A DNA stretch of 64,000 nt, taken from the NCBI GenBank assembly GCA_027006175.1, contig JALTKS010000038.1, positions 24,080 through 88,079 on the forward strand. Direction: 5' to 3'. The notes beneath the pieces were generated by a model. It was given only the letters and a program-made list of their open reading frames with translations. It had not been told where the DNA came from and did not search any database. The stretch comes from Gammaproteobacteria bacterium (GTDB lineage: Bacteria > Pseudomonadota > Gammaproteobacteria > AKS1). The translations under genes were made by a program, and so were the position numbers. Position 1 is the stretch's first letter, and every line of letters begins with the position of its first letter. Below are positions 1 to 64,000 of the stretch, piece after piece.

Positions 1-659
1 CCGGCGGGTAATGTTGATACACGCACGTCAACTGCACGCCCGGCAACCCGTAATGAAATGCGTCCATCCTGGGGTAAGCGTTTTTCAGCAATATCGAGCT
101 TTGCCATTACCTTGATACGCGATACCAATAAGGGTGCAATCGCTCGTTGGGGTTCAAGAATTTCTCGTAACACACCATCAACACGCATACGGACAACAAG
201 GCGGTTTTCATAAGGCTCGATATGAATATCTGAAGCGTTCTCTTTAATCGCCTCTGTTAACAATGCATTAATCAAACGAATAATCGGTGCATCGTCTTCG
301 GTTTCCATGAGATCTTCAGGTTCAGCCAGATCCTGCGCGACACTCAACAAGTCATTATCTTCGATGTCGTCCATGATCGTCATCGCTTCACTTGAACCTT
401 GTTCATACTCACTTTGCAACAAGGCTTCAAACTGAGCATCGCTAATAAATTCGATACGTATCTTACATGCCAAATAACGGCGTATCTCAGCAAGGTTGAC
501 TGCTTTGACATCTTCACGGCAGATAACTTTCAATACGCCATTTTCTGTATCACCGAGTAACAAACCATGTCGCTTCGCATAACCAAAAGGGATCCGTTGT
601 GATGCTGATGCAGTCACATTCTCGTCTGCTTGATTATCGACTATTTCTAAATGCATCAT
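1..659 (-). CDS. gspE: Type II secretion ATPase GspE, N-terminal ~219 codons; the 3' end runs off the window
   Basis: Absent from the ORF track because no stop lies in the window. My hand translation of the minus strand from ATG-ATG at 659/656 reads MMHLEIVDNQ...EDDAPIIRLINALLTEAIKENASDIHIEPYENRLVVRMRVDGVLREI...RIKVMAKLDIAEKRLPQDGRISLRVAGRAVDVRVSTLPA. This is the typical GspE/PilB N-terminal region. It starts 4 nt after the gspD stop, giving gspC-gspD-gspE order. Confidence 0.85.
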   Translation of the reverse strand, partial: MMHLEIVDNQADENVTASASQRIPFGYAKRHGLLLGDTENGVLKVICREDVKAVNLAEIRRYLACKIRIEFISDAQFEALLQSEYEQGSSEAMTIMDDIEDNDLLSVAQDLAEPEDLMETEDDAPIIRLINALLTEAIKENASDIHIEPYENRLVVRMRVDGVLREILEPQRAIAPLLVSRIKVMAKLDIAEKRLPQDGRISLRVAGRAVDVRVSTLPA

Positions 660-662
660 TAT

Positions 663-2639
663 CTAGTTTGTTTGTGTTGCGTCAGTTTTATACGGTGGTG
701 GAATTTCAAGGTAAGAATCCAGTGTTGGCAATACCGGTGAGACACTGTCATCCAATAAATTAACGCCATCTTCTTTACCTTCTAACTGCTGTGCACGGAT
801 GTAATTATATTTATTACTTGAAAGAATTTTTTCTTTACCATCTTTCAAAATAACCGGATGCAAGAAAACCATTAAATTGGTTTTTAACTTGCGTGTAGTG
901 CGACTACGAAACAGATTTCCCAGTAACGGAATATCACCTAGCACCGGCACCTTAGACACGCCTTCGGTTAAATCATCTGAAATCAACCCACCCAATACAA
1001 TAATTTCACCATCCGCCACCATTACCGTGGTTTTAATTGAGCGTTTATTGGTAATAATATCGGCTGACGTAACATTGGTGTTGTCAGGAACGACACTGGA
1101 TGTTTCCTGTGTAATATCAAGTTTAACCGCATCACCTTCATTAATCTGTGGTTTCACTCTCAATGTTAAACCAACATCCTGACGTTGAATCGTTTGAAAC
1201 GGATTGGCCAAACCACCGGTTGTTTGTTGCGAGCCGGTCACAAACGGTACATTTTGACCCACAATAATTTCCGCTTCTTCATTATCCAACATCACCAAAT
1301 TAGGTGTAGAGAGTAAATTTGAATCATCATCAGATGCAATTGCACGCAACAACACGCCAAAGCGATTACTGCCACGTCCATCACCCGCGCCAATACTAAA
1401 TCCACCGCCCAGTGTCGTAATAGGTGCAGCACTTAAAGCAAGCGCAAGAACATTCGGTCCTGTCCCGGGAAATTCCGATGCCACCAAACCATTGCTGGAA
1501 TCAAGTGTACCAAACTGAACGCCTAATTCTGAACTCTTGGTAGATGATACTTCCGCGATGATCGCTTCGACTAACACTTGTGCTCGCCGTATATCTAACT
1601 GACGAATAACACCCTTTAATGAACGCATCACATCTGGCTGTGCAGTAATCACCAGCGCATTCGTATTCACATCTGCCTGAATGCTGATGTTTGATGCCGA
1701 CTTGCCTGCTGTCTTCGCCTTACCATTTGCCTTGGAGAAGTTACTGCTAACACTGGTTAAAACAGGCACCAGACTTGCTGCATCGGCATACTTTAAATAC
1801 ACCACTTGTGTACTGCCACCACCGCCGGTAGGTGCATCAAGGTGTGCAATTAATGCACGTAAACGTAAGCGCTCACCTTTATCGCCACCAAGCAAGATAC
1901 TGTTTGTCCGCTCATCGGCAACCAACATCGGTGAACGATTAGCTTGTTTACCTACACCACTGCTTTTCTTTAGAGCACCTAAAACACGAACCATTTCAGC
2001 CGCGGATGCATGCTGCAATGAAATAACTTCAACGTCATCATTACTTGGACGATCAATGCGTTTAATAAGCTGGATAATCCGTGCAATATTATCCGCACGG
2101 TCAGACACAATCAGGACATTCGATGATGGGAACGCCGCCATATGACCTTGCTGAGGAATCAATGGACGAAGGATAGGCACTAACTGCATGGCGTTCACAT
2201 AATCAACCATCACAACACGGGTTACCAGTTCATCACCCCGCCCTGGCGCACCTCTGCTCGCAGTACGAATGCTGCTTTGTTTTGCTGTTGAGTCAGGCAC
2301 AATTTTTACAACGCCATCGCCCGGTACGGCAGCAAAACCATGCACTTCCAAAATAGACAAGAAGGTTTGATACACCTCTTCGCGCGTAAGCGGTTGGTGC
2401 GAAATAATGGTCACCTTACCTTTAACACGAGGATCAACAATAAAGTTTTTACCGGTCTTGTCAGCAATCGTTGAGATCAAGGTATTAATGTCTGTGTTTT
2501 CCAGATTCAGCATGGTTGTTTCAGCATCAGTCATTGGCTCCGCCTGCAACACTGGCGATAACAATAACGCTGGCACTAACAGCACCATTGGCAACAAGTT
2601 TAATAAAGCATTCAACCTTGAAATGTATTTGTTCTGCAT
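663..2639 (-). CDS. gspD: Type II secretion system secretin GspD
   Basis: 658-aa ORF with an N-terminal signal peptide (...SPVLQA/EP). It has periplasmic N-domains and a C-terminal secretin core (VPVLGDIPLLGNLFRSRTT...NLMVFLHPVIL). It lies between gspC and gspE. Confidence 0.93.
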   Translation of the reverse strand: MQNKYISRLNALLNLLPMVLLVPALLLSPVLQAEPMTDAETTMLNLENTDINTLISTIADKTGKNFIVDPRVKGKVTIISHQPLTREEVYQTFLSILEVHGFAAVPGDGVVKIVPDSTAKQSSIRTASRGAPGRGDELVTRVVMVDYVNAMQLVPILRPLIPQQGHMAAFPSSNVLIVSDRADNIARIIQLIKRIDRPSNDDVEVISLQHASAAEMVRVLGALKKSSGVGKQANRSPMLVADERTNSILLGGDKGERLRLRALIAHLDAPTGGGGSTQVVYLKYADAASLVPVLTSVSSNFSKANGKAKTAGKSASNISIQADVNTNALVITAQPDVMRSLKGVIRQLDIRRAQVLVEAIIAEVSSTKSSELGVQFGTLDSSNGLVASEFPGTGPNVLALALSAAPITTLGGGFSIGAGDGRGSNRFGVLLRAIASDDDSNLLSTPNLVMLDNEEAEIIVGQNVPFVTGSQQTTGGLANPFQTIQRQDVGLTLRVKPQINEGDAVKLDITQETSSVVPDNTNVTSADIITNKRSIKTTVMVADGEIIVLGGLISDDLTEGVSKVPVLGDIPLLGNLFRSRTTRKLKTNLMVFLHPVILKDGKEKILSSNKYNYIRAQQLEGKEDGVNLLDDSVSPVLPTLDSYLEIPPPYKTDATQTN

Positions 2640-2775
2640 CCTACTTTCCCCGTTTACGTCTCCCTGCTACGGATAACAGAGGTGACGAAGCCGCCTACCT
2701 GTTCCATTCGGATCAAGTAACGGTTTGGTGTTTCAATTATTATCTTTTCTGCCGAGTGAATAATCACTCGATCAT

Positions 2776-3363
2776 TTATTGTGTTCCGAGTTCTTTACTC
2801 GTTAAAACTTTACGCCGCAGACTTAAATTTTCCATTCGTCCACGATACTCAAGTAAAATACGTTCACCGTATATTTCTTTCAGTATGGCACCACCTGGCA
2901 AGTTGTCACCTACACTGTACGATTTTTCTATTGCCCCCTGACCAGCAGCAATAAATGCCACGGCATTACGCACATCAGATGAGGCAATCACTCCTTTCAA
3001 AAGCAGGTTTAATTTCGTCTCGGGTGCGCCAGCACCACGTTGTGCAGTAGCACTCACATCTGCTTGTCCAAACAAATGACTGTTGGCGATCCCCTGAGCC
3101 ATTAAAATTGCTGACGATGGCGATACGCGATTAACGATTGACGGTGTCGAATGCGATTGTGCTACTGCGCCACTGTCATCATCCAGCATTTGCCAGATAA
3201 CACTCGCAATAGTTTGCGCAATGAGTGCCAGTAACAACAGGTTAACGAACCAAACAAGTCCCTGTTCTCCAACGCGACTGCTTATGTTGCTGATTATCGG
3301 AGCCATTTGCCGCCAATTCTTATATTTTTTAGTCAAAAAAATCCGGAATAAATCCGGATTCAA
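2776..3363 (-). CDS. gspC: Short GspC-like inner-membrane T2SS component (HR domain only)
   Basis: 195 aa with one TM segment (LVWFVNLLLLALIAQTIASVIW). This is followed by an HR/PilP-like segment (LLLKGVIASSDVRNAVAFIAAG...YSVGDNLPGGAILKEIYGERILLEYRGRMENLSL). It sits directly upstream of gspD, and no PDZ or coiled-coil tail is visible. Confidence 0.7.
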   Translation of the reverse strand: MNPDLFRIFLTKKYKNWRQMAPIISNISSRVGEQGLVWFVNLLLLALIAQTIASVIWQMLDDDSGAVAQSHSTPSIVNRVSPSSAILMAQGIANSHLFGQADVSATAQRGAGAPETKLNLLLKGVIASSDVRNAVAFIAAGQGAIEKSYSVGDNLPGGAILKEIYGERILLEYRGRMENLSLRRKVLTSKELGTQ

Positions 3364-3468
3364 TTTGTATGTACTTGATACTAGCAGCTTTTTAGAGCTT
3401 GGAAAATGGCTATTATGTAGTCAAAATGAGTTTTTTCAGGTAGGCATTTGGTATTATTGTTTGCCAAA

Positions 3469-4755
3469 TTAACGTCTATGTCGTTGACCTTGTTGAGGTT
3501 TTCCTCTTCCGCGTGACCCGCCACGATTTCCCTTATGATCTGGGCGCGGTTTACGCTGTATCCGAACCGGTGGCTGTAACTCATCTAAAAACAGGCTGGT
3601 ATCAACCTGCCCCACGGGCAAACGACTACCAATATATTCTTCAATATCCATCAAATTAAAGGCATAAGTCTCACAGGCAAAGCTAATGGCATCACCCGAT
3701 TCACCGGCACGCGCCGTACGGCCAATACGGTGAACATAATCTTCACTGTTATCCGGCAAGTCGTAATTGAAAACATGGCTCACGCCATCAATATGTAAGC
3801 CACGTGCGGCAACATCGGTCGCCACCAGCACTGGCAGCTCACCTTTTTTAAACTCTTCCAATAAACGCTGGCGTTTATTCTGAGGCACATCACCGGAAAG
3901 AATGCCGGCACGAATACCGTTGCTTTCCAAATAGCCCCAAATCTTTTCACCGGCACGCTTGGTATTCGCAAATACAATCGAGCGGCTTGGATCCATGTGT
4001 TTCATTAAGCCTATTAAAAAAGGGATTTTTTCATCATTAGCGGTATGGTAAACAATTTGTGAGACCTTATCAGCGGTCATTGTTTCGGCTTCAATCACCA
4101 CACTTTCTGGTGAATTCATGTGCTCGTAAGCCAGTTCCATCACACGATGCGATAAGGTCGCTGAAAACAACAGTCCCAGGCGTTTGCCCGGCTCTGGCAT
4201 ACGGCGCAGTAAATAACGAATATCTTTAATAAAGCCGAGATCGAACATGCGATCGGCCTCATCCAGCACAATAACTTCTGCTTCTTTCAAATTAAACACA
4301 TGCTGCTTAAAGTAATCGATAATACGACCTGGCGTACCAATTAAGATATCGCAGCCTTCTTCTATCGTCTTACGCTGTGTTTCATAGCCGGTTCCACCAT
4401 AGGCAAGCGCCAGCTTAAGACCGGTATGCTTGCCAAGTTGGACGGCATCTTTGTGAATTTGAATGGCTAATTCACGTGTCGGCGCCAACATTAAGGCACG
4501 AGGCTGATTCGGTTTTCTCGATGCTGAAGCAGGGTTTCTCAGCAAGCGTGTCATGGCTGCCAATAAAAAAGCCGCTGTTTTACCGGTACCGGTTTGGGCT
4601 TGTCCTGCTATGTCCTGACCCTTTAAAGCCAGTGGCAAGGTCTGTTCCTGAATCGGCGTACAGCGAGAAAAGCCAGCTTCTTCAAGACCTTGCAGCAGTT
4701 CTGCAGGTAGATCCAGCGATGAAAATAAGGTGTCTGTTAGATGTTTATCACTCAT
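3469..4755 (-). CDS. rhlB: DEAD-box ATP-dependent RNA helicase, RhlB-like
   Basis: 428 aa with a Q-motif region, [18 protein letters not shown] (DEAD), [13 protein letters not shown] and an Arg/Gly-rich C-terminal tail. It is divergent from trxA-rho, matching the E. coli rhlB-trxA-rho arrangement. Confidence 0.85.
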
Positions 4756-4902
4756 GGGGATGGCAGCATAACAGAATAGAGCGTTAATTGGGCTTGCATT
4801 ACGGATCTGATTAAGCTCAAATCTTACTTACCGAGAGAACATCCCGAACATATGTCCGATAAACTGGACTTAAATCATAAATTTTGAAGTGGAGGCTACA
4901 TT

Positions 4903-5229
4903 TTGAGCGAAAGCATCGTTCACGTCACAGATGACACATTTGAGGACGTTATTATCAAGGCTGAAGGTCCAGTCCTTGTCGATTATTGGGCAGATTGGTG
5001 TGGCCCGTGCAAGATGATTGCACCTATTCTGGAAGAAATTGCCGCGGAATACGCTGGCAAAGTCACTATTGCAAAACTCAATATTGACGAAAACCCAGGA
5101 ACAGCACCTAAATACGGTATTCGCGGCATTCCTACCTTGATGATTTTCAAGGCAGGCAACGTTGAAGCCACCAAAGTCGGAGCCGTTTCCAAGTCTCAGC
5201 TGACCGCCTTTATCGATAGCAATATCTAG
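4903..5229 (+). CDS. trxA: Thioredoxin 1
   Basis: 108 aa with a WCGPCK active site, full-length similarity to E. coli TrxA ([16 protein letters not shown]...), and a TTG start 7 nt after a GGAGG at 4891-4895. Confidence 0.95.
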
Positions 5230-5232
5230 TAC

Positions 5233-5270
5233 AATGGCTGCGTTCATGTTTCTGGACGCAGCCATTTTTT
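5233..5270 (+). terminator. Rho-independent terminator after trxA
   Basis: AATGGCTGCGT (5233-5243) pairs with ACGCAGCCATT (5256-5266) around a 12-nt loop. The T-run (5265-5270) overlaps the last two stem bases. Confidence 0.75.
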
Positions 5271-5454
5271 GATGTTAGGGTTGCTTTAACTAGGAAGTCA
5301 GTAGACCTTCCGTAGAACAAATTCGAAAATTTAAATCCAAACTTAAATAAAGCCCATTTAAAAACAACACGTCTGGGTATGGCGTGCACAGTCTTTTCAG
5401 ACAAACCGCTCAAGACCCTTACATTCTCACAATTAAACCATACGAATCTATACT

Positions 5455-6711
5455 ATGAATCTAACCGAACTGAAACAAAAACCCGCCGCCGCACTGGTAA
5501 AACTCGCTCAAGAAATGAAAATCGAAGGAATGGCTCGCTCTCGCAAGCAAGACATTATCTTTGCCATTCTTAAAGCACACGCCAAAAAAGGCGAAGACAT
5601 CCACGGTGACGGCGTACTGGAAATTTTACAAGATGGCTTCGGCTTCTTACGTTCAGCGCAGGGTTCTTACCTTGCCGGCCCGGATGACATTTATGTCTCA
5701 CCCAGCCAGATTCGTCGTTTCAGTTTACGTACCGGTGATACCATTTCCGGTAAAATTCGCCCACCGAAAGATGGCGAACGTTATTTTGCATTATTAAAAG
5801 TTCAGGAAATTAATTTCGACTCCCCTGAAAATGCCAAGAACAAAGTCCTGTTTTCAAACTTAACGCCGCTGCATGCCAACGAACGTATCGTGCTGGAAAT
5901 CGGAAACGGCAGCACCGAAGACATCACTGCACGTATTATTGATTTAGCCTCACCGATTGGTAAAGGTCAGCGTGGTTTGATTGTTTCACCACCGAAAGCC
6001 GGTAAAACAATGATGCTGATGAACATCGCACAATCCATCACGCATTCCTGCCCTGATTGTCATTTAATTGTATTGCTCATTGATGAACGTCCTGAAGAAG
6101 TCACCGAAATGGAACGCTCGGTGCGTGGTGAGGTGGTGTCATCTACCTTTGATGAACCCGCCAGCCGTCATGTACAGGTTGCCGAAATGGTGATTGAAAA
6201 AGCCAAGCGTTTAGTTGAACACAAAAAAGACGTCGTAATCTTACTTGACTCTATTACTCGTTTAGCACGTGCCTACAACACCGTTGTGCCGTCATCCGGT
6301 AAAGTACTCACCGGTGGTGTTGATGCCAACGCCCTGCAACGCCCAAAACGTTTCTTCGGTGCGGCGCGTAATATTGAAGAAGGTGGCTCACTCACCATTC
6401 TTGCTACCGCGCTGGTTGAAACCGGTTCTCGTATGGATGATGTGATCTACGAAGAATTCAAAGGTACCGGTAACATGGAATTACATCTGGATCGCGGTAT
6501 CGCTGAAAAACGTATTTACCCCGCCATTAACGTTAACCGCTCTGGCACACGCCGTGAAGAATTGTTAACGAAACCAGACGAACTCCAAAAAATGTGGATC
6601 CTGCGCAAGTTACTCCACCCAATGGATGAACTCGCCGCGATGGAATTATTACTCGACAAAATGAAAGCAACCAAGAACAATGCTGAGTTCTTTGATTCGA
6701 TGAAACGTTAA
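5455..6711 (+). CDS. rho: Transcription termination factor Rho
   Basis: 418 aa with an N-terminal MNLTELK...LAQEM..., RNA-binding domain motifs (GFGFLR), Walker A PPKAGKT and full-length Rho-like sequence. It lies downstream of trxA. Confidence 0.97.
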
Positions 6712-6870
6712 AACTGATTCATCCCAATGCTTTTTAAAAGCACTGCCAGTGTTGGTGGGGCTTGTTTTATTATTGCAACGATTAAACCCGTTAAAATAAT
6801 AAATTATTATTAAAGTCCCTATATTTTCTGTTAAGTTGTTGATACTGTTATCATAACAAAATTATTATCC

Positions 6871-6902
6871 CCTAAATGTCGTTTTTAAATGCGACATTTA
6901 GG
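6871..6902. other. 11-bp perfect inverted repeat (hairpin) in an AT-rich spacer
   Basis: CCTAAATGTCG (6871-6881) pairs with CGACATTTAGG (6892-6902) around a 10-nt loop. Flanking imperfect complementarity (TTATTATCCC / GGGATGATAATA) extends the stem. There is no adjacent U-run, so it is not a canonical terminator. Confidence 0.5.
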
Positions 6903-7274
6903 TATGGGATGATAATAGTAATGAGACAATAAAGAAAAGACAAAAAACGAAAAAATTTTAATATTGTTAGTAACTTACGTCAAATAACGCAAAAAACCAA
7001 TTATAGACTTTTTTGCCTCTTAAATCGATTAATCCAACTCAGCCTGATGTTAGGTCTACTACATATAGTTAAATGCTTTTCGGTTTGGGTATAATTACTC
7101 TATTAGCAAATACAATACTGTTTATGTTCGCTTTGTTGGGGTACATATCCACTGAAATACATGTTCGAAAAGTAGAAGATCCATACTTTAAAAATGCACG
7201 GTAAAAGTTATGAAAACTATATACACACTTCTGATCGGTATGTTCCAAAATAAAATCATAACCTGGAAATTACT

Positions 7275-7634
7275 ATGAGAAACATACTATTAACAGCAAT
7301 TGTATTTAATCTTTTCACCACATCAGCATATGCTGTCGATCTTTCTAAGATGGAAGCAAGTCAGTTAGGTACCAGACTCATTAATGTCCGTGTCTGCCGA
7401 GATATAGCTTCACTATTTGGTATACAAACGATGCTAGCAAGAAATTTATTCAATAAGTACGATAAACATGCGACTTTATATTTATCAAAGCTTCGTTATG
7501 GTGATAAACGTAACAAGGAAATAATAAAAGCAATGGAGAAAACAGCTTTTCAAAGGATGAGCTCCACCGGAATTGATAACTGGAAGAATATTTGTCTCCC
7601 TATTTTTAATAGTAAAAATAATGATTACCTTTAG
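7275..7634 (+). CDS. Hypothetical small secreted protein (orphan, low GC)
   Basis: 119-aa ORF with a plausible Sec signal peptide (MRNILLTAIVFNLFTTSAYA/VD). I recognise no motif. It lies inside an AT-rich islet and converges on the end of the cbb operon. Confidence 0.55.
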   Translation: MRNILLTAIVFNLFTTSAYAVDLSKMEASQLGTRLINVRVCRDIASLFGIQTMLARNLFNKYDKHATLYLSKLRYGDKRNKEIIKAMEKTAFQRMSSTGIDNWKNICLPIFNSKNNDYL

Positions 7635-7651
7635 ATCACGATGTCTAACAG

Positions 7652-8017
7652 CTATTGCTCTGATTCATGCAACAGAACCTCTAATTCATTACCCATGTGT
7701 TCCAAAACCTTATCTTTTATAAGGTGCGCCAAGTAATGATATGTATTAACTCGACATGTAACCGGTGTATGTAAACTGCTACGCCCGCTATCCTGAAATT
7801 CCAGCCATGCCAGTATTGGCAGGTCATATTGGTTTTCATCTACCACTACCCAACAGTCTTCTTCAACAATCAGGCGCATTTGTTTCATGCCCTGCAACTC
7901 AATCCGCAACGGTAGCGCCAGATGCAACTTTGCTCTGCGCCAGACGTTATACAAACTTGCCGCAACTTCTCCGTCACAGCTCGCATACACCGGCATATCG
8001 TGAATGCGGGTTGTCAT
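7652..8017 (-). CDS. Hypothetical protein, last gene of the cbb operon (orf121)
   Basis: 121-aa ORF whose ATG (8015-8017) lies 6 nt after the cbbO stop (8024-8026). It is on the same strand with GC content like the operon. No family is recognised. Confidence 0.6.
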   Translation of the reverse strand: MTTRIHDMPVYASCDGEVAASLYNVWRRAKLHLALPLRIELQGMKQMRLIVEEDCWVVVDENQYDLPILAWLEFQDSGRSSLHTPVTCRVNTYHYLAHLIKDKVLEHMGNELEVLLHESEQ

Positions 8018-8023
8018 GCTTGC

Positions 8024-10378
8024 CTATCCGGTTAAACTCGCAAATAACAAAGGTAGTTGCTCGGGTAAACGGTCGACGTGATCGATCACAGTGTAATTAT
8101 TTTCACCAAATATACGTTTCACGTAGCTGTCTGCATGGGGATCCAGCGTTAAGCAATACGTCAGTACACCTGTACTGTATAGCTCTTCAACCGCTTTTTT
8201 AGCGTCATGACGTAAATGCTGCGGATCCTGCTCATCAATATCGGCGGGTTCGCCATCGGTAACTAACAGAATTAATTTACGCCGTTCTGGCTGCTTCAAT
8301 AAATGCTGTCCGGCATGGCGTAATGCCCCGCCCATACGCGTTGACAGGCCGCCTGTCATACCCGATAAGCGTGCTTTTACATCATCGTCAAAGTGTTGGT
8401 TAAAGTCTTTAAAGCGATAATACTGTACGTCATGACGCCCATCAGAGGCGAAGCCGTGTAGGGCAAATGGATCGCCAATGCCATTAATCGCTGTCGAAAC
8501 TAATGTCGCCGCTTCACGGGTTAACTGTAGAACCGTTTTCTCTGAACCACCCATTGTTTCATTTGTCGATTCTGATAGATCCATTAACACAACAATAGAA
8601 AGGTCACGGGTATTAAGTACGTTGCGCATAGTAATACGCGGATTGGGTTGTTCACCCATACGAATAGCAACCATCGCATCAATCGCTGCATTGATGTCAA
8701 GTTCATCACCATCTTCCATGCCACGTATTCGCTGAACACCTACCGGCGTTAATAGATCAATAATCTGTTTAATACGGTGGGCGATGGGTTTGTATTCCGT
8801 AAGGATGTCATCGATATCCTCCGGGTTACCCCGCGATTGACGACGCTCATAAACGGTTACCCAGTCAGGACGGTGTAACTGAATCTGGTAATCCCATTCC
8901 TGATAATGAAAGGGATCAGATATGGGCTCTTTGCCCCACATATCATTGAAACTGATTTGATCATCGGTCAAATCATCTTCGTAAGGACGCATATTGGTTT
9001 CACAGGTCCAGATTTCCTGCGCATCGTCGCCTGCTAATTCACAGTCCACTTCATTCGCCATTTCAATAACCGAGACTGTTTTTCGTACTTGTCGCTGGCT
9101 TGCAGAAACATATTCAAATTCGGCGTTCATATTGAATTCTTCAAATTCCCAAACGAAACGATTATCGTCGCGGAAGGGAATGCGAATACGTTCAAGTATG
9201 CGTAGGCTAGGCACATTCTTACGTGATGAGAATAAATTAAATAATTCTAAACCCATGTGCCATGAGTAATTATTATCATCCTGTTTTTCTTCAATTTCAC
9301 TGTGGAAACGAGTCACAAATTCTGCAATTTGTTCGTCATCACTTGTTACCTTGCCATCCAGCAGCATCAAGGCAAGCTGTTCCAGCTCGAGCATGGCTGG
9401 ATGTTCAACCTTACCTTCATGCTCGGCTTTTAAGAGTGAAAGCCAAAGTTTTTTCAATCCTGGAAATTCTTTAACCGCCTTGTATTCAACACGCGCGTCT
9501 TCTATCAAACCGATGAAAAACATTTGTGCAGGACTAAGCTGCTCAGCAGAGATAGCTGAGTCGGAATAGCACATGTGGGCGGCCATATGTGCCGCTGTTG
9601 CACGGTACAGTTCCAGACCGGCAATCTTGTTGTCATCACTGCCATAATCATCCACCGCATCAGGCATGTACAGAATGCGATGTTCAATATAAGGACGAAA
9701 ATCGGTGTAGTCCGCACCCGTCGGGCGTAAAAAGAAATCACGACCCCATAAAGCCCGCAAGTAAAAATTCAGTTTACGTTGTACCTTAATAAAGAGAACA
9801 CCGCGGCGCTCTTTTTGTAGCATTGCCCTTGAATCCGCTGATTCAAGGTTAAAATAGGTTGTTAAGTTCGCAAAGTCACGGCGATAAGCTTGTGCGCCAA
9901 AATTTGCCCAGCGACGCAAACCACTGAGGGTCAGTTTATCGAGTAATTCATCCATGTGGTTTAGCATTGGGCGCAAACCGCGAGAAGCCGTTGAGGCTAA
10001 TTGATGAATAAAGGTCAAATAGCCGCGTAGCAACTGTGCATCACCCAGGTTACGCGAGGCAGTCGGTAAACTGCTAAACATTAATGAAATAACTTCACCG
10101 GATGTCATTGAAGACAATTTGGATGCAGCAGTAATACAATCGCCGATAACGTCTTCGCCACATTCTTTAGCCACTAAAGGCATTTCCTGAAGGTAAGTAA
10201 TGACCAGATCAGAACCACGACCTAAATTGCACATTGCTTTTGCGCCATTTAGATAAGTCTCTAATCCGGTTGGCGACATGATACGTGCCGCTTCCTGAAA
10301 AGTGCCGTTTAATACATCACGGACTTCAGGAGCAACATCCTGTAACTGTTCTTCGTAATCTTCAAGTTTGATCGACAT
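8024..10378 (-). CDS. cbbO: RuBisCO activase adaptor subunit CbbO (VWA domain protein, NorD-like)
   Basis: 784 aa with a C-terminal von Willebrand A domain carrying a MIDAS-type DxSxS (VVLMDLSESTN). It lies immediately downstream of cbbQ in a cbbLSQO arrangement. Confidence 0.9.
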   Translation of the reverse strand: MSIKLEDYEEQLQDVAPEVRDVLNGTFQEAARIMSPTGLETYLNGAKAMCNLGRGSDLVITYLQEMPLVAKECGEDVIGDCITAASKLSSMTSGEVISLMFSSLPTASRNLGDAQLLRGYLTFIHQLASTASRGLRPMLNHMDELLDKLTLSGLRRWANFGAQAYRRDFANLTTYFNLESADSRAMLQKERRGVLFIKVQRKLNFYLRALWGRDFFLRPTGADYTDFRPYIEHRILYMPDAVDDYGSDDNKIAGLELYRATAAHMAAHMCYSDSAISAEQLSPAQMFFIGLIEDARVEYKAVKEFPGLKKLWLSLLKAEHEGKVEHPAMLELEQLALMLLDGKVTSDDEQIAEFVTRFHSEIEEKQDDNNYSWHMGLELFNLFSSRKNVPSLRILERIRIPFRDDNRFVWEFEEFNMNAEFEYVSASQRQVRKTVSVIEMANEVDCELAGDDAQEIWTCETNMRPYEDDLTDDQISFNDMWGKEPISDPFHYQEWDYQIQLHRPDWVTVYERRQSRGNPEDIDDILTEYKPIAHRIKQIIDLLTPVGVQRIRGMEDGDELDINAAIDAMVAIRMGEQPNPRITMRNVLNTRDLSIVVLMDLSESTNETMGGSEKTVLQLTREAATLVSTAINGIGDPFALHGFASDGRHDVQYYRFKDFNQHFDDDVKARLSGMTGGLSTRMGGALRHAGQHLLKQPERRKLILLVTDGEPADIDEQDPQHLRHDAKKAVEELYSTGVLTYCLTLDPHADSYVKRIFGENNYTVIDHVDRLPEQLPLLFASLTG

Positions 10379-10467
10379 TCTTCGTACCTAACCAAAAAAT
10401 TAAAGGTTTTTTTGAATTCATGCCTTAATAAAACCGGCATGGTTCGTATTTACTTTTCAGTAAAAAA

Positions 10468-11289
10468 TTAACCAAAGAATGTTTGTACCGCTGCGTTTAA
10501 GGTATCACGCATATCAGGATCATCCGTGAGCGGTGTCACCATGGTTATGCTACAGGCTGCCTCAGCATTAATACCCTTGCTAATCAACTGACCTGCATAA
10601 ACCAACAAACGCGTAGAAATACCTTCATCCAGACCATGACCTTTAAGGTTACGGGCACGCTGTGCGATGTGTACCAGCTTCTCGGCTGTCTCTTTATCAA
10701 CACCCGATTCTTTAGACACAATTTCAATTTCTGTTTCTTCAACAGGGTAATCAAAGTCCAATCCACCAAAACGCTGCTTGGTCGACTGTTTAAGATCTTT
10801 CATTAAGCTCTGGTAACCCGGGTTATATGAAATAACCAGTTGGAAATCAGGATGTGCCTCAATCAGCTCGCCTTTTTTGTCGAGCGGTAAGCTGCGACGG
10901 TGATCCGTTAAGGGGTGAATAACAACCGTTGTATCCTGACGTGCCTCAACAACTTCATCAAGATAACATATCGCACCAATACGAGCGGCGGTTGTTAAAG
11001 GACCGTCCTGCCATTTTGTACCATCAGCATCCAGCAGGAAACGTCCAACCAGATCCGAAGCCGTCATATCTTCATTACAGGCTACCGTGATCAACGGACG
11101 TCCCAATTTGTATGCCATGTACTCAACAAAACGAGACTTACCGCAACCGGTAGGTCCTTTTATCATCATCGGCATACGCACATTGTATGCAGCTTCGTAA
11201 AGCTCTATCTCGTCAGCAACAGGTTCGTAGTATGGTTCGTCTTTAATAATGTACTGAACCGGATCAACTGCGTTATCTTTGTTGGACAT
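10468..11289 (-). CDS. cbbQ: RuBisCO activase AAA+ (MoxR-type) ATPase CbbQ
   Basis: 273 aa with Walker A GPTGCGKS and Walker B ICYLDEV. The size and sequence are typical of CbbQ/NorQ, and it sits between RuBisCO and cbbO. Confidence 0.93.
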
Positions 11290-11350
11290 AACTCACCCTT
11301 TTAATATCTATAAATAAAAAAATAATTAGGTTTTAAATTTTAAAAATATA

Positions 11351-11698
11351 TTATTTTTCGTCTTCAGTTTCCTGTTCGCCACACCAGCCTGCAGCTTTCG
11401 CTGCTGTTATTGCGGCATTGTGTATTTCTTCATGGCGTTGTCGTAATTCATCTGGCAAGTGACTAACGAGGCAACCGTACTTGTCCCATTCTTTATTCAC
11501 CTTATCGAGTAATGTGTCGATACCCGCAAAATTCCACCCTTCGCAGGTTTCATCATCATCGATAAGACCAAAAACTTTTGCATCACGAATCAGCTTACCA
11601 ATGGTTGTCATACCACCGTTAACGTCATTATCGATCCCAACGTATTTATCTGGTCTTGCCATAATATATCCTGCTATTTTATGTTCAGATTCATTCAT
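11351..11698 (-). CDS. Hypothetical acidic protein inserted between cbbS and cbbQ (orf115)
   Basis: 115-aa ORF on the same strand as the operon, with three Cys and an acidic C-terminus (GEQETEDEK). No family is recognised. It is preceded by the cbbS terminator/attenuator. Confidence 0.65.
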   Translation of the reverse strand: MNESEHKIAGYIMARPDKYVGIDNDVNGGMTTIGKLIRDAKVFGLIDDDETCEGWNFAGIDTLLDKVNKEWDKYGCLVSHLPDELRQRHEEIHNAAITAAKAAGWCGEQETEDEK

Positions 11699-11754
11699 AA
11701 AACGGATGGTGATATAGAGAAAAAATCAACAACGCTTTAGGAAAGGATCTACAT

Positions 11755-11790
11755 AAAAAAGCCCCTGTCCGTATTCTTTCGGGCAGGGGC
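11755..11790 (-). terminator. Intrinsic terminator/attenuator downstream of cbbS
   Basis: The minus-strand RNA reads GCCCCUGCCCG-AAAGAAUA-CGGACAGGGGC-UUUUUU. This is an 11-bp GC-rich stem with one mismatch, an 8-nt loop and a U6 tract, 24 nt after the cbbS stop. Confidence 0.75.
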
Positions 11791-11813
11791 CTTAATAATG
11801 CTACCCTGCGGTC

Positions 11814-12173
11814 TTAAACAGATGTTCCGCGGTGGATGACCATTGCAGTACCAGCCGACTGTGCAAAGTTATCAAAGCCCAGCAGACGAACATGGTTATC
11901 TGGGTGTGCTTTATGACAGTTTTCGACTTCAGCTAAAATAGCATCTACATCGGTTTCACCAAACATCGGTAATTTCCACATGTACCAGTAGTTGCTAACA
12001 GCATTTTCTGGTTCTGTGTGTTCAATGCCTGGGTTCCAGCCTTTATCAACAATATACTGGATTTGAGCGCGAGTAGACTCAGTGCTCAAAGGTGGCAGGT
12101 ATGAAAATGTTTCATATTTACGGCTTACAGCAGCATCGCTCAAGCTAGAATTGTAATCTTGTACGTCACTCAT
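11814..12173 (-). CDS. cbbS: RuBisCO small subunit (form IA)
   Basis: 119 aa with typical CbbS sequence (FSYLPPL...[12 protein letters not shown]...[11 protein letters not shown]). It lies 100 nt downstream of cbbL. Confidence 0.95.
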
Positions 12174-12217
12174 TGTGATTTACTCCAAAAATTTTAAACT
12201 CGTTTAAATTTGATTAG

Positions 12218-12255
12218 GCAGCAAGGTGTTAAAATAAGTGCCAACACCTTGCTGC
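12218..12255 (-). other. 13-bp perfect stem-loop in the cbbL-cbbS intercistronic region
   Basis: GCAGCAAGGTGTT (12218-12230) pairs with AACACCTTGCTGC (12243-12255) around a 12-nt loop. No U-tract follows on the coding (minus) strand, so an mRNA stabiliser or processing element is more likely than a terminator. Confidence 0.6.
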
Positions 12256-12273
12256 TGTTGAATCAATAATCGC

Positions 12274-13692
12274 TTATTTATGTGCGACGTCGATTTTATC
12301 AACCGTATCAAATTCAAATTTGATTTCTTTCCAGGTTTCCATCGCAATCTTGAGTTCAGGACTGTGCTTCGCAGCAGCTGTAAGAATATCCTTACCTTCT
12401 TTCTCAAGTTCACGCCCCATGTTGCGCGCTTCAACACATGCTTCAACAGCAACACGATTTGCAGCAGCACCCGCAGCATTACCCCAAGGGTGACCTAATG
12501 TACCACCACCGAACTGCAGACAAGAGTCATCACCAAAGATGTTAACCAGTGCTGGCATGTGCCATACGTGGATACCACCAGAAGCAACAGGGATTACACC
12601 TGGCATTGCGCCCCAATCCTGGTCGAAGAAAATACCGCGTGAACGATCTTCTTTAACGTATGAGTCACGCATGATGTCAATCCAACCCAATGTTGCATCA
12701 CGGTCACCTTCAAGTTTACCAACAACCGTACCTGAATGAAGGTGATCACCACCAGACAAACGTAATACTTTAGTTAGTACACGGAAGTGAATACCGTGGT
12801 GTGGGTTGCGATCAAGTACCGCATGCATCGCACGGTGAATGTGTAACAACATGCCGTTGTCCTGACACCATTGTGCTAGTTGCGTGTTCGCAGATAAACC
12901 ACCTGTTAAGTAATCGTGCATGATAATAGGTGCGCCGATTTCTTTTGCGTATTCAGCACGTTTCATCATTTCATCTGATGTAGGAGCCGTTACGTTTAAG
13001 TAGTGACCCTTACGTTCGCCTGTTTCAGCTTCCGCTTTATGGATTGCTTCCATAACGAAGTCGAAACGATGACGCCAGCGCATAAATGGCTGAGAGTTAA
13101 CGTTTTCATCATCTTTAGTGAAATCTAAACCGCCACGTAAGCCTTCGTAACAAGCACGACCATAGTTTTTAGCAGAAAGACCCAGTTTAGGCTTAATAGT
13201 ACAACCTAATAAAGGACGACCGTATTTGTTTAATATGTCACGTTCAACCTGGATACCTTGCGGTGGTCCATTACATGTCATTACATAAGCAACCGGGAAG
13301 CGAATATCTTCTAAACGAAGTGCGCGCAGTGCTTTAAAGCCGAATACGTTACCAACCAATGAGGTTAGTACGTTTACAACTGAGCCTTCTTCGAAAAGGT
13401 CAATTGGGTACGCAACGAAAGCGTAGAAACAAGTGTCATCACCTGGTACGTCTTCGATTGCATAAGCACGACCCTTGTAGTAATCAAGGTCAGTTAAGAG
13501 GTCAGTCCAAACTGTTGTCCATGTACCTGTTGATGATTCAGCTGCAACCGCCGCTGCAACTTCTTCACGTGGTACACCGTCTTGAGGGGTAATTTTGAAA
13601 CACGCCAGGATATCGGTATCTTTGGGTGTGTAATCCGGCATCCAGTACGTTTCGCGGTATTCTTTTACACCCGCGTTATAGGTCTTAGCCAT
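12274..13692 (-). CDS. cbbL: RuBisCO large subunit, form IA (green-type)
   Basis: 472 aa with [10 protein letters not shown] (carbamylated Lys motif), [12 protein letters not shown], and N-terminal [17 protein letters not shown] typical of form IA. It is followed by cbbS and cbbQ/cbbO (the IAq arrangement). Confidence 0.98.
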
Positions 13693-13809
13693 TATCTTCT
13701 CCAGTCATTCATTTAGTTATATGCGGTAAACGCCGCGGATGGACATTATTCACAAAGCAGCGTATAAATAAAAATCAATAGTTTCTATATTTTACATAGG
13801 TAATAGTCT

Positions 13810-14775
13810 ATGGAATATGCCATTGCCAAAGATCTTATTCGTCATGTCAGTCTGCGCCAGATGCAGATTTTTGAGGCAGTCGTGCGCCTGGGTAGTTATA
13901 CCCGTGCCGCAGAAGAGCTGCATTTATCACAACCAACCGTTTCGATGCAGGTTAAAAAGCTATGTGAAACAATTGGTTACCCACTTATAGAAAAACTCGG
14001 TAATCAATTGCATACTACCGACATCGGTAAAGAAGTGTATGCCTCAACAAAAGACGTTCTGCGTAGTATGGCGGCGTTGGGTGAGTCTACCGCTGCCTTG
14101 GGTGGCGTGGTGAAAGGGCCTTTAAGGATGGCTGTTATCACGTCAGCTAAATATTTTATGCCACATTTACTCGGCGCATTTATCAACCAATACCCTGACG
14201 TACAACCTATCTTGAAGGTCACAAACCGCTCACGGGTACTGGAACGTTTGCATTCTAATGAAGACGATTTACTGATTATGGGACAAGTCCCCGAAGGGCT
14301 CGCGGTTGAAGCTCACCCCTTCATTGATAATGAATTGGTTGTGGTTGCATCACCAAACCATCCATTAACTCAGTCTAAATCGATCACACTTGAACAACTA
14401 AGTAAGGAACGTTTTTTAGTTCGCGAATCAGGATCGGGGACACGCTTGGCCATTGATCGATTATTTGCCGAACAAGGCTTAAACGTTCAAACATATATGG
14501 ATCTGGGGAGTAGCGAGGCGATTAAACAGGCAGTGATGGCGGGGTTGGGAATATCAGTACTATCCAAACACAATTTACGTCTGGAACTGGCTGGTCATCA
14601 TATTGCCATTCTCGATGTGGAAGGCTTCCCATTATTTTATCGTTGGTATGCCGTTCATTTAAAAGGCAAAAAACTCTCATTGGCATCACAAACATTTTTA
14701 GAGTTTCTGCTTGAACAAGGTAAGGAAATGTTACAACAGCTTCCGCAGGGACAACCGCCTTCAGGTTCCTCTTAG
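13810..14775 (+). CDS. cbbR: LysR-family transcriptional regulator CbbR
   Basis: 321 aa with an N-terminal LysR HTH (LRQMQIFEAVVRLGSYTRAAEELHLSQPTVSMQVKKL). It is divergently transcribed 117 nt from cbbL, the classical cbbR position. Confidence 0.85.
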   Translation: MEYAIAKDLIRHVSLRQMQIFEAVVRLGSYTRAAEELHLSQPTVSMQVKKLCETIGYPLIEKLGNQLHTTDIGKEVYASTKDVLRSMAALGESTAALGGVVKGPLRMAVITSAKYFMPHLLGAFINQYPDVQPILKVTNRSRVLERLHSNEDDLLIMGQVPEGLAVEAHPFIDNELVVVASPNHPLTQSKSITLEQLSKERFLVRESGSGTRLAIDRLFAEQGLNVQTYMDLGSSEAIKQAVMAGLGISVLSKHNLRLELAGHHIAILDVEGFPLFYRWYAVHLKGKKLSLASQTFLEFLLEQGKEMLQQLPQGQPPSGSS

Positions 14776-16743
14776 TAAGATCTCTTCTGCTACTTCCAGC
14801 TCTTCGGTGCCACCTTCTAATAATAAAGCGTCACCCTGTCTTAACACCATATTAGGATTGGGATCCTCACCACGAATATCACCACGCCGTAGCGATAAGA
14901 TACTGACCCCCATTTCACCAAGGTGACATCCCTCAATTGTTTTGCCAATCGCCTGGCAACCTGCTGCAAGTACCACGGTATGACGACGGTAATGATCATC
15001 AGCCATGTCTTCAACGCTTTCTGCTTCTTCACCGTGGAAATAGCCGCGAAGATTGTAATAATGGTCTGCACGGGTTTTTTCTATTAAATGTGATATCTCT
15101 TCTTGTGGAACATCTAAAATTTCTAATAGGTTTGTTGCCAACATCATGCTTGATTCCAGTTTTTCCGGTACAACGCGATCTGCACCTGCTTGTTCTAATT
15201 CTTCCAGATGTAAATCATCCTTCGTACGAACAATAACCGATATCTCCGGATTTTTTTGATGTGCTGTTTGAATAATTTTAGTCGCCGTCTGCGTATCAAA
15301 TGATGTGATGATCATGGCTTTAGCGCGGCGCACACCGGCAGCGCGTAACATGGATGAATGGGTCGCATCACCATAATAAACACGTTCACCTGCTTCATAG
15401 GCTTCACGCACAATAATGGGATCGAGATCCAAACCAACATACTCAATCCCTTCCTGACGCAAAAATGAAGCGAGGTTCTGACCAACACGACCATAACCGG
15501 CAATGATCACATGATTTTTTAAATCCAGCGATGCATGCAGCACCTCTTTCTCATGAGACTGTCTCCCCTTAAGGTAGCTTCGTGCAAAAAATCTTTTCGC
15601 AATCGAGCCATTTTCCCGAATTAAAACCGGCGCAATAATCATACTGGCGATGATTGCCGCTAAAATTGCCTGACTATCGATGGTCGAAATTAATTCTCTG
15701 TTCAAGGCTAAGGCTAATAATGCAAAACCAAACTCACCACCTTGTGCCAGAACCAATGCGGTGCGCGTTGCCACGGCATTTTCATAACCCATCGCCCGGC
15801 TAATAAACATGACAAGAATACCTTTACCTATTACCAAAGTAGTCAATAGTAAGAATGCTTTCGGCCACACTTCTGGCAGCAAACTCACATCCAGTTGAAT
15901 CCCAATCGTGATAAAAAACAGCCCCATAAACACATCACGGAAAGGTCTGATATCAATTTCAATCTGGTGACGGTATTCAGATTCACCCAACATAATCCCC
16001 GCCAGAAAAGCGCCCATTGCCGCAGACAGGCCGAGCACATGGGTAATACCACCGGCAGTTAATGCAATAAAAATAACCGTTAGGGTAAATAATTCAGCCG
16101 AATGAACCGAGGCAACAGTATGGAATACGGGCCGCAATACCCAGCGACCTAAAGCACTCATAATAATAAACGCGATCACTGCCTTGGCAAGGGCAAACAG
16201 CAACTCGGTACTCATATTCCCTTCCGCACCACCTGCCAGAATAGGAATGATGACCAAAAAAGGAACAACGGCAAGATCCTGAAATAACAACGCACCTAAT
16301 GCTAAACGTCCGTGACGAGAGTGCATTTCAAGCTGTTCAGTTAATTGCTTGGCAACAATTGCCGTGGACGAGAGCGCAATCGCGCCACCAACAACGATAG
16401 ACCCTTCCCAACTAATACCGATTAAATGTGCAATCCCCATTCCCGCCAGAGTAGTAAGTACAACCTGCGTTGTACCAAGACCCAACACGGCTTTTTTCAT
16501 TGCCACTAACTGCGCTAATGAAAACTCTAAACCAATGGAGAATAATAAAAAGACAACGCCAATCTCGGCTAATAAATGAATCGACCCTTCATGCTCAACC
16601 AGACCAATGGCATGCGGTCCAACAACGATACCAACAAATAGATAGGCGAGAATAGGCGGAAGATTAATGCGCTTTAAAGCAATGACCGTGACTATCGACA
16701 TGGCTAGCAACACAAGTACAACAAATAATGTATTTTCGTTCAT
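14761..16743 (-). CDS. CPA2-family monovalent cation:proton antiporter with RCK (TrkA-N/TrkA-C) domains (KefB/YbaL-like)
   Basis: 660 aa with about 12 TM helices followed by an NAD-binding-type GxGxxG (IIAGYGRVGQNLA) and a C-terminal TrkA-C-like segment. The 3' end overlaps the cbbR 3' end by 15 nt in convergent orientation. Confidence 0.88.
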   Translation of the reverse strand: MNENTLFVVLVLLAMSIVTVIALKRINLPPILAYLFVGIVVGPHAIGLVEHEGSIHLLAEIGVVFLLFSIGLEFSLAQLVAMKKAVLGLGTTQVVLTTLAGMGIAHLIGISWEGSIVVGGAIALSSTAIVAKQLTEQLEMHSRHGRLALGALLFQDLAVVPFLVIIPILAGGAEGNMSTELLFALAKAVIAFIIMSALGRWVLRPVFHTVASVHSAELFTLTVIFIALTAGGITHVLGLSAAMGAFLAGIMLGESEYRHQIEIDIRPFRDVFMGLFFITIGIQLDVSLLPEVWPKAFLLLTTLVIGKGILVMFISRAMGYENAVATRTALVLAQGGEFGFALLALALNRELISTIDSQAILAAIIASMIIAPVLIRENGSIAKRFFARSYLKGRQSHEKEVLHASLDLKNHVIIAGYGRVGQNLASFLRQEGIEYVGLDLDPIIVREAYEAGERVYYGDATHSSMLRAAGVRRAKAMIITSFDTQTATKIIQTAHQKNPEISVIVRTKDDLHLEELEQAGADRVVPEKLESSMMLATNLLEILDVPQEEISHLIEKTRADHYYNLRGYFHGEEAESVEDMADDHYRRHTVVLAAGCQAIGKTIEGCHLGEMGVSILSLRRGDIRGEDPNPNMVLRQGDALLLEGGTEELEVAEEILLRGT

Positions 16744-16793
16744 GTTACCCCTACTAGGGTCATTCCCCCTTATAAACGATATAAGCTACTCTA

Positions 16794-19211
16794 CTACCAC
16801 CCACCTGTCATCTGAAACGCTGCCCACTGATTGGGTCGTGGATATTTTTTCATTGTAACAATTTGTGCCTGGCGCAAGGCTTCTGCCTTGCCGAGTTTTT
16901 TCAGGTTTTTATAAAATGCCGTCATTAATACTCGTGTTGATTCATCCGGCACACTCCAGAGACTGGATACCACTGTTTGTGCGCCAGCATAAAGGAAACC
17001 ACGATTTAAACCAATCACATCATCACCTTGCCTGACATCACCTAAACCTGTCTGGCATGCGGAGAGGCTTACCAGTGCGGCATTCAAATCAAGATCATAA
17101 ACTTCGGTGGTGGTTAAACTGCCATCATTTTTTGTATCTGGTGCTAATAATAAACGAGACTTTTCCGGTGCCTGCGGATTAAACTGACCATGACTCGCCA
17201 TATGAATATAGCGGAACTGATTTGCCTGTTGCTTTAACTGTGTTTCCGATGCTTGTTTGCGTAACACAACTTTTGATTTAGACCAATAACGGGCTATCGC
17301 ACGTGCTTCATCTTCTGCGCCAGGTAAATCCATGCGTGGATTATTTAAATCCGGATTACCCAATACTAACAATTCATTTTGCGTCGCCACCGGTTTTGCT
17401 AAAAAGCGTATTACCGATGCCGAAGGCAATAAACGTAGCCGGTATTTTTTAATCAGATATTGATTCTTGCCCAATACATTAAAAGGCAGGTAATGCAGCA
17501 CACCATGCGGGACAATTGTCAGGCGTTTAAAACTGCTGATATCCTCTGCCAATGGCGCAACAAGCTGCTGATAGAGCTGGGCAGAATACTTTTTCCAGAC
17601 CGGTTTGGCTTGTTCAACTGCTGCACGTAAACGCCCGACCTTTTCTTTAAGCCCATTGGCATCCAGTTTGATGACCTTGATTACACGAGGTGTTAGCAAA
17701 AAGACATATAACGCTTTTTCGTTCTGGTAATAATATTCCAGCAAGGCTTCATCCTGTTTCAGCAATGACTGGATATTTTTTGCCTTTAAACTGCTCACTG
17801 TCACCAGTGATGCCAGCTCCGGATTACGGCGACGAATATTTTCACGGGTGTTTTTAATTGCTCTTGCATTACCCTGCCGTTCAAGTTTGTCCAGTTTTGT
17901 TAACAACGCATGACTGTTTACGCTTTGTCCATGTACTTTAAACGTCTTGCGATAGGCAAGCATGTCCACCAGTGCTCGCGCTTTAGCACGTTCAGCATAA
18001 TTAAACGCTTCAGCGTCCTTACCTTGCTCGCCCAGCACCGCGATTAACTGCTGATAAATTTCCTGCTTGTCACCAACAAAACCAATTTTAAACCGTTCAA
18101 TATTGATTGAGGAACGCTGCGCTTCAATCACTTCAATGGCGCGTTTAAAATAACCGGCTGCCTCATCGGCTTTAGCTTCGTGCAAAGCAATCCGCCCACG
18201 ATCATAAAGCACCAGATAATGCATCTGCCCGAAACCTTTCAGACGCGGTTCTGCCAGAGATTTGTCATAACCCTGTTTGGCTTCTTTTAGATGCCCGGTC
18301 TCCAGCAAACTGCGGTAGAGCATGAAGCGTGATTCAAAATGGTAAATATAATTGATGTCTTCAATACTGACGGCACCGTAAGATGCCGAGGCAACAAGAT
18401 AGTTTGCCGGGTTAATAATATTTGCCACCGATACCGTATCAATCAGTAAGCCACCCAGACCGACATCTGTATCCTGATTCATTACGGTTAAGGCTTTATC
18501 ATACTGCTTTGCTGCAAAGTAAATGCGTGCGGCAGCAGCGCGACGGGTAATATCATACTGTCGGGTATTCAACGTACCGGTGTTAATCGCTGTGATCTGT
18601 TCTGCGATAGCTTTAGCACGTGTCCAGTTCCCTTTGGCAACATAAGCCAGCCCCAGGTAACCACGCGCTGGGATACTCCATGCCTGCGTTTGTTCTTTTT
18701 TTACCTCACCATCCTGACCCAGAGTAAAAATACTCACAAAGGCTTTACTGGCACTGCCCGCTTCCTGCTCATGTTTAAGCTGAAAAATATTTTTATCTGC
18801 CAGTTCTACGGCGCGACCTGCATATTGAATAACCTCATCATACTGACCGAGTGCCAGGTAGGCTTCTGCCAGCAGGGTCTTTAAGCGAAACTCAGATTGC
18901 GGGCGGTTATAAAACATTTTCCGCACACTCAACACCATGGCTGAATTGTTTTCATACTCCATGTAGCCATCTGCTGCTGCAACACGTTGGCTCAGCTTTT
19001 TATGACAACTAAAAAATGATTTGAACTCACGCACCCGTAGCAAACTCTGGCAAACATAATAATGCTCTTGCACGGATAGCTGGTTTAGATCCTGCTTTTT
19101 GGCACTGGCAACAAGTTGTTGATTGTCACCGCGAACGGCTTGTCGGGTAATCGTGCTATTACAGGCAGCAAGACTGAGCAAACTTATAAGAATAAGAAGA
19201 CGTTTAAACAT
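16794..19211 (-). CDS. TPR-repeat / CHAT-domain (caspase-like protease fold) lipoprotein
   Basis: 805 aa with a lipobox (LLSLAAC). A long TPR-like helical region precedes a C-terminal CHAT domain. The CHAT signatures are LTIVPHGVLHYLPFNVL, the His site IHMASHGQF, and the Cys site LVSLSACQTG...GLNRGFLYAGAQTVVSSLWSVPD. Confidence 0.85.
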   Translation of the reverse strand: MFKRLLILISLLSLAACNSTITRQAVRGDNQQLVASAKKQDLNQLSVQEHYYVCQSLLRVREFKSFFSCHKKLSQRVAAADGYMEYENNSAMVLSVRKMFYNRPQSEFRLKTLLAEAYLALGQYDEVIQYAGRAVELADKNIFQLKHEQEAGSASKAFVSIFTLGQDGEVKKEQTQAWSIPARGYLGLAYVAKGNWTRAKAIAEQITAINTGTLNTRQYDITRRAAAARIYFAAKQYDKALTVMNQDTDVGLGGLLIDTVSVANIINPANYLVASASYGAVSIEDINYIYHFESRFMLYRSLLETGHLKEAKQGYDKSLAEPRLKGFGQMHYLVLYDRGRIALHEAKADEAAGYFKRAIEVIEAQRSSINIERFKIGFVGDKQEIYQQLIAVLGEQGKDAEAFNYAERAKARALVDMLAYRKTFKVHGQSVNSHALLTKLDKLERQGNARAIKNTRENIRRRNPELASLVTVSSLKAKNIQSLLKQDEALLEYYYQNEKALYVFLLTPRVIKVIKLDANGLKEKVGRLRAAVEQAKPVWKKYSAQLYQQLVAPLAEDISSFKRLTIVPHGVLHYLPFNVLGKNQYLIKKYRLRLLPSASVIRFLAKPVATQNELLVLGNPDLNNPRMDLPGAEDEARAIARYWSKSKVVLRKQASETQLKQQANQFRYIHMASHGQFNPQAPEKSRLLLAPDTKNDGSLTTTEVYDLDLNAALVSLSACQTGLGDVRQGDDVIGLNRGFLYAGAQTVVSSLWSVPDESTRVLMTAFYKNLKKLGKAEALRQAQIVTMKKYPRPNQWAAFQMTGGW

Positions 19212-19440
19212 GATGGGTATCTCTCTGTACTACGATACCAATCACGTTCCCGGTTCCGGCATCTGAGAATTAATATTGTCCTAGTGCGTTTATTTTAACC
19301 CTATCAATCGTGAATACAAAACATTTGTTAGATTTATCGAACATATCTAAGAACATAAAACCATAATGTACAACTACCGCATTAGTGCCATAACCTATTC
19401 CGAAAATAATCGCTCATGTTTTCTATGGTGACGTTCTCTA

Positions 19441-21909
19441 TTATTTAATAGGCTCAATGCCCCAAATTTTTTCAGCATATTCCTGTATTGCACGGTCACT
19501 CGATAAATGCCCCATCATCGCTACATTCTTTATCGCACTACTCGCCCATGCGTGAGGATTGTCATAAAGTTTATCGGCGTTAAATTGTGCTTCAATGTAA
19601 CTGGCGTAATCAGCACAAAGCATGTATTGATCATGTTCAAGTAACATATCAACAATGGGTTTATAACGGCTTAGATTATCGTGAGAAAAATACCCTGCAC
19701 CGATCATATCAATCACTTCTTTTAAGCGCGGATCATTATTATAAAAATCACGCGAAAAATAACCACGTTGCCATTGCTCACTGACTTCATCTGTGCTCAT
19801 ACCAAAACTAAATATATTGTCATCGCCAACCGCTTCGGCAATTTCAATATTGGCGCCATCTCGTGTACCCACTGTCATCGCACCATTCAGTGCCAGTTTC
19901 ATGTTGCCCGTTCCAGATGCTTCCATTCCTGCCAATGATATTTGCTCTGAAAGGTCCGCCGCAGGAATAATATCTTCCGCCGTTGATACATCATAATTAG
20001 GAATAAAGACAATTCTTAACATCCCTTTAACAACCGGATCATTATTGACAATATCAGCAACATCGTTAATTAACTTGATAATTAATTTAGCCATCGCATA
20101 ACCGGGGGCGGCTTTACCACTAAAAATAACAGTGCGCGGTACCAGGTCATTAATGTCGCCACGACGAATCATATTGTAGCGAGTGATAACATGCAGCACA
20201 TTGAGTAATTGTCGTTTATATTCATGAATACGTTTTACTTGCACATCAAACATTGATGATGGATCTATTTTTATCCCCAGGTGCATTTCAATCTGTTTTG
20301 CCAGATCATGTTTATTTTGATGTTTCACCTTCATAAATTGTTGGTGGAATACGGTGTCATCGGCATATTCCATCAACTCTTCCAATCGTGATAAATTAGT
20401 TAACCAGTTACCTTTTATTTTACTGCTAATTAATTTAGCCAGTTCCGGGTTCGCTTGATTAAGCCAACGTCGCGGGGTAATGCCGTTAGTAATATTAATT
20501 ATTTTGTTCGGGTAAAAATCATCAAACTCAGAAAAAATTGTTTTTCGCATTAACTCGGTGTGAATAGCAGAAACACCATTCACTTTATGGCTGCCAACTA
20601 TTGCAAGATGCGCCATACGAATACGTTTATCCCCCGCATCATCAATAATCGACATCCGCTGTAACTTACCCATGTCACCAGGATATTTATGCATGACATC
20701 GTTTAAGAAACGATGATTAATTTCATAAATTATTTCCAGATGCCGTGGCAACACCGATGCAAATAGCGGTACCGGCCAGGTTTCCAGGGCTTCCGGCAAT
20801 AACGTATGATTTGTATAGGAAAATATCTGGCTACACATTCCCCATGCCTGATCCCATTGCATGGCATGCACATCAACCAGAATTCGCATCAATTCTGCAA
20901 TAGCAATAGAGGGATGCGTATCGTTAAGTTGAATCGCTACTTTGTCTGCTATTTCCAACAAACCTTCATGATTACGCCCATGTCTATTTAAAATATCTTG
21001 TAATGACGCACTAACAAAAAAGTATTGTTGTTTAAGGCGAAGCTCCTGACCCATGATGGTCGTATCATCAGGGTACAAAACTTTTGACAGATTTTCTGAT
21101 TCATTCTTTTCGGCAACGGCTTTAATATAATTGCCTTCATTAAAATATTTTAAATCAAAATCCCGGGATGCTTTTGCTGACCACAAACGCATATTATTGA
21201 CCGTGCCATTTTTATAACCAGGCACAGGTGTATCCACCGCCATTGCCATCACTTCTTCGGCATCCACCCAGTGATGTCGCATACAACCATGCTCGTCACA
21301 AAACTCAACGGCACGTCCACCAAATTTTATTGGATACAATACTTCTGCGCGGGGAAATTCCCATGGGTTGCCATAGCGTAACCAGTTATCGGGGTGCTCT
21401 ACTTGCCAGCCATTTTCAATGCGCTGATTAAACATGCCGTATTCATATCGAATACCGTAGCCGTATCCCGGCATTTTTAATGTGGCGAGTGAATCTAAAA
21501 AACACGCGGCAAGTCTGCCCAAGCCACCATTACCTAAACCGGCATCTGGCTCTAGTGCGCGAATTTCCTCCATATCCACACCCATGTCATGTAATGATTT
21601 TTCGCACTCATCCTGCATGCCAAGATTAAGCATGCCGTTCATTAAGGTTCGTCCCATTAAAAATTCGAGTGATAAATAATAAACACGTTTTACATCCTGA
21701 GAATAATAGTTGCGCATGGTGTCTATCCAGCGCTCCATTAAGCGATCACGCACCACATAGCTCGCCACATTCAACCAATCATGGGGCGTCGCCGTGGACA
21801 AGTCTTTACCCACCGAATATTCAAGCCGATTTTCTAATGAGTGCTTAATTTCGTCCGAGATTATTTTTGCCATGTCCTTATCCCCGAATTGAGTCATAAA
21901 TATCGGCAT
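19441..21909 (-). CDS. glgP: Glycogen/maltodextrin phosphorylase
   Basis: 822 aa with the PLP-site signature EASGTGNMKLALNGA and full-length phosphorylase similarity. The true start may be the internal ATG at 21873 (MAKIISDEIKHSL...). Confidence 0.95.
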   Translation of the reverse strand: MPIFMTQFGDKDMAKIISDEIKHSLENRLEYSVGKDLSTATPHDWLNVASYVVRDRLMERWIDTMRNYYSQDVKRVYYLSLEFLMGRTLMNGMLNLGMQDECEKSLHDMGVDMEEIRALEPDAGLGNGGLGRLAACFLDSLATLKMPGYGYGIRYEYGMFNQRIENGWQVEHPDNWLRYGNPWEFPRAEVLYPIKFGGRAVEFCDEHGCMRHHWVDAEEVMAMAVDTPVPGYKNGTVNNMRLWSAKASRDFDLKYFNEGNYIKAVAEKNESENLSKVLYPDDTTIMGQELRLKQQYFFVSASLQDILNRHGRNHEGLLEIADKVAIQLNDTHPSIAIAELMRILVDVHAMQWDQAWGMCSQIFSYTNHTLLPEALETWPVPLFASVLPRHLEIIYEINHRFLNDVMHKYPGDMGKLQRMSIIDDAGDKRIRMAHLAIVGSHKVNGVSAIHTELMRKTIFSEFDDFYPNKIINITNGITPRRWLNQANPELAKLISSKIKGNWLTNLSRLEELMEYADDTVFHQQFMKVKHQNKHDLAKQIEMHLGIKIDPSSMFDVQVKRIHEYKRQLLNVLHVITRYNMIRRGDINDLVPRTVIFSGKAAPGYAMAKLIIKLINDVADIVNNDPVVKGMLRIVFIPNYDVSTAEDIIPAADLSEQISLAGMEASGTGNMKLALNGAMTVGTRDGANIEIAEAVGDDNIFSFGMSTDEVSEQWQRGYFSRDFYNNDPRLKEVIDMIGAGYFSHDNLSRYKPIVDMLLEHDQYMLCADYASYIEAQFNADKLYDNPHAWASSAIKNVAMMGHLSSDRAIQEYAEKIWGIEPIK

Positions 21910-22058
21910 AACACCTAAAAGCTCAAGCTACACCTATATTCGATCTTATATAACCATATAATTTACAAGGTAAAAGTCAAATTAGATGATTATTTTATAA
22001 ACAATGTTTTGACAGAGACCTATTTTGACGCGATGATAAGTACCTGTGGAGCTTAAAA

Positions 22059-22433
22059 ATGACAAATATTAATCAAGCAAAACAGATGGATTTTGACCAA
22101 TGGCTGGATTTGGCCATGAATGACCCAAAGGGCTTCGAGACCGCGCGCACTGCGGCTATTCAAGGCTTTCTTGACTCAACACCCTCCCATTCCCGTCAGC
22201 GATTAACCGGCTTACAATGGCGCATTGATATGATTCGCCAGCACAGTAAAACACCTATGGCGGCTTGTCAGGTAATTTACAGCATGATGTGGGACCAGTT
22301 AGCGGGAGATGAAGGCATGATTCATTCACTTAAATCCTTTGCAAATGGCACTTTTAACCCACCTGAAACCAAATTTAACGCGGATATTCTGCCTTTCCAG
22401 CCCCGTTTAGAAGAAAACGGCGAACTTAGCTGA
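22059..22433 (+). CDS. DUF3135-like small protein
   Basis: 124 aa. The pattern [16 protein letters not shown]...[15 protein letters not shown]...[16 protein letters not shown] matches my memory of the DUF3135 family. Confidence 0.7.
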
Positions 22434-22442
22434 ACTCTACAC

Positions 22443-22471
22443 TTGCCGAATGCGGCAGTTTTCCGTATTAT
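22443..22471 (+). promoter_or_regulatory. Candidate sigma70 promoter for rpmE
   Basis: TTGCCG (22443-22448), a 17-nt spacer, then TATTAT (22466-22471), about 55 nt upstream of the rpmE ATG. Confidence 0.4.
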
Positions 22472-22524
22472 GCGCGCCCTTAACACTGCGTCACAGGGAC
22501 GCACAGATTCTGAGGAAACAGGAC

Positions 22525-22737
22525 ATGAAGCCAGAAATTCACCCATCATACGAAGCCGTAAAGGTGACGTGTAGCTGTGGTAACAGCTTTGAAACAAATT
22601 CAACTGTCGGCAAAGATAGCCTTGCTATTGAAGTCTGCTCAGAATGTCACCCATTCTTCACAGGTAAGCAAAAATTACTTGATACAGAAGGTCGTGTTGA
22701 TAAATTCAAGCAGAAATACGGTCGCCGCAAAGCTTAA
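22525..22737 (+). CDS. rpmE: 50S ribosomal protein L31 (Zn-ribbon type A)
   Basis: [26 protein letters not shown]...[13 protein letters not shown], with four Cys (CxC...CxxC). GAGGAA lies 7 nt upstream of the ATG at 22525. The ORF-track start at 22450 is an upstream extension. Confidence 0.95.
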
Positions 22738-22742
22738 TTTGC

Positions 22743-23531
22743 ATGCAGCCAACACTGCTTTTAAAGGCGCTCATTGCTGGGCGCCTTTTTTATTGGCTGC
22801 TATTCCCCCTTTCCGCACACGCCGCACCACTCTGTCCACCGGATCATATTAATAGTCAGGCCCAGGTTCGCTATGTCCATGACGGTGATACCTTACGCCT
22901 GAAAAATGGTGAGAAAATCCGTTTAATTGGTATCGATACACCTGAACTTGCCCGGAAAGGGCGTCCTGACGAACCGCTTGCGATTCAGGCACGCGACCGA
23001 TTACGACAATTAGTGGCCGCCAGCAATAATCGGATTAGCCTTAGGCTTGATGACGAGAAACGCGACCGCTATGGGCGACTTCTTGCCCATCTGTACAGCC
23101 AGGATGGCAATAGCCTGTCCGCCCAGTTACTCCAGGATGGTCTGGCGACACTATTGGCCATTCCTCCCAACCTCGATGGGCTTGATTGTTACGCCAGAGC
23201 AGAAAAACAAGCCCAACAGACGAATAAAGGCATATGGCAATTAACGCGATATCAGACGGTGACCAGCACTAGCCTGAAACGTCGCAGCCGTGGCTACCGA
23301 CGGGTCATCGGCAAGGTTATCCGCATTGGTGAAGGTCGCCGTAATCTTTGGCTAAACTTGCCGGGGAAGGTCGCATTTCGTATTGAGAAAAAGGAACTCC
23401 CCTTATTCTACGAACTCAAACCTCGGGAGCTACTTGGCAAAACGATTATTGGCCGTGGCTGGCTGTATCAACGCAAAGGGGAATTACGTATGCGCCTGCG
23501 TACTCCCTATGCGCTTGATATCCTGAACTAA
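22743..23531 (+). CDS. Secreted thermonuclease (SNase)-family nuclease with C-terminal extension
   Basis: 262 aa with a signal peptide (…LFPLSAHA/AP) and SNase motifs VHDGDTLRL..GEKIRLIGIDTPE and RDRYGRLLAHLY. Confidence 0.8.
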   Translation: MQPTLLLKALIAGRLFYWLLFPLSAHAAPLCPPDHINSQAQVRYVHDGDTLRLKNGEKIRLIGIDTPELARKGRPDEPLAIQARDRLRQLVAASNNRISLRLDDEKRDRYGRLLAHLYSQDGNSLSAQLLQDGLATLLAIPPNLDGLDCYARAEKQAQQTNKGIWQLTRYQTVTSTSLKRRSRGYRRVIGKVIRIGEGRRNLWLNLPGKVAFRIEKKELPLFYELKPRELLGKTIIGRGWLYQRKGELRMRLRTPYALDILN

Positions 23532-23548
23532 ACCACGATACTAATACC

Positions 23549-25012
23549 ATGAAATTAAATACCATCATGCGCTACGGCATACTGTTTTTTCTCATCCTGC
23601 TAAGCGGCTGTGCAGCAAACCCTGTCACGGGCGAATCTGATTTTGTCCTTATGTCAGAAGATGAGGAAATCGCCATTGGCCGTCAAAACCACGCTAAAAT
23701 TATTCAGCGTTATGGTTTATACGATAATCCAACGCTACAGGAATACGTGCAAACCGTTGGCAATAAACTCGCTATAAAAAGTCACCGAAGCAATCTTGTT
23801 TTTCGTTTTACCGTTCTCGACAGTAATGAAATTAATGCCTTTGCTTTACCCGGTGGTTACATCTATATCACTCGAGGCTTACTTGCCTATCTTTCCAACG
23901 AGGCAGAACTCGCGGCTGTTTTAGGCCATGAGATTGGTCATGTCACTGCTCGACACGCTGTGCGGCAACAAAGTGCGGCGGCGGCAACCGGTTTCTTTGC
24001 GGCAATACTTGCTTCACAAGCCGACTTTTATGGTGCTGGAAATTTACTCAACACCATTGGGGTCGCACTCATCCGTGGTTATGGGCGTGATAATGAACTG
24101 GAGTCCGATCGTCTTGGCGCCGAATATTTAGCGAAAAGTGGCTATGATCCACTGGCGATGATGGAAGTCATTCGGGTACTTAAAAATCAGGAAATATATG
24201 ACAAACAATTAGCCAAAAAAGAAGATCGTGAACCCAATGCTTATCATGGTGTCTTTGCGACGCATCCAGACAACGACAAACGCTTGCAGGAAGTCATTGG
24301 CCGCGCCAAACAATTACAATCCAATCCATCCACCAATCATCATCAAGTTGCCTTCTTACGAAACATTGAAGGACTTGTCTTTGGTGAAGGTGAAAAACAA
24401 GGCATTGTGCGTGGTAATAAATTTTACCATCGTGAATTAAATATTAAATTAGAACTGCCTCTCAGCTGGCGCATCGAAAACCAACCTAATCGCATTGTTG
24501 CGATTGCGCCTGAAAACAAAGGTTTATTGCAAATTACAGCGGTTGATATCAATAAACGTATTAGCCCTATGCAATTTCTCAAACAACGCCTTAAACTCAG
24601 TCAGTTGCAAAATGGCGAATATTTCAAGAGCCATCAGCTTGAAGGCTATACCGCCATTTCATCCGTGTCGCGCACAGTCTATGGAACGCGTCTGGTCCGT
24701 TTTGTGGTGATTTATAAAAACAATACTGCCTGGATATTTCAAGGGCTTGCCAAAGACGAAAATCAACCCTATCAATTTGATGATGCCATTCTCAACACCG
24801 CCAGAAGTTTTCGTACGCTCACCGCAGCAGAACGCAACAAAGCAAAACCTCGGCGCATACATATCATCACAGCAAGCAAAACAACCCGCTTTGATGTGCT
24901 TGCCCGTGAATCACAACTTGGAGCTAATGCCGAAGCGCAACTTCGATTACTCAATAAACGTTACCCTGATGGCGATCCCATTCCCGGCACCGCATTAAAA
25001 ATCATTCAGTAA
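23549..25012 (+). CDS. M48-family Zn metallopeptidase lipoprotein with extra C-terminal domain
   Basis: 487 aa with a lipobox (LILLSGC) and HEIGHVTARH plus a downstream NELESD glutamate. About 230 aa of C-terminal sequence is of unknown type. Confidence 0.85.
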   Translation: MKLNTIMRYGILFFLILLSGCAANPVTGESDFVLMSEDEEIAIGRQNHAKIIQRYGLYDNPTLQEYVQTVGNKLAIKSHRSNLVFRFTVLDSNEINAFALPGGYIYITRGLLAYLSNEAELAAVLGHEIGHVTARHAVRQQSAAAATGFFAAILASQADFYGAGNLLNTIGVALIRGYGRDNELESDRLGAEYLAKSGYDPLAMMEVIRVLKNQEIYDKQLAKKEDREPNAYHGVFATHPDNDKRLQEVIGRAKQLQSNPSTNHHQVAFLRNIEGLVFGEGEKQGIVRGNKFYHRELNIKLELPLSWRIENQPNRIVAIAPENKGLLQITAVDINKRISPMQFLKQRLKLSQLQNGEYFKSHQLEGYTAISSVSRTVYGTRLVRFVVIYKNNTAWIFQGLAKDENQPYQFDDAILNTARSFRTLTAAERNKAKPRRIHIITASKTTRFDVLARESQLGANAEAQLRLLNKRYPDGDPIPGTALKIIQ

Positions 25013-25071
25013 TCACAACAAATTGAAATAAAGCCGTGTAGAATAGCGCCTATATAAAACGAGTAAACGCC

Positions 25072-26322
25072 ATGACAGACGACTTGAAAAAAGCAGCCCT
25101 GCGATACCATGCCGAACCGTATCCCGGCAAAATTGCAATTGAAGTAACCAAGGCCTGTGCTTCACAACAGGATCTTTCACTGGCTTACACTCCCGGTGTT
25201 GCCGAACCTTGTCGTGAAATAAACGCTAATAAAGAAGCTGCCTACCAATACACCTCAAAAGGCAATCTGGTTGCCGTCATTACTGATGGCACGGCGGTAC
25301 TGGGGCTTGGCAATATTGGTGCATTAGCCGGCAAACCCGTTATGGAAGGCAAGGCGGTATTATTTAAACGCTTTGCCGATATTGATTGCTTCGACATTGA
25401 AGTCGATGCTGAAGAAGCTGATGACTTTGTTGATACGGTGGCACGCATCGCCTCTGGCTTTGGTGGCATTAACCTTGAAGACATTGCCGCGCCACACTGC
25501 TTCGATATTGAAAAACGTTTAATCGAGAAGCTCGATATTCCGGTTTTTCATGATGACCAACACGGAACCGCCATTATTATTACGGCCGGTTTAAAAAATG
25601 CTTTGGAGCTGCAAGGTAAAAACTTCAGTGATATACGCGTGGTGTGTTTAGGCGCAGGTGCTGCCGGTATTGCTGCCATGAATATGTTAATTGCCATGGG
25701 CACACCAAAACAAAATATTATGCTGTGTGATCGAAAAGGTGTCGTACATAGCGGACGTGATGATCTTAATGAACAAAAGCAACTTTTTGCGAGTGCTCAT
25801 ACACAGCGAACTCTGGAAGAAGCCATGCAAGGTGCTGATGTTTGTATCGGTGTCTCTGGTCCTGATTTAATTAGTACCAGAATGGTAAAAAGCATGGCAG
25901 ATAAACCGGTCGTGTTTGCACTGTCTAACCCTGATCCGGAGATTAACCCTGCCGAAGCCTTATCTGCACGTGATGATTTAATTATGGGTACCGGTCGTTC
26001 TGATTATCCTAATCAGGTCAATAATGTTTTAGGTTTTCCATTTATTTTCCGTGGTGCATTAGATGTTCGTGCCAGTGAAATTAATGAGGCCATGAAAGTT
26101 GCGGCAGTGAATGCCTTAGCAAGCCTTGCTAAGGAACCGGTGCCACAATCGGTTTGTGATGCCTATGGTGGTGAACAATTCAAATTTGGTGCCGAATATA
26201 TTATTCCCAAACCACTTGATCCGCGCTTAAAAGATTTTGTCTCTGCTGCCGTGGCTAGCGCTGCTGTTAAATCGGGTGTTGCCAAAAACCCTTACCCTGA
26301 TCATTATCCTGAACAAACATAA
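25072..26322 (+). CDS. NAD(P)-dependent malic enzyme (short, no PTA domain)
   Basis: 416 aa with [37 protein letters not shown] and the Rossmann motif GAGAAGIA. Confidence 0.92.
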
Positions 26323-26326
26323 CGCC

Positions 26327-26803
26327 ATGCGTAAACTGCTATTAACAAGTCTTTTATCCCTGCTTCTCACTGCCATACCCTACAGTAGCTTTGCCAGTGA
26401 CCGTATTGCACCACTGACAACCATGAATCAACAAACCGGTATTATTGATCTGGGTTTAAAAGGTCAACAATTAGGGCAAATAAAAACCACCTACTTGATT
26501 CCCTTGCAACTTGAGTCAGCACCGATTAAAGCCAGCATTGAAATGTCATTTGTTGTTATCACCACCGGCATTTGTCCAAGCAGTTATTTTCCTACCGAAG
26601 TTTTCTTAAATGGCGAAAGTATTGCCGAAATCGATTTTCGTGAACTGGATGAAGGCTCGAAACAGGCATTGCATATCGAACTCCCCATGCAGCACCAACG
26701 ACAGGGTAAAAATGAAATTAAAATTATTACCGGTGACTGTAATGAAGGTCTTGATAGCCTGCGCTTCAATAATGTTGGTCTACGCATAGAAAAAGCATCA
26801 TAA
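26327..26803 (+). CDS. Hypothetical secreted protein
   Basis: The internal ATG at 26327 gives MRKLLLTSLLSLLLTAIPYSSFA/SD, a clear signal peptide. The ORF-track start at 26237 overlaps the malic enzyme gene. The protein is 158 aa with two Cys and no recognised family. Confidence 0.55.
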   Translation: MRKLLLTSLLSLLLTAIPYSSFASDRIAPLTTMNQQTGIIDLGLKGQQLGQIKTTYLIPLQLESAPIKASIEMSFVVITTGICPSSYFPTEVFLNGESIAEIDFRELDEGSKQALHIELPMQHQRQGKNEIKIITGDCNEGLDSLRFNNVGLRIEKAS

Positions 26804-26910
26804 GCAGCTAGCGTTAAAATCCTACAAAACACAACCGCCACCGCCTACAGACAGGTCTGTTTCCTATAAATAAACTTCTCACACCTGAATAATGTCACGG
26901 AGAGCCAAGG

Positions 26911-27318
26911 ATGGTCCGCTTGTTATTGCTTTGCAGTCTTTTACTGCCGATACCGCTTATCGCAAGCGCCGTTTATCAATCTAACGATAAATATGGCCGC
27001 CCGGTATTCAGTGATACACCCAATAAAAATGGTAAGCACCAATTACTTGAGATTCAAATTCAAAATGATTACGACTGGCATAATCCAGAATTAACGCTTC
27101 GTAAAGCCAGAAAGCTAAAAAAGAAAAAACGTCGTAAGAAAAAGAAAAAATCATATAGCTTTGCCGAACTGCAAAGTAAGTGCGCTCAATCACGCTACCG
27201 GTATCAACACTTTCGTGGTAGCAACACTGCCAGTGACTGGGGAAGCTATAAATCAAAAATCATCAAGTATGCTCAAAAACGTGATTATTGGTGCAGTCGC
27301 GCGTTAAAACGTAAATAA
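26911..27318 (+). CDS. DUF4124-like secreted protein with poly-Lys/Arg tract
   Basis: 135 aa with a signal peptide and the N-terminal motif VYQSNDKYGRPVFSDTP, typical of DUF4124. It also contains a KLKKKKRRKKKKK tract. Confidence 0.65.
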   Translation: MVRLLLLCSLLLPIPLIASAVYQSNDKYGRPVFSDTPNKNGKHQLLEIQIQNDYDWHNPELTLRKARKLKKKKRRKKKKKSYSFAELQSKCAQSRYRYQHFRGSNTASDWGSYKSKIIKYAQKRDYWCSRALKRK

Positions 27319-27323
27319 TTTAT

Positions 27324-27929
27324 TTATAGGTTTAATGACTCTACTTTAGTCACATCATCTCTTTTCATCGGTTTACCATCAACCGGAGATAACGGCGCTT
27401 GTCGCTGACTTGAGATCGGAAAGACAACAATATCTATTGGTACATCACCGGCAATAAAACTATAGGAAGGATAAAACTCATATTTATCTTTTGTTAGTCT
27501 TAAACGTTTTTCACTTTGCTCATAGGGGATCGTATGTTCATTCAGGAATTGACCGAACAACTCGGGGGTATCTGAAAATAAATGCAGGTTTACATCTGAA
27601 TACTCACCTGCCGTGCCACGTTGAACTGAACCAACCAGTCTAGGTTCATATCGTTCTAACAAGTGCATGGCTTTAATCGCTGTTTGCCTTAACGCTTTTA
27701 ACCGTTGTGGTTGTGACTCAGCATGAAATAAACGCTGATACTCAAGCAGTGCTTGCTCTATATCAACATTACTGGGCATAACATGTTTATCAATAATGCC
27801 CAGGCTATTTGCCGCCTTCTGCTTTGCCATTAAAAAATCTTTAATGCCATGTTCTGAAATTAAACGTGCTGCTTCCTGAGAAATTCGCTGCCTCATATTC
27901 GTGTCAACACGATGTGATTTACGAGCCAT
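27324..27929 (-). CDS. Hypothetical protein downstream of ponA (possible degenerate nucleotidyltransferase fold)
   Basis: 201 aa starting 21 nt after the ponA stop on the same strand. LVGSVQRGTAGEYSDVNLHLF resembles the Pol-beta-type hGS-x10-DxD motif, with the second Asp replaced by Asn. Confidence 0.6.
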   Translation of the reverse strand: MARKSHRVDTNMRQRISQEAARLISEHGIKDFLMAKQKAANSLGIIDKHVMPSNVDIEQALLEYQRLFHAESQPQRLKALRQTAIKAMHLLERYEPRLVGSVQRGTAGEYSDVNLHLFSDTPELFGQFLNEHTIPYEQSEKRLRLTKDKYEFYPSYSFIAGDVPIDIVVFPISSQRQAPLSPVDGKPMKRDDVTKVESLNL

Positions 27930-27950
27930 ACTTTGGTACCTGTAACCTTT

Positions 27951-30545
27951 TTAGAAAATTTGTTCAGGTGCTTGCTCAACCTCAACAGTCTGGTCGTTTT
28001 CATTTACTGTTGTAATGTGTGCCGTTTGTTTTGGTATATTATCCATACGAAAAATTTCAAAAATAGCATTTGGCTGACCTTGTGCTGCTAACAAACCCGT
28101 ATCAGGATCAATCTTCACCGTTACAATTCCAGAAGGCACTTCTTTGGTTTTTTCAGGTACGCCCTTCATTGCCTTTTCCATAAAATAAATCCACATAGGT
28201 AAGGCTGCGGAAGAACCTGTTTCTCTTGAACCTAAAGGGTGATTGTTATCAAAACCCACCCATGCCGTTGTAACCAGGGTACTGCTATAACCTGAGAACC
28301 AGGCATCTTTTTGATCATTGGTGGTGCCTGTTTTACCTGCCAGATCTTTTCGACCAATACGTAATGCTCGTCGCCCTGTGCCTGAACGAATAACATCTGA
28401 AAGAATACTATCCATGATGTAATTATTCTGTTCCGTCATAACACGTGTCGCAAGTTTTATTGGTTTTTCTTGTGCTTTTACTTCAGAACTATTTTCAAGA
28501 TCGGCTGTAGCAATATTTTCAACTGGCAGTGACTGCTCAGTTTCTTCTGCCAATTCTTTTTGCAATGCCTGTTGCAACTCTAACTCAAGTTGTTTTTCAC
28601 ATTCACGACAAACTTGCACCGGATCAGTTTCAAAAATAATATTACCTTCGTCATCTTCAATACGGTCGATAAAATAAGGCATCACACGATAACCACCATT
28701 AGCAATCGCCGCATAGCCTGTTACTAACTCTAACGGTGTTACAGATGCACTACCTAATGCCAGAGATAAGTCTTTCGGTAATCTATTTGGGTCGAAACCA
28801 AATTTAGTTGCGTAATTAATTGCCGTTTTAATACCGATGGCTCTTAGCAAACGAATAGAAATTAAATTTCTTGATTTCATTAATCCTACACGTAAACGCG
28901 TAGGTCCAAAAAATTTGCCACTGTAGTTTTCCGGGCGCCAGGTATTTTCCAGACCGGAATCATCAAACACGACAGGCGCATCATTCACCATGCTCGCAGC
29001 CGTAAAACCATTATCCAATGCCGCTGAATAAATGAACGGTTTAAAATTTGAACCTGGTTGACGTTTTGCCTGTATGACACGATTAAACTTACTGTAGTAA
29101 AAATCAAATCCACCCACCAAGGCTTTTATTGATCCATCTTTAGGTTCCAAACTAACAATGGCACCTTTCACAACCGGTATCTGACTTAATTTTATTTTGT
29201 CTTCAACCGTTTTATGAATGCGAACAATATCACCCTGCTTAACAATATCTGCAGCATACTTAGGTGCTGGACCACGTTTATTTTCATCTATATAGGGTCT
29301 TGCCCATTTCAAACCATCCCAGTCAACTCTTATTAATTCACCATTTCTTAGAAAAACAGTGATCGCTTTTTCTTCTACATGAAGTACTACGGCTGGTAAC
29401 AGTCCACCGACAACCGGTATTTCACTTAAACGTTGCTTAACAGGGTAAGTGAGCTCTTCTGGCAATTTTTCAATCACGACCGCTTTAACAATATCTGTTT
29501 TAGGTCGATTTAAAGAGGGTGGCTCAATCGGCGGCAAGACATTTATTAATTCCTGAGTTAGTTTCATGCTCGATTCAGCACCACGATAACCGTGACGATA
29601 CTCGTAATCTGTCATGGTTCGACGCAATGCAGCGTTAGCAAAACGCTGTAAGCGCGTATCAACCGTTGTGTATACGCGATATCCCTGTGTATACGCCGAT
29701 TGTCCATACCGCTGTACCATCTCGGCACGTACCATCTCAGCAATATAAGGTGAGTCGAGCTCAACACTCAGACCATGCCAACTGGCATCATCAACTATGG
29801 CCGTTGCCTTCTCATAATCGACCTTACCTATATAACCCAACTCAAGCATTCGACCGAGGACATAATTCCTCCGTGTCATTGCCTTGCGCTTGTTTCTAAT
29901 TGGATTATTGGTTGAAGGTGCTTTAGGCAAACCGGCTATCATCGCCATCTGATCAAGCCTTAACTCATTGATATTCTTGCCATAATAGACTTGTGCTGCA
30001 GCGGAAACACCGTATGAACGGTGGCCTAAATAAATTTTATTAAGGTACAGCTCCAGAATTTCCTCTTTACTGATCTCTTGTTCTATCTTTAGCGCTAAAA
30101 ATATTTCACTTATTTTTCTTAAATAGGTTTTTTCCCTGGATAAAAAGAAGTTTCGCGCTACCTGCATCGTGATCGTTGAGCCACCCTGCCCTTTTCGACC
30201 CGTCTTGGCTAAATGCACAACGGCACGTAAAATCCCTTGATAATCGACACCAGGATGCTCGTAAAAGCGGTTGTCCTCGGCGGCAAGCACGGCTTTTAAC
30301 AACAAATCAGGGGCATTTTCATATTTTAGAGGTGAACGTTTTTTCTCACCAAACTCTGCTATGAGTGCTCCATCACGAGAAAGTACCCGCAATGGCGTTT
30401 GTAGCTGAACATCTTTTAAAACATCTGTTGAAGGCAAACTTGGTGCTAAATACACGTAAGCACCCGCGACTAAAACCACGCCAATTGTGAACGCTGTAAA
30501 TAGCCATATGACGCTAAGGCGAAGGAATTTAAAGAGAAATTTCAT
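27951..30545 (-). CDS. mrcA: Penicillin-binding protein 1A (bifunctional transglycosylase/transpeptidase)
   Basis: GT51 motifs AAEDNRFYEHPGVD, GGSTITMQVARN and RKISEIFLALKIE. Transpeptidase motifs SNFKP (SxxK), KSRN and KTGTT. I prefer the ATG at 30545 (MKFLFKFLRLSV...TM helix). The ORF track extends to 30602. Confidence 0.95.
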   Translation of the reverse strand: MKFLFKFLRLSVIWLFTAFTIGVVLVAGAYVYLAPSLPSTDVLKDVQLQTPLRVLSRDGALIAEFGEKKRSPLKYENAPDLLLKAVLAAEDNRFYEHPGVDYQGILRAVVHLAKTGRKGQGGSTITMQVARNFFLSREKTYLRKISEIFLALKIEQEISKEEILELYLNKIYLGHRSYGVSAAAQVYYGKNINELRLDQMAMIAGLPKAPSTNNPIRNKRKAMTRRNYVLGRMLELGYIGKVDYEKATAIVDDASWHGLSVELDSPYIAEMVRAEMVQRYGQSAYTQGYRVYTTVDTRLQRFANAALRRTMTDYEYRHGYRGAESSMKLTQELINVLPPIEPPSLNRPKTDIVKAVVIEKLPEELTYPVKQRLSEIPVVGGLLPAVVLHVEEKAITVFLRNGELIRVDWDGLKWARPYIDENKRGPAPKYAADIVKQGDIVRIHKTVEDKIKLSQIPVVKGAIVSLEPKDGSIKALVGGFDFYYSKFNRVIQAKRQPGSNFKPFIYSAALDNGFTAASMVNDAPVVFDDSGLENTWRPENYSGKFFGPTRLRVGLMKSRNLISIRLLRAIGIKTAINYATKFGFDPNRLPKDLSLALGSASVTPLELVTGYAAIANGGYRVMPYFIDRIEDDEGNIIFETDPVQVCRECEKQLELELQQALQKELAEETEQSLPVENIATADLENSSEVKAQEKPIKLATRVMTEQNNYIMDSILSDVIRSGTGRRALRIGRKDLAGKTGTTNDQKDAWFSGYSSTLVTTAWVGFDNNHPLGSRETGSSAALPMWIYFMEKAMKGVPEKTKEVPSGIVTVKIDPDTGLLAAQGQPNAIFEIFRMDNIPKQTAHITTVNENDQTVEVEQAPEQIF

Positions 30546-30732
30546 GATTACTCTATAACCAGTTGATTCTAAGTATGTGAACCGCATCAAAGTGTTGAAC
30601 AAGATAATCGATTATAAAGGACATGTGACTCCATGCGATAGTTCAAATTATAGATAATTAACATTGATAATTACTTGACTCTGGTATTTAATGTAGTTAA
30701 ATATAAAAGACTCGTAACTAACGGGATGATAA

Positions 30733-31817
<1,085 letters not shown>

Positions 31818-31818
<1 letters not shown>

Positions 31819-32411
31819 TGGCAAGGATTAACCTACTACCTTGGCGCGAGGAACAGCGCAAGGAGAGGATGAAACAGTTCCAAACTATCGCAGGGCTTGC
31901 GGCATTTCTCATGGTCGCCATTATAATCCTTGTTCATATACGCGTAGGTGGCATTATTGAAAATCAGGTTTCTCGTAATAATTATCTGAAAAAAGAGATT
32001 AAAACTCTCGAGAAACAAATAGCTGAGATTAAAGAATTAGAAAAAGAAAAATCTAATCTACTTGCTCGAATGAATATTATTCAACAACTACAGAGCTCCA
32101 GACCTCAGGTAGTACACGTGTTCGACCAAATGGTTAGCACAATTCCAGGTGGTGTTTATTTAACCAGTATCAAGAACATCGGTCCTTCGATTACATTTGA
32201 TGGTTTTGCACAATCAAATGCGCGTGTTTCTTCCTACATGCGTAATATTGATGATGCCGATTGGTTAACAAGCCCTCGTCTTGATGTAATAAAAACCATC
32301 AATGATAAAGGCCAACGAATAAGCAAATTTACCCTGGTTGTTAAACAAACAACGCCTGCTGCAAAAAAAGCTGCCGAAGCCGAAGCGGCTGAACAGGAGG
32401 CAGTTCAATGA
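31818..32411 (+). CDS. pilN: Type IV pilus assembly protein PilN
   Basis: 197 aa starting MARINLLPWREEQRKE, with one TM helix. The start overlaps the pilM stop. Confidence 0.92.
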
Positions 32412-33025
32412 ATATTTCTGAACTTAATGAATTAGATTTTCAGGATATGGGTAATTGGCCTATGCCTGCCAAAGCATTAGGTATTGCGTTCATGTGTGTG
32501 GTTATTTTATTTGCCGGTTATTGGTTTGATACCAAAGACCAGCTAGCCGAACTTGAACGCGCCGAACAACAAGAGCGCAAATTAAAAGCCCAATTTAAAA
32601 GTAATGCCAAAAAGGCGGCCAATATTGTTCTTTACAAACAGCAAATGGTAGACATGAAACAATCATTTGGTGCTATGTTAAAACAGTTACCTAGTGAAAC
32701 CGAGGTTGCTGAACTACTTGTTGATGTTTCTCAAACAGGGTTGGCAAGTGGTTTGGAATTCGACTTATTCAAAGTAGATGAAGAAGTGCCTTTAGAATTC
32801 TACGCAGAATTACCTATCCGAATTCGCGTTACAGGTAACTACCATGAATTTGGTAACTTTGTCAGCGGCGTGGCCGCTTTACCGCGCATTGTCACCTTGC
32901 ATGACTTCTCAATTTCTCGTAAGAAGAAGAGTGACCAATTAGTAATGGAGGCGACAGCTAAAACCTATCGTTACATAGATGAAGATATCACCGAACCAGA
33001 CGTAGCAGGAGGTGCAAAAAAATGA
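32408..33025 (+). CDS. pilO: Type IV pilus assembly protein PilO
   Basis: 205 aa with one TM helix and a coiled coil plus ferredoxin-like C-terminus. It shows 4-nt overlaps with both pilN and pilP. Confidence 0.9.
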   Translation: MNISELNELDFQDMGNWPMPAKALGIAFMCVVILFAGYWFDTKDQLAELERAEQQERKLKAQFKSNAKKAANIVLYKQQMVDMKQSFGAMLKQLPSETEVAELLVDVSQTGLASGLEFDLFKVDEEVPLEFYAELPIRIRVTGNYHEFGNFVSGVAALPRIVTLHDFSISRKKKSDQLVMEATAKTYRYIDEDITEPDVAGGAKK

Positions 33026-33576
33026 ATAATAAGCACCTTACAACAACCCGTTGGCTAGGTATTGCAACAATTAGCCTCTTGCTTAGTGCCTGTGGCAATA
33101 CATCGCATCAAGATTTAGCGGATTTCACCGCTAAAGTGAAGGCTGACGCCCAAAAGGTTTCCAGCATCGATGCCTTACCCGATATTCAGCCTTATGAAAC
33201 TTACCTCTATAAGGCAAATGATCGTCGTGACCCATTTACCGATACCGTTGTAACGGATGAAGCAGCAGTTGCCTCAACGGATGACAGTATCAAACCTCCA
33301 ACCAATCACCGCAAAGAGGCACTTGAAGCATTCCCTCTTGATTCATTACGTATGATTGGAACATTACAACGCGGCGATACACTTTGGGCTATTGTTAAAA
33401 TTCAAAATAATCCTGATGGTGGCATTCATCGCATCGTAACCGGTAATTACCTTGGCCAAAATTATGGTCGAGTAGTTGGCGTATCAGAAGAACAAATTAA
33501 TCTCATCGAAGTTATACCAAATGGACTTGGAGGCTGGCGTGAACGCGAAGCTTCCATTGCCCTGAGTGAAGAGTAA
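33022..33576 (+). CDS. pilP: Type IV pilus assembly lipoprotein PilP
   Basis: 184 aa with a lipobox (LLLSAC) and a C-terminal beta-domain (LDSLRMIGTL...AIVK...VTGNYLGQNYGRVVGVSEEQINLIE). Confidence 0.9.
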   Translation: MNNKHLTTTRWLGIATISLLLSACGNTSHQDLADFTAKVKADAQKVSSIDALPDIQPYETYLYKANDRRDPFTDTVVTDEAAVASTDDSIKPPTNHRKEALEAFPLDSLRMIGTLQRGDTLWAIVKIQNNPDGGIHRIVTGNYLGQNYGRVVGVSEEQINLIEVIPNGLGGWREREASIALSEE

Positions 33577-33587
33577 GGGGAAATACA

Positions 33588-35729
33588 ATGAGTGGAAACA
33601 CTACAAATACACGTTCGCAAGCAATGCGCAATAATAATATAATAAAATGCATAACAACATGGTTGTTCGCTGTAGCGGCTCTTTTGTTATTACCTGCCTC
33701 AGCGTACGCCGCGGCATCACTCGATGATATTAGCTACTCGACCTTACCGGGAAATCAGGTTCAGTTGAAACTTAGCTTATCAGGCGACGTAAAAGAACCT
33801 GTAAGCTTTACAACAGATAACCCCGCTCGAATCGCACTTACCTTTGCTGATACTGCCAGTAACGTTAAAAAGAAATCAACCAATATAAGCGTCGGGGTTG
33901 CACGCAGTGTTTCGGCTATTGAAGCAAGCGGACGTACACGCATTGTTGTTAATCTGGTTAAGCTTGTCCCTTACTCTCTAACCAGAAAAGGTGATGATAT
34001 TTATATCACTCTTAACACCGGAGGTAATAGCCGCAGCACGACAACAGCCGCTGAAACACCCGCAGCCGTTGCCATTGAAACCGGGCAGCATAGTATCAAT
34101 AATGTCGATTTTCGTCGTGGCGAGAAAGGTGAAGCACGCATTATTATTACAATGTCTGACCCCAAAACGATTGTTGATCTTAAAGAGGAAGGCGGAAAAA
34201 TTGTTGCTAATTTCCTTAACACAACATTACCGGATAATCTTGAACAAACCCTGGATGTACTCGATTTCGCCACACCTGTTAAACAAATAGACAGCTTTCA
34301 ACGTGGCGAGAATGTTAAGGTTGTTATCGATCCCGCCGTATTGGAATATGAACACCTTGCATACCAAACAGGTAATGTCATGACTATTGACGTTCGCCAA
34401 ATCAGTAAAGAAAAACAAGAAGAATTACGTAAGAAGAAATTTGGTTATGTGGGTGAGAAACTATCACTTAACTTCCAGAATATTGATGTTCGTGCTGTCT
34501 TACAATTAATTGCTGACTTCACAGGTCTTAACCTGGTTACCAGTGATACAGTTCAAGGCAACATCACCTTACGTCTGAAAAATGTTCCCTGGGATCAAGC
34601 AATGGATATTATCTTGAAGACCAAAGGCCTTTCTAAACGCCAAACAGGCAATGTTATTCTGGTTGCACCTACAGAAGAAATTGCTGCTCGTGAAAAACTA
34701 GAGCTTGAATCACAGAAACAAATTGAGGAACTTGCCCCATTACGTTCTGAATATATTCAGGTAAACTATGCAAAATCAAGTGAACTAGCTGAATTATTAA
34801 AGTCAGAAGATAACTCCTTATTGTCTATCCGAGGTAATGTCACTATTGATGAACGAACCAATACTTTATTGGTTCAAGACACGGCTGATAAACTGACTCA
34901 GATACGCAGACTGATCAGCACTCTTGATATTCCTGTACGACAAGTACTTATTGAATCTCGTGTGGTAGTTGCTAACGATGACTTCAGTAAAGATTTAGGT
35001 GTACGTTTTGGTATCAACAAAAACTCATCAAATACAGCCCAAAATGGTACTGTAATATCTGGAAGTCTAACTGGTGCGACAGACCAAATTCTCGACAGGG
35101 ATACGCTGGTACAACGAGACCGCTTAAGTGTTAATCTACCTGCATCACCAACAGATGCAACAGCAGCATCAATTGCTCTAGCCATTGCAAAACTACCATT
35201 TGGCAACTTGCTTGAACTAGAACTTTCAGCGCTACAACAAGAAGGCCGTGGTGAGGTTATTTCCAACCCTCGTGTTATTACTGCTAATCAGAAAGAAGCA
35301 TACATTGAACAAGGTACTGAAATTCCGTTCCTGACTGCTTCTGCAAATGGTTCGACAACCATTACCTTCAAGAAGGCAGTACTCAGTTTACGTGTTACCC
35401 CTCAAATTACACCGGATGATCGTGTTATCATGGATTTAACTGTAACTCAAGATACCATCGGTAGATTTATTAACCTACTCGGTTCGTCTGTACCCAGTAT
35501 CGATACTCAAGAAGTGACTACACAAGTATTAGTTGATAACGGTGAAACCGTAGTACTGGGTGGTGTATATCGACGTGAAACGCGTGATGAAACACAACGT
35601 GTACCATTCTTCGGTGACTTGCCTTACGTTGGGTTCTTATTCAAACAATCGGTCAATGTTAACGAAAAACAAGAATTATTGATTTTCGTTACACCAAAAA
35701 TTATCAAGGACACGCTTCGTCTTAATTGA
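33588..35729 (+). CDS. pilQ: Type IV pilus secretin PilQ (AMIN domains + secretin)
   Basis: 713 aa with a signal peptide and two AMIN-like N-terminal modules. It has the N0/N1 segment (LSLNFQNIDVRAVLQLIADFTGLNLV) and the secretin core (VPFFGDLPYVGFLFKQ...LLIFVTPKII). Confidence 0.95.
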   Translation: MSGNTTNTRSQAMRNNNIIKCITTWLFAVAALLLLPASAYAAASLDDISYSTLPGNQVQLKLSLSGDVKEPVSFTTDNPARIALTFADTASNVKKKSTNISVGVARSVSAIEASGRTRIVVNLVKLVPYSLTRKGDDIYITLNTGGNSRSTTTAAETPAAVAIETGQHSINNVDFRRGEKGEARIIITMSDPKTIVDLKEEGGKIVANFLNTTLPDNLEQTLDVLDFATPVKQIDSFQRGENVKVVIDPAVLEYEHLAYQTGNVMTIDVRQISKEKQEELRKKKFGYVGEKLSLNFQNIDVRAVLQLIADFTGLNLVTSDTVQGNITLRLKNVPWDQAMDIILKTKGLSKRQTGNVILVAPTEEIAAREKLELESQKQIEELAPLRSEYIQVNYAKSSELAELLKSEDNSLLSIRGNVTIDERTNTLLVQDTADKLTQIRRLISTLDIPVRQVLIESRVVVANDDFSKDLGVRFGINKNSSNTAQNGTVISGSLTGATDQILDRDTLVQRDRLSVNLPASPTDATAASIALAIAKLPFGNLLELELSALQQEGRGEVISNPRVITANQKEAYIEQGTEIPFLTASANGSTTITFKKAVLSLRVTPQITPDDRVIMDLTVTQDTIGRFINLLGSSVPSIDTQEVTTQVLVDNGETVVLGGVYRRETRDETQRVPFFGDLPYVGFLFKQSVNVNEKQELLIFVTPKIIKDTLRLN

Positions 35730-35755
35730 TAATTAACGCATAGCACGTCACAATC

Positions 35756-35784
35756 GGGGCCTGAGACTATCAGGCCCCTTTTTT
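35756..35784 (+). terminator. Rho-independent terminator after pilQ
   Basis: GGGGCCTGA (35756-35764) pairs with TCAGGCCCC (35770-35778) around a 5-nt loop, followed by TTTTTT (35779-35784). Confidence 0.8.
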
Positions 35785-35801
35785 ATGAAATCGTTAAAAC
35801 T

Positions 35802-36320
35802 ATGAATCACGCAAGCAATATATTTCTGGTTGGCCCTATGGGAGCCGGCAAAACCTCGGTTGGCAAACAGCTCGCCAAGGCACTCAAGCGTGATTTTCTT
35901 GATAGTGATAAGGAGATTGAAGACCGAACAGGCGTCAATATCCCCACTATTTTCGATATCGAAGGTGAAACCGGGTTTCGTTCTCGTGAACAACAAATCA
36001 TTGATGAATTAACACAATATGACCATCTCGTGCTCGCCACAGGGGGCGGGGCAGTCTTAAACAAAGACAACCAAAAGGCCTTACAATCACGAGGTACTGT
36101 ATTTTACCTTAGTGCCAGTATCGATCAGCTATACCAACGCACGCACCGTGATCGAAACAGGCCATTACTGCAAACAGACAACCCAAAACAAAAAATCAGT
36201 GAGCTATTAGCGATTCGTGATCCTATTTACCGCTCTGTAGCAGACTTTGTGATTGAAACTGATGGCCAAAGCGTACGTAAAGTCGTTGATGATATTTTAC
36301 TTTGCCTTGATGAAAACTAA
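35802..36320 (+). CDS. aroK: Shikimate kinase
   Basis: 172 aa with the P-loop [11 protein letters not shown]. It has the conserved position between pilQ and aroB. Confidence 0.95.
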
Positions 36321-36403
36321 CTTCAATACAAATCAATCTTACCCAAGACATTGATAGTCCAAACATTATATAATCTTTCTATTATTTCTTGAGAAAACAT
36401 GAG

Positions 36404-37498
36404 ATGAAAACATTAAACGTCGATCTGGGTACCCGCAGCTATCCTATCCATATCGGTACTGGACTGCTCGATAAGCCTGACCTCATTCGTTCCCATATTC
36501 AGGGGAACGAAGTCATGGTAGTGACCAATGACACCATTGCACCTCTCTATTTAGAACGCTGCCTGAAGTTACTCGATGGCTACGATATCGCCACAACCAT
36601 ACTGCCGGATGGTGAACAATATAAAACCCTTGATACACTTAATCTGGTTTTCGATGGACTCCTGAAAAAACACTTCACTCGCCGCTGTACACTGGTTGCC
36701 TTAGGTGGTGGCGTCATTGGTGATATAACCGGCTTTGCGGCAGCAAGCTACCAACGTGGCGTTAATTTTATCCAGATACCCACTACGCTGCTTGCCCAGG
36801 TGGATAGTTCAGTCGGTGGTAAAACCGGTGTCAATCACCCTCTTGGTAAAAATATGATTGGTGCTTTTCACCAACCTCAGTGTGTCATTGCCGATACAGA
36901 TACGCTCAATACCCTTGATGATCGTCAACTCTCTGCCGGTATTGCTGAAGTAATCAAATACGGTCTTATCAATGATGCCGAGTTCTTTAACTGGCTTGAA
37001 GACAATTTATCTAAATTAATGTCTCGTGATTCTGATGCGCTATCCCATGCCATTGAACGTTCATGCCATGACAAAGCCACCATTGTTGCCGCCGATGAAA
37101 AAGAAGCCGGTGTAAGAGCCTTGCTCAATCTTGGCCATACTTTTGGTCATGCTATCGAAACAGGTACTGGTTACGGAACCTGGCTACATGGCGAAGCGAT
37201 AAGCTGCGGTATGTTGATGGCGGCAGAACTCTCGCACAAACAGGGTTGGTTCACACAAGAGGAACTTAGCCGGACACAGACTATTTTAAGTCAGGCAAAT
37301 CTTCCTGTCTTACCACCGACCTCGATGAATAGTGAGCAATTTATCGACATTATGTCGGTTGATAAAAAAAACCTGGAAAAGAAAATTCGCCTTATTCTGA
37401 TGAAAGGAATTGGAAAAAGTTTTATCAGCGATGATTTCGATACCACCTTATTGAACGAAACATTATCTGATAGTCTTTCAAGGGCACAACAGGGATAA
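36404..37498 (+). CDS. aroB: 3-dehydroquinate synthase
   Basis: GGGVIGDITGFAAASYQRGVNFIQIPTTLLAQVDSSVGGKTGVN and LNLGHTFGHAIE. The ATG at 36404 (MKTLNV...) is preferred over the TTG at 36389 in the ORF track. Confidence 0.95.
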   Translation: MKTLNVDLGTRSYPIHIGTGLLDKPDLIRSHIQGNEVMVVTNDTIAPLYLERCLKLLDGYDIATTILPDGEQYKTLDTLNLVFDGLLKKHFTRRCTLVALGGGVIGDITGFAAASYQRGVNFIQIPTTLLAQVDSSVGGKTGVNHPLGKNMIGAFHQPQCVIADTDTLNTLDDRQLSAGIAEVIKYGLINDAEFFNWLEDNLSKLMSRDSDALSHAIERSCHDKATIVAADEKEAGVRALLNLGHTFGHAIETGTGYGTWLHGEAISCGMLMAAELSHKQGWFTQEELSRTQTILSQANLPVLPPTSMNSEQFIDIMSVDKKNLEKKIRLILMKGIGKSFISDDFDTTLLNETLSDSLSRAQQG

Positions 37499-37501
37499 CG
37501 C

Positions 37502-38659
37502 ATGCATAATCGTCATCTTGCCAGCTACGCAGCATTAGACGAAACAACTCGCGGACGTCGTCATACCGAAGAGTCTCCCGCCTATCGCGGCGAGTACCAG
37601 CGAGACCGTGACCGCATTATCCATTCCACCGCCTTCAGACGACTAGAATATAAAACGCAGGTTTTTGTCAATCATGAAGGTGATTTATTTCGTACTCGCC
37701 TTACCCACTCAATTGAAGTTGCACAAATTAGTCGCACCATTTCTCGTTCCCTTAATCTAAACGAAGACCTCTCGGAAACAATTGGTCTTGCTCATGATCT
37801 CGGACACACACCTTTTGGTCATGCAGGACAGGATGTACTGAATGAGTGCATGCAGGAATACGGTGGCTTTGAACACAATCTTCAATCTCTACGTGTTGTG
37901 GATGAACTCGAAGAAAAATATGCACAATTCCCTGGCCTGAATCTTACCTTTGAATCCAGAGAAGGCATTCTTAAACACTGCTCAAATAAAAATGCCAAAC
38001 TACTCGGTGATATTGGCGAGCGTTTTATTAATAAACATCAACCATCGCTGGAAGCGCAGCTAACAAATCTTGCCGATGAAATCGCCTACAATAGTCATGA
38101 TGTTGACGATGGTCTTCGCTCAGGACTCATTAGTTTACAACAACTTCGTGAAGTTGAATTTCTTGATACACTCTATGAAGATGTGGAAAAGAAATACCCT
38201 GAACTACCAGACCGACGTAAAATTTATGAAATTGTTCGTCGGCTAATCAGTATTCAAGTCATCGACCTTATTGAAACCAGCAAGGCACGAATTGACACAA
38301 TTAAACCAGAAACAATTGAAGATGTTCGCCAACATAGTGAAGCCATTATTTCCTATAGCAAAACCATGCGCGAACAAAACCTCGCTATCAAACGTTTCTT
38401 GCGTGAAAACCTCTACATGCACTACCGTGTTCGCAGAATGAGCGCAAAATCCTCACGAATGATAAAAGAATTATTTAATACCTTTATGGAAGATACTTTA
38501 TTGCTTCCACCTGAATATCAATCGCGTGTTAAACAACAAAAAACAGAATCTGGAGAACCCGGTAAGGCTCGTATCATTGCTGATTATATCGCAGGGATGA
38601 CAGATCGTTATGCCTTGGCGGAACACAGTAAACTATTTGATCCCAAGCAACTTACCTGA
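37502..38659 (+). CDS. dGTP triphosphohydrolase-like HD-domain protein
   Basis: 385 aa with RDRDRIIHSTAFRRLEYKTQVF, HSIEVAQISR, LAHDLGHTPFGH and DVDDGLR, typical of the dGTPase-like subfamily. Confidence 0.88.
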   Translation: MHNRHLASYAALDETTRGRRHTEESPAYRGEYQRDRDRIIHSTAFRRLEYKTQVFVNHEGDLFRTRLTHSIEVAQISRTISRSLNLNEDLSETIGLAHDLGHTPFGHAGQDVLNECMQEYGGFEHNLQSLRVVDELEEKYAQFPGLNLTFESREGILKHCSNKNAKLLGDIGERFINKHQPSLEAQLTNLADEIAYNSHDVDDGLRSGLISLQQLREVEFLDTLYEDVEKKYPELPDRRKIYEIVRRLISIQVIDLIETSKARIDTIKPETIEDVRQHSEAIISYSKTMREQNLAIKRFLRENLYMHYRVRRMSAKSSRMIKELFNTFMEDTLLLPPEYQSRVKQQKTESGEPGKARIIADYIAGMTDRYALAEHSKLFDPKQLT

Positions 38660-38666
38660 TTCCTAT

Positions 38667-38927
38667 ATGCGTATATATATGCAGCAAATACCATTAGAAC
38701 CAGGGCAGGCGCCTCGTTTTCTGCATCTTATTATTCAGGAAGATTTATTAAATGGGTGGTCATTAGTTCGTGAAATGGGTTATCAGGGGAATTCCGGCAG
38801 AGTACGACGCGATCACTTTGCTGATTATCCAGATGCAATGACTGCTATGCTAAAAGAACGTGACACACAAATTAAACGTGGCTACCAGGTCGTTTTTGTT
38901 GATGGACAAGGACAACATCATGAGTGA
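38667..38927 (+). CDS. Small WGR-domain-like protein
   Basis: About 86 aa from the ATG at 38667. RFLHLIIQEDLLNGWSLVREMGYQGNSGRVRRDHF...KRGYQVVF fits the single-domain bacterial WGR pattern, with WGR degenerated to MGY. The stop overlaps the next gene's start (ATGAGTGA). Confidence 0.6.
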   Translation: MRIYMQQIPLEPGQAPRFLHLIIQEDLLNGWSLVREMGYQGNSGRVRRDHFADYPDAMTAMLKERDTQIKRGYQVVFVDGQGQHHE

Positions 38928-40524
38928 TACACAATCTTCAACATCCTATGCATCGGTTAGTTATTTACAACAATATCAGTTAAACCGTGAACCTTTTGCA
39001 ATTGATCCTGAATCTAATCAGGATGATTTCTTTTTACTTGATGCAGAACGAGCACAACGCCTTAACATGCTCTACCACATGTGCCAGAACAGTGAACTTT
39101 TATTAGTTGTATCTGGCGTTCAAGGAAGTGGTAAAACCAGCCTGTTAAATAAATTTCTGGAAATGCGCTCTGACAGTTGGCGCCACTGCGTTATTAATGC
39201 CACAGCTACCACTAACCCGGACCAACTTCTCATTGAAATTGGCGAAGGATTTGGTCTCCCTCAAGACTCGGTTAATTTTGGTAGTGGCTTTGAGATGTTA
39301 CAAAAACGTCTCACTGAAATGAAACGCAGTGAACTGATGCCAATTCTTATTATTGATGATGCTCACCAACTTCCTACTGCCTCATTAACTATTTTATTAA
39401 AACTGTCTGAACTTGCTGATGACGATGAACGTTTATTAAGAATTGTTTTATTTGGTGAGCCCACACTCAACGAAATGTTCAATGCCCCCGAGCTTAAAGA
39501 AGTTAAACATAGAATTACCCATACCTTAACAATGCCTTCTTTGGATGAAAAACAAACGATCGAATACATTCAATACCGTTTGTCTATTGCAGGCTTGCAA
39601 GGTGATAACCCATTCAGTTCATCTCAAATGAAACAAATTCATCGTCAGGCAAATGGTATCCCTGGCCTTATCAATCAACATGCTCAAGATATTTTATTAC
39701 GCTCTATTACCAAAAATGATCCTGTTCCAGACTTTGCGATACGATTCCGTTCAGGTATTACCGTCATTGTTATTCTTGCTATTGCAGCAGGCATAACCTG
39801 GTTCCTTAGTCGTGATGTCATCGAGTCATTGGGGAAATCTCAGTCTGATCGTACCGCCAAACTGGAAACTCGTGAACTCCCCCTGTTACCTCCTAGCAAA
39901 GATGTTGCTGAATCAATAACAGAAAAAACACCGGATTTTGATGCGATCAGTGGTGGTGTACATTCACCAGACGAAAAGAGCAGTACTAATGAAGCAACGA
40001 TCATTCCTGATGACGTTGAACTAAAACCAACCAAGACCGTTACGACAACAGCAATAATTGAATCAGAAAAAGTTTCGTCTCAGCCTACTGAAATTAAACC
40101 TGCTATCACTCAGGAAAAAGAGCCTGAACAACCAAAACAAGTTAAACCAACACCGCCTCCAGTACCCAAAACAGAACCGGTTGTTGTCACTGAAAAACCG
40201 ATCACTACCGACAGTGCTGTTAAAAGTGCTATTGAGCCTGAAAAGAAAGACTGGCTCTCTCAACAAAAAGCCAATCACTTTACCTTACAGTTAATGGGTA
40301 GCCGCAAACGTAGTTCTCTTGTACTGGTACAACGCGCGCATAAGATTACGACTGAGAGCGCCATTATTCGTACTCAATTAAAAGGGGCTGATTGGTTTAT
40401 TCTTATTTACAAAAACTTCCCAAGCAAACAGCAGGCTCGTGATGCGGTGAAAAGACTGCCTAAGGCACTACAACTCACAAAACCATGGCCTCGACCCTTT
40501 AAAGGCTTGAAAAACCTAAATTAG
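38920..40524 (+). CDS. ExeA-like AAA ATPase fused to TM segment, Pro/Lys/Glu-rich linker and C-terminal SPOR domain
   Basis: Starts at ATG 38920 (MSDTQSS...) with the P-loop GVQGSGKTSLLNKF and Walker B PILIIDDAHQL. It has a TM helix (ITVIVILAIAAGITWFL) and a SPOR-like C-terminus (HFTLQLMGSRKR...ADWFILIYKNFPSKQQARDAVKRLP). Confidence 0.8.
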   Translation: MSDTQSSTSYASVSYLQQYQLNREPFAIDPESNQDDFFLLDAERAQRLNMLYHMCQNSELLLVVSGVQGSGKTSLLNKFLEMRSDSWRHCVINATATTNPDQLLIEIGEGFGLPQDSVNFGSGFEMLQKRLTEMKRSELMPILIIDDAHQLPTASLTILLKLSELADDDERLLRIVLFGEPTLNEMFNAPELKEVKHRITHTLTMPSLDEKQTIEYIQYRLSIAGLQGDNPFSSSQMKQIHRQANGIPGLINQHAQDILLRSITKNDPVPDFAIRFRSGITVIVILAIAAGITWFLSRDVIESLGKSQSDRTAKLETRELPLLPPSKDVAESITEKTPDFDAISGGVHSPDEKSSTNEATIIPDDVELKPTKTVTTTAIIESEKVSSQPTEIKPAITQEKEPEQPKQVKPTPPPVPKTEPVVVTEKPITTDSAVKSAIEPEKKDWLSQQKANHFTLQLMGSRKRSSLVLVQRAHKITTESAIIRTQLKGADWFILIYKNFPSKQQARDAVKRLPKALQLTKPWPRPFKGLKNLN

Positions 40525-40525
40525 A

Positions 40526-40542
40526 TGCACCAAAATAGTGCA
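40526..40542. promoter_or_regulatory. NtrC-like palindrome upstream of gltB
   Basis: TGCACC-AAAAT-AGTGCA compared with the enterobacterial NtrC consensus TGCACC-N5-GGTGCA gives 11 of 12 half-site matches. It lies 47 nt upstream of the candidate -35. Confidence 0.3.
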
Positions 40543-40588
40543 AACCGGTAATTCACTATGAATTACAAGGCTTTTAGTCAGATCTGAA

Positions 40589-40618
40589 TTGCTAATTTAA
40601 CCCCCTCGCCTGTATAAT
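40589..40618 (+). promoter_or_regulatory. Candidate sigma70 promoter for gltBD
   Basis: TTGCTA (40589-40594), an 18-nt spacer, then TATAAT (40613-40618), about 75 nt upstream of the gltB GTG. Confidence 0.4.
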
Positions 40619-40692
40619 TACTGCCCTTTTGCCTGGGTCGCAAGAAATCCGGGCGTTCGGAACAATTTCAATCTACGTGAACGGGCTGTACT

Positions 40693-46589
<5,897 letters not shown>

Positions 46590-46646
46590 AACCTAATCGA
46601 TAAGGAAGCGAGAGATTAAAATAATAAACTCTCGCTATAAAAAACT

Positions 46647-47711
46647 ATGAGTGAATTACAAAACGACCGCTTCTTGCGTGCCTTGTTACGTGAGCCTGTA
46701 GACTGCACCCCAATCTGGATCATGCGCCAGGCAGGACGTTATTTACCTGAATATCGTGCAACCCGTGAAAAAGCCGGCGATTTTATGAGTCTGTGTAAAA
46801 ACGCCGATCTTGCTTGTGAAGTCACCTTACAGCCTCTCGAACGTTTTGATCTTGATGCTGCGATTCTTTTCTCGGATATTTTAACCATTCCCGATGCGAT
46901 GGGTTTGGGTCTATATTTCTCAGCCGGTGAAGGTCCGCGTTTTGAAAACCCGGTTCGCAGCAAAGCCGATGTCGATAAAATTGGCATTCCCGATCCTGAA
47001 GGTGAATTGCAATACGTCATGAACGCAGTACGGACTATTCGCCGCGACCTCAATGGGCGTGTGCCATTAATCGGTTTTTCCGGCAGCCCCTGGACACTTG
47101 CCACCTACATGATTGAAGGCAGCGGCACCAAAGACTTTGCCAAAAGCAAAGGCATGATGTTTGAACAACCTGCACTACTGCATAAATTACTCGAAAAACT
47201 CGCCGACAGTGTCACCAGCTACCTCAACGCACAAATTATGGCGGGTGCACAAACAGCGATGATTTTTGATACCTGGGGCGGCGTACTCACCCCACGTGAC
47301 TACAAAGAATTTTCACTACGTTACATGCAACGTATTATTGATGGTCTCATTCGTAAGCACGATGGCCGTAAAGTACCCGTTGTGCTGTTTACCAAAGGTG
47401 GCGGTTGCTGGTTAGAAGACATTGCCGCGGCAGGCCCTGATGCTGCAGGCCTTGACTGGACAACGGATATTGCTGAGGCACGCAAATGTGTCGGTGATAA
47501 AATTGCCTTACAAGGCAACATGGATCCATCAATCCTCTATGCCTCGCCAGAACGCATACAAGAAGAAGTTAAAATGATTCTTGATGGTTATGGCAAAGGC
47601 AGCGGGCATGTCTTTAACCTGGGTCATGGCATCCACCAGCATGTTGATCCTGACAATGTCAAAGTACTTGTTGATGCTGTGCATGAATACAGTCAGGCTT
47701 ACCACAACTAA
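46647..47711 (+). CDS. hemE: Uroporphyrinogen decarboxylase
   Basis: 354 aa with [16 protein letters not shown] and the full-length URO-D pattern. Confidence 0.97.
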
Positions 47712-47718
47712 GTACCGT

Positions 47719-48396
47719 TCAGCTTGCTTTGCGGTACTCAGTCGTTTGCATCTTTGCTTCCTGTAGCACGCCGTAACGCAATGCCATGTGCGTCATTTCC
47801 ACATCACCGCGCACGTCTAACTTGCTGAATATACGGTAGCGGTAAGTACTCACTGTTTTAGGGCTCAGGCAAAGCTTGTCGGCAATTTCATTTACTTTAA
47901 GACCACTGACAAACATAAACATAATTTGTAGTTCACGATTCGATAACGAAATAAACGGGGATGCCTGCTCATTTCTGGTTGTCTGGTTCGCCATTCCCTG
48001 TGCCACATCGGTACTCACATAACGTTTACCCAGACGAGCTGCCTTAATCGCTGAAAACAAATCATTGACCGAACTCTTTCTACCTAAACAGGCGATAGCA
48101 CCTGCCTGTAAAACACGTGACGGAAATGGCTCATCAACCTGACTGGTTAAAACAATAATTTTCAGATACCTGTTATTTGCCAACATACGACGTGTTACAT
48201 CAAATACTGAAAGATGTTCAGTTCCTAAATCCATGATGACAATATCTGGCTCGCATTGCTTTGCCTTCACTATCGCATCAGCACTTTTTGTTGCCATTTC
48301 AACACTGTTAATCATCTGATTATCTAACAATAACTGGCTAATACCTTCACGAGCCAGATTATATTCATTAACAAGTAATATTTTGCTCATCATCAT
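47719..48396 (-). CDS. GacA/UvrY-like NarL-family response regulator with a degenerate receiver pocket
   Basis: The C-terminal half (SPFISLSNRELQIMFMFVSGLKVNEIADKLCLSPKTVSTYRYRIFSKLDVRGDVEMTHMALRYGV) closely parallels E. coli UvrY as I recall it. In the receiver, the DD pair is NE (LLVNEY). The phospho-Asp position is retained (IVIMDLG) and the conserved Lys region reads LGRK. Confidence 0.85.
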   Translation of the reverse strand: MMMSKILLVNEYNLAREGISQLLLDNQMINSVEMATKSADAIVKAKQCEPDIVIMDLGTEHLSVFDVTRRMLANNRYLKIIVLTSQVDEPFPSRVLQAGAIACLGRKSSVNDLFSAIKAARLGKRYVSTDVAQGMANQTTRNEQASPFISLSNRELQIMFMFVSGLKVNEIADKLCLSPKTVSTYRYRIFSKLDVRGDVEMTHMALRYGVLQEAKMQTTEYRKAS

Positions 48397-48535
48397 TCCC
48401 TCTCATTAGCTTTCTTATGAGTCTATTTTGATGGAATGAGTTTTTGGCGCGATGACACATGACACAGTACAAGTGTGACTTATTCACACGGGCATTACAG
48501 TCACATTAAAAACATAAAAATCAATATGTTACATT

Positions 48536-49543
48536 CTATTTTCGGGTGAGCTTAATTGAGCGAGTATAGTCTTTGGTGCAGTTTATCTGTTTTGCATTCA
48601 CTAATTGACACTCTAGATTATGAACCGTTCTTTGAAAACCCAGCTTTACAACAGGGCTTGGCACAACAGTAGGTGGCTCTTCATCATCATCACCGGGGAT
48701 AATCAATGGTTTCCCCTGCACAACGGATAACACATTATTATTATAAATAACCGTAAATTCACCTGCCTCACTGATATTTTTTACAGTTGCAACAATCCTG
48801 TATTTAAACGTCGTATTCCCGCGATTTCCATTTAGATCCTGCTTTGAAGCACAGGCAAGGCCTCGTCTTTTCTTTTCGCATTGAGTAAAACCAGAGGGTA
48901 AATAACGTGCTGGCTTACCTCCCTCTAACCATTTTGCCTTGAGTAATAAATCGCGCAAATCATCGCTTACAGCGACAGGTTTACTTCGAACCACCGCTCT
49001 AGGCGTTGGCCTTGAAACTGTTTTACGAGGTGTTCTGGCGTTACCACGCTGAACTAACTGAATAACCTTGTCATATTCATTGGCCGCTTTCCAAAAGCCA
49101 CTTGCTTTCGCTCTTTTAAGCCAAAATAATGATTTATCATAATTTTTAGTGAGATACTTACCATCACGGTACATGCCCGCAAGATAGTATTGTGCCGGTG
49201 CATACTTTTTATACGCTGCTTTTCGTAACCATTTTTCTGCCTTGGCGTAATTTTTTTTAACGCCCGTTCCATTTAGCAACATAAAACCAATTTTAAATTG
49301 TGATTTCACATGCCCGCTTTTAGCCGCTTTGCTAAACCAGTTAAAAGCCTTAACTTCATCAATACCAGTTCCCTGCCCTTTAAGATACATATTACCTATA
49401 TCATATTGAGAACGTATCTTACCTGCCTCGGCTTCAGCAATTTTCTTTGAAAATTGCTCATTCCAAATATAATCACTGGTATCTGCAAATATATAATTTG
49501 TTAAAAATACTAATGCAACTAAAATAACTATTTTACTGTTCAT
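48536..49543 (-). CDS. Secreted Sel1-repeat protein with basic linker and 4-Cys C-terminal domain (paralogue A)
   Basis: 335 aa with a signal peptide and about four Sel1/SLR repeats (QYDIGNMYLKGQGTGIDEVKAFNWFSKAAKSGHVKSQFKIG...). The C-terminal domain is shared with the upstream paralogue. Confidence 0.8.
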   Translation of the reverse strand: MNSKIVILVALVFLTNYIFADTSDYIWNEQFSKKIAEAEAGKIRSQYDIGNMYLKGQGTGIDEVKAFNWFSKAAKSGHVKSQFKIGFMLLNGTGVKKNYAKAEKWLRKAAYKKYAPAQYYLAGMYRDGKYLTKNYDKSLFWLKRAKASGFWKAANEYDKVIQLVQRGNARTPRKTVSRPTPRAVVRSKPVAVSDDLRDLLLKAKWLEGGKPARYLPSGFTQCEKKRRGLACASKQDLNGNRGNTTFKYRIVATVKNISEAGEFTVIYNNNVLSVVQGKPLIIPGDDDEEPPTVVPSPVVKLGFQRTVHNLECQLVNAKQINCTKDYTRSIKLTRK

Positions 49544-49582
49544 CGAGAAGGCACACTCCTATGCCTGGTGCATTGCTCTAAT

Positions 49583-50608
49583 TTATATCTTGCGATAAGT
49601 CACTTTTTCTCTCTTTTCACCGCGATAACAAGTCACATCACTAGCCATTACCTTGCAACGCATTAGTTCTTTTTTCTGCGGTCCGTAATCCAGTGGTATC
49701 ACTATGTCAGGATCGTCTGGGTCATCCGGAAAGATTAAGGTTATATTTTTATTATATTCACCCGTAAATTCACCTCTATTTGTAAAATTACTGAATGATG
49801 CCTGCATAATATAAGAAATAACGCCATACGATTCGTTATATTCCATCTCTTTGCTTTCACAAACCAGTTTATTTGATTTTTGCTTACATGTAGTCATTTT
49901 CGAAGGCAGCAATAAAGCAGGCTTCCCTTTCAACTGCCACTGGTTGCTTAATATAATATCTTTTACAATTTTTTCATTCAGCTTAACTGTTTTTACCTTT
50001 CTTGCTTTCACCTTGGGCTTTGGTCTTGGTTTTGCCTTAGGTTTAGCACGTACAACTTTTGCAACCGGTGTCGGTCTTGGATCAAATGCAACTTGACGTT
50101 GTTTTTGCAATGCCAGCTTGGCTTCTAACCTTTCTATCTCACGCTTGGCAGGATTATAACCTGCAGCATATGACTTTTTATGCCACGCAAGCGCTTTATT
50201 TATATCCTGTTTAACACCTTCGCCTGCCGCATAAAGTTTACCCAGATAATACATTGCCGGTTTATACGATTGTTGTGCTGATTTATTTACCCATTTAAAG
50301 CCTTTACTGTGATTCTGTTTGGTGCCTTCACCTCGGTGATATAAATACCCGAGTTTATACTGTGCACGCGAATACCCTTTTTCAGCTGCTTTCTTAAACC
50401 ACTTGTAGGCTTCCTTTGCATCACGTGTTGTACCCTGTCCTTTTAGATACATATTCCCAACATCATATTGAGCTTTAAGATTTCCAGCTTCGGCCTTAAC
50501 CATTTTCTTTGCAAACTGCTGATTCCAGATGTAATCACTTGTATCAGCGACACCTGGCAATGCAACAGAGAATAGACTTAACGCAAGCAATATTTTTTTC
50601 ATACGCAA
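49583..50608 (-). CDS. Secreted Sel1-repeat protein with Lys/Pro-rich linker and 4-Cys C-terminal domain (paralogue B)
   Basis: 341 aa with a signal peptide. It is collinear with paralogue A (ADTSDYIWNQQFAKKMVKAEAGNLKAQYDVGNMYLKGQGT...). The linker is KPKAKPRPKPKVKARKVK, and the C-terminus shares W..GKPA..LPS...C.....L.C.SK...GEFT..YN.N...C......C. Confidence 0.8.
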   Translation of the reverse strand: MRMKKILLALSLFSVALPGVADTSDYIWNQQFAKKMVKAEAGNLKAQYDVGNMYLKGQGTTRDAKEAYKWFKKAAEKGYSRAQYKLGYLYHRGEGTKQNHSKGFKWVNKSAQQSYKPAMYYLGKLYAAGEGVKQDINKALAWHKKSYAAGYNPAKREIERLEAKLALQKQRQVAFDPRPTPVAKVVRAKPKAKPRPKPKVKARKVKTVKLNEKIVKDIILSNQWQLKGKPALLLPSKMTTCKQKSNKLVCESKEMEYNESYGVISYIMQASFSNFTNRGEFTGEYNKNITLIFPDDPDDPDIVIPLDYGPQKKELMRCKVMASDVTCYRGEKREKVTYRKI

Positions 50609-50728
50609 TAACCCCTGACCAATATTGGCAGCCCTCTATCCCCACAGATAATTTAAGAGAAATTCTTGTAAATGGACCTTATAGATAGGTATAGACAACA
50701 ATTCCCTATGCCTCAAGGTTAATCGTAC

Positions 50729-51616
50729 TTATGGAAGTAAAATAAGCAGTTTTTCCAGAATATTATTGGCTTGAGAGGCATAACCACCGCCAAACATATT
50801 GAAATGGTTAAGAATATGATACAACTTGTATATATCACGTCTTCTTGAATAACCTGCATCTAAAGGCCAAATTTGCTCATAGGCGGAATAGAATTCTTGA
50901 GAAAATCCACCAAATAACTCGGTCATGGCAATATCTGTCTCTCTATCACCATAATAAACAGCCGGATCGTAGATAACAGGCTGACCCGCCTCATCATACG
51001 CTGCATTTCCTGCCCATAAATCCCCGTGTAAAAGTGATGGCATAGGAACATAATTATCAAAATAAAAATCTAATTCTTCTAATAATAGTTGACCATTATT
51101 AAGTAACTTTCTGCTTGCCCCCCGCTTCGAGGCTAATTTCAATTGATATCCGAGCCGTTGCTGGCGCAAAAAATCGACCCAATCCGCACACCAGCTATTT
51201 TTTTGCGGCGTGGCACCAATGGTATTTTCACGATGCCAGCCGTGCCCACAACCATTTGAGTCAGTTTGATGCAGTTTTGCTAATTGCTGCCCCATCAACG
51301 CCCCATTTGCAGTACCTGACAGATCAAGGTTCTCCAGTACTAAATATGCATGAGCCCTGGTTTCACCGTAGCAAACAGGAGCAGGGACACGAATCACTTT
51401 CGCCCGTGCCAATTCAAGCAAACCTTCGGCTTCAGCAACAAACATTGCAATGCGGCTAGCATGATTTAACTTCAGGAAAAATTGACGACCACACTCCCCT
51501 TGTAAACGATAGGTCTCATTGATATCTCCACCACCGACAGCCACGTGGTTCTTTAATATAAAAGGGGTTGCTGTACTGCTGGAAATATCAGCACTAATTA
51601 CCTGACTATCAAACAT
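50729..51616 (-). CDS. Fructosamine/ketosamine-3-kinase family protein
   Basis: 295 aa with an APH-like kinase fold and the catalytic region SLLHGDLWAGNAAY. It resembles YniA-type fructosamine kinases. Confidence 0.88.
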   Translation of the reverse strand: MFDSQVISADISSSTATPFILKNHVAVGGGDINETYRLQGECGRQFFLKLNHASRIAMFVAEAEGLLELARAKVIRVPAPVCYGETRAHAYLVLENLDLSGTANGALMGQQLAKLHQTDSNGCGHGWHRENTIGATPQKNSWCADWVDFLRQQRLGYQLKLASKRGASRKLLNNGQLLLEELDFYFDNYVPMPSLLHGDLWAGNAAYDEAGQPVIYDPAVYYGDRETDIAMTELFGGFSQEFYSAYEQIWPLDAGYSRRRDIYKLYHILNHFNMFGGGYASQANNILEKLLILLP

Positions 51617-51624
51617 TCTGCGTT

Positions 51625-52224
51625 TTAATCTCGATGTAAATGAAGTCGCTCATGCAAGGGGCTGCTACGAGGAAAATGCGCCAAAAGAAATTCCATTTGA
51701 TCTGCCAATACACGCTTACTCTGTAAATAGACATACTCCGCATGAGTGGGTATAAAAGGCACTGCTAGCAAGGCTATACCTGCCTGTTCTGGTGTTCTAC
51801 CTGCTTTATGGTTATTACAACGTTTACATGCAGTTACTACATTGTTCCAGCTATCCGCACCTGATTGGCTCAACGGGGTAACATGATCACGCGATAAATC
51901 CCGATCCAGAAAATGCGAACCGCAATACATACACAAATGTGCATCACGCTTAAAAAGTGCTTTATTATTTAATGGCGGGCTATAGTACTTTCTTGCTTTT
52001 GATGCAGCACAACTGCCGTGTGTTGCAACAATAGAATTAACATTAATAACGCTACGTTGACCGCTATGCGCATTAACGCCACCGCGCACTCGATAGAGTA
52101 AAGAGCCACAACTATAAGCAACCTGCTCTAAATGATATAAGCGAACCGCATCCTGATAATTAATCCATTCCAGTGGCATACCCGCAGCATCTGTTCTTAG
52201 TATCTGTTGAGTAAAACCAGTCAC
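51625..52224 (-). CDS. HNH endonuclease-domain protein
   Basis: 199 aa with a GTG start 6 nt after AAGGAG. The HNH/Zn motif is CMYCGSHF...DHVTPLSQSGADSWNNVVTACKRCNNHK. The stop lies 8 nt before the fructosamine kinase start. Confidence 0.85.
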   Translation of the reverse strand: MTGFTQQILRTDAAGMPLEWINYQDAVRLYHLEQVAYSCGSLLYRVRGGVNAHSGQRSVINVNSIVATHGSCAASKARKYYSPPLNNKALFKRDAHLCMYCGSHFLDRDLSRDHVTPLSQSGADSWNNVVTACKRCNNHKAGRTPEQAGIALLAVPFIPTHAEYVYLQSKRVLADQMEFLLAHFPRSSPLHERLHLHRD

Positions 52225-52293
52225 ATCTAACTCCTTCTTTCATGCGTAAGGCTAAGCTACCCTGATTATATTCATATAATCAAGCAAGCGGCC

Positions 52294-52324
52294 AAAAAAA
52301 ACGGGGTACCAAAGTGGTACCCCG
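52294..52324 (-). terminator. Orphan intrinsic terminator with no annotated upstream ORF on its strand
   Basis: The minus-strand RNA reads CGGGGUACC-ACUUU-GGUACCCCG followed by U8. The stem is 52302-52310 / 52316-52324 and the run on the plus strand is A8 at 52294-52301. It lies about 70 nt upstream of the HNH start, and no ORF of 60 aa or more lies upstream on the minus strand before 52600. Confidence 0.7.
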
Positions 52325-52599
52325 AAAACATCTCTAAGGAGGAGAAACTACAATTTGCAGACACTACGTCCATTCACCATTTGGCTTACTAAACAATGAT
52401 GCAATGCCCATGCCAAGCTGAAATAACCGATTATCAATCACTTAGCATCAATGATAAACCTTGTTTTCGTCATTTTATTGACCAATTACGTCAGTGATAT
52501 GACGCACTGGGGCCATGCTTATGTTTATTTACTTGAAGAGTCTGCTATAACCTCTATGCTTTACTAGATATTTTAGTATCAAGTCCTGGACGACACGGC

Positions 52600-53727
52600 A
52601 TGCCCGATGACACCGAAGTAGAGAATGAAGAAATAGCCCACTTACTGGTGGTGGATGACTCACGTCTGATGCGCCGCGCTATCGGTAAAATTCTTGGTAA
52701 AGAATACCGCATTACCGAAGCGGCTGATGGAGAAGAAGCATGGAGTACGCTTCAAGAAATTGATGATATTCGAGTTATTTTTTCCGACCTTTCCATGCCT
52801 AATTTAGACGGTTTTGGTTTACTTGATCGTATACGCCAAAGTGATGATCCTGCTATCAATGAATTACCCGTGATCATTATTACTGGCGCGGAGGATGATG
52901 ACGAAACCAAACACAAAGCACTGCAAAATGGTGCCTCTGATTTTATTAGCAAACCTTTTGAATCAGTACAATTACGAACCCGTGCTAAAACACACGTTCA
53001 ACTCAATCAAACTCATAAGAAACTAACTGAAACCACATCTGAGCTTGAAAAGCAGGCAACAACCGATAGGCTAACAGGACTTAGTAATAAAAAATATTTT
53101 GATAGCCGTATTGTTAAAGATCTCTCTTATGCAAAACGACATCGCGGCGAACTGACCTTGGTACTATTAGAAATTAATGAATTCCATCGATTATTCCTGA
53201 AACGGGGTAAAGAAGTCGCTGATGACATTCTGAAACGTGTTGCCAATATCAGTTGTGCGGAAACCCGTAACGAGGATACGCTGGCACGTATTGGTTTAGC
53301 TAAACTTGCTTTTATTTTACCTTCTGCAAACAGGGTTGGTGCCAAGAAACTCGCGGATCGCGTTTCTGAACAACTCAATGAATTAGACGTTAATTTTAAT
53401 ATCGGTATTGCAGCGACAGACATTAACAATACAACATCTACCGATGACATTATCAACCTGGCGGAAGATCACTTACAGACTGCCATTAGCCAGCCAGGCA
53501 ACAGTATTGTTATAGATGAAATAGTAACCAAGTTAACGCCTTTAAATAGCCTGCCAGATATCGATACAGCAATACGATTATCCGGCAGCGCTGAAGCTGA
53601 ACGTTTACAACCTTATCTCGCGGTATTATTAAATAAGCTACTGCCTTTACTCAAACTATGCAATAAAAAGCTTGGTTTAGATATTGACGATGCCATTTCT
53701 AAAATTGAAAAACGGCTGAAAAAATAA
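52600..53727 (+). CDS. Response-regulator receiver fused to a degenerate GGDEF domain (A-site GLAKL, I-site RNED retained)
   Basis: 375 aa with an intact REC domain (LLVVDDS, IFSDLSMP, IIITG, SKPF). The GGDEF fold shows DRLTGLSNKKYF, LLEINEF in place of LLDIDHF, and RNEDTLARIGLAKLAFILP aligned to RxxDxxxRxGG(D/E)EFxxxLP. Confidence 0.85.
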   Translation: MPDDTEVENEEIAHLLVVDDSRLMRRAIGKILGKEYRITEAADGEEAWSTLQEIDDIRVIFSDLSMPNLDGFGLLDRIRQSDDPAINELPVIIITGAEDDDETKHKALQNGASDFISKPFESVQLRTRAKTHVQLNQTHKKLTETTSELEKQATTDRLTGLSNKKYFDSRIVKDLSYAKRHRGELTLVLLEINEFHRLFLKRGKEVADDILKRVANISCAETRNEDTLARIGLAKLAFILPSANRVGAKKLADRVSEQLNELDVNFNIGIAATDINNTTSTDDIINLAEDHLQTAISQPGNSIVIDEIVTKLTPLNSLPDIDTAIRLSGSAEAERLQPYLAVLLNKLLPLLKLCNKKLGLDIDDAISKIEKRLKK

Positions 53728-53735
53728 CCATTATA

Positions 53736-55412
53736 TTACTTACCGCGCTGTATTTCTGAATATTGCAAGGCCAATCTGGCCTGGTTTACAAATTGAATAA
53801 AACCTTTTTGCAATTCATCATTTACCTGTATTCCAGACGTGCCCATGTCAGCATAAAAAAGTCCGACAATTCTATCTCCCGCCCTTAGCGCTGCAATTGA
53901 AAAAGAACTTACCTTAACTTGTGAAACAAACTCTTTTGGCACCAGGTTTTTCCAATCCGGTGAATTTACATCATTCACCAATAACTCATTACCTTCGCGT
54001 AGAATTTTAATAAATAAATTTCTGTTATCTCTTACCTGTAAATCAAAATATTTTTTCAGATTATCCTGATTCTCACCTACACCTAATCGTACTTGTAATC
54101 TGGAATGGTCTGCATTCAACAAACACAATACTGCTCGATTAAAGTGCAATCCTTTATGAATCCCTTCCAGAACTTTTGCAAACACATGATGCACACCGGC
54201 AGACGAGCTAATTAAACCTGTTATATCCTGCAATATAGAAAGCTGGACCTGTAAATCAGCGCTTTTAATCAGCTTTTGCTTTGGTTTTTTTATAACCGAT
54301 TTAGCAGCAGCAATCTTTTTTGATACAGAACTGTCTTTTTTATTCTTTGCTGCGCTATCTGGTTTTTTATCTTTATTCAGTTGTTCTTCATCAAGATGTT
54401 CATCATCTGTAGTAGATCGCGTTCCTGCATAAAACGATAACTGTCTGGACATCTTGTTCAATAATGCATCGCTGGTTTCATGCACTGGTGGCATTAATAG
54501 CTTCATGTCAATACCGTAATCACTGGCCAGGTCGCAGCTATTACGAAAATTTTGTTGCATGCACTCTTCAATATCACTACGACTAATACCGACAGCATTG
54601 GCCATATCCTGATAAATTTCACCTAAACTGCTTTCTTGTCTGTTTTGTTTCCCAAAAAGCACTTCCAAACTTGAATTTGATAAGGATGATAATGCTTTAT
54701 TTATTTCGATAGGGTCCGTTAAGTTTTTGCTTGAGTTAGAACGATAATTTTGCATTGTTTTTATAACGTTATTTGAAAACCCCCACTGCTCACCCAACTT
54801 TTGGCCAACGGTGTAAAATGATAAACCTAATTGCTGCTGTTGCACCTTACTCCAACTTATATGGTTTTTTTCATCCATCAACAACATCTGCTTATACTTT
54901 TCAGGTAAGGCATAAGCAACAATAATTTCACCCAAACCATGCAGTAATCCACAGATATAACTTTGTTCAATATCTTTAACCCCTGCTTTTTCTGCAACTT
55001 CGCGTGCCATGCCTGCATTCAAGAATGCATTAACCAACATGCTATTCATATCAAAGCCATCATCACCGGTATTGAAACTTTCAATTAACTTCAACGTTAA
55101 GCAAAGACTTCTTATTGTTTCAAAACCCAGCAATATCACTGCACGAGAAATGATTGTAATCTTGCCTAAGCCTCGGTTATAAACACTTGAGTTCGCTAAC
55201 TGTAATAACTTCGTTGTGAGATTAGCGTCCTTCATCACCTCCACTGCCAATGACATAGCATCACTATCGCTATCACTGCTGATATGGCGTACTTTATTTA
55301 AAGTCGCACTAAAGATCGGTAAATCACCCAAATGAGATAATCGTTGTTCAATTTTTTTCAGTGTTTCAGCACCGTCAACTTCAGCTGTCTTGTGTTTCTT
55401 TTTCGCTGTCAT
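53736..55412 (-). CDS. HDOD domain - Lys-rich linker - GAF domain protein
   Basis: 558 aa with an N-terminal HDOD (LGDLPIFSATLNKV...DANLTTKLLQLANSSVY...ISRAVILLGFETIRSL). A basic low-complexity linker follows, then a C-terminal GAF-like domain (ILQDITGLISSS...NRAVLCLLNADHSRLQVRLGVG...IVGLFYAD). Confidence 0.8.
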   Translation of the reverse strand: MTAKKKHKTAEVDGAETLKKIEQRLSHLGDLPIFSATLNKVRHISSDSDSDAMSLAVEVMKDANLTTKLLQLANSSVYNRGLGKITIISRAVILLGFETIRSLCLTLKLIESFNTGDDGFDMNSMLVNAFLNAGMAREVAEKAGVKDIEQSYICGLLHGLGEIIVAYALPEKYKQMLLMDEKNHISWSKVQQQQLGLSFYTVGQKLGEQWGFSNNVIKTMQNYRSNSSKNLTDPIEINKALSSLSNSSLEVLFGKQNRQESSLGEIYQDMANAVGISRSDIEECMQQNFRNSCDLASDYGIDMKLLMPPVHETSDALLNKMSRQLSFYAGTRSTTDDEHLDEEQLNKDKKPDSAAKNKKDSSVSKKIAAAKSVIKKPKQKLIKSADLQVQLSILQDITGLISSSAGVHHVFAKVLEGIHKGLHFNRAVLCLLNADHSRLQVRLGVGENQDNLKKYFDLQVRDNRNLFIKILREGNELLVNDVNSPDWKNLVPKEFVSQVKVSSFSIAALRAGDRIVGLFYADMGTSGIQVNDELQKGFIQFVNQARLALQYSEIQRGK

Positions 55413-55513
55413 TCAATCTATCCACATAAGTGTGTTATATAGAGTATCCTTATGCGGTTTGTTATCGACACTCAGGGTCAATTCATTAGCGACAAAGGGT
55501 TTGACGGAAGAAT

Positions 55514-57403
55514 ATGCTTACTCATAGCAAACAAAAGTCATCTCAACGTATCTCAATAATGGCACTAACTGCCATTGTCATCGCTTTTATTGAGTTCTTT
55601 TTCGTTGATCTCATGCTTGGCATGGAGTCTCGACTCAGTGATCGCTTTGTGCTCTCTCAAGCCAGCAACCTCCGTACTGACCCGGATATCGTGATTATCG
55701 ATATTGATGAGTACAGCCTCGATAGTATTGGCAGAAAAGAAGGTTATGGACGCTATCCCTGGCCACGTGAATTACACGGCAAATTGCTTCAGGAAATTAT
55801 CAAGCAAAAACCTAAGGCAATTATTTACGATATCTTGTTCTCTGATCAAGACAATCAAGCTAAACACAACGATGAAACAAAGACCGCCAGCGATGACGCT
55901 TTTGGCAAGGTCATTCAGCAAACAAATAATATTTATTTTCCCATTTTAAGACTACCCGCCGAAAATGATTCTGAAAGCCAGATTATTCTGGGTAAATTTG
56001 GTTCTGCTCTGGGGTTTACTGCAACCGAGAAGGCTGATCCGATGGCGCGTATTTCATTACAATTACCCGGCATTCCTGCCGCCATTGATACGGGGCGTTT
56101 GGGTAACGTGCAATATATTGAAGATCCCGATGGGGTGGGTCGCCGCTACTTACTTTATACCGAAGCCTATGGCTGGCGTATCCCCTCCTTGCCGGCACGA
56201 CTTGCACGCGATCTTAATTACCCTATTCCCGATCAAGAAAGTATTCGCTTGCATTGGCGAGGTAAAAAATCTTCTTTTCATCATATTTCTTTTTATGATC
56301 TCTATGATGATTTTTTTAATCATCAAAAACCCCAGCGTAGTGCCAACGAACTTGAGGACAAAATAATTATCATTGGCGCATCCGCACCCTCATTGGGTGA
56401 CCGTCGCACAACCCCACTGGACAGCCTTTATCCAGGTGTTGAAATGTTGGCAACTGCTATTTCAAATTTAAAAAATAATCGCTACATGCAGGAACCGGAT
56501 CCGGTTTTTCCAGCCATTATGTCTCTGGTTATTATCCTCAGCCTGCTTTACGCGGTGCTCCATATAAGAAACTCATTTCGTATCTTTATCGGCTATCTGG
56601 CATTTACGATTATCTCACTTGGCATTAGTTATTTTGCTGTTGCCTCACTCCTCATTATTCCTTTGCTACGACCTTTATTATTTGGCTGGCTGTTTTACAC
56701 CTTTGCAGCGCTTTATGACTATCTTGAAGAAAAACAAACTCGAGAACGTTCCATGCGAATGTTCAGCCGTTTTGTCGACCCACGTGTCGTCAGTGATTTA
56801 GTCAGTGAAGGTGAAGAAGGACTCAATAAATATTTTAATGCACAGAGAATCCAATGTACGGTTCTCTTTTCTGATATCCGCGGTTTTACCACCATGTCGC
56901 AACATCGTGAGCCAGAAGAAATTGTTTCGCTGTTAAACCAGTACTTTTCACGTCAAACCAATGTTATTTTCCAGCACGGCGGTACCATAGATAAATTTAT
57001 TGGTGATGCCATTATGGCATTCTGGGGTGCGCCAATTACTGATCCCAACCATGCTCAACATGCAGTTGAGGCGGCTCTCGATATGGTTGAAGCCTTAACA
57101 TTATTCAAACAATCACTGGGCGGCGAACTCGGTGAAAGCTTTGATATTGGCATTGGGATTCATAGTGGCGAAGCCGTGGTGGGCATGATTGGCTCTGAAA
57201 CAAAACTCGATTACACCTGTATTGGGGATACCGTTAATACTGCCAGTCGGCTTGAAGGGCAAACCAAAGGCAGAGCCAGAATTCTTGTTTCCGCGGCGAC
57301 AAAAGCACTTTGTAATGATAGTATTAACTTTAGAGACCATGGTGCAGTCTCAGTGAAAGGCCGCGATGAATCGGTAAAAATATTTGAACCGCAACGAAAA
57401 TAA
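55514..57403 (+). CDS. CHASE2 sensor - class III adenylate cyclase
   Basis: 629 aa with an N-terminal TM helix and a periplasmic CHASE2 domain (DIVIIDIDEYSL...YPWPRELHGKLLQEI...AIIYDILFSDQD). Three TM helices follow, then the cyclase domain (VLFSDIRGFTTMS...GGTIDKFIGDAIMAFWGAP...GIHSGEAVVGMIG...DYTCIGDTVNTASRLE). A Lys/Thr specificity pair suggests ATP as substrate. Confidence 0.88.
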   Translation: MLTHSKQKSSQRISIMALTAIVIAFIEFFFVDLMLGMESRLSDRFVLSQASNLRTDPDIVIIDIDEYSLDSIGRKEGYGRYPWPRELHGKLLQEIIKQKPKAIIYDILFSDQDNQAKHNDETKTASDDAFGKVIQQTNNIYFPILRLPAENDSESQIILGKFGSALGFTATEKADPMARISLQLPGIPAAIDTGRLGNVQYIEDPDGVGRRYLLYTEAYGWRIPSLPARLARDLNYPIPDQESIRLHWRGKKSSFHHISFYDLYDDFFNHQKPQRSANELEDKIIIIGASAPSLGDRRTTPLDSLYPGVEMLATAISNLKNNRYMQEPDPVFPAIMSLVIILSLLYAVLHIRNSFRIFIGYLAFTIISLGISYFAVASLLIIPLLRPLLFGWLFYTFAALYDYLEEKQTRERSMRMFSRFVDPRVVSDLVSEGEEGLNKYFNAQRIQCTVLFSDIRGFTTMSQHREPEEIVSLLNQYFSRQTNVIFQHGGTIDKFIGDAIMAFWGAPITDPNHAQHAVEAALDMVEALTLFKQSLGGELGESFDIGIGIHSGEAVVGMIGSETKLDYTCIGDTVNTASRLEGQTKGRARILVSAATKALCNDSINFRDHGAVSVKGRDESVKIFEPQRK

Positions 57404-57427
57404 TATTTCGCATCACAGGAGGTGGTT

Positions 57428-57988
57428 GTGAAACAACTATTCTACTTTGCCCTGATTCTTTTCATATCAAGTACTAACGCCCTTGCTGCGGATAAAATCG
57501 GTGTTATTTCACGCGATGCCAATCTCTACGCAAAACCTTTTAAAGATGCCGATACCATTGCAGAATTGCCTGCAACAACGCCTATTATCATTCTTAAACG
57601 CAAAGGTGGCTGGTACGAAATCAAAGCCGCGGAAAAACAGGGTTGGGTAAGGCTCACTCGTGTTCGCCTCAACCGACAATCTGGTGCAACAAAAGAATCC
57701 ACTAGTGGCGTTGGCGAGTTACTCTCCGGTCTTGCTACCGGTCGTGGAAAATCCAGCCAGGACACAACAGCCACCGCAGTAAAAGGACTTAGCGAAGAAG
57801 AATTGCGTAATGCCGAACCTGATCTCGATGCACTTAACGCGCTCGATAATTACGCGATCAACGATGATGCCGGTGATAACTCCGGCTTACAAACCCGACA
57901 AATTGATTACCAACCGGGCACCGCAGCCAAATCTGACGACACAGCAACACCAGCTAAAAAAACCAGTTATGAGGAGGATGAAGAATGA
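57428..57988 (+). CDS. Secreted SH3b-domain protein with acidic disordered tail
   Basis: It has a signal peptide (…ISSTNALA/AD) and an SH3_3-like core (ANLYAKPFKDADTIAELPATTPIIILKRKGGWYEIKAAEKQGWVRLTRVRL). I prefer the GTG at 57428, which is 5 nt after AGGAGG at 57417-57422. The ORF track starts at 57422. It begins 24 nt after the cyclase stop. Confidence 0.7.
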   Translation: MKQLFYFALILFISSTNALAADKIGVISRDANLYAKPFKDADTIAELPATTPIIILKRKGGWYEIKAAEKQGWVRLTRVRLNRQSGATKESTSGVGELLSGLATGRGKSSQDTTATAVKGLSEEELRNAEPDLDALNALDNYAINDDAGDNSGLQTRQIDYQPGTAAKSDDTATPAKKTSYEEDEE

Positions 57989-58884
57989 TTGCACCTCTGC
58001 AAACACTCTCACTTCCTGCCCTCCTGCTGATGCTTAGCTTTTCAGCGCATGCCTTTGACTTTGGCAGTGTTCTTGGTGGCGGCGATGACTCTGGCGGCGG
58101 CTCGAACGTCTTCGACATTGGTGAAATGATCAGTGGTGTAAAAGACATCTCCCGTACTATTACCGGCATTGACGAGGAAGATGAAATCGAAATCGGTCGT
58201 GATGCCGCAGCCGTACTACTCGGTGCCTCAAAACCTGTTAATGATCCTGAACTACAGCGCTATGTAAACCGAATTGGTCGCTGGGTCGTTAACCAAACCG
58301 ACCGCGCTCACTTGCCCTGGCGTTTTGCTGTACTTCGCTCAAATGCAGTCAATGCTTTCGCAACACCTGGTGGTAATATCTTCATTACCGATGGTCTTCT
58401 CGACCTGCTTACAAGTGAAGCCGAACTTGCCGCGGTGATTTCTCACGAAGTGGCGCATGTGATTCAAAAACACCATATCAAGGCCATGTCGAGTCTCAAC
58501 ACCAGTGGGCTGTCAGGTGTTATTAAACTCGCTAGCGCGACCAGAGAAGGTCGCAGTAATCAAATGACCACCCAGTTAGTCGGCGAAGTAAAAGACATGT
58601 ATCTACGCGGCCTCGATAAAGGTGATGAGTTTGAAGCAGATAGCATGGGAACAGTGATCGCGAGCAGAGCCGGTTATGACCCGTTTGCACTCATGGCGGT
58701 ACTACAAACACTTGATAGCATCGATCCCGAAAACTCAGGGCTTGCACTACTCTACAAAACCCACCCTCCCGCCTCCGATCGCCTCGACAAACTCGAACCG
58801 GTGCTCGAGCAATTTGACGAACCCGCCGAAGAGTCACCCATGCTGCAAAAACGCTTTAATAAATACGTTGGCAAGCACTCGTGA
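57985..58884 (+). CDS. Periplasmic M48-family Zn metallopeptidase
   Basis: 299 aa with a signal peptide (…LSFSAHA/FD), HEVAHVIQKH, and a downstream GDEFEAD glutamate. Its ATG overlaps the SH3b gene stop (ATGA). Confidence 0.88.
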   Translation: MIAPLQTLSLPALLLMLSFSAHAFDFGSVLGGGDDSGGGSNVFDIGEMISGVKDISRTITGIDEEDEIEIGRDAAAVLLGASKPVNDPELQRYVNRIGRWVVNQTDRAHLPWRFAVLRSNAVNAFATPGGNIFITDGLLDLLTSEAELAAVISHEVAHVIQKHHIKAMSSLNTSGLSGVIKLASATREGRSNQMTTQLVGEVKDMYLRGLDKGDEFEADSMGTVIASRAGYDPFALMAVLQTLDSIDPENSGLALLYKTHPPASDRLDKLEPVLEQFDEPAEESPMLQKRFNKYVGKHS

Positions 58885-59104
58885 AACAATTTTAAGCTCC
58901 TCTTCCTCGCTGTTTATGCACAGCGCGTTAACAATCAATGAATTAGCGTCATAAAAATGTCACAAATTGTTACAAAACCCTATCGTTATAGTGAAACATA
59001 TTGATTTTATTAGCTATTATGGAAGTGTCGAAAAACTAACCAAACTAATAGAAGCCACTATTTTCACCGCAAAAAATGGCTATTTTATAATTTACTCCAC
59101 AGAC

Positions 59105-59127
59105 TTATCCACAGCTTTTGTGGACAA
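59105..59127. promoter_or_regulatory. Pair of inverted DnaA-box-like 9-mers upstream of priA
   Basis: TTATCCACA (59105-59113) is a perfect match to the E. coli consensus. TGTGGACAA (59119-59127) is the reverse complement of TTGTCCACA, one mismatch from TTWTNCACA. The two are separated by 5 nt and lie about 115 nt upstream of the priA ATG in an AT-rich spacer. Confidence 0.35.
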
Positions 59128-59239
59128 CTTTCATTCTTCTATTACGCTCAATGACTTAAAGAAATATCGCCTGATTTCACATTCAATTTTGCCCATTTTA
59201 GTGCGTGAAGCGTCTGATTCATCATGCTAGAGTGCGCCC

Positions 59240-61450
59240 ATGTCTTCCGCTTGTTATCTCCAAATCGCCATTGCCTCACCGCTGCGACAACACTTCGATT
59301 ATCTACCGCCTAAAGGGACTAACACGACCGACTTTCCTATTGGTAGCCGTATTCAAGTTCCTTTTGGTCGGCGGACAATGACCGGTATTTTGCTGGGTAT
59401 CAGCGATCACAGTGACGTCCCTACTGGCAAATTACGCCCGGCACTCAAGCTACTTGATAGTGAGCCCTTACTCAGCCCTGAAATTATGTCACTACTGCAA
59501 TGGGCAAGTGACTACTACCACCATCCCATTGGTGATGCGATGCAACATGCTCTACCCGTGCTACTTCGGCAAGGAAAAGCAGCCAGCGCACGTACGGAAA
59601 CGGTTTGGCGATTATCAGAAGCCGGTCGTGCTGCCGATCTAAATGAATTAAAACGTGCCCCCAAACAAGCGGCACTATTACAACAACTGCTCGGCGCACC
59701 CAAGGCCTGTTTCAACAAGGACGACTTCAATCAGCAACACAGCCATTGGCGAGCCCCGTTAGCGGCATTAGTTAAACGTGGTTGGGTCGATGCGGTGCAA
59801 CAACGGGGCCTGCTTTCACAAGAAACCATGACTGACTCTGCACCGGACTTGAATGATGAACAGCTTGCTGCAATACAAACCGTTTCAGCTGATATCGACA
59901 CATTTCAGTCCTATCTTCTTGATGGTGTTACCGGCAGTGGCAAAACCGAAGTGTATCTCGGTATTATCCAACACGTTTTATCTCAAGGTAAACAAGCCCT
60001 GGTGCTGGTACCTGAAATTAGTCTCACGCCACAAACCGTGAGTCGTTTTCAACGCCGCTTTCAGGTCCCAATCGCTGTGATGCATTCAGGGCTTGGGCAA
60101 AGTGAACGATTAGATGCATGGCTGGCGGCACGAAGTGGTGAAGCAAGAATTGTCATCGGCACACGTTCAGCACTGTTTACACCAATGGCAAAACCTGGCG
60201 TGATTATTATTGATGAAGAACACGACAACTCCTTCAAGCAACAAAAAGGCTTTCGCTACCACGCACGCGATCTGGCGGTGCTACGCGCAAGGAAGTTAAA
60301 TATACCTGTTATACTAGGCTCAGCAACCCCTTCGCTTGAAAGTCTGGTGAATGTTGAACAAGGTCGTTATCAATCACTCATATTAAGCCGTCGTACCAGC
60401 AAGGCAACGCCACCCCCTATCCGCACTATCGACTTACGCGGTCAGCCCATTGAAAGCGGCCTGTCGCGCACGCTAATAGAAAATATTACCGACCATTTGA
60501 AACGTGACGAACAAGTCTTACTGTTTCTCAACCGGCGCGGTTATGCACCCACACTCTGCTGCCATGATTGTGGCTGGATTGCTGACTGCCCGCGCTGTGA
60601 TGCCAAACTCACCTTGCATGCGGCTAACCAACGACTTCGATGCCACCACTGCACCACCGAGCAGTCGATGCCTGCCAACTGCCCCGAATGCGGGAGTACC
60701 GAGCTACGTGCCCTGGGTCAGGGAACGGAGCGTATCGAATCAACACTGGAAACATTATTCCCCAATACCGACATTGTACGAGTGGATCGCGACTCCACCC
60801 GCCGCAAAGATGCCATGCAAACCATGCTGAATAAAATTCATGAGGGTAACAAAGCGATTTTAGTAGGCACACAAATGCTGGCGAAAGGTCACGACTTTCC
60901 TAATGTGACCCTGGTGGGTATTCTCGACGCCGACCAAGGGCTGTTTGGTATCGACTTTCGCGCCAGCGAATCCATGGCACAACAAATTATTCAAGTGGCG
61001 GGGCGTGCCGGGCGTGCCGACAAACCAGGGCAAGTGTTAGTGCAAACCTACCATCCCGATCACGCGCTGCTCCAAACACTGTTACAGCAAGGCTACCCTG
61101 CCTTTGCCAAACAGGCGATACAGGAACGCCGTGATATTGAACTTCCACCCTATTCATCCATGGTGCTCCTGCGTGCTGAAGCCAGCCAACGCGCCCTGCC
61201 AATGGCGTTTCTCAGCAAAGCCTATGCCGCTGCCATTCGCTGTGGCAGCAAGGGAATTGAGCTATTAGGTCCCTTGCCCGCCCCAATGGAACGCCGCGCC
61301 GGTCGCTACCGGGCACAGCTGCTACTTCAGGCATCAGAAAGAAAACCACTGCAACTGCTATTAAAAAAACTACTCTCTGAATTAGATAAACTACCCGAAG
61401 CACGCCGCGTACGCTGGTCAATTGACGTTGATCCGGTCGATACCCTGTAA
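59240..61450 (+). CDS. priA: Primosomal replication restart helicase PriA
   Basis: 736 aa with Walker A GVTGSGKTEV, IIIDEEHD and a Cys-rich Zn-binding insert (CHDCGWIADCPRCDAKLTLH...LRCHHC...CPECGS). Confidence 0.97.
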   Translation: MSSACYLQIAIASPLRQHFDYLPPKGTNTTDFPIGSRIQVPFGRRTMTGILLGISDHSDVPTGKLRPALKLLDSEPLLSPEIMSLLQWASDYYHHPIGDAMQHALPVLLRQGKAASARTETVWRLSEAGRAADLNELKRAPKQAALLQQLLGAPKACFNKDDFNQQHSHWRAPLAALVKRGWVDAVQQRGLLSQETMTDSAPDLNDEQLAAIQTVSADIDTFQSYLLDGVTGSGKTEVYLGIIQHVLSQGKQALVLVPEISLTPQTVSRFQRRFQVPIAVMHSGLGQSERLDAWLAARSGEARIVIGTRSALFTPMAKPGVIIIDEEHDNSFKQQKGFRYHARDLAVLRARKLNIPVILGSATPSLESLVNVEQGRYQSLILSRRTSKATPPPIRTIDLRGQPIESGLSRTLIENITDHLKRDEQVLLFLNRRGYAPTLCCHDCGWIADCPRCDAKLTLHAANQRLRCHHCTTEQSMPANCPECGSTELRALGQGTERIESTLETLFPNTDIVRVDRDSTRRKDAMQTMLNKIHEGNKAILVGTQMLAKGHDFPNVTLVGILDADQGLFGIDFRASESMAQQIIQVAGRAGRADKPGQVLVQTYHPDHALLQTLLQQGYPAFAKQAIQERRDIELPPYSSMVLLRAEASQRALPMAFLSKAYAAAIRCGSKGIELLGPLPAPMERRAGRYRAQLLLQASERKPLQLLLKKLLSELDKLPEARRVRWSIDVDPVDTL

Positions 61451-61502
61451 TAAATCACAAACAGGCTTGCATGCGCTGTCCCGTCAAGGATAATAGCCGC
61501 CC

Positions 61503-63272
61503 ATGAAAGATGAACTGCAACAAATTATCCACACCGCACTGGCTGGGCTGACTAGTACCGGTGCCCTGAACTGTGACCTGCCTGACAATATCAATATTGA
61601 TCGTACCCGTGACAAGAGTCATGGCGATTTTGCCACCAATATTGCGCTGGTACTGTCCAAGCCAGCCGGCATGAAACCACGTGATTTAGCCGATGCCATT
61701 GTCAAAGCCTTACCCGCCAACCCGATGATTACCAAGGTTGAGATCGCCGGTCCCGGTTTTATTAACTTTACACTAGCCGATGACGCCCAAGCCTCGGTGG
61801 TCGCCAAGGTTCACGCGCAAGCAGCGCAATATGGCTGTGGTGATTTAGGCAAGGGTCAAAAAATTCAAATCGAGTTTGTTTCTGCCAACCCAACCGGTCC
61901 ACTGCATGTGGGTCATGGTCGTGGGGCGGCTTATGGTGCATCACTCGGTAATTTATTAAAAGCCGCCGGCTACGATGTGCATAACGAATACTACGTTAAT
62001 GATGCCGGTCGTCAGATGAATATTCTTGCCGCCAGTGTTTGGCTGCGTTATCTGGAACTTGGTGAACCGGATTTCCGTGATCATTTCCCTAAAAATGGTT
62101 ATCAAGGCGACTATGTGCAATGTATTGCGGCAGCACTGCGCAATAGCCACGCCACACGTTTCGATCACGACATTAAAACCGTGTTTGCTGATTTACCTGC
62201 AGATGAAGGCGAAGCAGGCGGCGACAAAGAAGCCCATATTGATGGCATTATTGAACGTGCCCGTGAATTACTCGGTGATGATGATTACCAGATTGTTTTT
62301 GATGCTGGTTTACATGACATCACTGATGGTATTCGTGTCGAACTGGAACATTTTGGTGTTCACTACGACAACTGGTATTCAGAACGGCAACTCCACGACA
62401 GCGGCAAAATTGATGAGTGCATCGCCCGCCTGAAAGACTCGGGGCATGTTTACGAAGACAAAGGTGCGCTGTGGTTTCGCTCAACCGACTACGGTGATGA
62501 AAAAGATCGTGTTGTGGTCCGTGACAACGGCATTAAAACCTACTTCGCCGCTGACATTGCCTATCACATGGAAAAACTGGAACGCGGTTTTGATCGCGTG
62601 ATTGATGTTTGGGGTGCTGATCATCACGGTTACGTACCACGGGTAAAAGCGGCACTCGCTGCAATTGGTTCGGATCCCTCAAAACTCGATGTCTTATTAG
62701 TTCAATTCGCTGTGCTTTATCAGGGCGGCGAAAAAATGCAAATGTCCACTCGTAGCGGGCAGTTTGTTACTTTACGCGAACTTCGTCAGGAAGTTGGTAA
62801 TGATGCCGCGCGTTTTTTTTACGTTATGCGTAAATGTGAACAGCACATGGATTTTGATTTGGATCTCGCCAAATCACAAAGTAACGATAACCCCGTTTAC
62901 TACATTCAATATGCGCATGCCCGTATTTGCAGTGTGCTACGTCAGCTTACGGAAAAAGAACTTGAATGGAATAAAGACAATGGGTTGGCAAATTTAGCCA
63001 TTCTCACTGAATCGCATGAAACCGATCTGATGACCTTGCTCGCAAAATACCCTGAACTGGTTGAAGCTGCTGCTCGTAACTATGAACCGCATCAAATTGC
63101 TTACTACCTGCGCGACTTAGCTACGGCTTTTCATACCTACTACAATGCGCATCAGTTTATCGTTGACGATACGGCTACCCGTGATGCCCGCTTTGCTTTG
63201 ATTACAGCGGTTCAACAGGTGATTAAAAATGGACTATCATTGCTTGGCGTTAACGCACCGGATACCATGTAA
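61503..63272 (+). CDS. argS: Arginine--tRNA ligase
   Basis: 589 aa with a class I HIGH region (SANPTGPLHVGHGRGA), the MSTRSG (KMSK-like) motif and a DALR anticodon-binding C-terminus. Confidence 0.97.
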   Translation: MKDELQQIIHTALAGLTSTGALNCDLPDNINIDRTRDKSHGDFATNIALVLSKPAGMKPRDLADAIVKALPANPMITKVEIAGPGFINFTLADDAQASVVAKVHAQAAQYGCGDLGKGQKIQIEFVSANPTGPLHVGHGRGAAYGASLGNLLKAAGYDVHNEYYVNDAGRQMNILAASVWLRYLELGEPDFRDHFPKNGYQGDYVQCIAAALRNSHATRFDHDIKTVFADLPADEGEAGGDKEAHIDGIIERARELLGDDDYQIVFDAGLHDITDGIRVELEHFGVHYDNWYSERQLHDSGKIDECIARLKDSGHVYEDKGALWFRSTDYGDEKDRVVVRDNGIKTYFAADIAYHMEKLERGFDRVIDVWGADHHGYVPRVKAALAAIGSDPSKLDVLLVQFAVLYQGGEKMQMSTRSGQFVTLRELRQEVGNDAARFFYVMRKCEQHMDFDLDLAKSQSNDNPVYYIQYAHARICSVLRQLTEKELEWNKDNGLANLAILTESHETDLMTLLAKYPELVEAAARNYEPHQIAYYLRDLATAFHTYYNAHQFIVDDTATRDARFALITAVQQVIKNGLSLLGVNAPDTM

Positions 63273-63274
63273 GC

Positions 63275-63856
63275 ATGGCAAGAAAAATGGCGAAGAAAAA
63301 TAAATCTTCCTCGACCCCCTTACCGGGTTGGGTCTGGATGATCACTGGCTTGTTTATTGGTCTGTTTGTTGCCTTTCTTGTTCACTTAAAAGATAACTAC
63401 CCAGGGCTGTCATTACCTAAAACAGCGAATACCGCCAAGCCATCCAGCCGTGATACGCGAGATGTCCGCAAACGCAACACCGACAGCATCCCTGCTGCCC
63501 CTCGAACACAGTATGATTTTTATACCATCCTGCCGGAAATGGAAATAGCGGTACCGGACACAGATACCGACGACAATACGAATAAAAGCACGGCATTCAA
63601 ACATAACAGTCAATTTATTCTACAAACGGGCTCCTTTAAAAAACTTGCTCAAGCCGATGAAATGAAAGCCAGCCTTGCGCTATTAGGTGTTCAGGCAAAA
63701 ATTCAATCCGTTACCATCAACAATGCCAACAGCGGTGCAACCACATGGCACCGTGTTCGCCTTGGTCCCTATGATAGTTTTGGTGAAATGAATAAAATCC
63801 GTTCGCGTCTGCGTAGAAATAAAATTGAAGCACTGCTATTAAAGTTAAAAAGCTAA
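63275..63856 (+). CDS. SPOR-domain, FtsN-like bitopic membrane protein
   Basis: 193 aa with one TM helix (WVWMITGLFIGLFVAFLV) and a C-terminal SPOR domain (FILQTGSFKKLAQADEMKASLALLGVQAKIQ...WHRVRLGPYDSFGEMNKIRSRL). It lies directly after argS. Confidence 0.8.
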   Translation: MARKMAKKNKSSSTPLPGWVWMITGLFIGLFVAFLVHLKDNYPGLSLPKTANTAKPSSRDTRDVRKRNTDSIPAAPRTQYDFYTILPEMEIAVPDTDTDDNTNKSTAFKHNSQFILQTGSFKKLAQADEMKASLALLGVQAKIQSVTINNANSGATTWHRVRLGPYDSFGEMNKIRSRLRRNKIEALLLKLKS

Positions 63857-64000
63857 TGAAAACGCCGCAACGCATTGCGACTGTTGACATACTTCGTGGC
63901 ATTGCCATTTTAATGATGTTTGTATTTCACTTTAGCTATGACCTGAATCTATTCGGTTACGTTGACATTAATTTTCTTGAAGAACCTTTCTGGGCAAACT
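63856..64000 (+). CDS. DUF1624-like (acyltransferase-3-related) membrane protein, 5' fragment
   Basis: My hand translation from the ATG at 63856 (TAATG overlap with the previous stop) gives MKTPQRIATVDILRGIAILMMFVFHFSYDLNLFGYVDINFLEEPFWAN. The RI..LD.LRG.AI pattern is typical of DUF1624. The gene runs off the window. Confidence 0.6.
   Translation, partial: MKTPQRIATVDILRGIAILMMFVFHFSYDLNLFGYVDINFLEEPFWAN

Follow-up and report, generated by a model that had tools for sequence, protein, structure and literature searches.

The question raised by this locus is whether five neighbouring genes constitute a single signalling system. The genes occupy a 6.6-kb stretch of the window, a 64,000-nucleotide piece of contig JALTKS010000038.1 from a member of the Gammaproteobacteria (AKS1 lineage). 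An earlier note on this DNA had proposed that all five belong to a previously undescribed cascade. The physical adjacency of the genes was confirmed; as to whether they form one functional system, the answer is largely no. The features of the stretch are as follows.

52287..52480, minus strand: conserved non-coding element, a candidate sRNA or 5′ leader (four-genome alignment, terminator scan)
52489-52504, plus strand: inverted repeat CGTCA-N6-TGACG (read from the sequence; half-sites largely conserved in four genomes)
52533-52538 (-35, TTGAAG) and 52555-52560 (-10, TATGCT), plus strand: putative sigma-70 promoter of the REC-GGDEF* gene (block conserved in four genomes)
52600-53727, plus strand: REC and GGDEF domain protein, REC-GGDEF* (Pfam)
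53736-55412, minus strand: HDOD protein with a marginal GAF domain, HDOD-GAF (Pfam)
55514-57403, plus strand: CHASE2 and class III cyclase domain protein (Pfam)
57422-57988, plus strand: small secreted protein with an SH3b domain (Pfam SH3_3)
57985-58884, plus strand: Peptidase_M48 protein (Pfam)

All five open reading frames were confirmed at the positions originally given for them, and a Pfam search supports each domain call, so that the components named by the earlier note are all present within the 6.6 kb. Gene strands and spacing agree with its division into three transcription units, in which REC-GGDEF* and HDOD-GAF each stand alone and the cyclase, small protein and M48 genes form an operon. 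HDOD-GAF points towards REC-GGDEF* across an 8-bp gap and away from the cyclase gene, from which 101 bp separate it; within the operon, an 18-nt gap separates cyclase from small protein, and the small protein and M48 genes overlap by 4 nt. The stretch is flanked on the left by hemE, a REC-GerE regulator, two Sel1 proteins, a fructosamine kinase and an HNH protein, and on the right by priA-argS-SPOR, with pilM-pilQ further upstream of the 6.6 kb, matching the description of a segment between hemE and priA with pilMNOPQ nearby. The Pfam search found a DNA-binding domain in none of the five proteins (0/5), in keeping with the claim that the set has no such output.

The left half of the stretch (52287-55412) begins with the non-coding element, which carries on the minus strand an anti-Shine-Dalgarno-like motif, CUCCUCCUU (complementary to 52336-52344). 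Downstream of it the terminator scan places an intrinsic terminator, with a stem from 52324 to 52302 and then T8. Mean identity over the element is 70% in a four-genome alignment, and the terminator stem shows compensatory changes. The conserved hairpin, previously read as a palindromic operator, is thus this minus-strand intrinsic terminator. The element resembles the alphaproteobacterial mmgR/suhB sRNAs (RF00519) in placing a C/U-rich anti-Shine-Dalgarno motif immediately before an intrinsic terminator; it differs from them in that its host is gammaproteobacterial, only the 3′ part matches and it could be a 5′ leader. Membership of RF00519 was rejected, the Rfam score being 25.5 bits (E = 0.003) against a gathering score of 41. 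The suggestion of a candidate sRNA is plausible, and the element is conserved. It is encoded on the minus strand, however, and was detected in no locus lacking REC-GGDEF*; its companion is that gene and not the cyclase. The inverted repeat and putative promoter that follow (52489..52560) would presumably serve REC-GGDEF*.

In REC-GGDEF* the receiver residues D19, D20, D63, T95 and K118 are invariant among five aligned orthologues. The GGDEF active site is degenerate, reading RIGLAKL in the window and RIG(L/V)(A/S)(K/Q)L in 5/5 orthologues, while the RxxD I-site, which precedes the former active site by five residues, is kept (RNED in the window, R(N/H)ED in 5/5). An active diguanylate cyclase was rejected, since the GG(D/E)EF motif is replaced in all five; the description of an inactive GGDEF domain with an I-site was borne out. 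A conserved C-terminal helical extension completes the protein, which appears to be an orphan response regulator and a predicted c-di-GMP-type receiver. PopA and PelD are receptors of this kind, built on a degenerate GGDEF domain with an I-site, and REC-GGDEF* is like them in having lost the active site and kept RxxD; its role as a c-di-GMP receptor is a prediction. HDOD is a non-catalytic relative of HD-GYP. The HDOD protein SadB binds c-di-GMP (PMC6543031). The combination of REC, GGDEF* and a C-terminal helical extension, and that of HDOD with GAF, differ from the architectures of the studied PopA/PelD/SadB-type proteins.

The second protein scores 139 bits for HDOD, and its GAF match is marginal (23.2 bits against a Pfam cut-off of 22.4). 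A search gave 182 homologues at E ≤ 1e-5, which match over the full length to as low as ~36% identity. A pattern search for an NKFDE-type cyclic-nucleotide-binding signature in the GAF domain matched 0/120 orthologues, and this, with the marginal GAF score, speaks against the proposed step from cAMP to GAF; another ligand may be bound instead. HDOD-GAF stands alone in one locus (L090), and in another (L087) a hybrid kinase lies directly upstream of REC-GGDEF. Comparison of loci suggests that REC-GGDEF*, the convergent HDOD-GAF gene and the upstream small-RNA-like element are a separate, lineage-restricted set.

How far this set is tied to the cyclase operon can be judged from genomes in which one occurs without the other. 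In a Sulfuriflexus sp. and in the complete genome of S. mobilis, the REC-GGDEF*/HDOD-GAF pair is part of the chromosomal backbone (Sel1, fructosamine kinase, sometimes HNH, REC-GGDEF*, HDOD-GAF, priA, argS, SPOR) and the site has no cyclase operon; a further Sulfuriflexus MAG has the operon at another location, where the pair is not beside it. Conversely, ~115 loci elsewhere have the operon without the pair. A relative at 60% cyclase identity has neither REC-GGDEF* nor HDOD-GAF at the operon, and L087 (64%) has REC-GGDEF and the operon without HDOD-GAF. HDOD-GAF was found at the cyclase operon in 0/80 genome loci (the best 80 of at least 595) and in 0/78 scored metagenome loci. Although S. mobilis has the pair, none of its proteins is among the 120 best cyclase homologues, all of at least 48% identity. 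The five-gene arrangement is confined to relatives of at least 77% cyclase identity (77-88%), which share the whole hemE…priA backbone; linkage that goes no deeper than backbone synteny counts against a single five-gene system. Gene content across these loci thus indicates two independent modules lying side by side, and the independent occurrence seen in Sulfuriflexus and the ~115 loci is what the earlier note had itself named as refuting its proposal, which is thereby largely refuted.

The cascade that had been envisaged, in which a periplasmic cue would act on the CHASE2 cyclase and the cAMP made would reach the GAF domain of HDOD-GAF, with c-di-GMP cross-talk and a phosphorelay through REC-GGDEF*, draws on the adjoining genes, the divergent arrangement of HDOD-GAF and cyclase, its retention at 77-88% cyclase identity and the presence of REC-GGDEF* beside the operon at 64%. 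Set against the shallow linkage, the separate occurrence of pair and operon, the S. mobilis result and the GAF domain described above, it appears very improbable. REC-GGDEF* does adjoin the operon over a family-level clade (64-100% cyclase identity), and this persistence, together with the 101-bp divergent spacing of HDOD-GAF and cyclase, leaves room for the view that the two modules may be co-regulated in a lineage-specific manner.

The second module, the operon (55514-58884), begins with the cyclase. Hydropathy and an AF2 model (pLDDT > 90 over residues 10-410) place an N-terminal TM helix at ~11-39, a periplasmic CHASE2 domain at ~40-327, a three-TM block at 328-398 and a cytoplasmic cyclase domain at 447-620. 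The CHASE2 domain, which falls between the hydropathy segments 11-39 and 328-398, scores 173 bits against a Pfam cut-off of 26.3, and is compact and confidently modelled; Guanylate_cyc scores 111 bits against 21.9. Residues D454, D498, K494, T568, N575 and R579 are invariant in comparisons of 14 and 66 orthologues; from knowledge of the family we take these to be the two metal-binding Asp, the substrate-specifying Lys and Thr, and the transition-state Asn and Arg. The Lys/Thr pair is that of ATP-specific class IIIb enzymes and Foldseek ranks class III adenylate cyclases, CyaC and CyaB among them, as the best matches. The protein is therefore assigned as a class IIIb adenylate cyclase that, at the sequence level, is catalytically competent.

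The small protein encoded next consists of a signal peptide, an SH3b-like domain (~33-80) and a predicted disordered tail. The SH3b match is marginal (SH3_3 29.0 bits against 27, SH3_4 25.5 against 24.1 in Pfam), and the region gives weak profile matches to SH3b domains of solved cell-wall hydrolases. The AF2 model is poor (pLDDT 43), making disorder of the tail a weak call and leaving the SH3b fold unconfirmed by the model. The family numbers 2,275 representative clusters at E ≤ 1e-3. Its alignments identify a tail motif, T-A-T-A-V-K-G-L-S-E-E-E-L-x-N-A at residues 115-131, followed by a distal A..F/L…G.L; the family-wide pattern is T-x-G-x-[RK]-G-L … F…G.L. The two-part motif, sought on the opposite strand, gave 0 matches among 6,437 background ORF fragments. 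It is this tail motif that alignments indicate to be universally conserved, the SH3b domain being accessory. In Acidobacteria the motif occurs at the C-terminus of M48 as an apparent fusion, or free and without SH3b. Statistical support for the apparent fusion is mixed: in shuffle tests only 1/500 shuffles reached the real score for L058 and L083, 21/500 did so for L037, and in L063 the HMM score was not significant and the pattern matched.

The third gene, whose start codon overlaps the small-protein stop (ATGA), encodes a 299-aa protein with a signal peptide and a Peptidase_M48 domain (114 bits in Pfam) containing HEVAH and EFEAD. Of the operon-linked M48 orthologues, 43/43 have HExxH and 38/43 have ExxAD. 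Many orthologues are lipoproteins, as is LoiP. Among solved structures, 3c37 and the protease domain of BepA come closest. Orthology to BepA was rejected (NCBIfam 110 bits against a cut-off of 570, and no TPR match), and the LoiP equivalog score is 45 against a cut-off of 365. The protein is predicted to be a periplasmic zinc metalloprotease of BepA-like protease type without TPR repeats. It is like BepA, LoiP, YcaL and the stand-alone M48 3c37 in its catalytic domain, its HExxH…ExxAD residues and its periplasmic or lipoprotein location; it differs in that it lacks a TPR domain, falls far below the BepA and LoiP equivalog cut-offs and is dedicated to a cyclase operon.

These three genes keep company with striking regularity. 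In loci anchored on the small protein, a cyclase lies upstream in 56/56 cases, with CHASE2 in 45/45, and M48 downstream in 64/64; this set takes in the 80 best of the 108 matches to a single peptide pattern and is mostly betaproteobacterial-like. The order cyclase, small ORF, M48 is found in every locus with a cyclase of at least 37% identity and downstream sequence (~35 loci from Alpha-, Beta- and Gammaproteobacteria); the cyclase-anchored set comprises the best 80 of at least 595, and both locus sets are biased. Acidobacteria, Deltaproteobacteria and Margulisbacteria also have cyclase–M48 pairs. The small-protein stop and M48 start overlap in 57/89 loci, which points to translational coupling of the two genes. 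The association is kept in Thiobacillus (L051), where the gene order has changed, and in L034 the small-protein/M48 pair is tandemly duplicated; no member of the small-protein family was seen outside the cyclase/M48 context in the sampled loci. A shared periplasmic location is predicted from the signal peptides of the small protein and M48 and from the position of CHASE2 between TM segments. Taken as comparative evidence, this conservation argues that cyclase, small protein and M48 are a real and widespread functional unit. No description of it was found in the searched literature and it is apparently undescribed so far. Of the undescribed five-gene system first suggested, then, a three-gene unit leading from periplasm to cAMP stands, on strict co-encoding and gene overlap, but the link to HDOD-GAF and REC-GGDEF* does not. 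Many distant CHASE2 cyclases (≤33% identity) have no M48 and have FecR-domain or other neighbours instead; M48 is thus no general CHASE2 requirement.

CHASE2 sensors with extracytoplasmic partners are known, providing a precedent for the proposed unit (PMC13001267, PMC5192318). The Sinorhizobium meliloti cyclases CyaD1, CyaD2 and CyaK, like the window cyclase, are membrane class III enzymes with periplasmic CHASE2 input and cAMP output; they need the outer-membrane protein NsrA, and their signal is a protein, plant uL2 (PMC13001267). Activation there requires a separate envelope protein, and a comparable role for the window's small protein is our proposal; however, NsrA is an outer-membrane beta-barrel with no proteolytic step described, whereas here the partners are an SH3b/tail protein and M48. 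The Burkholderia ‘BiofilmReg’ operon encodes a response regulator, a LysM-FecR protein, a CHASE2 histidine kinase and a DUF4136 protein (PMC5192318). It too pairs a CHASE2 sensor with a dedicated secreted partner bearing a cell-wall-binding-type domain (LysM there, SH3b here), and FecR-domain partners are also found beside distant CHASE2 cyclases in the loci examined. It differs in its histidine kinase output and the absence of a protease, and the window's small protein has no FecR match in Pfam.

The CpxP/DegP/CpxA, ExoR/ExoS-ChvI and RseB/RseA/DegS systems each have a membrane sensor modulated by a small periplasmic partner, the level of which is set by a periplasmic protease. That protease has general or stress functions and its gene lies elsewhere, and signalling ends in kinases or sigma factors. 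In the present operon the M48 protease would be dedicated, translationally coupled to its partner and linked to a cyclase output; a shared logic is proposed by analogy, and no homology of the small protein to CpxP/ExoR/RseB-type partners was detected.

The mechanism that we favour, and hold to have a somewhat better than even chance of being correct, is that of two modules side by side, with M48 in the operon acting on the small-protein tail and the state of this pair gating the CHASE2 cyclase. The periplasmic CHASE2 domain would be the input of the membrane adenylate cyclase. The tail would be recognized, and probably cleaved, by M48 in the periplasm, and the state of the pair (intact, cleaved or sequestered) would be read by CHASE2 to gate cytoplasmic cAMP synthesis, a form of regulated partner proteolysis known from other envelope sensors. 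It is our inference which protein binds or cleaves which, and in which direction proteolysis would shift cyclase activity. Computation does not separate this from a scheme in which a peptide that M48 makes from an external or envelope-derived protein is the true CHASE2 ligand and the small protein serves as adaptor or anchor and not as substrate, for instance with SH3b binding peptidoglycan and the tail docking M48 to the sensor. Response to a protein signal through an accessory envelope protein, as in S. meliloti (PMC13001267), the resemblance of SH3b to that of cell-wall hydrolases, and the acidobacterial tail-M48 fusion, which suits docking as well as a substrate role, all agree with it. 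Acidobacteria can do without SH3b, however (L056 and the fusions), so that peptidoglycan anchoring is not essential, and no candidate external substrate is encoded nearby; we regard this scheme as possible, if on the doubtful side.

M48 might instead cut CHASE2 itself in a site-1-type cleavage, irreversibly switching the cyclase on or off, with the small protein shielding the site until a cue arrives, as RseB shields RseA. All three extracytoplasmic parts share a location and are strictly encoded together, and such logic is established for envelope-stress sensors, but in CHASE2 neither a conserved exposed loop nor a cleavage site is evident, its modelled periplasmic domain is compact and confident, and a tail-M48 fusion is harder to explain if the tail shields CHASE2, all of which renders direct cleavage unlikely. 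That the small protein and M48 perform BepA/LoiP-type envelope house-keeping and are merely co-transcribed with the cyclase would suit the closest characterized relatives of the protease, which are outer-membrane quality-control proteases, and the many lipoprotein orthologues. Yet co-occurrence in 56/56 and 64/64 of the small-protein-anchored loci, among the best 80 of 108 matches, is far beyond chance co-transcription, the association spans phyla and survives gene-order change and pair duplication, and the small-protein family keeps to this context in the sampled loci; we give house-keeping little credence. Least credible is a Pycsar anti-phage cyclase (PycC) with neighbouring genes as effectors. 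PADLOC PycC models do match the catalytic domain (best 114 bits), but they cover the generic class III cyclase fold only, the substrate-specifying residues are the class IIIb Lys/Thr pair, none of the neighbours has a cyclic-nucleotide-binding domain or PADLOC match, and an extracellular CHASE2 input in conserved chromosomal synteny is unlike a defence island.

The favoured reading, in which proteolysis of the tail sets the state of a periplasmic pair and thereby the cyclase, offers a testable idea of the switching of CHASE2, a poorly understood sensor domain. In a more specific form, which we consider rather doubtful, the operon would encode its own signal: M48 would cut at T-x-G-x-[RK]-G and the resulting C-terminal peptide of ~60 residues would be the direct CHASE2 ligand. 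Were this the case, the M48-tail fusions of Acidobacteria would be the same device in self-processing form, cAMP would report periplasmic protease activity or accessibility, reflecting for example the state of the envelope or the presence of competing substrates, and a ligand and an activation mechanism would for the first time be defined for a CHASE2 domain.

The earlier note read positions 52294-58884 as one signalling cascade of five genes. Five open reading frames are indeed found where it placed them, each domain call is backed by Pfam, and, as it stated, none of the five proteins has a DNA-binding domain in Pfam. In the list below, REC-GGDEF* denotes a response regulator whose GGDEF domain (RIGLAKL) has lost its active site.

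52287-52480, minus strand: terminator-bearing non-coding element (conserved intergenic alignment)
52489-52560: CGTCA-N6-TGACG inverted repeat, for the most part conserved across four genomes, and conserved putative promoter TTGAAG-16-TATGCT of REC-GGDEF*
52600-53727, plus strand: REC and GGDEF domains, REC-GGDEF* (Pfam)
53736-55412, minus strand: HDOD domain and marginal GAF domain, HDOD-GAF (Pfam)
55514-57403, plus strand: CHASE2 domain and class III cyclase (Pfam)
57422-57988, plus strand: SH3b-like protein, the small protein (Pfam)
57985-58884, plus strand: M48 peptidase (Pfam)

The surroundings also agree by Pfam with the earlier description, with hemE to the left, priA to the right and pilM-pilQ farther upstream. 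The left flank comprises hemE, a REC-GerE regulator, two Sel1 proteins, a fructosamine kinase and a small HNH protein, and the right flank is priA-argS-SPOR. A metagenome scaffold, ENA ERZ23495147, matches the window, and the closest named relatives are Sulfuriflexus (Gammaproteobacteria).

The stretch is best described as two modules that are neighbours by accident in this lineage: Module A, the cyclase, small-protein and M48 operon (55514-58884), and Module B, which holds REC-GGDEF*, the convergent HDOD-GAF gene and the non-coding element (52287-55412). Linkage was examined from three anchors, namely the cyclase, close relatives and HDOD-GAF. When the best 80 of at least 595 cyclase loci in reference genomes were searched by tblastn with all five window proteins, HDOD-GAF was absent from every locus and REC-GGDEF* was represented only by occasional generic REC or GGDEF matches kilobases away. 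Relatives with 88% and 78% cyclase identity keep the five genes plus the entire hemE…priA-argS-SPOR backbone. At 64% (L087), REC-GGDEF and the operon are kept while the position of HDOD-GAF is taken by a PAS-GAF hybrid histidine kinase, and a Sulfuriflexus MAG, with 60% identity, and Sideroxydans, with 51%, have the three-gene operon alone. The series Sel1, fructosamine kinase, (HNH), REC-GGDEF*, HDOD-GAF, priA, argS, SPOR occurs in a further Sulfuriflexus MAG and in the complete genome of S. mobilis, where no gene lies between HDOD-GAF and priA. From the HDOD-GAF anchor, a 41% homologue stands by itself. Because the genes occur independently in related genomes, an outcome that the earlier note itself had named as telling against its reading, the five-gene system is largely refuted, and the proposed island does not hold up as a genuine system. 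The proposed step from cAMP to GAF lacks support in the sequence: the GAF match is marginal (23.2 bits against a Pfam cut-off of 22.4) and the NKFDE-type cyclic-nucleotide signature occurs in 0/120 HDOD-GAF orthologues. S. mobilis has the HDOD-GAF/REC-GGDEF* pair, yet the best 120 homologues of the cyclase, which are at least 48% identical, include no S. mobilis protein; this is no more than suggestive.

Module A is a conserved unit. The order cyclase, small open reading frame, M48 is found in every locus, among the best 80 of at least 595, where the cyclase is at least 37% identical and downstream sequence is available (~35 loci). These include Sulfuricella, Gallionella, Chitinimonas, Azonexus, Chitiniphilus, Undibacterium, Vibrio profundi, Arenimonas, Castellaniella, Acidovorax, Pseudomonas, Nevskia, Permianibacter and Novosphingobium. 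In some Acidobacteria, Deltaproteobacteria and Margulisbacteria, M48 likewise comes right behind a CHASE2 cyclase that is more distant. The small protein served as a further anchor (pattern GL[SD][EAK]E[DQ][LI][QK]N, six-sequence alignment subset). Among the best 80 of 108 metagenome matches, a cyclase domain lies directly upstream in all 56 loci with enough sequence, CHASE2 lies upstream in 45/45, and M48 follows directly downstream in 64/64. The small-protein stop overlaps the M48 start in 57 of 89 loci (ATGA in the window), and the gap between them is -8 to +15 nt in 77 of the 89. With a small-protein profile, 2,275 cluster representatives pass E <= 1e-3 and 665 pass E <= 1e-10; they are mostly of 145-260 aa and matched over the whole profile, and thus the unit is common.

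The association survives rearrangement. A small-protein/M48 pair is tandemly duplicated downstream of one cyclase in L034 (746-3655), and Thiobacillus L051 has the changed order small protein, M48, CHASE2 cyclase, class-II phosphodiesterase-like gene. The permuted operon of L051 (8580-13003) has a divergent cyclase followed by a protein of the metallo-beta-lactamase fold that matches class-II cAMP phosphodiesterase. Homologues of this protein lie beside the cyclase in L050 and L060 as well, and in these three loci such a neighbour would couple cAMP synthesis with degradation.

The Module A enzymes look competent, judging from their sequences. The metal-binding aspartates D454 and D498 are invariant among cyclase orthologues, as are N575/R579 and K494/T568, the latter being the substrate pair typical of ATP-specific class IIIb enzymes. 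The best Foldseek matches of the cyclase are CyaC, CyaB and photoactivated adenylate cyclases. CHASE2 is predicted to be periplasmic, lying between one transmembrane helix and three (hydropathy and AF2, pLDDT >90 over residues 10-410). With the full cyclase model, the 50 Foldseek matches listed cover the catalytic domain only, none covering the CHASE2 fold, and the CHASE2 region has no match among sequences of solved structures. Five loci (L067, L068, L073, L074 and L081) hold distant CHASE2 cyclases (<=33% identity) without M48, and a recurrent protein family lies directly upstream of them. The two members scanned, from L068 and L073, carry FecR domains; the periplasmic partner thus appears to differ from one CHASE2 clade to another.

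HExxH is present in all 43 operon-linked M48 orthologues and ExxAD in 38 of them. Among solved structures, the closest are 3c37, a stand-alone M48 protein, and the protease domain of BepA; orthology with BepA or LoiP is ruled out by equivalog scores below the cut-offs. The window M48 has a signal peptide, and a lipobox is found in many orthologues, the M48 proteins of L017, L021, L023-L026, L030, L031, L034, L054 and L061 being predicted lipoproteins with a lipobox cysteine. As many are predicted lipoproteins and others, the window's included, have an ordinary signal peptide, anchoring seems to differ between lineages.

The small protein begins with a signal peptide and has a marginal SH3b domain and a tail; according to AF2, at low confidence (model pLDDT 43), the tail is disordered. 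Family alignments place the best-conserved residues in this tail. Its motif T-x-G-x-[RK]-G-L contains the invariant G122 and the nearly invariant T118, and a distal element, F..G.L, contains the nearly invariant L156. L001 is a contig almost identical to the window; between the two, the small-protein gene has 47.6 SNPs per kb and the cyclase 0.5 per kb. Within 57571-58197 the SNPs lie mostly in the small-protein tail and are raised in the 5' part of M48, with 0-3 per kb in neighbouring genes; argS carries a similar patch (61775-62330). Diversifying selection was considered and rejected, since the ~27 nucleotide changes in the small-protein gene are mostly synonymous, giving only ~7 amino-acid changes, and since argS has its own patch; the likelier cause is a patch of recombination or an assembly that mixes strains.

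In four acidobacterial loci (L037, L058, L063 and L083) M48 directly follows the cyclase and has a C-terminal extension of ~100-120 aa, ending "…QTASAGARGVG…ITAAELDAFKKGIA". The extension holds both tail elements of the small protein in unchanged order. In L056, the fifth acidobacterial locus, the small protein is free and has the tail, but no SH3b domain. The statistics are mixed: with a tail-only HMM, the real score was reached by 1/500 shuffles for L058, 1/500 for L083 and 21/500 for L037, and the L063 extension was not significant. The two-part tail pattern matches the L058 tail, the L063 tail and the L056 protein, with no opposite-strand matches among 6,437 background ORF fragments. The extension is probably a fusion, and there is moderate evidence that the tail is the universal partner of M48, with the SH3b domain as an accessory.

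The three extracytoplasmic parts of Module A are co-located, co-inherited and co-translated, and its output domain is a cytoplasmic adenylate cyclase. It is suggested that M48 recognises, and probably cleaves, the tail of the small protein, and that CHASE2 would read the state of the small-protein/M48 pair and thereby gate cAMP synthesis. This specific proteolytic-partner mechanism is held tentatively, as a serious possibility. A scheme in which M48 makes the CHASE2 ligand from another protein, the small protein acting as adaptor, is unlikely, and cleavage of CHASE2 itself by M48 is more doubtful still. It is very improbable that the genes are merely co-transcribed and have no signalling role, and the five-gene cascade, whose members part company in related genomes, is given equally little credence. 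A Pycsar defence system is next to negligible, as no neighbour of the cyclase matches PADLOC models and the PycC match reflects the generic cyclase fold.

In Module B, the receiver (D19, D20, D63, T95, K118) is intact in all five REC-GGDEF* orthologues. In each of them the active site is degenerate, the RxxD I-site is kept, and the helical extension at the C-terminus is conserved. The protein looks like a phosphorylation-controlled c-di-GMP receptor or adaptor. The hybrid kinase of L087 (4298-7441; 1,047 aa) lies on the same strand directly upstream of REC-GGDEF, which makes it a candidate for the cognate kinase of the orphan receiver. HDOD is related to HD-GYP but is not catalytic. One HDOD protein, SadB, binds c-di-GMP (PMC6543031). 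Only in the Sulfuriflexus-related clade are REC-GGDEF* and HDOD-GAF convergent neighbours, and even their mutual link is therefore modest.

At the left edge, the earlier note proposed an sRNA and a palindromic operator. The sRNA is plausible, but on the minus strand; the supposed operator is instead a hairpin (52302-52324) that, followed by T8, forms a minus-strand intrinsic terminator. The terminator stem carries compensatory changes, and the whole intergenic region is 70% identical over four genomes whose proteins are 50-78% identical. Just upstream of the hairpin, on the minus strand, lies an anti-Shine-Dalgarno-like motif, CUCCUCCUU. A permissive Rfam search gave a sub-threshold mmgR/suhB match (25.5 bits against 41). 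A small plus-strand open reading frame behind a strong AAGGAGG at 52336 was rejected, as alignment shows that it is not conserved in S. mobilis. The element persists in L088, which has no HNH gene, and is seen only in loci with REC-GGDEF*. It is a candidate either for a trans-acting sRNA or for the 5' leader of the minus-strand HNH/fructosamine-kinase genes, and does not belong to the cyclase unit. The CGTCA-N6-TGACG repeat, ~30 bp upstream of the putative REC-GGDEF* promoter, could be a regulator binding site. The stand-alone HNH endonuclease gene (51625-52224, minus strand; 199 aa) has weak HNH-domain similarity to IscB/Cas9 and PtuB models. It is a presence/absence polymorphism, being present in the window, L086 and S. 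mobilis and missing at the same backbone position in L087 and L088 (L086 and L089 compared with L087 and L088).

CHASE2 is a widespread extracellular sensor domain of cyclases, kinases and c-di-GMP enzymes. Its signal has been unknown ever since the domain was described (PMC5192318), and the only CHASE2 cyclases studied respond to a protein signal via an accessory envelope protein (PMC13001267). Module A resembles these S. meliloti sensors, which use the envelope partner NsrA and a protein signal (PMC13001267), in that it would have an envelope partner protein. A Burkholderia CHASE2 sensor has a LysM-FecR partner protein (PMC5192318), and FecR-domain partners likewise flank distant CHASE2 cyclases compared here. 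The three-gene operon is classed here with a kind already known, sensors under the control of an accessory protein. Metacaspase-CHASE2 fusions of cyanobacteria have no bearing on it, the protease there being a cytoplasmic output domain. No description of the operon was found in full-text literature of incomplete coverage, and the three-gene core operon is widespread and apparently undescribed.

Compact signalling-gene clusters can be accidental neighbours, and the five-gene cascade, which falls apart when related genomes are compared, is unsupported. The conserved three-gene operon instead leads to a concrete hypothesis, that CHASE2 is switched when a dedicated partner in the periplasm is proteolysed. 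The operon has family clusters by the hundred, in environmental Proteobacteria and outside them, and it makes the long-open matter of CHASE2 activation directly testable.

Follow-up and report, generated by a model that had tools for sequence, protein, structure and literature searches.

CHASE2 sensor domains are widespread in bacteria and hardly any of their inputs are known; to our knowledge, a single pathway has been worked out, a rhizobial one in which a protein is sensed via an outer-membrane partner. The initial annotation of the present locus held the CHASE2 ligand to be unknown for the whole family, which is partly outdated, since the CHASE2 domain of Sinorhizobium meliloti CyaD1 is autoinhibitory and its deletion gives constitutive cAMP (PMC5498481). 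The CyaD1/CyaD2/CyaK system with outer-membrane NsrA (PMC7529298, PMC13001267, PMC5498481) is built on CHASE2-class III cyclase fusions, as is the locus described here, and combines a proteinaceous, protease-sensitive signal, sensed by a CHASE2 cyclase (PMC7529298), with an inhibitory CHASE2 input and the need for an envelope accessory protein. In that system, however, the accessory protein is an outer-membrane β-barrel, and the accessible portion of its published description names no SH3b or M48 partner.

In a further described arrangement, a CHASE2 histidine kinase shares its operon with a periplasmic LysM-FecR protein (Burkholderia ‘BiofilmReg’ and P. aeruginosa PA4035-type operons; PMC5192318), which likewise sets a CHASE2 receptor beside an exported accessory protein that bears a signal peptide and a module for binding peptidoglycan or protein. 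SMc02177, a FecR-domain protein considered alongside the CyaD1 pathway (PMC5498481), is a comparable CHASE2 accessory protein. The trio described here shares this outline but is not a member of the group: Pfam searches gave no FecR (PF04773) or LysM match in either of its exported partners, the accessory protein instead joins an SH3b domain to a conserved segment termed RGL below, a protease is the obligate third member, and the output is a cyclase or a domain of no known family rather than a kinase. No description of a CHASE2-SH3b-M48 module was found in the searchable literature, in agreement with the initial annotation.

The window (the whole 64-kb stretch of DNA analysed) carries the CHASE2-cyclase, SH3b and M48 genes on the same (+) strand at positions 55514-58884. 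All three reading frames were found where they had been annotated, with their Pfam domains, and so were the proposed junctions: a 24-nt gap, which holds with the SH3b start at GTG 57428, and a 4-nt overlap in which the ATG of the M48 gene meets the SH3b stop codon as ATGA. An alternative SH3b start proposed by the ORF lister, GTG 57422, was set aside because GTG 57428 is the better fit to the AGGAGG sequence and to the homologue N-termini (M-K-Q-L-F-Y). The trio is a single, tightly packed unit; no convincing promoter or terminator candidate was found within 55514-58884. Across the comparative loci, a 4-nt start/stop overlap is available at 66 of 97 and 64 of 107 module junctions.

Table. Features of the CHASE2-SH3b-M48 locus, in window coordinates.
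Feature	Position	Strand	Basis
Receptor, CHASE2 + predicted class IIIb adenylate cyclase, 629 aa	55514-57403	+	Pfam CHASE2, Guanylate_cyc; CyaB match
First transmembrane segment (predicted), residues 11-39	55544-55630	+	Kyte-Doolittle, 19-residue window, maximum 2.54
CHASE2 domain (predicted periplasmic), residues ~40-327; GRYPWPR, FDILF, DxDGxxR, PGVE motifs	55631-56494	+	Pfam match
Three transmembrane segments (predicted), residues 328-353, 357-377, 379-398	56495-56707	+	Hydropathy
Cyclase catalytic domain (predicted cytoplasmic), residues 447-620	56852-57373	+	Pfam; motifs aligned to CyaB
Putative RBS of SH3b gene, AGGAGG	57416-57421	+	Sequence read; 6 nt before GTG 57428
SH3b-RGL protein (predicted secreted), 186 aa, GTG start	57428-57988	+	SH3_3, SH3_4; homologues
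SH3b signal peptide (predicted), residues 1-20/21, ...NALA/AD	57428-57490	+	N-terminal read; helix 3-15 in model
SH3b β-barrel (predicted), residues 22-81	57491-57670	+	AlphaFold2 pLDDT 86-94, strands 23-81
RGL segment: LATGR (102-106), VKGLSEEEL (118-126), two short predicted helices (123-142)	57731-57853	+	Alignment, models
Acidic low-complexity tail, residues 143-186	57854-57985	+	Net charge -7; pLDDT ~40
Putative RBS of M48 gene, GAGGAGG	57971-57977	+	Sequence read; within SH3b gene end, 7 nt upstream of ATG 57985
M48 zinc protease (predicted secreted), 299 aa, BepA-like catalytic domain without TPR	57985-58884	+	Pfam, PDB matches
M48 signal peptide (predicted), residues 1-23, ...SAHA/FD, no lipobox	57985-58053	+	Hydrophobic segment 1-19, sequence read
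HEVAH zinc-binding/catalytic motif, residues 154-158	58444-58458	+	H154, E155, H158 invariant (alignment)
E215 in D-E-x-E-A-D motif	58627-58629	+	D214, E215, E217, A218, D219 invariant; aligns with BepA ‘neqEADriG’
H260 of THP motif	58762-58764	+	Aligned with BepA H246 (6SAR, ...LTHPLPESRL ending at residue 253); T259, H260, P261 invariant

The receptor matches the CHASE2 profile (PF05226) over residues 23-346 (E 8.7e-51; 173.4 bits, cut-off 26.3; profile positions 4-253 of 257). Hydropathy places one transmembrane helix ahead of this domain and three behind it, from which residues ~40-327 are predicted to be periplasmic and the cyclase cytoplasmic; a CHASE2 protein with an identical layout has been described (PMC3501461). 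Within CHASE2, residues P82, W83, R85, D106, F109, D206 and R210 are invariant in 14 module-linked receptors. The C-terminal region matches Guanylate_cyc (E 5.8e-32, 111.2 bits, residues 447-620), and its nearest solved structure is P. aeruginosa CyaB (3R5G, E 1.2e-36), a proven adenylate cyclase, with which all four cyclase motifs align residue for residue: FSDIRGFT (452; metal Asp), DKFIGD (493; Lys), DYTCIGD (566; Thr) and VNTASRLE (574; Asn/Arg). Both metal-binding Asp residues, the transition-state Asn/Arg and the annotated Lys and Thr specificity pair are thus present, as in CyaB-like subclass IIIb enzymes, in which, under the Linder and Schultz classification, Thr replaces Asp. The predicted product is cAMP rather than cGMP, given this apparent ATP specificity.

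In the second protein, residues 33-79 match both SH3_3 (E 1.2e-6, 29.0 bits, cut-off 27) and SH3_4 (E 1.2e-5, 25.5 bits, cut-off 24.1), and the predicted β-barrel agrees with membership of the SH3b families (PF08239 / PF06347). Like the M48 protein, it begins with a signal-peptide-like stretch (ALA/A in SH3b, AHA/F in M48), and neither has a lipobox Cys. A search returned 42 homologues, several of them adjoining CHASE2 genes. In their alignment G61, W62, G72, W73, V74 and R75 of the barrel are invariant, as are G105, R106, G120, L121, E123, E124 and L126 beyond it. The most conserved motif of the family is G-[VI]-[RK]-G-L-x-E-E-x-L (here VKGLSEEEL), which is kept across phyla and exceeds the SH3 core in conservation; this motif and the helices behind it are what we call the RGL segment, and by the alignment it is the family-defining part of the protein. 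The annotated long acidic disordered tail must accordingly be shortened. It holds for residues ~143-186 (net charge -7), which are limited to the window’s close relatives and are different or missing in distant homologues, but not for residues ~100-142, where the invariant motifs lie.

The third protein is a member of peptidase family M48, as annotated, by its profile match (Peptidase_M48: E 8.2e-33; 114.2 bits, cut-off 20.3) and by its HExxH motif, downstream Glu and THP motif; its closest structures are PDB 3C37 (E 2e-31) and BepA (E 1e-22). The catalytic residues are all kept, and because HExxH, E215 and H260 are invariant across the family the protease should be active. E215 is the likely third zinc ligand, an assignment made from the motif rather than from a residue-level comparison with BepA, and the BepA counterpart of H260, H246, is reportedly a zinc-blocking ‘His-switch’. 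Neither named relative fits as an identity: the match to the BepA equivalog model (NF052400) reaches 109.6 bits where 570 are required and covers profile positions 44-251 of 483 only, the window protein ending after the protease domain, and the LoiP / YcaL model (NF052399) gives 44.9 bits against 365, the window protein having AHA/F and no Cys. Some M48 orthologues elsewhere do carry what reads as a lipobox-like Cys. The window also encodes a separate, 487-aa BepA-like protein.

The RGL segment recurs in three architectures: on a separate protein, as an N-terminal fusion and as a C-terminal fusion. Natural SH3b-RGL-M48 fusions, with RGL N-terminal to M48, exist in Xanthomonadales and Steroidobacteraceae and appear to be abundant there; a search for them gave 1332 matches, and the best 120 of the 1332 were almost all of fusion length. 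Acidobacteria have independent M48-RGL fusions, with RGL C-terminal and SH3 absent, and one locus (L074) has a small RGL-like ORF without SH3. RGL and M48 therefore belong together, and RGL follows M48, not the cyclase. An AlphaFold2 model of one fusion (P0163, a ~30-35% identical relative and not the window proteins themselves) has a pTM of 0.85, with the RGL motif and helices at pLDDT 92-98 and with β-bridge residues at V113 and I116 in GVRGI and at L235 in the M48 ‘ARPLW’ loop. Foldseek matched its SH3 part to SH3b domains of cell-wall hydrolases and NlpC/P60 peptidases. RGL was predicted with confidence only where M48 was present, whereas in the window SH3b protein modelled alone it reached pLDDT 50-74, a contrast that the different alignment depths of the two models (92 vs 19 rows) may explain in part. 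From the confidence values, pTM and secondary structure we infer that RGL may dock physically on M48. Its tethering in cis would fit a pseudo-substrate or pro-segment, and would fit a diffusible cleaved ligand less well.

A module was defined as a CHASE2 receptor, a partner bearing RGL and an M48 without TPR whose active site is intact, all adjacent and on the same strand; the trio in the window fits this definition. Co-conservation, which the initial annotation had put forward as its own refutation test, is extensive: of 50 CHASE2-centred metagenome loci whose downstream DNA was long enough, 48 have both partners, the two exceptions among these close relatives being L154 and L160. Loci with the trio include L001, L004-L015, L019-L026, L087-L098 and many more. 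When loci were centred on M48, 54 of 80 had an SH3b partner and about 40 of ~50 evaluable ones an adjacent CHASE2 gene, in a recount that includes L025, L029, L033 and L038. In this genome sample the pair or trio is found in Proteobacteria, Nitrospirae, Acidobacteria, Kiritimatiellia and Planctomycetes, in unrelated contexts. M48 homologues at 46-61% identity have the same trio, again in unrelated contexts, and distant SH3b homologues (30-40% identity) likewise lie 3' of CHASE2 genes. Overall, adjacency is kept over at least eight phylum-level groups despite permuted gene order and changed output domains, and these locus counts put the arrangement far above chance. By comparison, the ~487-aa BepA-like M48s of the M48-centred sample have neither an SH3b nor a CHASE2 partner. 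For about 8-10 SH3b-M48 pairs, no CHASE2 gene lies within 5-7 kb, indicating that the pair can work without an adjacent receptor, and no fourth conserved gene was found in the module loci.

The receptor outputs vary. A cyclase is present in 49 loci and a conserved ~145-aa C-terminal domain of no known family in 31, so that in this sample of related receptors about 40% have a non-cyclase output; Xanthomonadales receptors have yet another C-terminus. The cyclase is dispensable to the module, the periplasmic parts being constant and the output domain variable, and the SH3b-M48 linkage is to the CHASE2 sensor and not to its output.

Together, these data best suit a mechanism in which RGL docks on the BepA-like protease and the pair sets the state of CHASE2, and hence cAMP, a proposal to which we give an even chance. 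The trio would then be one case of a widespread, self-contained sensing module with its working parts all in the periplasm. RGL, disordered alone, would fold onto the protease near the N-terminal helix/loop and the active-site sheet, to serve as a pseudo-substrate that regulates the protease or as a segment open to cleavage; the SH3b barrel would target the pair to a peptide, protein or cell-wall cue; and CHASE2 would read the occupancy or cleavage state of the protease-RGL pair, keeping the cyclase off at rest and letting cAMP rise when inhibition is relieved. Any contact of CHASE2 with the pair, the direction in which proteolysis runs and what the cue is are points that we infer. The annotated model of proteolytic signalling in the periplasm is a hypothesis, now better framed. 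In a more specific and decidedly tentative version, RGL would be a tethered pseudo-substrate passed between the M48 active site and CHASE2, so that a cue engaging the protease frees or cuts RGL, and CHASE2 senses this.

The same proteins could instead mature a ligand. An SH3b-M48 adaptor-protease would capture a protein or peptide from outside, or a cue derived from the cell wall, and trim it to a fragment that is the CHASE2 ligand, with RGL only a docking handle between adaptor and protease, neither cleaved nor sensed. Periplasmic adaptor-protease pairs, such as NlpI-Prc and LbcA-CtpA, are an established design; here the M48 active site is intact, the modelled SH3 part resembles those of cell-wall enzymes, and pairs without CHASE2 imply a function of their own. 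Moreover, the sole characterised CHASE2 cyclase pathway answers a protease-sensitive protein signal (PMC7529298). SH3 capture is not a universal step, however, as Acidobacteria keep RGL on the protease without SH3, and the conservation of RGL, above that of the SH3 core, exceeds what a mere docking handle would require. With no co-conserved candidate substrate gene either, we consider ligand maturation rather unlikely.

That the protease, targeted by SH3b-RGL, cuts periplasmic CHASE2 itself, either as an irreversible switch of the kind seen in protease-activated receptors or for receptor turnover and quality control, seems improbable. Clipping should be an effective switch, as CyaD1 without CHASE2 makes cAMP constitutively (PMC5498481); CHASE2, RGL and M48 stay constant across differing outputs, and tight translational coupling suggests that the three proteins are made in matching amounts. 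Yet receptor cleavage leaves unexplained both the tethering of RGL to the protease in two fusion topologies and the pairs with no CHASE2 neighbour, and irreversible activation by a co-expressed protease would require an extra gate. It is very unlikely that SH3b-M48 merely shares an operon with the receptor and serves, as a TPR-less paralogue of BepA, in envelope housekeeping or quality control. Its nearest named relatives, BepA and LoiP, are quality-control proteases, some pairs lack CHASE2, and the window has its separate BepA-like gene; but a chance neighbour would hardly persist in 48 of 50 close CHASE2 relatives and across so many phyla, contexts, gene orders and outputs, and the BepA-like M48s of the same sample are never so linked.

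We regard the trio as a real and, by the literature searched, new form of accessory-protein or protease-coupled sensing, and as a concrete lead on how CHASE2 sensors get their signal: constant periplasmic parts with a swapped cytoplasmic output point to the site at which the signal is generated or read. It offers specific mutable handles (E155 of HExxH, VKGLSEEEL and H260) and defines a TPR-less branch of BepA-like proteases working with a partner that bears a short conserved segment. Were the link to be confirmed, periplasmic proteolysis would be tied to cAMP signalling in many environmental bacteria; were the tethered pseudo-substrate reading true, a large branch of CHASE2 receptors would have its first general input mechanism, one that does not depend on the output domain and extends from Proteobacteria to Acidobacteria and Planctomycetes.

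Among known proteases, BepA (YfgC) shares its catalytic domain (HExxH, D-E-x-E-A-D, THP His) and compartment with the window M48, and 3C37, an uncharacterised M48 protein from a structural-genomics centre, shares the catalytic domain. BepA, however, has a C-terminal TPR, whereas the window protein has none, its partners being an SH3b-RGL protein and a CHASE2 receptor. A comparable logic, proposed here from the genes, of a small exported modulator or adaptor, a periplasmic protease and a membrane sensor is found in NlpI-Prc, LbcA-CtpA and CpxA-CpxP-DegP, in the last of which the periplasmic modulator of the sensor is titrated and degraded by the protease. The folds and families are unrelated, and in the present module a single operon encodes all three parts, and the protease can carry the modulator segment as a fusion. 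Finally, CHASE2 and a protease are also associated in cyanobacterial metacaspase-CHASE2 fusions (PMC3501461), but there the protease is a cytoplasmic output on the same chain, whereas here it is a separate, periplasmic partner on the input side.

The initial annotation described a three-gene operon of a CHASE2 adenylate cyclase, a secreted SH3b protein and a periplasmic M48 protease, and the ORFs, the domains and the spacing of that operon were all found in the window. The three ORFs follow one another on the + strand in the same orientation, at 55514-58884. GTG 57428 is most likely the true start of the SH3b gene, since AGGAGG is located 6 nt upstream and the N-terminus of SH3b homologues is M-K-Q-L-F-Y. 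This start gives an SH3b protein of 186 aa and a gap of 24 nt to the receptor gene, whereas the M48 ATG, which is preceded by GAGGAGG, overlaps the SH3b stop as ATGA; both spacings are as originally described.

Features of the CHASE2-SH3b-M48 operon and its surroundings in the window
Feature	Coordinates	Strand	Length	Remarks
CHASE2-cyclase receptor	55514-57403	+	629 aa	Pfam CHASE2 E 8.7e-51; class III cyclase domain E 5.8e-32
SH3b protein	start GTG 57428	+	186 aa	bacterial SH3 families, scores barely over cut-offs
M48 protease	57985-58884	+	299 aa	Peptidase_M48 E 8.2e-33
Second M48 gene	23549-25012	+	487 aa	length and match both BepA-like; NF052400 138.8 bits vs a 570 cut-off
HNH endonuclease, REC-GGDEF response regulator and divergent HDOD-GAF genes	51625-55412	-, +, -		second-messenger-rich
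Gap from M48 stop to priA	58885-59239		355 nt	AT-rich; several promoter-like hexamer pairs
ORF in M48-priA gap	58967-59230		87 aa	probably no gene

Consensus scans gave no convincing promoter or terminator inside the operon, with nothing above shuffled expectation usefully placed, and no terminator-like site in the gap that follows it. Rfam had no match anywhere in the window. No record was found for exactly the window M48 protein, and its closest named relative (88% identity) belongs to a ‘Gammaproteobacteria bacterium’ MAG.

Hydropathy analysis of the receptor revealed one membrane segment at residues 11-39 and three at 328-398, a layout that places the CHASE2 domain in the periplasm and the cyclase in the cytoplasm. 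The SH3b protein and the M48 protease both carry cleavable-looking signal peptides without a lipobox. The CHASE2 domain, the SH3b protein and the protease are thus all located in the periplasm. A Lys/Thr pattern of specificity residues is that of class IIIb adenylate cyclases. The pair named in the initial annotation, Lys (DKFIGD) and Thr (DYTCIGD), is present in the receptor and is common to the closest match of its cyclase domain, Pseudomonas aeruginosa CyaB (3R5G, E 1.2e-36), as are the metal and Asn/Arg motifs. The protease retains HExxH (154-158) and E215, located in a D-E-x-E-A-D motif, as well as H260, the histidine of THP, which aligns with H246 of Escherichia coli BepA. With their active-site residues intact, both enzymes look functional.

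Assignment of the operon M48 protein to BepA was rejected (109.6 bits vs a cut-off of 570, and no TPR domain), as was assignment to LoiP (44.9 bits vs 365); its nearest solved relative is 3C37, an uncharacterised M48 protein. The separate BepA-like gene in the window means that the genome has its own BepA-type protease, and that the operon protein is a distinct paralogue. In some M48 orthologues the signal peptide, read by eye, ends in a lipobox-like Cys (LPAC, AACG or LVSC; homologues P0085 and P0129 in alignment A2, and locus L058 at 6956-7831), which points to putative lipid anchoring in some lineages, the window protease being soluble.

The linkage of the three genes was examined from both ends. 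In an M48-centred sample, the M48 alignment was scanned against one genome per species, giving 80 loci, and neighbours were typed with HMMs from the window family. An SH3b partner adjoined or was fused to M48 in 54/80 loci, with a CHASE2 gene also adjacent in ∼40 of the ∼50 that could be evaluated; neither partner was found at 17 BepA-like matches of ∼487 aa in this sample. By record title the sample spans Burkholderiales, Nevskia, Gallionellaceae, Methylophilaceae, Thiobacillus, Xanthomonadales, Pseudomonadales, Zetaproteobacteria, Geobacter, Desulfuromonadaceae, Desulfobacteraceae, Nitrospirae, Nitrospinaceae, Acidobacteria, Kiritimatiellia and Tepidisphaeraceae. For a CHASE2-centred metagenome scan, alignment A4 was too diverse and the narrower A5 was used. 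The 80 closest relatives (34-70% identity) were kept, 50 of which had at least 1.5 kb downstream and were evaluable. The predicted linkage held up clearly, both partners being present in 48/50 evaluable loci, a figure that applies to the CHASE2 branch of the window and not to the whole CHASE2 family, since the loci are its closest relatives.

Distant SH3b homologues (30-40% identity) are likewise encoded immediately downstream of CHASE2 genes; at locus L002 the SH3b homologue is followed by an overlapping gene, the start of which shows 54% identity to the M48 protein of the window. Moreover, the trio is kept, with M48 homologues of 46-61% identity, in unrelated contexts beside antiporter, sulphate-assimilation or PspA genes. 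A start codon with a 4-nt overlap of the upstream stop is available at 66/97 CHASE2-SH3b junctions and at 64/107 SH3b-M48 junctions, with a 1-nt overlap at 17 more of the latter. CHASE2, SH3b and M48 form a conserved, translationally packed three-gene unit. No fourth conserved gene was found, the biggest neighbour cluster (16/124 loci) reflecting lineage synteny only. The upstream HDOD-GAF, REC-GGDEF and HNH genes were rejected as members, their synteny being limited to close relatives (L001, L006); this neighbourhood is missing from distant trio carriers.

The receptor output varies. Among close CHASE2 relatives it is a cyclase in 49 loci and a conserved ∼145-aa C-terminal domain in 31, and Xanthomonadales receptors have yet another C-terminus. 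The non-cyclase receptors are ∼565-585 aa long (L002 2408-4108, L020 4747-6456, L131 4791-6494 and ∼30 other loci), and their ∼145-aa cytoplasmic region follows the pattern ...atLLL.irl...ksvE.l.G.QkGlW.LFe.t.avSW...WR.lFa.... It matched no Pfam or NCBIfam family and is an unnamed output domain tied to the same SH3b-M48 pair. Gene order and copy number vary as well. The order is SH3b-M48-CHASE2 at L025, L029, L036, L078 and L082; the pair is duplicated in tandem at L008 (746-3730); and two SH3b genes precede a single M48 gene at L033 (5653-14650) and L038 (5638-7687), L033 having an additional fused SH3b-RGL-M48 gene adjoining a CHASE2 cyclase. About 8-10 SH3b-M48 pairs have no nearby CHASE2 gene (none within 5-7 kb at L017, L018, L028, L037, L043 and L079), their neighbours being unrelated (SLT, sigma-70-like, EamA, MTHFR, DUF1097), and any receptor that they have may lie elsewhere in the genome. 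Directly upstream of two pairs, in place of CHASE2, is a ∼2100-aa ORF (L046 2-6235, Geobacter sp. OR-1; L052 1-6327, a Desulfuromonadaceae MAG). The L046 ORF contains TPR and CHAT (caspase-like) domains, and that of L052 is assumed to be equivalent from its size and position. With outputs, order and copy number all varying, the constant elements of the module are the periplasmic ones.

The acidic tail of the SH3b protein noted in the initial annotation is present (residues ∼143-186, net charge -7), although it is confined to close relatives, and the conserved part lies elsewhere. Between the SH3 barrel and the acidic stretch, G105 and R106 (LATGR) and G120, L121, E123, E124 and L126 (VKGLSEEEL) are invariant. 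Indeed, the best-conserved feature of the protein across phyla is t-G-[VI]-R-G-L-x-E-E-x-L with an amphipathic helix after it, referred to here as the RGL segment. The SH3b-RGL family has many members: in a profile search against 1.84 billion cluster representatives, 1831 matches had E <= 1e-10, and 192 of them reached E <= 1e-30, the top 150 being mostly full-length single matches of 160-230 aa. In Xanthomonadales and relatives, SH3 and RGL are fused to the M48 N-terminus (nearly all of the 120 best of 1332 matches in a fusion search were fusion-length). In Vicinamibacterales, RGL without SH3 is fused to the M48 C-terminus, as detected with an RGL-only HMM (L051, E 5.6e-5; L053, E 2.7e-4) and by eye (L059, L080, L085). 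In addition, L074 has a small secreted RGL-like ORF without SH3 between the receptor and protease genes. The RGL segment goes with the protease in several architectures, and its fusion to M48 in two independent ways argues strongly that the two act together physically.

The natural fusion P0163 was modelled as a proxy for the window SH3b and M48 proteins (92 aligned sequences), and the model was judged from pLDDT, pTM and DSSP only. It has a mean pLDDT of 85.4 and a pTM of 0.85, and is confident over the SH3 barrel, the RGL motif and helices (pLDDT 92-98) and the protease, with residues 90-113 disordered. β-bridges are assigned to V113 and I116, both in GVRGI, and to L235, which lies in the loop that follows the first conserved helix of M48. 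When the window SH3b protein was modelled alone, the barrel was confident (22-81) and residues 85-186 had a pLDDT of 44-74. RGL being confident in the fusion and weak alone fits a segment that would fold upon protease binding, in a comparison where P0163 is distant from the window proteins and the alignment depths are unequal. Foldseek with the P0163 model recognised the M48 and SH3b parts and nothing else, and no solved relative of the RGL half was found.

The initial annotation proposed proteolytic signalling in the periplasm, which is plausible and can now be sharpened. RGL would dock on M48, serving as a pseudo-substrate, a regulatory element or a segment to be cleaved, SH3 would contribute targeting, and CHASE2 would read the state of the SH3b-RGL/M48 pair, its inhibition being relieved to switch the cyclase on. 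We infer each of these steps, and the scheme as a whole stands at about an even chance. Removal of CHASE2 from CyaD1 leads to constitutive cAMP (PMC5498481). It is rather unlikely that the module instead matures a CHASE2 ligand derived from an outside protein; in Sinorhizobium meliloti the signal for CHASE2 cyclases is a protease-sensitive protein, ribosomal uL2 (PMC7529298, PMC13001267), so that the earlier statement that the CHASE2 ligand is unknown for the whole family is partly outdated. That the receptor itself is the protease target is less probable still, and mere co-location of the SH3b-M48 pair with the receptor is very improbable.

In the literature searched, no paper combined CHASE2 with an M48, SH3 or periplasmic protease partner, and in agreement with the initial annotation the trio appears to be undescribed. 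It matters because it offers testable handles on CHASE2 input. An accessory envelope protein for CHASE2 is not a new idea, as CHASE2 kinases are accompanied by a LysM-FecR periplasmic protein (PMC5192318) and the S. meliloti CHASE2 cyclases work with the outer-membrane protein NsrA (PMC7529298, PMC13001267). In cyanobacterial metacaspase-CHASE2 fusions the protease is on the cytoplasmic side (PMC3501461), whereas the M48 protease of the trio is periplasmic. The trio would represent accessory-protein or protease-coupled sensing in a new form.
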